From Escherichia coli (GTDB taxonomy: Bacteria > Pseudomonadota > Gammaproteobacteria > Enterobacterales > Enterobacteriaceae), in the NCBI RefSeq assembly GCF_048403405.1, contig NZ_CP183129.1: a stretch of DNA of 64,000 nucleotides, one strand, 5' to 3'. The translations under genes and the position numbers were made by a program. Under the pieces are notes generated by a model. That model saw nothing but the letters and a program-made list of their open reading frames with translations, made no database searches and was not told the DNA's origin. How positions within the stretch are numbered: the stretch's first letter is position 1; each line of letters starts with the position of its first letter. Positions 1-64,000 of this stretch are shown here, one piece after another.

Positions 1-14843: not shown

Positions 14844-14996
14844 GGTTAAGCCGAAGAACAGCCAATGAATTGACTTTAAAAGAGAGATAACTTATTTGTT
14901 TTAGAATCATGTATGTTAGCCCGAGCTAACCTGTTAAAGGTGCAAAAGATTGCACCTTTTTCAAATTACCTCGGGCCTGGTTACGTTGCTTTCGGC

Positions 14997-16646
14997 TTAC
15001 TGATTTTCCTCAATCAACAACGCTTCAAGCAAATCGAGATCGTGCAGTAATTTTTGCAGCGTTTCGTTGCTGATCTCCCGCGTGGCGCGCAGGTGGTACA
15101 GTTCAGCACGTTCAGAACGCAATGCCGCCAGACGGAAGCGACGCTCAAGGTTCTCTTCCTGCACGGAACTTTCAACGTCGTTACGTCCATCGGCGCGACG
15201 ACGCAGGTTACCAATGACGCGAGAACTGACCTCCGTGAGCAGCTGGTTATCGATATTCTCTTCGGTATCCGCCGCCAGACGCTCCTCCATTTTCTGGATC
15301 GCCACAATCGCCACTTCTGCCGTTGCCGCTCGCGCAATACGTTCCTCTTTCAATTGTTGCGAATGGTCCGCGACTTCAATGTGTTGTAGCAGAATAGGCA
15401 ACATCACCACGCCGACAAACAACGAGAAGAGAATGACACCAGCCGCCAGGAATACCAGCTCATAGCGCGCCGGGAAGACGTTACCATCCGGCAAGAGCAG
15501 CGGGATAGAGAGCACACCAGCCAGAGTGATCGCCCCACGCACCCCGGCGAAAGACGCGATCAGGATTTCTCGTGTGGTCCACGAACCAAACTCCATCGGC
15601 TTCTTCTTCAGGAAGCGGTTGCTGAACTTTTTCATCGTCCACAGCCAGCCGAAACGGACCAGCATCAGCGCCGCATAAATCAGAATGATATCGGTAAACA
15701 GCATCCAGATTTCGACGTTAGGGTCGATTTCTGCCGCCATCAGCGACGTCTCCAGAATACCCGGCAGCTGCAGACCTAACAGCAGGAACACCATACCGTT
15801 AAAGACAAATTCCAGCATCGCCCAGGTGCTGTTTGCGCGCAGGCGCATTGCCAGCGGCGCACGGCGCATCACACCGGAGCGGGTGATGGTCATCCCGGCG
15901 GCAACCGCAGCGAGGATGCCGGAAACGCCAATATGTTCGGCAATCAGATAAGAAGCGAATGGCAGCAAGAACAGTAGAACAATCTGCGTCGCAGGTTCAT
16001 CACCGCCCCAGCGGCTGAGGAATCGCAGCGAGCGACCATACAGCCAGCTCACTACAAAACCGGCGAGAATACCGCCAATGGCCACTTTCATAAATTCGAC
16101 CGTTGCACCGCCGACGGTGAAGATCATCGTCCCCATCGCCACTGCTACGGCAAACTTCAACGACACCAGGCCAGAGGCGTCATTCATCAACGCTTCGCCC
16201 TGCAAAATGCCCATGATTTTTTTCGGGATGCGCCCTTCGCCAACAATCCCGGAGAGCGCCACAGCATCGGTCGGAGAAAGCACCGCCGCCAGCGCAAAGG
16301 CGGGGATCAGCGGAATGCCCGGCACCACCCAGTAAATAAGGAAGCCAATGCCGACCACGGTGACCACCACCAGCGCCAGCGCGAGGCCGAAAATCTCTCG
16401 ACCATGTTCGAGAAATTCACGGGTCGGCGTTTTCCAGCCATCAGCGAACAGCAACGGCGGGATAAACAAGACTAAAAAGAGTTCAGGATCAAACTCCACA
16501 TGCAAACCAAACGTCGGCCACGCCAGTAGCGCACCGATGGCGATTTGCATAAGCGGAAGCGGGATCTGAAAGGGCATGACACGAGTGACCACCCCGGACA
16601 GCGAGACCACGAGGGTCATTATCAGTATGGTGAAGAAGATTTCCAT
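14997..16646 (-). CDS. yjcE: CPA1-family Na+/H+ exchanger YjcE
   Basis: 549-aa polytopic membrane protein with C-terminal soluble coiled-coil-like tail. Confidence 0.9.
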   Translation of the reverse strand: MEIFFTILIMTLVVSLSGVVTRVMPFQIPLPLMQIAIGALLAWPTFGLHVEFDPELFLVLFIPPLLFADGWKTPTREFLEHGREIFGLALALVVVTVVGIGFLIYWVVPGIPLIPAFALAAVLSPTDAVALSGIVGEGRIPKKIMGILQGEALMNDASGLVSLKFAVAVAMGTMIFTVGGATVEFMKVAIGGILAGFVVSWLYGRSLRFLSRWGGDEPATQIVLLFLLPFASYLIAEHIGVSGILAAVAAGMTITRSGVMRRAPLAMRLRANSTWAMLEFVFNGMVFLLLGLQLPGILETSLMAAEIDPNVEIWMLFTDIILIYAALMLVRFGWLWTMKKFSNRFLKKKPMEFGSWTTREILIASFAGVRGAITLAGVLSIPLLLPDGNVFPARYELVFLAAGVILFSLFVGVVMLPILLQHIEVADHSQQLKEERIARAATAEVAIVAIQKMEERLAADTEENIDNQLLTEVSSRVIGNLRRRADGRNDVESSVQEENLERRFRLAALRSERAELYHLRATREISNETLQKLLHDLDLLEALLIEENQ

Positions 16647-16796
16647 GCGTTCCCTGTTTGCGATGTTTTTTATGATCTGAGAAAGACGTTATGCCTGAAT
16701 TCTCATTTTTTCAGAATATCGCAAAAGCTCACACAATGTGCGGAGAAAATAAAAACGGGCAGCCATTGCCACCCGTTTTCAGAATCATATGAAAGA

Positions 16797-18146
16797 TTAG
16801 ATAGCCCAGCCACCCGCATAGAAGGTCACCAGCGCCACAGCGATAACGACCGTACCGATGTTCAACTTGCGCCATTCGCCGGAAACCAGACGACCAATCA
16901 CCAGAGTCGCGAAGCCGATCATGATGCCTGTTACGATGTTACAGGTCAGCACGATGAATACCGCCGTAACCAGACCCGCCATCGCATCAACAAAATCAGC
17001 AAAGTCGATTTTCGCCACGTTACTCAGCATCAGCAGGCCAACGTACATCAGCGCCGGAGCCGTTGCATACCCCGGAACGAGGTAAGAGAGCGGAGAGAGG
17101 AACAGAATCAGCAGGAACAGCACGCCAACGGTGATAGCCGTCAACCCGGTTTTACCGCCCGCCGCCGTACCCGCCGCAGACTCGATGTATACCGCTGCCG
17201 GAGCTGCACCCACCAGGCCAGAGAAAACGCTGCTCATGGAGTCAGTGGTCAGTGCTTTACCGCCGTCGATGATCTGCCCATCTTTATCCAGCAGGTTCGC
17301 CTGACCGGCGACGGCGCGGATAGTTCCGGTGGCATCAAATACTGCCGTCATCACCAGCGCCAGAACGCTTGGCAGGACTACAGGATTCAGCGCGCCCATA
17401 ATGTCCAGGCTGCCAATCAGTGAATTGCCGTTTTCATCGCTCAATGAAGGCATGGCGAAAACGCCGGAGAAATGGACGTTAGGATCGAAGATCAAACCGA
17501 CAATTGAGATACCGATAATGGTCAGCAGAATGCCACCAGGGACTTTCAGTTTTTCCAGGCCGATGATCACCGCCAGACCTACCAGTGACATAATCACCGG
17601 GAAGGTCGCGAAATCACCCAGCGCAACGGGCAGACCATCAAGCGGGTTTTTAATCACCAGACCGACACCATTAGCGGCAATGAGCAGCAGGAACAGACCG
17701 ATACCGATCCCCGTGCCGTGCGCCACACCGTGCGGCAAGTTGCGCAAAATCCAGCTACGGATACCCGTGGCAGAAATTACCGTAAACAGTACACCCATCA
17801 GGAACACGGCACCCAGCGCGACAGGTACGCTAATATGTTGCCCCAGCACCAGACTGAATGCGGTAAACGCCGTCAGGGAGATGGCGCAACCAATCGCCAA
17901 CGGCAGATTAGCCCACAGACCCATCACGATAGAACCGAGTCCGGCAACCAGACAGGTCGCAACGAAAACTGCCGCAGGCGGGAAGCCTGCTTTACCCAAC
18001 ATGCCTGGAACGACGATAACCGAGTAGACCATCGCCAGAAATGTTGTTAACCCGGCAACCACTTCCTGACGGACAGTGCTTCCACGTTGTGAAATTTTAA
18101 ACCAGGCGTCGAGTGAACCGCCGGTACGCGCTGATGGCGTAGACAT
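16797..18146 (-). CDS. ghxP: guanine/hypoxanthine permease GhxP (YjcD), NCS2 family
   Basis: 449-aa polytopic membrane ORF; PurR-box-like sites upstream. Confidence 0.9.
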
Positions 18147-18260
18147 AAGAAAACATCCCCTGAGAGTTTAATTTTCGTCAAGATGCGTGGCGGACAATCC
18201 CCTGCCAGCGAAACGTTATCTTCCTGCTCCAGGTTTGCGACAAATTGGTGCGTCGCAAAA

Positions 18261-18276
18261 AAGCAAACGTTTAGCT
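18261..18276. promoter_or_regulatory. candidate PurR operator upstream of ghxP
   Basis: AAGCAAACGTTTAGCT contains the GCAAACGTTT core of the PurR box, about 120 bp upstream of ghxP start. Confidence 0.45.
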
Positions 18277-18402
18277 CCGCGCATACAAAACGGGTGGTAA
18301 AAAAAGCAAACGATTATCCGGCGATCATAGCGGCTTTTTCAACCGAAGTTTGCTGCTTTTTTCTCTTTTATTGTCTTGACGATGAAAAACCAGGCAATTG
18401 AT

Positions 18403-18418
18403 GCGCAAACGTTATCGT
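18403..18418. promoter_or_regulatory. second, weaker PurR-box-like site
   Basis: GCGCAAACGTTATCGT, partial match to the PurR consensus. Confidence 0.3.
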
Positions 18419-18559
18419 CGATGCGCAAGATTGCAGCGTTATCGAGCCGCATACCGTTCAGGATTGCGATAAAAAATCGTCTGAGATGACAAAAATATTG
18501 CGGCTAAAAAGTGTACTTTTACACTGGCGAAGAAACGCCGGTGACATACAATTAAAGCA

Positions 18560-18703
18560 TCAACACCAACCGGAACCTCCACCACGTGCTCGAATGAGGT
18601 GTGTTGACGTCGGGGGAAACCCTCCTGTGTACCAGCGGGATAGAGAGAAAGACAAAGACCGGAAAACAAACTAAAGCGCCCTTGTGGCGCTTTAGTTTTG
18701 TTC
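18560..18703 (+). ncRNA. sraL: candidate small RNA SraL (RyjA) in the ghxP-soxR intergenic region
   Basis: ORF-free stretch ending in a GC-rich hairpin (18668..18698) followed by a U-rich tract on the + strand, overlapping the soxR stop codon; position matches my recollection of SraL; 5' end is a guess. Confidence 0.4.
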
Positions 18704-19156
18704 ATCTTCCAGCAAGCGTGCGCCGGTACCTTCTTCTCCTAAGCGGTCGCCCGGGTTACGCAATGGGCAATCACTGCGCGAAAGGCAGCCACAACCAATA
18801 CATCCGTCCAGCTCGTCACGCAGCGCCACTAAGGTATGAATGCGCCGATCCAACTCTTCTCGCCATTGGGACGAAAGCTGTTTCCACTCTTTCGCACTTA
18901 ATGTATGCCCTTCGGGCAACACGCCAAATGCTTCACGAATGGTCGCCAGCGGAATGCCAATACGCTGAGCAATTTTGATGATTGCGACATATCGCAACAC
19001 ATCACGTTTATATCGCCGCTGATTGCCACTATTACGGATACTGCTAATCAACCCTTTGCTTTCATAGAAATGCAGCGCCGATACCGCCACACCGCTGCGT
19101 TTTGCCACTTCGCCGGGGGTTAGCAGCGCTTTAATGCGGGGTAATTTCTTTTCCAT
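18692..19156 (-). CDS. soxR: redox-sensing MerR-family regulator SoxR
   Basis: 154 aa, MerR HTH N-terminus and C-terminal [12 protein letters not shown] [2Fe-2S] cluster motif. Confidence 0.95.
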
Positions 19157-19167
19157 AAATCGCTTTA

Positions 19168-19185
19168 CCTCAAGTTAACTTGAGG
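19168..19185. promoter_or_regulatory. SoxR operator in the soxS promoter
   Basis: Perfect 18-bp palindrome CCTCAAGTTAACTTGAGG between a TTTACC -35-like hexamer (19164..19169) and TATACT -10 (19189..19194), 19-bp spacer. Confidence 0.85.
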
Positions 19186-19241
19186 AATTATACTCCCCAA
19201 CAGATGAATTAACGAACTGAACACTGAAAAGAGGCAGATTT

Positions 19242-19565
19242 ATGTCCCATCAGAAAATTATTCAGGATCTTATCGCATGGATTGACGAGCATATTGACCA
19301 GCCGCTTAACATTGATGTCGTCGCAAAAAAATCAGGCTATTCAAAGTGGTACTTACAGCGGATGTTCCGCACGGTGACGCATCAGACACTTGGTGATTAC
19401 ATTCGCCAACGCCGCCTGTTACTGGCCGCCGTTGAGTTGCGCACCACCGAGCGTCCGATTTTTGATATCGCAATGGACCTGGGTTATGTCTCGCAGCAGA
19501 CCTTCTCCCGCGTTTTCCGTCGGCAGTTTGATCGCACTCCCAGCGATTATCGCCACCGCCTGTAG
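19242..19565 (+). CDS. soxS: AraC-family superoxide response regulator SoxS
   Basis: 107 aa, MSHQKIIQDLIAWIDEHIDQPLNIDVVAKKSGYSKWYLQRMF; divergent from soxR. Confidence 0.95.
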   Translation: MSHQKIIQDLIAWIDEHIDQPLNIDVVAKKSGYSKWYLQRMFRTVTHQTLGDYIRQRRLLLAAVELRTTERPIFDIAMDLGYVSQQTFSRVFRRQFDRTPSDYRHRL

Positions 19566-19567
19566 TT

Positions 19568-21154
19568 TTATTGCCCGCGCGTTAACTCCCGCGCGGGTAA
19601 TTGCTCCATCCATTGCATAAACACCTGCGGCGGCATCGCCTTCGCAAAGAACCATCCCTGGCAATAGCGCACGCCGCGTTTGCGCAGCCAGTTAACCTGC
19701 TCCTCAGTTTCGACGCCTTCAGCGATCGTTTTTAACCCCAGACTGTGCGCCAGCTCGATGATGTGTTCCGCAATCAAATGACTGGTTTTATGGGTGGTCA
19801 GCGTCTCAACAAACGATTTATCGATTTTCAAAATATCGACATTCAATGATTTAAGGTTATGCAAGTTAGAGTAGCCAATACCAAAATCATCAATTGCCAC
19901 TTCGTAACCAGCCTGGCGGAAAGCCAGAATAATTGGTGTCATTTTGTCGACATCAAGAAATGCATGTTCAGTCACTTCAAATTTAATTTGCTGTGGACGC
20001 ACCGCGTATTGCTCTGTTTTCTGATTGGTTCGCGCTATCAACCGTGACGTATGAAAATCGGAGGCCGACAGGTTAATAGAAACATAGCGATCGGCATGTG
20101 TTGCCAGGTACGCGCCCAGATCGCGGAAGACATTATCAATAACATAATCAGTTACCTGTCCGATCATCCCCTCCTTTTCTGCCAGCGGAATAAACTCTGC
20201 CGGATTCATTACTTGCCCCTGCTCACCAGGCCAACGTAACAATGCTTCAGCGCCGATACATTTTTCTGTTTTGATATCGATTATTGGCTGGTAATAAAGG
20301 CAAAGTTGATGTTTTTCGAGGGCGCGTTGCAATTTGCGTTTGGGAGACAAATAGTTTTGCCGAATACGTAGCCAGAGTAATAACAGAACAAGACTCCCCA
20401 AAATACCGGCGGGTAACGCAAAAATAAGATGATTATAAAAATGCGCTATAAGACGTTGATATGAAGTCGCAACAATGGCTGCAATTGGGCGTTTTGTCGA
20501 ATAAACTGTCGCATATAAATAGCCATTTCTTTGTACGGTTAAATCATTCAAATGAATCAGTGGAGAAAACGTTGCTGCCGAGGCCTCGTTGCTTAACGAG
20601 AAAAAGGTTTTCGTTACCGTATCATACACACCCCATTGCAATGTCGGATCATCAGACATCACTTCACTCCAGAAGAGAGGGTTGATGACCACCACATAAT
20701 TTCCCCGCTGCATATAGGTCATTTTATAGCCAGAGAAAAAAGGCGTATCGCGGTAATAATAGATAGAAACGTTAGGTTCACGCTTATAATCGGCCGGTGC
20801 AATCGTATAGCCGTTTACAGGCGCTATCAGCGATGAGCATAAAAAATGGTTATCACGGGCATAGATCAATTCATTAATATAAAGATAGCCACGAATAATA
20901 TTCAACATTCGCTTTTGATGGGTTGGAGTGCAAACTTGCCCCTGATAGCGTTCAGCAGCATCGCTCACTAAATCTGCCTGGCGAATGACCAGCTCGGATT
21001 TATCCAGCGCCAGCTGAGCAAAAGTTTGGAGCTGACTATTCACTTCTGATTTTGCCCAAAGGAAGGCAATCCATAGCGACAGAATGATGGGAAAGAGAAC
21101 TAAAAAGATAATGCCCGGCAACGCCAGTAATTGGTGTCGTGCACGATGACTCAT
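19568..21154 (-). CDS. pdeC: c-di-GMP phosphodiesterase PdeC (YjcC), CSS-EAL domain protein
   Basis: Two TM segments flanking a periplasmic domain, C-terminal EAL domain; start taken at MSHRARHQ (528 aa). Confidence 0.9.
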
Positions 21155-21583
21155 TGCTATCAATTTCCTGCCTGTTTATACCCGGTCATTGCAAGGCGAG
21201 AACCCTGGTTATCGACGTCTTTAGATAAATCTTACGGTATAAATAGCACTTTTGCCTGATTTGAAATTGATACCTTTTTAATCGTCACCTGAATAAAAAT
21301 AATTCATTGATATTCAAAACTAATTTCCTACAGGAATGCAGAGGCGGTGGGAAGATATACCCTTAATGCCGCTGAAAAAACACATAATCTGTACGGCAAT
21401 AAAAATCACGGCCTAATCTGGCTAACAAACAATCAATTGTGATATAGTTCACAAAATTAATGAAACAAACAGAGTGTTTCATTTTTGTGTCCTGCAAGCC
21501 CCGCGATAGCCAGAGTGTACCACGCCTCCCGTGAACAACGCCGCGCTGTCCGAGGCATCGGCTCTTTTCAGAGGAATTGTTTG

Positions 21584-21865
21584 ATGGCTACCCTCACCAC
21601 TGGCGTGGTTCTTCTTCGCTGGCAACTTCTTAGTGCCGTAATGATGTTTCTGGCCAGCACACTCAACATCCGTTTTCGTCGGTCTGATTATGTCGGGCTT
21701 GCAGTGATCAGCAGCGGTCTGGGCGTGGTTTCTGCCTGCTGGTTCGCAATGGGGTTGCTTGGCATCACAATGGCGGATATCACCGCCATCTGGCACAACA
21801 TCGAGTCGGTGATGATAGAAGAGATGAATCAGACACCGCCACAATGGCCAATGATTTTGACTTGA
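21584..21865 (+). CDS. yjcB: small inner membrane protein YjcB
   Basis: 93-aa hydrophobic ORF starting MATLTTGVVLLRWQ followed by a strong rho-independent terminator. Confidence 0.75.
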   Translation: MATLTTGVVLLRWQLLSAVMMFLASTLNIRFRRSDYVGLAVISSGLGVVSACWFAMGLLGITMADITAIWHNIESVMIEEMNQTPPQWPMILT

Positions 21866-21871
21866 TATGTA

Positions 21872-21900
21872 GAAGCCTCCAAAACGGAGGCTTCTTTTTT
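21872..21900. terminator. rho-independent terminator after yjcB (bidirectional with ssb)
   Basis: GAAGCCTCC-AAAAC-GGAGGCTTC followed by TTTTTT. Confidence 0.8.
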
Positions 21901-21963
21901 ACGGCTGGCAGATGTTTTAATCATCCACCTTAAAACAATATAACCTATTGTTTTAATGAAAAA

Positions 21964-22500
21964 TCAGAACGGAATATCGTCATCAAAGTCCATCGGCGGC
22001 TCATTAGACGGTGCTGCCGGAGCAGACTGCTGCGGGCGAGACTGCGCGCCGCCGCTGAACTGATTGCCGCCCTGCGGCTGCTGAGGCTGACCCCAACCGC
22101 CCTGCGGCTGACCACCACCGATATTGCCACCTGCAGGAGCGCCACCACCCTGACGACCACCCAACATCTGCATGGTGCCGCCAACGTTCACCACGACTTC
22201 TGTGGTGTAGCGATCCTGACCGGATTGATCGGTCCATTTGCGGGTACGCAGCTGACCTTCGATATAAACCTGAGAACCTTTACGCAGATATTCGCTGGCC
22301 ACTTCTGCCAGTTTGCCGAACAGCACAACGCGGTGCCATTCAGTCTGCTCTTTCATCTCGCCGGTCGCTTTATCACGCCAGGATTCGGAAGTAGCCAGCG
22401 TAATGTTGGCAACTGCGCCACCATTTGGCATGTAGCGTACTTCCGGGTCCTGACCCAGATTACCAACGAGAATAACCTTGTTTACGCCTCTGCTGGCCAT
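21964..22500 (-). CDS. ssb: single-stranded DNA-binding protein
   Basis: 178 aa, [44 protein letters not shown], Gly/Gln-rich tail ending DFDDDIPF. Confidence 0.95.
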
Positions 22501-22653
22501 GTTCGTGTCTCCTGAAAAAAAATCGTTCTGAATAAGTGTAAACGCGCGATTGTACCATTACCAATAGCGCTTTTACTATGTTGTGACCTCGGTTCCGGGA
22601 AACAAACCTGGCCAGACATTGTTACACAACACTCCGGGTAATGCATTCCAATA

Positions 22654-22669
22654 CTGTATATTCATTCAG
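22654..22669. promoter_or_regulatory. LexA box in the ssb-uvrA divergent promoter region
   Basis: CTGTATATTCATTCAG matches CTGT-N8-ACAG, about 90 bp upstream of uvrA ATG. Confidence 0.8.
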
Positions 22670-22754
22670 GTTAATTTGTGTCATAATTAACCGTTTGTGA
22701 TCGCCGGTAGCACCATGCCACCGGGCAAAAAAGCGTTTAATCCGGGAAAGGTGA

Positions 22755-25577
22755 ATGGATAAGATCGAAGTTCGGGGCGCCCGCACCCATAATCTCAAAA
22801 ACATCAACCTCGTTATCCCCCGCGACAAGCTCATTGTCGTGACCGGGCTTTCGGGTTCTGGCAAATCCTCGCTCGCTTTCGACACCTTATATGCCGAAGG
22901 GCAGCGCCGTTACGTTGAATCCCTTTCCGCCTACGCGCGGCAGTTTCTGTCACTGATGGAAAAGCCGGACGTCGACCATATTGAGGGGCTTTCTCCTGCC
23001 ATCTCAATTGAGCAGAAATCGACGTCTCATAACCCGCGTTCTACGGTGGGGACAATCACCGAAATCCACGACTATTTGCGTTTGTTGTTCGCCCGCGTTG
23101 GCGAGCCGCGCTGTCCGGACCACGACGTCCCGCTGGCGGCGCAAACCGTCAGCCAGATGGTGGATAACGTGCTGTCGCAGCCGGAAGGCAAGCGTCTGAT
23201 GCTACTCGCGCCAATCATTAAAGAGCGCAAAGGCGAACACACCAAAACGCTGGAAAATCTGGCAAGCCAGGGTTACATCCGTGCTCGTATTGATGGCGAA
23301 GTCTGCGATCTTTCCGATCCGCCGAAACTGGAACTGCAAAAGAAACATACCATTGAAGTGGTGGTTGATCGCTTCAAGGTGCGTGATGATCTTTCCCAAC
23401 GTCTTGCCGAGTCGTTTGAAACTGCGCTGGAGCTTTCCGGTGGTACCGCGGTAGTTGCGGATATGGACGACCCGAAAGCGGAAGAGCTGCTGTTCTCCGC
23501 TAATTTCGCCTGCCCAATTTGCGGCTACAGTATGCGCGAGCTGGAGCCGCGACTGTTTTCGTTTAACAACCCGGCAGGGGCCTGCCCGACCTGTGACGGC
23601 CTTGGCGTGCAGCAATATTTCGATCCTGACCGCGTGATCCAGAATCCGGAACTGTCGCTGGCTGGCGGTGCGATCCGAGGCTGGGATCGCCGCAACTTCT
23701 ATTACTTCCAGATGCTGAAATCGCTGGCAGATCACTATAAGTTCGACGTCGAAGCGCCGTGGGGCAGCCTGAGCGCGAACGTGCATAAAGTGGTGTTGTA
23801 CGGTTCTGGCAAAGAAAACATTGAATTCAAATACATGAACGATCGTGGCGATACCTCCATTCGTCGTCATCCGTTCGAAGGCGTGCTGCACAATATGGAG
23901 CGCCGTTATAAAGAGACGGAATCCAGTGCGGTACGCGAAGAATTAGCCAAGTTTATCAGCAATCGCCCGTGCGCCAGCTGCGAAGGGACGCGTCTGCGTC
24001 GGGAAGCGCGCCATGTGTATGTCGAGAATACGCCGCTGCCTGCTATCTCCGACATGAGCATCGGTCATGCGATGGAATTCTTCAACAATCTCAAACTCGC
24101 AGGTCAGCGAGCTAAGATTGCGGAAAAAATTCTTAAAGAGATTGGCGATCGCCTGAAATTCCTCGTTAACGTAGGCCTGAATTACCTGACACTTTCCCGC
24201 TCGGCAGAGACACTTTCTGGCGGTGAAGCCCAGCGTATCCGTCTGGCGAGCCAGATTGGTGCGGGCCTGGTTGGCGTTATGTACGTGCTGGACGAGCCGT
24301 CTATCGGCCTGCACCAGCGCGATAACGAGCGCCTGTTGGGTACGCTTATCCATCTGCGCGATCTCGGTAATACCGTGATTGTGGTGGAGCACGACGAAGA
24401 CGCGATTCGCGCCGCTGACCATGTGATCGACATTGGCCCGGGCGCAGGTGTACACGGCGGTGAAGTGGTCGCAGAAGGTCCACTGGAAGCGATTATGGCA
24501 GTGCCTGAGTCGTTGACCGGGCAGTACATGAGCGGTAAACGCAAGATTGAAGTGCCGAAGAAACGCGTTCCGGCGAATCCGGAAAAAGTGCTGAAGCTGA
24601 CAGGCGCACACGGTAATAACCTGAAAGACGTGACGCTGACGCTGCCAGTCGGTCTGTTTACCTGCATCACAGGGGTTTCAGGTTCCGGTAAATCGACACT
24701 GATTAACGACACACTGTTCCCGATTGCCCAACGCCAGTTGAATGGGGCGACCATCGCCGAACCGGCACCGTATCGCGATATTCAGGGGCTGGAGCATTTC
24801 GATAAAGTGATCGATATCGACCAAAGCCCAATTGGTCGTACTCCGCGTTCTAACCCGGCGACCTATACCGGCGTGTTTACGCCTGTGCGCGAACTGTTTG
24901 CGGGCGTACCGGAATCCCGTGCGCGCGGTTATACGCCAGGACGTTTCAGCTTTAACGTCCGTGGCGGACGCTGCGAAGCCTGTCAGGGCGACGGCGTGAT
25001 CAAAGTGGAGATGCACTTCCTGCCGGATATCTACGTGCCGTGCGACCAGTGCAAAGGTAAACGCTATAACCGTGAAACGCTGGAGATTAAGTACAAAGGC
25101 AAAACCATCCACGAAGTGCTGGATATGACCATCGAAGAGGCGCGTGAGTTCTTTGATGCGGTGCCAGCTCTGGCGCGTAAGCTGCAAACGTTGATGGACG
25201 TTGGCCTGACGTACATTCGCCTCGGGCAGTCCGCAACCACCCTTTCTGGTGGTGAAGCCCAGCGCGTGAAGCTGGCGCGTGAGCTGTCAAAACGCGGCAC
25301 CGGGCAGACACTGTATATTCTTGATGAGCCGACCACCGGTCTGCACTTCGCCGATATTCAGCAACTGCTCGACGTACTGCATAAACTGCGCGATCAGGGC
25401 AATACCATTGTGGTGATTGAACACAATCTCGACGTGATCAAAACCGCTGACTGGATTGTCGACCTGGGACCGGAAGGCGGCAGTGGTGGCGGCGAGATCC
25501 TCGTCTCCGGTACGCCAGAAACCGTCGCGGAGTGCGAAGCTTCGCATACGGCACGCTTCCTCAAGCCGATGCTGTAA
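22755..25577 (+). CDS. uvrA: excinuclease ABC subunit UvrA
   Basis: 940 aa, two ABC ATPase modules ([20 protein letters not shown]) and zinc-finger Cys clusters. Confidence 0.97.
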
Positions 25578-25582
25578 TCGTT

Positions 25583-25612
25583 AAGGCCGCTTTCTGAGCG
25601 GCCTTTTCCTTT
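25583..25612. terminator. terminator between uvrA and yjbR
   Basis: AAGGCCGC-TTTCTGA-GCGGCCTT followed by a T-rich tract. Confidence 0.7.
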
Positions 25613-25968
25613 CAGAGTTGCACCAGCAATTTACGTTTTTCTTCCGGCAGCAAATTCACCGCCTGCTGATAAGACGCATCCACCAGATAATAGATTTGCG
25701 AATCCGGTAGCGATCCGTCGAGATACACGGTGCTCCAGTGCGCTTTATTCAGATGGCGGCTTGGACGCACATCGCTGTGCTGCTGACGTAGCAGCTCCGC
25801 CAGCTCCGGGCTGGTTTTCAGCGAAACCGCCGGGCGATTTTCTACTTCTTTCACCATCGCAAACAGTACATCTTCCACTTTGATCTGCGTCGCTTTCCAG
25901 TCGTTATGCACGCTCTGTTCTGCGCCTGGTTTTGCCATGCAATATTGTAGCAACTCCGAAATGGTCAT
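25612..25968 (-). CDS. yjbR: YjbR (MmcQ/YjbR-family protein)
   Basis: 118-aa ORF immediately downstream of yjbQ. Confidence 0.85.
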   Translation of the reverse strand: MTISELLQYCMAKPGAEQSVHNDWKATQIKVEDVLFAMVKEVENRPAVSLKTSPELAELLRQQHSDVRPSRHLNKAHWSTVYLDGSLPDSQIYYLVDASYQQAVNLLPEEKRKLLVQL

Positions 25969-25971
25969 TTT

Positions 25972-64000: not shown

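Follow-up and report, generated by a model that had tools for sequence, protein, structure and literature searches.

The gene ghxP (formerly yjcD) encodes the 449-aa guanine/hypoxanthine permease of Escherichia coli, and the DNA upstream of it raises the question of which operators allow the purine repressor PurR to control its transcription and how they are placed relative to its promoter. The window analysed here is a 64-kb stretch of the E. coli chromosome, whose positions 17900-18900 are 100% identical to several sequenced strains. The region is present in 5420 of 5426 complete E. coli genomes and the window is collinear with K-12, with 20 substitutions in 1201 bp, no indels and the boxes described below untouched. 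The regulated gene ghxP lies on the minus strand at 16797-18146, as read from its ORF and from the annotation of identical E. coli genomes and K-12, which also places soxR at 18692-19156 (minus strand) and soxS at 19242-19565 (plus strand), and the sRNA gene sraL (ryjA) was located by Rfam at 18559-18699 on the plus strand with 153 bits. The sraL RNA is Hfq-binding, its gene has a likely TACAAT -10 at ~18547-18552, and its 3' hairpin (18668-18698), located just past the 3' end of the convergent soxR and overlapping the last soxR codons, looks like a two-way terminator shared with soxR.

We consider it likely that ghxP has a single sigma-70 promoter that is repressed by PurR through three conserved operators, called here boxes D, C and B. 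The presence, matrix scores, conservation and spacing of these boxes are results of the present analysis, the evidence for in vivo PurR occupancy of the region and for purine-dependent expression is published, and the start site and the roles of the individual boxes we infer.

PurR boxes and the predicted promoter of ghxP

The original prediction concerned the 294 bp that precede the ghxP start codon on the minus strand, and suggested that a strong and a weak PurR operator stand there in tandem. Both 16-mers lie where they had been placed, i.e., AAGCAAACGTTTAGCT at 18261-18276 and GCGCAAACGTTATCGT at 18403-18418. On the gene strand (minus), the former, the downstream PurR box or box B, reads AGCTAAACGTTTGCTT and begins 130 bp before the ATG, and the latter, the distal PurR box or box D, reads ACGATAACGTTTGCGC and begins 272 bp before it. 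A PUR box was taken to be an imperfect palindrome of 16 bp, centred on a CpG, whose half-sites resemble ACGCAAAC; box D has three and box B four mismatches to a perfect palindrome.

The sites were scored with two independent matrices, one derived from Table 1 of the ChIP-chip study (PMC3159470), where 27 PurR sites remained once the yjcD site was excluded, and the other being the RegPrecise PurR matrix, taken from the supplement of PMC4576408. Both matrices place the two sites first and second in the 64-kb window. Box B scores 19.2 bits with the ChIP-derived and 15.7 bits with the RegPrecise matrix, box D 18.5 and 17.3 bits, respectively, and the top unrelated match in the window reaches 12.4 and 11.1 bits. 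Sites scoring at least the lower of the two values occur 0.04 (ChIP-derived matrix) and 0.21 (RegPrecise matrix) times per shuffled window in 2000 shuffles, and in none of 2000 window shuffles were two sites this strong found inside 200 bp. The tandem pair is thus real, but its division into a strong and a weak member was not borne out, as the order of the scores flips between the matrices (a difference of 0.7 bits with the ChIP-derived matrix and of 1.7 bits the opposite way with RegPrecise); the actual layout consists of three conserved boxes. Boxes B and D are both moderate, in the lower-middle range of validated operators; they fall inside the training range of the ChIP-derived matrix (12.1-25.3 bits) and inside the range of known E. 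coli operators on the RegPrecise scale, which extends from 11.9 (purA) to 25.0 (purT) and on which they rank beside pyrC, gcvT, speA and guaB.

The bare 9-mer GCAAACGTT is by itself weak evidence, with three copies in the window against 0.93 expected, an enrichment that is not significant (10 of 100 shuffles reach three copies). Its third copy at 25184-25192 was rejected as an operator, since the corresponding 16-mer CTGCAAACGTTGATGG scores only 3-4 bits and is a chance match.

Box C, the core PurR box, lies between boxes B and D at 18304-18319 and was missing from the original prediction. It reads GGATAATCGTTTGCTT on the gene strand (minus) and AAGCAAACGATTATCC on the plus strand and begins 173 bp before the ATG, and it shares with boxes D and B the CG at its centre and, on the gene strand, the half CGTTTGC. 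With the RegPrecise matrix it scores 14.8 bits, which is window rank 3, close to glnB and higher than carA and purA; with ChIP-derived matrices it reaches 10.3-11.4 bits, its overall rank being 3-8, and its 10.3-10.6 bits stand against 12.1 for the weakest training site of the ChIP-derived matrix. A repeat search recovered it as well, as a 17-nt direct repeat of the box at 18261, and none of 2000 shuffles contained a triple of this kind inside 200 bp when scored with the RegPrecise matrix.

A further look-alike, box A, is located at 18207-18222 on the minus strand, reads AAGATAACGTTTCGCT on the gene strand, begins 76 bp before the ATG, and had been predicted as a 'novel' -76 site (PMC4576408). 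We rejected it as a fourth operator and regard it as probably not functional, since it scores 2.7-8.5 bits (window rank 12-99 across matrices) and is not conserved in the aligned ghxP upstream regions of relatives.

Transcription of ghxP would start from one conserved promoter on the minus strand, with the predicted -35 hexamer TTGAAA at 18342-18337, an 18-bp spacer, and the -10 hexamer GATAAT at 18318-18313, inside the left half of box C. The predicted start lies near 18306 (18306-18307, 6-7 nt past the -10 hexamer, corresponding by alignment to K-12 positions 4278318-4278319). A scan of both strands of 18100-18760 gave the TTGAAA-18 bp-GATAAT combination, which fits 10 of 12 positions, as its sole sigma-70-like match. 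Relative to the predicted start, the boxes are centred at about -104 (D), -5 (C), +38 (B) and +92 (A), so that box C, containing the predicted -10 hexamer, overlaps the core promoter and box B falls downstream of the start, in the predicted 5' leader. The idea of a further promoter close to box B or D was rejected, as the scan gave none and the alignments showed no conserved -35/-10 pair. A riboswitch or structured leader was likewise dismissed: Rfam finds only sraL in 17900-19300, and the fold of the predicted 164-nt leader is no better than that of shuffles (z = -0.42).

Conservation and spacing of the boxes in relatives

A scan with one genome per species yielded 80 loci with GhxP 90-100% identical, nearly all labelled Enterobacteriaceae, and 77 of the 80 carry the full set of boxes D, C and B. 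Mean pairwise identity is 98% for box D, 95% for box C and 94.5% for box B. In the 78 sequences carrying boxes D and C, the -35 hexamer TTGAAA is 100% conserved and the CGTTTGC half of box C is invariant. Both promoter hexamers are invariant while the 18-bp promoter spacer between them is 53% identical, and the 60-bp stretch from box D to the -35 hexamer is 60% identical. The conservation of box C is owed in part to the -10 hexamer.

The distance from box D to box C is exactly 99 bp in all 77 unique sequences, and the other distances are variable, 42-205 bp from C to B and 114-190 bp from B to the ATG. The C-to-B stretch (18277-18303 in the window) measures 42-46 bp in Escherichia, Salmonella, Citrobacter and Enterobacter and 88-205 bp in Klebsiella, Raoultella, Kluyvera, Pseudocitrobacter and others, the longer stretches being therefore insertions inside the predicted 5' leader. 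Next to box D stands a conserved TTGCGCA heptamer (18422-18428, minus strand), 20 bp upstream of the identical heptamer that forms the outer half of box D (18402-18408, minus strand), and both copies are found in 72 of 77 unique sequences.

No lineage examined has fewer than two of the boxes, and which box is lost varies by lineage. Box C is absent only in Mangrovibacter, where the -35 and -10 hexamers and boxes D and B are kept and the CGTTTGC half of box C is lost; the promoter being intact there, this half is dispensable for the promoter itself. In Pluralibacter gergoviae box D is degraded and boxes C and B are kept, and both TTGCGCA copies persist, 22 bp apart, despite the degradation. Three Erwinia genomes (85-86% protein identity) keep the promoter, box C and a stronger box B (up to 21.8 bits) and have no box D. 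The divergent reduced genome ESL0689 keeps the -35 hexamer and boxes D and C 99 bp apart, with box B absent.

Two contigs in the set carry unexpected labels, one of a Bacillota metagenome-assembled genome (L002) that is 100% identical to E. coli over ghxP and its control region, and one of Chryseobacterium (L077) with an enterobacterial ghxP (93%) and all three boxes. Both appear to result from mis-binning or contamination of public assemblies.

The position of box D between two divergent transcripts poses the question of which gene it serves. In E. coli it lies 141 bp from the 5' end of sraL, and in most genera sraL is 815-937 bp away with a glutathione S-transferase (GST)-like gene in between. 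This gene of 220-230 aa, co-directional with ghxP and located between soxR/sraL and ghxP, occurs in most Enterobacteriaceae and in Erwinia (1487-2155 in locus L007, 1420-2112 in L054, 142-804 in L083 and 268-930 in L084). It is missing in E. coli, E. albertii, E. whittamii and some Citrobacter, where sraL is 141-184 bp from box D. A role of box D as a regulator of the divergent sraL was rejected, as the distance to sraL varies and the D-to-C distance is constant at 99 bp; since this constancy holds with and without the intervening GST-like gene, box D is part of the ghxP control region.

Published PurR data and comparable operators

PurR ChIP-chip in K-12 found binding in the region 4275855-4276485 (old coordinates), which corresponds to 18163-18793 of the window and is labelled ryjA/yjcD (PMC3159470). 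The peak has a log2 value of 2.08 (maximal/saturating) with adenine and is not seen without it, and it spans all boxes and does not resolve them; the motif named for it is ACGATAACGTTTGCGC, i.e., box D, the reverse complement of the plus-strand 16-mer at 18403 (PMC3159470). Box B is the -130 site AGCTAAACGTTTGCTT, which is among the sites concordant with RegPrecise (PMC4576408). The gene ghxP belongs to the PurR-1 iModulon, whose supplement gives the box D site at 4278206, and is reported as repressed by adenine (PMC6892915, PMC8376909, PMC3809563). Kozmin and Schaaper refer to a repression of yjcD by adenine that depends on PurR and mention a 4-fold decrease in the presence of a purine analogue, and Rodionova et al. 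describe ghxP as PurR-repressed. In the text of Cho et al., PurR sites are described as lying mostly between -35 and -10, and yjcD is not named there among new genes changing more than 2-fold on purR deletion plus adenine.

The ChIP-chip peak, the RegPrecise-concordant site and the PurR-1 iModulon all agree with the claim that PurR operators control this purine permease gene, which is also supported by the matrix scores and by the conservation of the boxes in ~85 genomes. PurR control of ghxP, box D and box B were already known. What is new here is modest and comprises box C, which none of the PurR/ghxP sources examined lists (the ChIP-chip study, the iModulon study and PMC4576408 among them), the layout of boxes upstream of, overlapping and downstream of the promoter, the constant D-to-C distance of 99 bp, and the finding that each lineage examined keeps two boxes or more.

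Three positional modes of PurR action have been described (PMC6245113), and the ghxP boxes can be compared with each. Operators of the purF, purT, purMN and purHD type, for which hypoxanthine or guanine is the corepressor, resemble the ghxP arrangement in being 16-bp imperfect palindromes with a central CG that overlap the core promoter, the overlap of box C consisting in the shared -10 hexamer. They differ in their much higher matrix scores (20-25 bits for purT, purF, purL and purH with the RegPrecise matrix, compared with 14.8 bits for box C) and in that box C is flanked by two further boxes. Box B is like the downstream (roadblock) operators of purB and purR in lying past the predicted start, at ~+38, the purR site being at -60 from the ATG and the purB site at +184 (PMC4576408); whereas these genes have downstream sites only, ghxP adds promoter-overlapping and upstream sites. 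A roadblock function of box B we infer from its position alone.

For box D, the comparison is with the PUR box of carAB P1, which is centred at -128.5, where PurR bends the operator by ~97 degrees and the DNA in between must have the right architecture for repression (PMC6245113). The two share only the upstream position beyond occlusion and a spacing constraint. Repression of carP1 needs PepA wrapping and IHF, and ghxP has proximal boxes, which carP1 lacks.

Among other purine and PurR-regulated genes, xanP and tsx are PurR-bound transporter genes (PMC3159470 for ChIP-chip). For the adenine permease gene adeP/purP (yieG), PurR boxes are predicted at -147 and at -115, and serA and speA have two each (PMC4576408), in contrast to the three conserved boxes of ghxP that straddle its promoter. 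We know of no description of a fixed distance of this 99-bp type for other multi-box PurR genes.

Proposed mode of repression and its alternatives

In the mechanism that we favour, PurR with its corepressor hypoxanthine or guanine would repress ghxP from all three boxes. Binding to box C would exclude RNA polymerase, the usual PurR mode, because this box shares the -10 hexamer and covers the start point. PurR at box B may hinder elongation or the escape of polymerase from the promoter, as at the downstream operators of purR and purB. Box D, beyond occlusion range, could act as a phase-dependent helper through PurR-induced bending or cooperation with box C. Its fixed distance across a diverged spacer suggests a geometry-dependent contribution, for which the carP1 box is the only described precedent. 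PurR is a dimer with no known tetramerisation, hence cooperation between boxes D and C has no established basis, and the 99 bp make 9.4 turns of 10.5 bp each, a value that does not put the two boxes obviously in phase. As GhxP imports hypoxanthine and guanine, the corepressors of PurR, the imported bases activate PurR and the circuit is a negative feedback on purine-base uptake.

The invariant 99 bp over a 60%-identical spacer, together with the TTGCGCA repeat beside box D, could also be read as signs of a phase-dependent higher-order complex repressing ghxP, formed either by cooperative PurR dimers that link -104 to -5 or by PurR together with an architectural partner, as at carP1. We regard such a complex as rather unlikely; cooperation at a distance, if true, would be out of the ordinary for PurR, generally seen as a simple dimer. 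We give similarly little credence to the idea that only some of the boxes work, i.e., that boxes C and B repress and box D is neutral or separately used, for example to stop transcripts reading through from the GST-like gene upstream, or that only box D is occupied. This idea accords with Erwinia, which keeps boxes C and B and has no box D, with the end of the co-directional GST-like gene ~75 bp upstream of box D in most genera, with the published studies having each named one site only, and with the PurR box of carP1 at -128.5 being unable to repress alone (PMC6245113). It is opposed by the 94-98% conservation of all three boxes and by the presence of an unchanged box D in E. coli, which has lost the GST-like gene, and the invariant D-to-C distance over so diverged a spacer is unexpected for a neutral site or a simple roadblock.

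That the boxes are conserved for another protein, be it a LacI-family regulator with a similar half-site such as RbsR or some other factor, and PurR is secondary appears very improbable. RbsR is a PurR paralogue reported to touch purine genes, and box A begins on the plus strand with CAGCGAAACGTT, which resembles the left half of the operator through which RbsR controls rbs; box A, however, is not conserved, and no RbsR-ghxP link was found in the literature search. The conserved TTGCGCA repeat beside and in box D has no assigned factor, and ghxP was upregulated in four constitutively active cusS mutants, a response unexplained in that study (PMC10920338), both of which would leave room for a further regulator. 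Against this, PurR occupancy in ChIP-chip is direct and adenine-dependent, the PurR-1 iModulon groups ghxP with the pur genes, with which it co-varies, and on the RegPrecise matrix the three boxes fit PurR as well as the guaB, glnB, pyrC and gcvT operators do. Chance similarities without function in an A+T-rich intergenic region could account for a single 17-bit site, given that the best site per shuffled window averages 14.0 bits with a 95th percentile of 18.7 (RegPrecise matrix), and would be in line with the lack of significant enrichment of the 9-mer; this reading is effectively refuted by the conservation of the boxes between diverged flanks and by the independent ChIP evidence, and no shuffle placed two such sites inside 200 bp.

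The more complete map of the boxes is useful for annotation and for the design of reporter mutants and leaves the picture of the PurR regulon unchanged. PurR control of ghxP ties purine salvage to de novo synthesis. Since GhxP is also the entry route for toxic purine analogues (PMC3809563), repression of ghxP by purines affects the sensitivity to them.

Follow-up and report, generated by a model that had tools for sequence, protein, structure and literature searches.

What, if anything, lies between ghxP and soxR in the genome of Escherichia coli? We asked this of a 64,000-nucleotide stretch of E. coli DNA (the window), in which ghxP (formerly yjcD) occupies 16797-18146 on the - strand and soxR occupies 18692-19156, also on the - strand, with its stop codon TAA at 18692-18694. 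Both coding sequences come from the list of ORFs and from annotation, which for soxR includes an identical locus and K-12. The E. coli records that were annotated by PGAP contain only soxR and ghxP here, and because the standard PGAP annotation omits the small RNA that we describe below, automated readers see an "empty" intergenic region of 545 bp. A sequence-only reading of this DNA had proposed that the region between soxR and yjcD holds the small RNA SraL (RyjA). It also described the region as 545 bp long and free of ORFs: the size is exact (18147-18691), but mechanical ORFs of 62, 72, and 88 amino acids do cross it.

When the whole window was scanned against Rfam, sraL (RF01408) was found at 18559-18699 on the + strand, scoring 153.3 bits (threshold, 39; E = 1.1e-34). 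The match spans positions 1-142 of the 142 positions of the model, so it is not truncated. These 141 nucleotides, which begin with A18559, are identical at 141 of 141 positions to ryjA (b4459) of E. coli K-12 MG1655. In the MG1655 record, the ncRNA ryjA is at 4277926-4278066 and soxR is at 4277469-4277933, an overlap of 8 nucleotides, and the window has the same overlap: the last codons of soxR and its stop overlap the final 8 nucleotides of sraL. The neighbors (soxR and ghxP) and the -10 element of the promoter are also as in K-12. Three single bases differ from K-12, namely 18504, 18513, and 18538 (-55, -46, and -21 from the start); all are upstream of the gene, and none is inside the -10 or -35 hexamers.

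The sequence-only reading was therefore right that this is SraL and that it converges with soxR, as the full-length Rfam match and the identity with b4459 both indicate. Its boundaries, given as 18560-18703, move to 18559-18699 according to Rfam and the K-12 annotation. We met no evidence that contradicts the identification. SraL is a known small RNA and an ordinary feature; its annotation in E. coli K-12 dates back to 2001, so the identification is in itself of little weight. We are nearly certain of the explanation that combines an SraL gene, a sigma-S-type promoter, a hairpin at which the RNA ends, action in trans, and a predicted second use of that hairpin as the terminator of soxR.

The locus is present in nearly all E. 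coli. A 661-bp region (18100-18760) was found in 5420 of 5426 complete genomes, and in 5419 genomes a single match spans 80% or more of it. The 186-bp stretch that includes the promoter, the gene, and the tail (18520-18705) has an identity of 99% or more in 4731 E. coli genomes. A few genomes are unusual. In CB7286 (H2), the match to the 661-bp query is in two pieces that span 839 bp, which points to about 180 bp of DNA inserted in the intergenic region, and in TUM2820 (H12), just 74% of the query is covered, in two places. We also saw three plasmid-borne copies of the region in E. coli.

To look beyond E. coli, we searched one genome per species for the motifs CCGGAACCTCC and GGGGGAAACCC with 24-40 nucleotides between them, which gave 99 loci. 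All 99 have a full-length homologue of sraL, and they represent about 25 genera of Enterobacteriaceae, including Escherichia, Citrobacter, Salmonella, Klebsiella, Raoultella, Enterobacter, Leclercia, Lelliottia, Kosakonia, Phytobacter, Cedecea, Buttiauxella, Atlantibacter, Trabulsiella, Shimwellia, and Yokenella. The length of the RNA ranges from 130 to 149 nucleotides among species. Two of the loci are on contigs with surprising labels. One, labelled "MAG: Bacillota bacterium", has an sraL that is identical to that of E. coli and a soxR that is 98.7% identical; the other, labelled "Chryseobacterium sp.", has an enterobacterial ghxP-GST-sraL-soxR locus. These assemblies are probably contaminated or mislabelled.

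We used an alignment of 100 sequences to study conservation and covariation. Under the consensus structure from Rfam, 94.8% of the cells of the alignment are paired, versus 37-52% if the partners are slid by 1-3 columns. Ten pairs show compensatory changes, and none of 500 shuffles reached 10. The covariation is located in helix 1 (4 of 7 pairs) and in helix 6 (4 of 6 pairs). In the window, on the + strand, the 5' domain (18560-18607) is closed by helix 1 (18560-18566/18601-18607), in which 95.9% of the cells are paired. The central domain (18609-18653) includes helix 4 (18609-18611/18651-18653), helix 5 (GGG/CCC, at 18613-18615/18620-18622 once the Rfam structure is mapped onto the sequence), and helix 6 (18623-18628/18635-18640). 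Helices 4 and 5 do not vary in the alignment.

Some of the unpaired sequence is conserved too. The 5' domain contains the conserved CCGGAACCUCC (18570-18580), which is in upper case in the Rfam consensus, but the two search motifs (which include this one) carry no weight here, because their invariance in our alignment follows from the search pattern. The A/G-rich linker AUAGAGAGAAAGACAAAGACCGGAAAAC (18641-18667, + strand) is more informative. It is mostly unpaired, except that 18651-18653 belong to helix 4, and its A-rich end lies just 5' of the terminator. In the 100 species, its GATAGAG.GAAAGACAAAGACCGG columns show little or no variation, and they are outside of the search pattern. The terminator stem is nearly invariant as well, though it is also outside of the search pattern.

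The promoter can be read from the sequence. On the + strand, the -10 hexamer TACAAT (18547-18552) is followed by a TAA motif (18553-18555), and the last T of the hexamer is 7 nucleotides before the start site, A18559. Across the 100 species, A18548, A18550, and T18552 are invariant. A degenerate -35-like hexamer, CTGGCG (18524-18529), is 17 nucleotides upstream of the -10; it is in a conserved ACTGGC block in which G18527 is invariant. A scan for sigma-70 promoters did not call the promoter of sraL, because this -35 is too degenerate, so we placed it by conservation and by its spacing to the start site. A conserved -10 and TAA motif were described previously, along with a weak -35 that is typical of sigma-S promoters (PMC3753932). 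In Salmonella, SraL was about 500-fold lower in an rpoS mutant, the activity of a promoter-lacZ fusion was RpoS-dependent, and there was a ChIP signal for RpoS at the promoter (PMC3753932). In E. coli, RyjA is listed among the RpoS-regulated small RNAs (10.1101/2024.06.20.599902), the first nucleotide of RyjA is A, and the transcript from its own promoter is not NAD-capped (PMC12956327). Going mostly by the work in Salmonella, we expect that sraL would be transcribed in stationary phase from a sigma-S-type promoter in this strain as well.

Could the hairpin be merely the terminator of soxR, with the 110 nucleotides upstream of it being conserved ghxP/soxR intergenic DNA that does not encode a functional RNA? 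The PGAP-annotated genomes of E. coli do lack a feature here, and the z-score for the MFE of the whole RNA is modest, at just -1.99. Such a terminator would not explain the full-length match to the covariance model, the compensatory changes in helices 1 and 6, or a conserved -10 that is correctly spaced from the start. Also, the transcript has been seen on Northern blots from E. coli and Salmonella (PMC3753932, PMC2190706, PMC6315103, PMC12956327), and a stationary-phase transcript of about 140 nucleotides is reported for the identical K-12 sequence, as cited in PMC3753932 and PMC12956327. The published detection of this transcript refutes the idea that there is only a terminator, and we give it practically no credence.

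A different concern is that the region might encode a small protein, from either the 62-amino-acid ORF on the + strand (18486-18674) or the 88-amino-acid ORF on the - strand (18439-18705). These ORFs exist mechanically, and 66 of 100 homologues have a stop-free frame on the - strand across the small RNA. An open frame is to be expected, because the - strand is rich in C and U and poor in stop codons. None of the 62-, 72-, and 88-amino-acid ORFs matches Pfam, and the upstream part of the 62-amino-acid ORF is in poorly conserved sequence upstream of the -35. Furthermore, the steps in length of the small RNA (130-149 nucleotides) are often not multiples of three, so a reading frame is not conserved. 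We rejected all three small proteins because they lack Pfam matches and because of these length steps, and it is very improbable that the region encodes one of them.

At the 3' end of SraL, the sequence-only reading had pointed out a GCGCC-CTTGT-GGCGC hairpin within an extended stem that is followed by U-rich sequence on the + strand. A repeat finder and a terminator scan locate it at 18668-18698, with arms at 18668-18680 and 18686-18698, a CTTGT loop, and the GCGCC/GGCGC core. The arms, AAACTAAAGCGCC and GGCGCTTTAGTTT, form 13 perfect pairs. On the + strand, the folding energy is -20.5 kcal/mol (z = -5.7), and none of 200 dinucleotide shuffles was as stable; on the - strand, it is -22.6 kcal/mol (z = -5.2). 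The surrounding sequence (18660-18703) reads CGGAAAACAAACTAAAGCGCCCTTGTGGCGCTTTAGTTTTGTTC, and the + strand tail after the hairpin is TTTAGTTTTGTT. The K-12 annotation places the 3' end of the small RNA at the base that is equivalent to 18699, and transcription of SraL would end at this 13-bp hairpin.

The same DNA could also serve soxR. There are U-rich tails in both directions, UUUAGUUUUGUU on the + strand and UUUAGUUUGUUUUCC on the - strand, so the arrangement of A-tract, stem, and U-tract is symmetric, and this symmetry implies that the hairpin can act as an intrinsic terminator for the converging soxR. The predicted 3' end of the soxR mRNA is in the U-rich tail GUUUUCC (18661-18667, - strand). 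The hairpin was picked up by a simple terminator scan on just the + strand, because the tail on the - strand has four Ts and the rule of the scan is five Ts in eight bases. In a permissive Rfam scan, the - strand hits the terminator part of the sraL model at 23.7 bits, which is below the threshold; this weak match arises because the design of the hairpin is nearly palindromic. An earlier study (PMC2190706, from 2007) described the SraL terminator as overlapping the terminator of soxR on the opposite strand. Both this report and the anatomy on the two strands favor the bidirectional terminator that had been suggested from the sequence, and the A-tract/stem/T-tract anatomy supports a two-way intrinsic terminator. 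The stop codon of soxR does lie inside the 3' arm of the hairpin, as had also been noticed, so it appears that in Escherichia the hairpin would both terminate soxR and supply its stop codon. Bidirectional terminators between convergent genes likewise consist of one GC-rich hairpin that is flanked by an A-tract and a T-tract. What differs from the ordinary case, to judge by the sequence, is that one of the two units is a small RNA and that the hairpin carries the stop codon of the protein-coding gene.

Is this arrangement conserved? The two genes are convergent, sraL facing soxR, in 98 of 99 loci, but how far they overlap is specific to each lineage, and the distance from the 3' end of the small RNA to the soxR stop ranges from -30 to +511 nucleotides. 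The stop overlaps the small RNA in 23 of the 98 loci and is within 3 nucleotides of it in 53 of the 98; the rest have spacers of 7-511 nucleotides. The distance is -30 in Kosakonia and its relatives, where soxR uses a TAG in the distal arm; -8 in Escherichia, C. amalonaticus, and a few others, with the stop in the 3' arm; -2 to +3 in Klebsiella, Raoultella, and many others; +7 to +149 in the remaining loci; and +511 in one locus. In five loci from Kosakonia and its relatives, the soxR frame runs 30 nucleotides into the 3' end of the small RNA, right through the hairpin. Where we examined loci with spacers of at least 20 nucleotides, the sraL hairpin was usually the sole terminator-like hairpin downstream of soxR, but this was a crude scan of the - strand that missed some visible hairpins (for example, in Enterobacter), so these counts are indicative only. 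In the two Enterobacter loci whose spacers we read, the roughly 100 nucleotides between soxR and the sraL terminator hold a REP-like palindrome, GCCGGGTAAGCG...TGTAGGCCGG.

The exception is Citrobacter sedlakii (L060, 698-1742), in which sraL is intact and soxR is not adjacent. Instead, a CidR-like gene of the LysR family converges on sraL, and it ends with ...AAA AAC TAA in the same arm of the hairpin. This locus implies that the small RNA can persist without soxR as its partner, and also that the hairpin provides a stop codon and a terminator for whatever gene faces sraL.

As for the other neighbor, all 71 loci with enough sequence to tell have ghxP upstream of sraL. In 77 of 99 loci, ghxP and sraL are separated by a GST-like gene of about 230 amino acids (for example, at 2468-3160 of L048), which is absent from Escherichia and from the Citrobacter freundii group. 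We looked for a remnant of it in the intergenic region of the window (18147-18558), and none was detectable. In Salmonella, the GST-like gene STM4267 is the neighbor of SraL (PMC3753932). The SraL of Salmonella enterica belongs to the same family and has the same structure, the same sigma-S-type promoter features, and the same convergent soxR (PMC3753932). It differs in having this upstream neighbor, which Escherichia lacks; in the position of the soxR stop, which is 31 nucleotides past the 3' end of the small RNA (L064) rather than inside the hairpin; and by several substitutions, which fall in helix 1 and the variable loop.

In the window, the promoter region of ghxP fills the rest of the intergenic space. 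Upstream of ghxP (18200-18420), there are GCAAACG(T/A)T boxes at 18263, 18306, and 18405 and a degenerate copy near 18210, and there is just one further copy of this box in the 64-kb window. We take these boxes to resemble half-sites of the PurR box, which would presumably fit the promoter of a purine transporter. Farther away in the window, the Rfam scan matched two other features on the + strand: a lysine riboswitch (RF00168) at 61007-61203, with 99.5 bits, and the enterobacterial small RNA STnc430 (RF02053) at 58963-59112, with 77.7 bits.

What does SraL do? We expect that in this strain, as mostly inferred from Salmonella, SraL would be a trans-acting small RNA that is induced by sigma-S and acts by base pairing. 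It would repress the mRNA of tig (trigger factor) and would shield the leader of rho from premature Rho-dependent termination. The data about targets and protein partners are almost entirely from Salmonella. There, tig is repressed by pairing with its 5' UTR, which was supported by compensatory mutations (PMC3753932), and SraL pairs with the rho leader and blocks premature Rho-dependent termination with support from ProQ, which was also validated in Salmonella (PMC6582626, PMC7192607, PMC12360218).

We found no computational support for tig or rho as targets in E. coli. When SraL was folded with the K-12 tig and rho leaders over their whole length, we obtained meaningless full-length duplexes that were no better than for shuffled sequences. 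A sliding scan of 24-nucleotide duplexes gave -20.3 kcal/mol for tig and -21.8 kcal/mol for rho, against a mean of about -20.7 for shuffles, and 20 of 40 (tig) and 13 of 40 (rho) shuffled small RNAs matched these energies. When we chose by hand a C/U-rich part of the rho leader as the partner of the linker, the pairing reached -19.9 kcal/mol, which was not significant relative to shuffled controls. The pairing site of SraL has been described as one that "overlaps a putative rut site" (PMC12360218), and the stretch of rho that we picked fits this description.

The likely protein partner is ProQ. On entry into stationary phase, SraL accounted for about 50% or more of the RNA that was bound to ProQ (PMC8136791), and SraL may be the dominant ligand of ProQ at this stage in our strain too. 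ProQ ligands are enriched for an A-rich stretch that is 5' of the terminator and pairs with the U-tail, a feature that disfavors Hfq (PMC7367173). SraL has such an A-rich 5' flank, AAAACAAACUAAA. RNAs of the ProQ class, such as malM-3', cspE-3', and RaiZ, have a long terminator stem and a U-tail that is paired with an upstream A-tract, and SraL has a comparable pair, AAACUAAA/UUUAGUUU, by which it would resemble them; the set of RNAs examined in PMC7367173 did not include SraL. If so, the A-tract that makes the terminator work in two directions would also be what identifies RNAs of the ProQ class. In Salmonella, there were 0 reads of sraL in a co-immunoprecipitation with Hfq (PMC2515195), so caution is needed with the title of the Rfam family, "Hfq binding RNA". 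As for turnover, PAP I, PNPase, and RNase III affect SraL (PMC2190706), and it is probably polyadenylated and degraded by PNPase and the degradosome.

Does SraL also act in cis? The sequence-only reading had raised possible antisense interplay with the 3' end of soxR. If the soxR mRNA ends around 18661-18667, then SraL and the soxR mRNA would share about 36-39 complementary nucleotides, all of them in the hairpin and its tails. These 3' ends could form a duplex or a kissing complex that would be cut by RNase III, and the stability of the soxR mRNA would then be tied to stationary phase. The complementarity is perfect by construction and the overlap includes 8 nucleotides of coding sequence, the convergent layout is retained in 98 of 99 loci, and the band pattern of SraL is altered in the absence of RNase III, which led the authors of PMC2190706 to propose a cut in the terminator where it overlaps that of soxR. 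Nevertheless, we think that regulation in cis is unlikely. Both of the complementary segments are locked in hairpins (-20.5 and -22.6 kcal/mol), the soxR stop is within the small RNA in just 23 of 98 loci while spacers elsewhere reach 149 and 511 nucleotides, and C. sedlakii has an intact sraL without an adjoining soxR. Also, we found no report in the literature of an effect of SraL on soxR. These points argue against antisense action in cis as the main function of SraL, and we continue to favor a small RNA that acts in trans and shares its terminator.

In the terminator stem, 7 of 13 pairs never vary in the 100 species, and 4 others keep their commonest pair in 96-99 of 100. The core of the stem, CUAAAGCGCC/GGCGCUUUAG, is invariant in sequence across about 25 genera. 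(In columns 216-250 of the alignment, which correspond to 18668-18698, the core CTAAAGCGCC/GGCGCTTTAG is invariant while the loop varies in both length and sequence.) Given that helix 1 covaries freely, the invariance of the stem core is beyond what structure alone explains. We cannot attribute it to pairing in cis, because complementarity between the two strands is automatic. Dual use on both strands or sequence-specific recognition by a protein might be the cause. A more ambitious idea is that the hairpin is more than a structural terminator, in that ProQ or another factor recognizes its sequence specifically, or that the hairpins of SraL and soxR interact, leading to processing by RNase III and to coupling between sigma-S activity and the expression of SoxR. 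We regard this idea as unlikely.

The layout of the locus has a practical consequence. Because the small RNA, the stop codon of soxR, and the presumed terminator of soxR are all in one hairpin, a full deletion of sraL in Escherichia alters soxR as well. C-terminal truncations of SoxR are constitutively active. In the genome-reduced strain E. coli DGF-298, the removal of ryjA shortened soxR, and the SoxS regulon was constitutively active; the authors discounted a link between the two (PMC11481515). As truncations of this kind are constitutive, the link between the shortened soxR and the SoxS regulon in DGF-298 may merit re-examination.

Follow-up and report, generated by a model that had tools for sequence, protein, structure and literature searches.

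A soxR-soxS control region identical to that of Escherichia coli K-12, with a soxR promoter overlapping the soxS promoter on the opposite strand

The soxR-soxS locus

The stretch of Escherichia coli DNA that we analyzed (64,000 nucleotides, referred to below as the window) carries two divergent genes separated by an 85-bp intergenic region, the limits of which were read directly from the sequence and recounted with a script (Table 1). The product of the minus-strand open reading frame is SoxR, scoring 247.6 bits against the NCBIfam equivalog model TIGR01950, for which the cutoff is 116.9. All 154 of its residues align with PDB entry 2ZHG (E value, 1.3e-99), the solved E. coli SoxR structure. 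This protein has the MerR-type HTH that places it in the MerR family of regulators, and it contains the [2Fe-2S] motif CX2CXCX5C in the form C119-X2-C122-X-C124-X5-C130. The plus-strand open reading frame encodes SoxS, with a score of 228 bits against the equivalog model NF007584 (cutoff, 174). The gene order at the locus, ghxP-sraL-soxR/soxS-pdeC, is common to the window and K-12.

We also noted features at the outer ends of the two genes. The 3' end of sraL, which encodes an Hfq-binding sRNA, overlaps the soxR stop codon region (18692-18699), and a terminator-like hairpin at 18668-18698 could serve both of the convergent transcripts, sraL and soxR. On the other side, the stop codons of soxS and of the convergent pdeC open reading frame are separated by a gap of 2 bp, and just 3' of soxS, within the 3'-terminal part of the pdeC coding sequence, lies a GC-rich inverted repeat, CCCGCGCG...CGCGCGGG, that may act as the soxS terminator.

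TABLE 1 Positions of genes and control elements at the soxR-soxS locus, and of other palindromes in the window
Feature	Position	Strand	Description and basis
sraL	18559-18699	+	RF01408, 153.3 bits; antisense to and just downstream of soxR
Terminator-like hairpin	18668-18698
soxR CDS	18692-19156	-	154 aa plus stop; ORF list
soxR start codon	19154-19156	-	CAT on the plus strand
soxR-soxS intergenic region	19157-19241		85 bp
32-bp block	19163-19194		CTTTACCTCAAGTTAACTTGAGGAATTATACT (CTTTACC...TATACT); invariant in 44 soxS-bearing species except at 19188
soxS -35 hexamer	19164-19169	+	TTTACC; shares its last two bases with the start of the SoxR box
SoxR operator (SoxR box)	19168-19185		Perfect 18-bp palindrome CCTCAAGTTAACTTGAGG
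soxS -35/-10 spacer	19170-19188	+	19 bp, two longer than the 17-bp optimum
soxR transcription start site (G)	19179	-	Within the palindrome; PMC12825309 Table S2; ±1-2 nt
soxR -10 hexamer	19187-19192	-	TATAAT, perfect consensus; 4-bp overlap with soxS -10 (19189-19192)
soxS -10 hexamer	19189-19194	+	TATACT; script recount; PMC12825309 Table S2
Putative half-site	19195-19203	+	CCCCAACAG; resembles CCTCAAGTT
soxS transcription start site (G)	19203	+	39-nt leader; PMC12825309 Table S2; ±1-2 nt
soxR -35 hexamer	19211-19216	-	TTCGTT; 18-bp spacer to TATAAT; PMC12825309 Table S2
soxS Shine-Dalgarno-like sequence	19229-19234	+	AAGAGG, 7 nt 5' of ATG; putative, from sequence
soxS CDS	19242-19565	+	107 aa plus stop; AraC-family activator; ORF list
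soxS start codon	19242-19244	+	ATG
soxS stop codon	19563-19565	+
pdeC stop codon	19568-19570		Convergent with soxS
Inverted repeat	~19575-19597		CCCGCGCG...CGCGCGGG
Other perfect palindrome	28109-28126		18 bp, all A/T, ATTATTAAATTTAATAAT
Other perfect palindrome	42695-42718		24 bp, AAAGCCGGATGATCATCCGGCTTT

Two promoters and one SoxR operator in 85 bp

The intergenic region holds a perfect 18-bp palindrome that an inverted-repeat finder, independent of our recount, reported as two 9-nt arms with 100% complementarity and no gap between them. The palindrome matches the SoxR box CCTCAAGTTAACTTGAGG at all 18 positions. The E. coli SoxR box has been given as 5'CCTCAAGTTAACTTGAGG and placed between the -35 and -10 hexamers of soxS (PMC4411124), and the 19-nt spacer between these hexamers is also published (PMC9303308; PMC12825309). 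A preliminary description of this DNA had claimed an 85-bp gap with a perfect 18-bp palindrome, a distance of 19 bp between TTTACC and TATACT, and a soxR start codon about 12 bp from the operator. The recount reproduced the gap and the palindrome and gave a spacer of exactly 19 bp. The third figure was a fair one, as 11 bases (19157-19167) separate the soxR start codon from the palindrome, or 12 if one counts from the codon's last base to the palindrome's first.

Published mutants bear on both elements of this promoter. A "soxS down" mutant, in which exactly the TTTACC hexamer is changed, loses activation (PMC12825309 Table S2), and electrophoretic mobility shift assays (EMSA) identified a single SoxR site, with no SoxR binding when the complete palindrome was mutated (PMC12825309). 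The sequence CCCCAACAG downstream of the soxS -10 hexamer is probably the "partial SoxR site," reported to be dispensable for SoxR binding.

On the opposite strand we found a perfect consensus -10 hexamer, TATAAT, which overlaps the soxS -10 hexamer TATACT, and, upstream of it, a soxR -35 hexamer, TTCGTT; both are additions to the preliminary description. The TTCGTT hexamer matches the consensus TTGACA at 2 of 6 positions, and in our conservation profile its first four bases, TTCG, are moderately conserved at the same offset in Enterobacteriaceae. The same bases have been studied as PsoxS/soxR, a bidirectional promoter with a shared -10 region, in a 2026 report that mapped start sites by Cappable-seq on the identical K-12 sequence and gave separations of 10 to 23 bp between divergent start sites (PMC12825309); the promoter in the window is the promoter sequence in Table S2 of that report. 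We took the positions of the two start sites from formatting marks in that table, so they hold to within 1 to 2 nt. On this basis, 23 bp lie between the divergent starts, and the soxR transcript has a leader of 23 nt before the ATG, GTTAACTTGAGGTAAAGCGATTT.

In vitro transcription, one of the checks that the preliminary description had suggested, is already published: basal transcription without SoxR favors soxR, while addition of SoxR strongly activates soxS and blocks soxR, the start site of which is covered by bound SoxR (PMC12825309). The block of soxR remains in the "soxS down" mutant, so repression was attributed to direct occlusion and not to competition for polymerase (PMC12825309). 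The earlier expectation of soxR transcription originating inside or across the soxS promoter thus matches both the overlap of TATAAT with the soxS -10 hexamer and these data on the identical sequence.

The wording "inside or across" had allowed a second option, in which the bulk of soxR transcription comes from another promoter, located upstream within the soxS leader or coding sequence, and the soxR transcript crosses the whole soxS promoter. Additional upstream soxR starts are compatible with the sequence alone, and TTCGTT is a poor -35 hexamer. However, the -10 hexamer read from 19192 to 19187 is perfect, a soxR start was detected by Cappable-seq, a soxR transcript was obtained in vitro from a short cloned fragment with only the control region, and a -35 "soxR up" mutation that changes ttcgtt to ttGACA was designed at this hexamer for a soxR promoter in the shared region (PMC12825309 and its Table S2). 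In addition, a scan of positions 18300 to 19800 reported no consensus-like minus-strand alternative upstream of soxR. We therefore consider a main soxR promoter upstream of the control region very unlikely, and we retain the reading in which soxR is transcribed from the shared -10 region within the soxS promoter.

The same generic sigma-70 consensus scan of positions 18300 to 19800, which allowed spacers of 16 to 18 bp and called for at least 4 of 6 matches per hexamer, reported neither the soxS nor the soxR promoter. Both were excluded by construction, since the soxS spacer is 19 bp long and the soxR -35 hexamer has only 2 of 6 matches, and their absence is a limitation of consensus scans rather than counterevidence. 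A search of PMC7228920 for promoter anatomy yielded nothing relevant.

Identity to K-12 and conservation in other bacteria

The preliminary description had named alignment with the characterized K-12 soxS promoter as a check on its reading. In a position-by-position comparison with E. coli K-12 W3110, made without gaps over 3951 bp, all 85 bases of the intergenic region are identical. There are 83 differences between the two sequences over the full 3951 bp (~2%) and none across positions 19104 to 19318, a 215-bp interval centered on the intergenic region. This difference-free interval fits with strong constraint acting on the control region and the 5' ends of soxR and soxS.

The locus in the window thus shares with K-12 PsoxS/soxR the same 85 bases, the same SoxS protein and gene order, and every promoter and operator element, and it differs only outside the control region, by two substitutions in SoxR, T38S and G74R (codons at 19043-19045 and 18935-18937, respectively), and by synonymous changes in both soxR and soxS. 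These two substitutions have been reported as a polymorphism that co-occurs in E. coli of clinical and commensal origin, including both a levofloxacin isolate with full susceptibility (MIC, 0.016) and highly resistant isolates (PMC4317672). Since they occur in susceptible and resistant isolates alike, the pair looks like a lineage marker and not a constitutive mutation.

Within the species, a 951-bp query spanning the locus matched 5425 of 5426 complete E. coli genomes, with soxR, soxS, and pdeC as the annotated genes; identity was 100% with strain TUM14771 and 98.0% with K-12 derivatives. With a 141-bp query over the intergenic region, identity was at least 99% in 5417 of the 5420 genomes that matched.

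Some individual genomes in these collections depart from this pattern. In E. coli E138 (NZ_AP022351.1, ~2239-3000), an IS1-family element flanked by a 9-bp duplication, GAGGAATTA, lies between the SoxR operator and the soxS -10 hexamer; this insertion parts the soxS -35 hexamer and the operator from the soxS -10 hexamer, and removes the soxR -10 hexamer from soxR. Three soxRS matches in the E. coli collection are on records labeled as plasmids. In the genome MS 69-1, H30, the match to the 951-bp query is confined to its last 15%, where an "AraC family transcriptional regulator" is annotated; this may reflect a deletion or rearrangement of soxRS.

For the comparison across species, we gathered loci with the SoxR protein as the query, so that the palindrome played no part in their selection, and sampled one genome per species, for a total of 80 loci. 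In 44 of these loci, from Enterobacteriaceae and Erwiniaceae, a SoxS homologue is encoded divergently from soxR, and the palindrome was found with zero mismatches and the 19-bp spacing was kept in all 44. These 44 loci included Escherichia, Citrobacter, Enterobacter, Leclercia, Phytobacter, Cedecea, Pluralibacter, Siccibacter, Mangrovibacter, Pantoea, Erwinia, Tatumella, and Mixta, and the palindrome was exact even where SoxR identity fell to 66% and SoxS identity to 62 to 63%. Conservation of the palindrome in other enterobacteria, another point on which the preliminary description had staked its reading, was therefore borne out. The invariant sequence extends beyond the palindrome to a 32-bp block running from just before the soxS -35 hexamer through the soxS -10 hexamer, in which the single exception is a T-to-C change at position 19188 in one Pantoea MAG. 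The flanks of the block vary on both sides, and between the operator and the soxR start codon there are 11 nt in 30 loci, 12 nt in 12, and 9 nt in 2. This pattern of invariance and variation shows purifying selection on the 32-bp block.

The same plan recurs in at least 33 of the 36 SoxR loci without soxS, which come from Pseudomonas, Rhizobium, Sphingomonas, Xanthomonadales, and others: a TTGACC-type -35 hexamer overlaps the box, the arms have the form CCTCAA-N6-TTGAGG, and a spacing of 19 bp leads to a -10 hexamer with TA as its first two bases; the central six bases of the box and the -10 hexamer are variable in these loci. The figure of 33 is a conservative one, as boxes were located by an arm-only search that picked poor sites in three loci (L068, L075, and L082); a search with the full 18-mer gave a proper box with TTGACC upstream in L068 and L082, and the true count is probably 35 of 36.

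We asked how often such a palindrome is found by chance. Three perfect palindromes of at least 18 bp are present in the window, and at least one was present in 52 of 200 first-order Markov shuffles (26%), so a palindrome of this length is not in itself statistically notable in 64 kb. The two others in the window are a 24-bp sequence, AAAGCCGGATGATCATCCGGCTTT, and an 18-bp sequence composed entirely of A and T, ATTATTAAATTTAATAAT. In contrast to palindromy, the sequence of the operator is rare: with up to three mismatches allowed, the 18-mer CCTCAAGTTAACTTGAGG has a single occurrence in the window and none in 100 shuffles. Because such palindromes are not rare at this scale, the significance of this one rests on its sequence identity, its placement between the hexamers, and its conservation.

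A reading of the palindrome as a hairpin or terminator was rejected, as the palindrome lacks both a loop and a T-run, is situated between two start codons, and has arms that are conserved across phyla. More generally, the notion that chance or some other role (as a cruciform, a hairpin terminator, or a site for an unrelated protein) accounts for the palindrome amid hexamer-like sequences, for which the frequency in shuffled windows and the presence of two further palindromes in this one could be cited, is refuted by the conservation and binding data and keeps practically no probability: the palindrome is exactly the experimentally defined SoxR box (PMC4411124), it is loopless and separates gene starts rather than gene ends, it is invariant in every soxS-bearing species sampled with arms that are conserved beside soxR across Proteobacteria, and its mutation abolishes SoxR binding (PMC12825309).

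With the palindrome taken as the SoxR operator, the extent of the frozen sequence in enteric bacteria calls for comment, since it includes the central GTTAAC and the AATTA, which are freely variable in non-enteric SoxR boxes. On the soxR mRNA, the soxR-proximal arm of the operator reads UUGAGGU, the sole Shine-Dalgarno-like sequence in the 23-nt leader, and this arm is 11 to 12 nt from the soxR start codon in 42 of the 44 species. A tentative explanation, which we think somewhat doubtful, is that the block may be frozen since nearly all of its bases multitask, contributing to SoxR contacts, the two -10 hexamers, the soxS -35 hexamer, the soxR start, and UUGAGGU as a ribosome binding sequence. 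If this were true, an operator half-site would also set the (low) rate of SoxR translation.

Proposed switch and related systems

We hold it to be nearly certain that the region is the canonical E. coli soxRS switch, in which a single SoxR dimer controls a compact bidirectional promoter. In this mechanism, SoxR, a MerR-family protein with a [2Fe-2S] cluster, binds the 18-bp palindrome within the over-long soxS spacer. With reduced SoxR bound, or with no SoxR, the -35 and -10 hexamers would be out of phase and soxS would be nearly silent; oxidized SoxR on the same site would distort the spacer and so allow sigma-70 RNA polymerase to use both hexamers, leading to strong soxS transcription. On the other strand, soxR is read from TTCGTT and TATAAT, with its -10 hexamer overlapping that of soxS, and SoxR bound in any redox state blocks it. 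This autorepression of soxR follows from the position of the soxR start site inside the palindrome and the overlap of the two -10 hexamers, and the shared site allows one SoxR dimer both to activate soxS and to repress soxR.

In the MerR-family model, oxidation of the [2Fe-2S] clusters changes the conformation of SoxR, and the bound dimer then distorts the spacer to bring the -35 and -10 hexamers into register. Redox-dependent distortion, or untwisting, at the soxS promoter is the standard model, as taken from the literature. Secondary sources credit the dependence of the soxS promoter on its 19-bp spacer to Hidalgo and Demple in 1997 and the single-site logic of activator and repressor to Hidalgo and coworkers in 1998, and the redox dependence and untwisting by SoxR were reportedly described by Hidalgo and Demple in 1994 and 1997 and by Watanabe in 2008. 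The sequence, the geometry, the identity to K-12, and the conservation are established in the present analysis. Both SoxR binding and activation have been demonstrated in vitro on the identical sequence (PMC12825309), and it is this literature that provides the binding, the activation of soxS, the repression of soxR, and the start sites.

Several features of this switch are found in other regulatory systems. As in the mer promoters of Tn501 and Tn21, which are controlled by MerR, a dyad operator is inside a 19-bp spacer between the -35 and -10 hexamers (PMC9303308), the bound regulator switches from repressor to activator by DNA distortion (PMC9303308; the MerR-family model is cited in PMC12825309), and the divergent regulator gene is repressed through that same operator. 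The two systems differ in the signal, which is Hg(II) binding for MerR and one-electron oxidation of the [2Fe-2S] cluster for SoxR, in the operator sequence, and in the target, which is an operon of resistance genes in mer and a second transcription factor in soxRS.

The mfsA-soxR region of Stenotrophomonas maltophilia also has a single SoxR box in the 19-bp spacer of the target promoter, and its box (-4 to +14) covers the start site of the divergent soxR gene (PMC4411124). The targets of non-enteric SoxR proteins, including that of S. maltophilia, are effector genes (an efflux pump or similar) and not soxS. In these bacteria TTGACC is the usual -35 hexamer, and there is variation in the central 6 bp and in the -10 hexamer, whereas the 32-bp enteric block is frozen.

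PacrA/acrR and other bidirectional promoters with a shared -10 region (the class of Warman et al. 2021) have in common with PsoxS/soxR start sites that are 10 to 23 bp apart and overlapping -10 hexamers on opposite strands (PMC12825309). Repression of the opposite transcript by the activator is indirect at PacrA/acrR, where it works through competition for RNA polymerase, and direct at PsoxS/soxR, where it works by occlusion and persists with activation disabled.

The control region in the window is thus an already known element, real but ordinary, that is identical to its K-12 counterpart and shows no departure from the characterized K-12 element. The value of this locus is that of a positive control only, in that a textbook element and the overlapping soxR promoter could be deduced from raw sequence. 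The switch that it encodes governs the defense of the cell against superoxide and redox-cycling drugs and contributes, via SoxS, to multidrug resistance.

Follow-up and report, generated by a model that had tools for sequence, protein, structure and literature searches.

What lies between the divergent genes pdeC and yjcB of Escherichia coli: a gene of its own, or a control region for its two neighbours? The locus was analysed in a 64-kb window, the whole stretch of DNA under study, to whose first letter all positions refer; features given here without a strand have none assigned. The ORF list and the RefSeq annotation of identical and near-identical genomes give the gene order soxR, soxS, pdeC (minus strand), yjcB (plus strand), ssb (minus strand) and uvrA (plus strand), which confirms the divergent orientation that the first-pass annotation had assigned to pdeC and yjcB. 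The gap described there is real, but its limits have to be revised. It had been placed at 21164-21583 (420 bp) with an upstream TTG as the start of pdeC, whereas the RefSeq start is the ATG at 21154, and the whole intergenic spacer as defined by ORFs, RefSeq annotation and composition covers 21155-21583 (429 bp, GC 0.408). The spacer is present once per genome in 5,423 of 5,426 complete E. coli genomes, with 90-100% identity, and RefSeq lists no feature inside it in MG1655, ER3413, TUM14771 or H10407.

The earlier description of the gap as unusually long and AT-rich was overstated. Of the 31 gaps in the surrounding 40 kb only one is longer, the 545-bp ghxP/soxR gap with sraL inside it, and the same 40 kb hold further divergent gaps of 400, 392 and 317 bp. 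Its GC content of 0.408 compares with a mean of 0.407 for the local gaps of at least 100 bp in these 40 kb, and the 90 bp nearest to yjcB are GC-rich. The composition is patchy, with AT-rich tracts at 21220-21340 and 21400-21490 (GC 0.27-0.30) and a GC-rich stretch at 21490-21580 (GC 0.62-0.65). The spacer is indeed poor in ORFs, as had been noted; it holds only short ones of 21-44 aa, none of them conserved. Our data indicate that the spacer is very probably a shared divergent control region and not a gene, and that it is of an ordinary and largely documented kind.

Conservation of the spacer

For comparison, 35 loci were retrieved via the PdeC protein, with one genome per species; yjcB was located in 30 of them and the spacers were aligned. 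Retrieval via PdeC is unbiased towards the spacer, and these 30 are the unbiased loci of all counts given below. Spacer length differs among genera, from 429-447 bp in Escherichia and 540-760 bp in Citrobacter, Salmonella and Silvania to about 2.2 kb in many Enterobacter and Lelliottia, in which a GGDEF gene is inserted. Conservation analysis across Enterobacteriaceae, which had been proposed as a check, gave a divided answer: about 170 bp adjoining yjcB are strongly conserved, but the centre is unconserved even in Escherichia. The string GTGATATAGTTCACA is identical in 29 of the 30 PdeC-retrieved loci and one base off in the 30th, over a range from Escherichia to Silvania and Pluralibacter. 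A second block, on the pdeC side at 21221-21277, is almost invariant within Escherichia (six Escherichia sequences). At about 21300-21372 the same kind of comparison, again with six Escherichia sequences, gave 13-40% invariant columns together with indels, and the middle of the spacer is unconstrained filler. YjcB itself belongs to Pfam PF15940, a family with 217 hits, of which all named ones are from Enterobacteriaceae.

Candidates for a hidden gene

The first-pass annotation had suggested that a small RNA or a small protein without annotation might lie in the gap. In favour of this, the gap is long and several ORFs of 21-44 aa occur on both strands, including a 24-aa ORF at 21460 and a 26-aa ORF at 21336-21416, and some gene callers give N-terminally extended YjcB models of 106-159 aa. 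The suggestion was nevertheless not borne out, since Rfam, the terminator scan, the conservation of the centre and the conservation of the ORFs all gave negative results. An Rfam search at E<=10 over 18000-23000 found no match in the gap; the only matches were sraL (18559-18699) and terminator look-alikes after yjcB. A strict promoter and terminator scan detected no promoter and no terminator-like site within the gap. Neither a promoter and terminator of its own, nor a conserved sequence or structure, nor an Rfam family marks a small RNA gene here, and no ORF of the gap keeps its start, frame and stop in relatives. MG1655 RefSeq lists small proteins and sRNAs elsewhere and none here.

The individual ORFs were rejected one by one. 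The 26-aa ORF at 21336-21416 is confined to E. coli; its ATG is absent in the other Escherichia species, and it lies in a region with 13-40% invariant columns. The 24-aa ORF at 21460, which starts 4 nt after the yjcB start site, stops after 4 codons in E. albertii. On the minus strand, ORFs of 33 and 44 aa shift frame through indels of 1-2 nt, and the minus-strand ORF over the conserved block changes frame between genera because of a spacer of 9-11 nt. An N-terminally extended YjcB starting from the TTG at 21485 was rejected because the alignments show indels whose lengths are not multiples of three, and such non-triplet indels are found in the conserved parts. A hidden gene is therefore very improbable.

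Promoter of yjcB and its CRP site

A sigma-70 extended -10 promoter with a weak -35 region and a mapped start drives yjcB. The extended -10 element TGaTATAGT lies at 21440-21448 on the plus strand, inside the invariant 15-mer. It matches TATAAT at 5 of 6 positions in addition to the TG, has the top plus-strand score in a crude promoter matrix and is invariant in 29 of the 30 PdeC-retrieved loci. An RNA polymerase holoenzyme SELEX table gives the yjcB promoter as CTAACA-15-TATAGT (PMC3946193). The -35 region (21419-21427, plus strand) can be read as TGGCTA with an 18-bp spacer, a match of 3 of 6 positions, or as CTAACA with a 15-bp spacer, and the strict promoter scan did not report either. CTGG and the A-rich run that follows it in this region are kept in all genera. 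In a re-analysis of Cappable-seq data, the primary yjcB start in MG1655 is 4275169 on the minus strand and is enriched in all three treatments, novobiocin, rifampicin and tetracycline (PMC12987492, Table 1). This start corresponds to 21456 on the plus strand of the window because the yjcB ATG is at 4275041 in MG1655 and at 21584 here. It lies 8 nt downstream of TATAGT and gives a 5' UTR of 128 nt. The Shine-Dalgarno sequence AGAGGA, in which GAGG is invariant, and the ATG at 21584, which is also the RefSeq start of this PF15940 protein, occupy 21570-21586 on the plus strand. Few genes respond to acid as strongly as yjcB, whose log2 fold change at pH 4.4 is 5.9 in RNA and 7.7 in Ribo-seq. At this pH the ribosome occupancy of yjcB rises more than its mRNA.

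The core promoter coincides with a perfect CRP core, TGTGA-N6-TCACA, which the same 15-mer forms at 21438-21453 (22-mer 21435-21456). Relative to the yjcB start, its centre is at -10.5. This core is the sole perfect match in the 64-kb window, and the -10 hexamer TATAGT forms its 6-bp spacer. The core is invariant across genera. The TCACA on the 3' side of the -10 element is invariant in all 30 unbiased loci, which goes beyond the needs of the promoter. yjcB was among the best new CRP predictions of PhyloScan in 2007, and deletion of crp raised yjcB expression in RNA-seq and qPCR at both pH 7.5 and pH 5.5 (PMC13339887, 2026). A literature search found no report of direct CRP binding at the yjcB promoter. 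CRP centred at -10.5 would cover the -10 element and the start site, and this position therefore predicts repression. Together with the effect of crp deletion, the yjcB promoter appears to be CRP-repressed, and we infer from the position of the site that cAMP-CRP represses by occlusion. Bound over the -10 element and the start, cAMP-CRP would shut the promoter, and low cAMP, as under glucose or stress conditions, would open it. Activation of the divergent promoter by CRP from -41.5 or -61.5 was also considered and rejected, as neither the promoter matrix nor a reading of the sequence gave a usable -10 element on the minus strand.

A KdgR-type palindrome after the start site

Directly downstream of the yjcB start lies a perfect inverted repeat. 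Its 9-nt arms, AATGAAACA (21459-21467, +4 to +12, plus strand) and TGTTTCATT (21475-21483), are separated by 7 nt, and the whole element extends from +4 to +28. TGnAAC in the left arm and GTTTCATT in the right arm are invariant in all 30 unbiased loci, while the sequence between them differs in content and length. The operator consensus of KdgR, an IclR-family repressor, is AAATGAAACAnTGTTTCATTT, and the two arms agree with KdgR half-sites at 9/10 and 10/10 positions. A canonical 21-mer that resembles this consensus, AACAAACAGAGTGTTTCATTT, is found at 21464-21484 (+9 to +29), with the invariant TGTTTCATT as its right half. Its score is 15/20 in E. coli and ranges over 12-17/20 among the 30 unbiased orthologues. 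The values of 16-17/20 come from Citrobacter, Salmonella, Silvania and some Enterobacter, which have GAAACA as the inner left half. When the promoters of proven K-12 KdgR targets were fetched and scored in the same way, their boxes reached 17/20 (kdgT), 15/20 (kdgK) and 17/20 and 19/20 (kduI). In 1.17 Mb of fetched loci, KdgR-like sites with a score of at least 15 occurred 125 times at yjcB promoters versus 5 times elsewhere, and no site elsewhere scored 16 or more.

The resemblance to KdgR operators is specific, but the element is a candidate KdgR site rather than an established member of the regulon. The three KdgR-type half-sites at +4 to +29 may form an operator directly downstream of the start, at which KdgR, or a regulator that shares its half-site, would bind and act as a roadblock repressor. 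The constraint on the halves is unequal: the right half is invariant, and the canonical left half is variable (12-17/20 for the 21-mer overall) and decayed in Escherichia. The distance from TGnAAC to GTTTCATT varies between 9 and 11 bp, a poor fit to a rigid dimer, and the invariant outer left half is 6 bp too far upstream for a dimer. Genes over-expressed in a kdgR-deleted strain include kdgT, kdgK, kduD, kduI, asr and hyi, and yjcB is absent from this list, which is thresholded and comes from a single condition in which repression by CRP and H-NS was intact. A literature search found no link between KdgR and yjcB, one genome-wide table naming both without linking them, and no report of direct KdgR binding at the yjcB promoter.

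Two other explanations of the palindrome were considered. The repeat at +4 to +28 could act as RNA, with AAUGAAACA and UGUUUCAUU pairing in a 5'-terminal stem-loop. Such a structure would make the yjcB mRNA more stable or, together with the U-run of E. coli, attenuate transcription. A stem of 9 perfect base pairs with a 7-nt loop would begin 3 nt after the yjcB start, and UUUUU follows it in E. coli. Its loop varies in sequence and in length (7-9 nt) while the 9-nt arms are conserved, a pattern easier to reconcile with a hairpin than with a dimeric protein. However, opposite a fixed T the left arm has A, T or C at its fourth position, so that most genera would have a central mismatch, and folding of the alignment gave no compensated pair there. 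The U-run is absent outside Escherichia, and the match of the arms to KdgR half-sites at 9/10 and 10/10 positions would be an improbable coincidence for a purely structural element. The uncompensated changes at this fourth position make the RNA reading weaker than the operator reading, and we regard the former as unlikely.

The second explanation keeps the operator but assigns it to a regulator other than KdgR, such as another IclR-family protein or OmpR, which would act as the switch for induction of yjcB by acid or antibiotics. The invariant TGnAAC fits the half TG(A/T)AACA of the OmpR consensus. Such a switch would also suit the strong acid induction of yjcB (log2 fold change of 5.9 in RNA and 7.7 in Ribo-seq at pH 4.4), the detection of its start under three antibiotics and its absence from the kdgR-deletion list. 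Against this, the upstream half of the OmpR consensus is not matched (3/10 in a by-eye count), and the full 21-mer reaches 16-17/20 against the KdgR consensus in several genera, a level that no site away from the yjcB promoters attains in the 1.17 Mb. OmpR and other IclR-family proteins are candidates, and their involvement seems rather improbable. Cra and LacI-family sites, NikR, the PhoP box, Fur, NagC and BasR seemed either to fit poorly or to need a different spacing. The preferred reading of the palindrome remains a candidate operator for KdgR or for another protein that recognises its half-site.

The GC-rich leader of yjcB

Within the 128-nt leader, a GC-rich conserved segment at 21498-21556 (plus strand) can be folded into an imperfect 59-nt hairpin with a GAUAGC/GCUGUC helix and a CACG/CGUG tip. 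Conservation of this segment extends over Escherichia, Citrobacter, Salmonella, Silvania and Pluralibacter; Enterobacter and Lelliottia lack it. Its indels have lengths that are not multiples of three. Even at E<=10, each of 5,424 genomes gave a single place for it, and a repeat of the REP/BIME type is ruled out by this single copy. In 30 sequences the hairpin model leaves 82% of cells paired, versus 23-43% with slid partners, the model having been derived from one of these sequences. Covariation is marginal, with 5 doubly changed pairs versus 3.4 expected, and seven sequences keep the tip pair through a two-sided change from GC to AU. The folding energy of 149 nt is no better than that of shuffled sequences (z = -0.7; mostly -1.4 to +0.8 per species), and the RNAalifold consensus of the 30 sequences retains 8 pairs. 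Three metagenomic lineages whose leader is unrelated in sequence carry GC-rich hairpins in the same position as well (z = -3.3 in L094 and -1.8 in L101).

A role of the leader in mRNA stability or translation is possible, and the conserved hairpin may tune either of them. A bolder proposal is that 21498-21556 is a new cis-regulatory RNA, for instance an element that responds to pH or to a ligand or a docking site for an sRNA, that controls translation of yjcB. Conservation of primary sequence across several genera in non-coding DNA, survival of the hairpin despite indels, the GC to AU changes at the tip in seven sequences and the hairpins of the lineages with unrelated leaders would all agree with this, as would the larger rise of ribosome occupancy than of mRNA at pH 4.4. 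However, the segment has no Rfam match at E<=10, its folding energy is no better than that of shuffles, the 30-sequence consensus fold shrinks to 8 pairs, the double changes hardly exceed expectation, and Enterobacter and Lelliottia do without the leader. We therefore consider a new cis-regulatory RNA improbable.

The palindrome and the leader can be combined in one scheme. yjcB would then belong, so far unnoticed, to the targets of KdgR or of another regulator that recognises this half-site, through an unusual three-half-site operator at +4 to +29 on a CRP-occluded promoter. The leader hairpin would act in addition at the level of translation and so account for the larger rise of ribosome occupancy than of mRNA in severe acid. 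This scheme is tentative, and we put it forward as a possibility that is more doubtful than probable.

Reported binding of MarA, SoxS and H-NS

MarA binding to the spacer is documented. In ETEC H10407, a MarA ChIP-seq peak was found in yjcB<>yjcC, and binding in vitro was given a gel-shift score of '++' (Sharma et al. 2017, PMC5684230, Table 1). yjcB is also cited as a SoxS ChIP-exo target. Coordinate mapping places the centre of the MarA peak (4737304 in H10407) at 21463, on the yjcB start. The site proposed there by MEME lies at 21396-21410 on the plus strand, centred at -53 from the yjcB start, and reads gcaataaaagtcacg in H10407 and K-12 and GCAATAAAAATCACG here (PMC5684230). In H10407, gcaataaaagtcacg occupies 4737357-4737371, which is 21396-21410 here; the 'site centre' of 4737238 in the published table is mirrored and at odds with the sequence, a point that the present map corrects. 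Compared with the marbox consensus AYnGCACnnWnnRYYAAAYn, this site matches 10 of the 14 specified positions, a score that is common by chance, and in the Escherichia alignment it is not conserved outside E. coli. The best marbox-like 20-mer in the gap, ATAGCACTTTTGCCTGATTT (21243-21262, plus strand), matches 11 of 14 and is not significant alone, as 98 sites in the 64-kb window reach this level on both strands. The MEME site is therefore a candidate for the exact contact of MarA. MarA, and SoxS by citation, binds over or just upstream of the yjcB promoter and probably activates it under antibiotic or oxidative stress. The SELEX table flags H-NS for the pdeC-yjcB spacer (PMC3946193), and the AT-rich tracts fit the H-NS binding reported for it.

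The pdeC side of the spacer

The Shine-Dalgarno sequence of pdeC, AGGAAA, lies at 21164-21169 on the minus strand, 9 nt before the ATG at 21154, and its CCCTG/TTCCT core is kept in all genera. Further upstream is the Escherichia-invariant block at 21221-21277 (minus strand), which shows 100% identity over 21245-21274 in six Escherichia sequences and is the likely promoter region of pdeC; other genera carry TGCTAATAT at the homologous place. On the minus strand of this block, a candidate extended -10 element TGcTATTTA (21248 to 21240) and a candidate -35 element TTTCAA (21266 to 21261) can be recognised from the sequence. No strong sigma-70 promoter was found on the minus strand of the gap by the strict scan and a crude matrix. 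The block probably carries a weak pdeC promoter of the RpoS type, with a start near 21233, for which the TGn-extended -10-like motif would serve. RpoS dependence has been reported for yjcC and would fit a weak extended -10 promoter. The SELEX paper proposed TTTTCA-16-TATAAA as the yjcC promoter from sequence (Shimada, PMC3946193). This promoter is doubtful because its start would fall within the ribosome-binding site of pdeC and its -35 element is altered here (TTCTCG).

Significance of the regulatory map

The first-pass annotation was right in expecting complex promoters. The spacer holds the mapped yjcB promoter with its overlapping CRP site, a region bound by MarA and SoxS, an H-NS flag, the operator-like palindrome, the leader and the likely pdeC block. 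Most of these parts are already in the literature, namely the promoter with its start site, the predicted CRP site with the effect of crp, the binding of MarA and SoxS, and H-NS. As new but modest leads, there remain a candidate KdgR-type operator and a conserved leader. The significance of the spacer is limited, since it is a normal bacterial control region. The analysis yields a testable regulatory map for yjcB, an uncharacterised small membrane protein that is strongly induced by severe acid and whose start is seen under all three antibiotics.

Comparison with known systems

Promoters that are repressed by CRP from a site over the -10 element or the start are known, as in the type of cyaA P2. 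The yjcB promoter resembles them in having a consensus CRP site on the core promoter, not at -41.5 or -61.5, and in its increased expression in a crp mutant. It differs in that the -10 hexamer TATAGT is itself the spacer of the CRP site and is invariant across genera, and in that occlusion at yjcB is deduced from the position of the site.

The KdgR operators of K-12 kdgT, kdgK and kduI share the half-site found at yjcB, and the yjcB scores of 15-17/20 fall within their range of 15-19/20. A CRP site accompanies the yjcB box, which is a further likeness to these operators. Unlike them, yjcB has three half-sites and not two, and in Escherichia its canonical left half is decayed, with a perfect left half 6 bp further upstream. 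It also differs from the K-12 KdgR targets in encoding a small membrane protein for which no connection with the catabolism of KDG or pectin is known, and in that derepression of yjcB was not reported in the kdgR-deleted strain.

With promoters of the MarA/SoxS/Rob regulon, yjcB shares MarA binding in ChIP-seq and in vitro, SoxS ChIP-exo binding by citation, and a start detected under antibiotics. In contrast to them, its marbox is poor (10/14) and specific to E. coli, and the peak centre lies on the core promoter.

The closest parallel to the CRP box comes from Klebsiella pneumoniae, in which a TGTGA-N6-TCACA box located some 400 bp upstream of yjcC was interpreted as an FNR box, and reporters responded to paraquat only when the fragment included the distal part bearing the box (Huang et al. 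2013). Both species carry the same box. The authors regarded it as an FNR site acting on yjcC, whereas the E. coli box coincides with the yjcB promoter and is separated from the start codon of pdeC by about 290 bp. By-eye counts gave 7/10 against FNR and 10/10 against CRP, and the FNR reading was rejected. By its sequence, the Klebsiella 'FNR box' is a CRP core on the yjcB promoter, which corrects the published assignment.

Results

Many genomes of Enterobacter, Lelliottia and Pluralibacter carry a gene for a 492-aa GGDEF protein (diguanylate cyclase) between the yjcB promoter and pdeC, for example at 1183-2661 of the fetched locus L020; the other carriers are L012, L014, L018, L023, L024, L028 and L033-L035. 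The gap reaches approximately 2.2 kb in these carriers because of this insertion, and the inserted gene adjoins pdeC, which encodes the c-di-GMP phosphodiesterase. PdeC (19571-21154, minus strand, in the window) shares 86-90% amino-acid identity with its counterparts in L002-L005, from other Escherichia species, whereas the adjacent SoxS and Ssb share 95-99% in the same comparison. These identities point to fast divergence of PdeC among Escherichia species, unlike its neighbours. The annotation of ETEC H10407 treats pdeC (4737613-4739199; locus L162) as a pseudogene interrupted by an internal stop, and H10407 is the strain used for MarA ChIP-seq by Sharma et al. 2017 (PMC5684230). For yjcB<>yjcC, the same spacer, the 'MEME site centre' of 4737238 in their Table 1 disagrees with the position of the quoted site sequence, which is found at H10407 4737357-4737371 (458-472 of L162). 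The published centre appears to be a mirror image about the peak centre.

The 8-nt direct repeat CAGAGTGT occurs upstream of yjcB at 21470-21477, in the spacer of the KdgR-operator-like palindrome, and at 21511-21518, within the conserved leader, and could have arisen by chance. The 28-nt promoter pattern is also present in four metagenome contigs (L075, L077, L116 and L143) with no yjcB downstream, which may reflect chance or a different context. E. coli-like pdeC/yjcB/ssb contigs with 94-98% protein identity (L027 and L036) come from assemblies labelled Flavobacterium paronense and Thiomicrorhabdus cannonii, and are most likely contamination of those assemblies.

The ghxP/soxR gap (545 bp) is the only nearby gap longer than that between pdeC and yjcB, and within it the Hfq-binding sRNA sraL/RyjA is matched over its full length (18559-18699, plus strand; Rfam RF01408, 153 bits). 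The yjcB/ssb gap (21866-21963, 98 bp) has a single strong, bidirectional terminator-like hairpin at 21871-21895. According to a 2024 paper, the yjcB/ssb junction is integration hotspot 39, which in some strains is occupied by an 18-kb Detocs/dGTPase defence island; the hotspot is empty in the window.

Discussion

The layout of pdeC and yjcB resembles that of pdeH and kdgK in K-12. The KdgR-regulated kdgK and pdeH are divergent from each other (region 6421-8349 of the MG1655 locus L160; MG1655 3678420-3680348), and pdeH, like pdeC, encodes a c-di-GMP phosphodiesterase. In the K-12 pair, the KdgR box is situated in the spacer common to both genes.

Follow-up and report, generated by a model that had tools for sequence, protein, structure and literature searches.

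A single LexA operator lies in the intergenic region between the divergently transcribed genes ssb and uvrA in a 64,000-nt stretch of Escherichia coli DNA (hereafter the window), and we identify it, with a probability of about 0.93, as the known E. coli uvrA/ssb SOS operator. It overlaps a predicted core promoter element in each direction. The evidence supports one operator common to both repair genes, with an asymmetry: uvrA depends on the site far more strongly than ssb, for which it is quantitatively marginal in E. coli. This operator is already known; papers on the SOS response have described it since 1983, and every LexA regulon table lists it. As a discovery the result carries little weight; it serves as a positive control, in which an experimentally characterised operator was located to the exact base from the sequence. 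What was computed here is where the site lies, how significant and conserved it is, that it equals the K-12 element, that lexA is present and how the site is placed with respect to consensus promoter elements. The literature supplied the LexA-dependent expression and, through the summary in PMC9505508, the three promoters of ssb and the fact that the box overlaps the uvrA -35 element.

The operator in the ssb-uvrA spacer

The window belongs to an E. coli chromosome, and a 460-bp stretch around the site has matches of 100% identity in many complete E. coli genomes and is found in 5425 of 5426 of them. On the minus strand, the reverse-strand open reading frame of ssb begins with an ATG at 22500..22498, and together with uvrA on the plus strand it flanks a spacer that holds one operator (Table 1). 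A sequence-only reading of the same DNA had named a 254-bp spacer between the divergent ssb and uvrA and, within it, the LexA box CTGTATATTCATTCAG at 22654..22669; both positions proved exact to the base. Just upstream of the region studied here there is a further divergent regulator pair, soxR (18692..19156, minus strand) and soxS (19242..19565, plus strand), separated by 85 bp and named after the RefSeq annotation of identical DNA.

Table 1. Genes, operators and predicted promoter elements of the ssb-uvrA and lexA regions, in window coordinates
Feature	Position	Strand	Description and basis
ssb	21964..22500	-	178 aa, single-stranded DNA-binding protein; open reading frame, RefSeq ssb1 on identical DNA, NCBIfam PRK09010 (360 bits)
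Divergent ssb-uvrA regulatory region	22501..22754	.	254 bp
ssb ribosome-binding site	22509..22514	-	CAGGAG; invariant in 8/8 aligned Enterobacterales sequences
Candidate LexA-independent proximal ssb promoter P3	22549..22557	-	extended -10 TGGTACAAT; relaxed scan
Candidate LexA-independent ssb promoter P2	22618..22626	-	extended -10 TGTAACAAT; kept through Photorhabdus as TG-n-AATAAT; conservation 0.78
LexA operator (SOS box)	22652..22671	.	20-mer TACTGTATATTCATTCAGGT; core 16-mer at 22654..22669
Predicted distal ssb promoter P1	22655..22684	-	-35 ATGACA at 22684..22679, 18-nt spacer, -10 TATACA at 22660..22655; hand-read
Predicted uvrA promoter	22659..22687	+	-35 TATTCA at 22659..22664, 17-nt spacer, extended -10 TG-n-CATAAT at 22679..22687; relaxed scan
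uvrA	22755..25577	+	940 aa, excinuclease ABC subunit A; open reading frame and RefSeq annotation of identical DNA
dinF	37495..38874	-	directly downstream of lexA
lexA	38893..39501	-	202 aa; NCBIfam TIGR00498, 289.5 bits (cutoff 110.95)
lexA operators	39510..39525 and 39531..39546		tandem, directly upstream of lexA; pattern and consensus scans

An SOS box of the E. coli type is an imperfect palindrome of 16 bp, CTG-N10-CAG, in which the centre is AT-rich and (TA)5-like. The core 16-mer in the spacer has this architecture and differs at three positions from the consensus CTGTATATATATACAG. Its two halves are very unequal: compared with the consensus half TACTGTATAT, the left half-site matches at 10 of 10 positions and the right one at 5 of 10. 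This asymmetry fits leaky repression and the mid-range heterology index published for the uvrA/ssb box, given as 6.98 (PMC9505508), 6.2 (PMC11228462) and 6.23 (PMC11002266). Values of 6.2-7.0 are covered by the span that PMC11228462 lists for classic SOS genes.

When up to three mismatches to CTGTATATATATACAG were allowed, four matches were found in the window versus 0.14 ± 0.38 expected, and none of 100 shuffles reached four. The looser pattern CTGT-N9-CAG gave 13 matches versus 5.5 ± 2.6 expected and is therefore weak evidence by itself. Exactly one consensus-like box is present in the ssb-uvrA spacer; searches there for a second operator, by exact CTGT-N9-CAG or by the 16-mer consensus with at most three mismatches, returned none. 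Two of the three remaining CTGTATATATATACAG-like matches are the operators of lexA.

Two other box-like sequences were rejected as operators. The one at 35967..35982 (CTGTCTACATATAAAG) has no CAG arm and lies within an open reading frame, so it was treated as a chance match; this frame (35339..36295, minus strand) encodes 318 aa and has no NCBIfam family. The other, CTGTATGTTTTGTCAG at 54524..54539 on the minus strand, departs from the 16-mer consensus at five positions and is probably due to chance as well. It lies between genes, some 120 nt upstream of an open reading frame of 136 aa (53992..54402, minus strand).

The gene for the cognate repressor lies in the window, about 16 kb away from the ssb-uvrA operator. 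As lexA is accompanied by its own operators, the window holds its own positive control and the gene of the repressor. The lexA operators resemble the ssb-uvrA box in their CTG-N10-CAG architecture, in their core-promoter position and in being recognised by the same repressor. They differ in that they serve one transcription unit, with dinF following directly downstream of lexA, whereas the ssb-uvrA box is a single site serving two divergent units and, unlike the lexA operators, has strongly asymmetric half-sites.

Predicted promoters and conservation around the box

A strict scan for sigma-70 promoters and terminators over 22400..22860 found nothing. The promoters are hence weak matches that lean on extended -10 elements, and their assignment is weaker than that of the operator. 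We therefore describe elements obtained with a relaxed consensus scan and by reading hexamers by hand (Table 1); the exact hexamers of P1, P2 and P3 are our putative assignments. The best plus-strand sigma-70 candidate is the predicted uvrA promoter, with a predicted start near 22694, and its -35 element falls within the LexA box. In the opposite direction, the predicted -10 element of the distal ssb promoter P1 sits in the perfect left half-site, while the predicted -35 element of P1 overlaps the uvrA -10 element, so that the two promoters would be arranged back-to-back and interdigitated. Thus the operator covers a predicted core element of either gene, the P1 hexamers being assigned by hand. 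Further downstream on the ssb strand, the two extended -10 elements TGTAACAAT and TGGTACAAT appear to fit the published LexA-independent ssb promoters. The TGGTACAAT element is kept as TG-n-TA(C/G)AAT in six Enterobacteriaceae-like sequences and is not kept in Photorhabdus.

According to PMC9505508 (citing Brandsma 1983, 1985; Fernandez de Henestrosa 2000), one SOS box overlaps the uvrA -35 element and, of the three ssb promoters, acts on the most distal one only. A box outside both promoters would have spoken against the sequence-only reading. Instead, the box was found within the predicted cores, and the second-hand account of the mapped promoters in that paper agrees with this placement.

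For an assessment of conservation, 80 gammaproteobacterial loci were gathered with the first 200 residues of UvrA as a query, which is independent of the box, together with 1.5 kb of upstream DNA. A box of the E. coli type was counted if the CTG and CAG arms were intact, at most four mismatches to the 16-mer consensus were present and the distance upstream of uvrA was at most 400 nt. Such a box occurred in 18 of the 80 loci, namely in all seven Enterobacterales, three Pasteurellaceae, Aeromonas, three Vibrio, Enterovibrio, Psychromonas, Parashewanella and Colwellia. Shuffles of the same upstream regions yielded 0.16 ± 0.38 boxes with a maximum of two, and the 162 kb of uvrA coding sequence from these loci contained none. 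In the Pasteurellaceae, the spacer is 146-156 bp long and the box lies in its middle, with the uvrA ATG 61-65 nt and the ssb ATG 68-75 nt away.

Within an alignment of the spacer from eight Enterobacterales, the 16-nt window starting at 22654 ranked first of 239 for conservation. Identity to the window sequence was 0.90 in the box versus 0.58 in the spacer outside 22650..22689, showing conservation beyond background in orthologous promoter regions. The block TGTGTCATAAT, which adjoins the box at the uvrA -10 element, reached 0.95 in the same eight sequences. The box overlaps promoter hexamers, and its own conservation and theirs can be told apart only in part.

Ten other gammaproteobacterial loci have divergent ssb and uvrA genes and no CTG-N10-CAG anywhere in the spacer (loci L029, L037, L047, L048, L052, L053, L056, L060, L062 and L063). 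They are non-enteric, with spacers of 163-511 bp, and include Amphritea, Marinobacterium and several metagenome-assembled genomes. Since divergent pairs without a box exist, the gene arrangement is not itself the source of the box; the arrangement is commoner than the operator, which is an addition restricted to certain lineages.

In seven of eight Enterobacterales, the box and the ssb ATG are 150-153 nt apart; this includes Photorhabdus, with which the intervening sequence is mostly unalignable. The exception is Klebsiella sp. BIGb0407, with 126 nt. Towards the uvrA ATG, the distance ranges from 68 to 191 nt in the eight sequences. The upper value belongs to Photorhabdus cinerea, in which an insertion of about 125 nt (locus L008, about 1330..1455; alignment columns about 248..375) lies between the uvrA -10 element and the uvrA ribosome-binding site and leaves the box and the -10 element undisturbed. 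Its sequence (…GTGAATCCCCGGGAGCATAG…GTGACCGGGGTGAGCGAG…) is probably similar to enterobacterial repeats of the ERIC/IRU type. That the spacing is constrained by a coupling of the operator and P1 to P2, to P3 or to the leader of ssb, for instance through helical phasing of LexA and polymerase at the downstream promoters or through leader-dependent control of ssb, appears improbable to us; conservation of the downstream promoter elements may already suffice to account for the constant distance between box and ssb. To our knowledge, such a constraint has not been described before for the ssb-uvrA operator.

Conserved RNA structure in the ssb P1 leader was considered as a reason for this constant distance and found no support: RNAalifold gave just three invariant pairs, located where the coding sequence begins, without any covariation, and the single-sequence fold of the ssb leader was unremarkable (z = -1.84). 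In the uvrA leader, the hairpin CCGGTAGCACCATGCCACCGG was considered and discarded as a feature: its stem is only partly kept in relatives, and the leader as a whole showed no better folding than its shuffles (z = 0.16). Rfam returned no match with E ≤ 1 in 22350..22900.

Alternative readings and the unequal effect on uvrA and ssb

Near-palindromes in AT-rich intergenic DNA may arise by chance, and most matches to CTGT-N9-CAG in the window are of this kind, given 13 found against 5.5 expected. Yet the stricter consensus match is expected only 0.14 times per window, the site is the most conserved window of the spacer, and it recurs upstream of uvrA in several gammaproteobacterial orders. The results on conservation and enrichment thus refute a chance origin, to which we give practically no credence. 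A related possibility is that the block is conserved only as promoter sequence, as the uvrA -35 and the ssb P1 -10 element, and resembles a LexA box incidentally. The box does overlap both predicted core promoters, and the adjoining uvrA -10 block is equally strongly conserved (0.95). However, the CTG and CAG arms persist at an exact spacing of 10 nt in Photorhabdus, Pasteurellaceae, Aeromonas and Vibrio despite differing promoter sequence around them, 18 boxes stand against 0.16 expected, and LexA-dependent expression is documented in the literature (PMC9505508, PMC8072944, PMC11228462). We therefore regard conservation as promoter sequence only as very improbable.

More substance attaches to the proposal that the site is in effect an operator of uvrA only, placed upstream of ssb just by the divergence of the genes, and that the two proximal constitutive promoters drive ssb, with no physiologically meaningful effect of LexA; we consider this unlikely, though less so than the other two alternatives. 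Following AZT treatment, RNA-seq showed uvrA induced 3.9-fold with a 4.4-fold lexA dependence, compared with 1.5-fold and 1.0-fold for ssb (PMC11228462). The increase in ssb mRNA came later and was smaller than that of uvrA, and the SSB protein did not rise significantly (PMC11002266). During unperturbed growth, ssb mRNA was equal in the wild type and in lexA3, and three microarray studies and several immunoassays detected no ssb induction (PMC9505508). The pair of conserved extended -10 elements that follow the box on the ssb strand and the ten divergent ssb-uvrA loci lacking a box point in the same direction. Against this stand RT-qPCR measurements in which the UV- and gamma-induced expression of ssb was abolished in lexA3, and the overexpression of ssb in a constitutive-SOS mutant (PMC9505508). 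Moreover, Salmonella, which has the same common box, shows a 9.6-fold induction of ssb (PMC8072944), Vibrionaceae in which an insertion divides the gene pair reportedly retain one LexA site for ssb and another for uvrA (PMC3323433), and the ssb strand offers a good predicted -35 element, ATGACA, along with a -10 element inside the box. Laboratories disagree on how much the common operator contributes to ssb expression, a matter that sequence analysis is unable to decide. The earlier claim that one operator is placed so as to influence both DNA-repair genes accordingly stands for the shared site over both predicted promoters and for uvrA, which is clearly LexA-dependent; for ssb, the effect is weak and conditional, SOS-dependent induction appearing only upon strong induction (PMC9505508), and the literature is mixed, whereas it is consistent for uvrA.

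For the common operator, which we prefer, the following mechanism can be proposed. A single LexA dimer site would lie in the overlap of two back-to-back sigma-70 promoters, and bound LexA would cover the uvrA -35 and the ssb P1 -10 element, keeping RNA polymerase off both promoters simultaneously, presumably by steric exclusion. Upon DNA damage, RecA on single-stranded DNA would trigger the self-cleavage of LexA, and both promoters would be freed. As one half-site is perfect and the other poor, and the heterology index is mid-range, repression would be leaky, allowing a substantial basal level of both genes. The uvrA gene, having this promoter only, would be induced about 4-fold. Most ssb mRNA would be supplied by the two downstream LexA-independent promoters, which would leave a small SOS induction that becomes visible only on strong induction.

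Comparison with K-12 and other known systems

The uvrA/ssb SOS box of K-12 MG1655 occupies the same locus with an identical 20-mer and the same gene order and spacing; judged by this match, the operator in the window is the K-12 element in another E. coli strain. The K-12 box was reportedly described by Brandsma et al. (1983 Nature 305:243; 1985 NAR 13:5095) and by Fernandez de Henestrosa et al. (2000), all as cited in PMC9505508. Only two differences from K-12 exist in the spacer, both outside the operator. One is a C to T change at 22672, a position that directly follows the 20-mer on its 3' side and falls in the spacer of both overlapping predicted promoters. The other is a run of eight instead of seven A residues at 22516..22523, just upstream of the ssb ribosome-binding site, by which the spacer measures 254 bp here versus 253 bp in K-12. 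The window 60-mer 22640..22699, which spans position 22672 and leaves out the A-run, occurs free of mismatches in 704 of 5396 complete E. coli records (about 13%).

Sinorhizobium meliloti is an alphaproteobacterium in which LexA recognises a different motif. It also possesses a divergent uvrA-ssb pair, the regulation of whose divergent transcription was studied, to judge by the title of Tapias and Barbe 1999 (cited in PMC2248561). Closer to the situation described here is Salmonella enterica, which like E. coli has divergent ssb and uvrA genes and one common LexA box, with a heterology index of 6.99; this likeness is drawn from PMC8072944, as no Salmonella locus was among those fetched. DNA damage induced uvrA 11.2-fold and ssb 9.6-fold in Salmonella, and the basal expression of ssb was LexA-independent (PMC8072944); the value for ssb exceeds most measurements in E. 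coli. In Vibrionaceae with an insertion between ssb and uvrA, each of the two genes reportedly has a LexA site of its own (PMC3323433).
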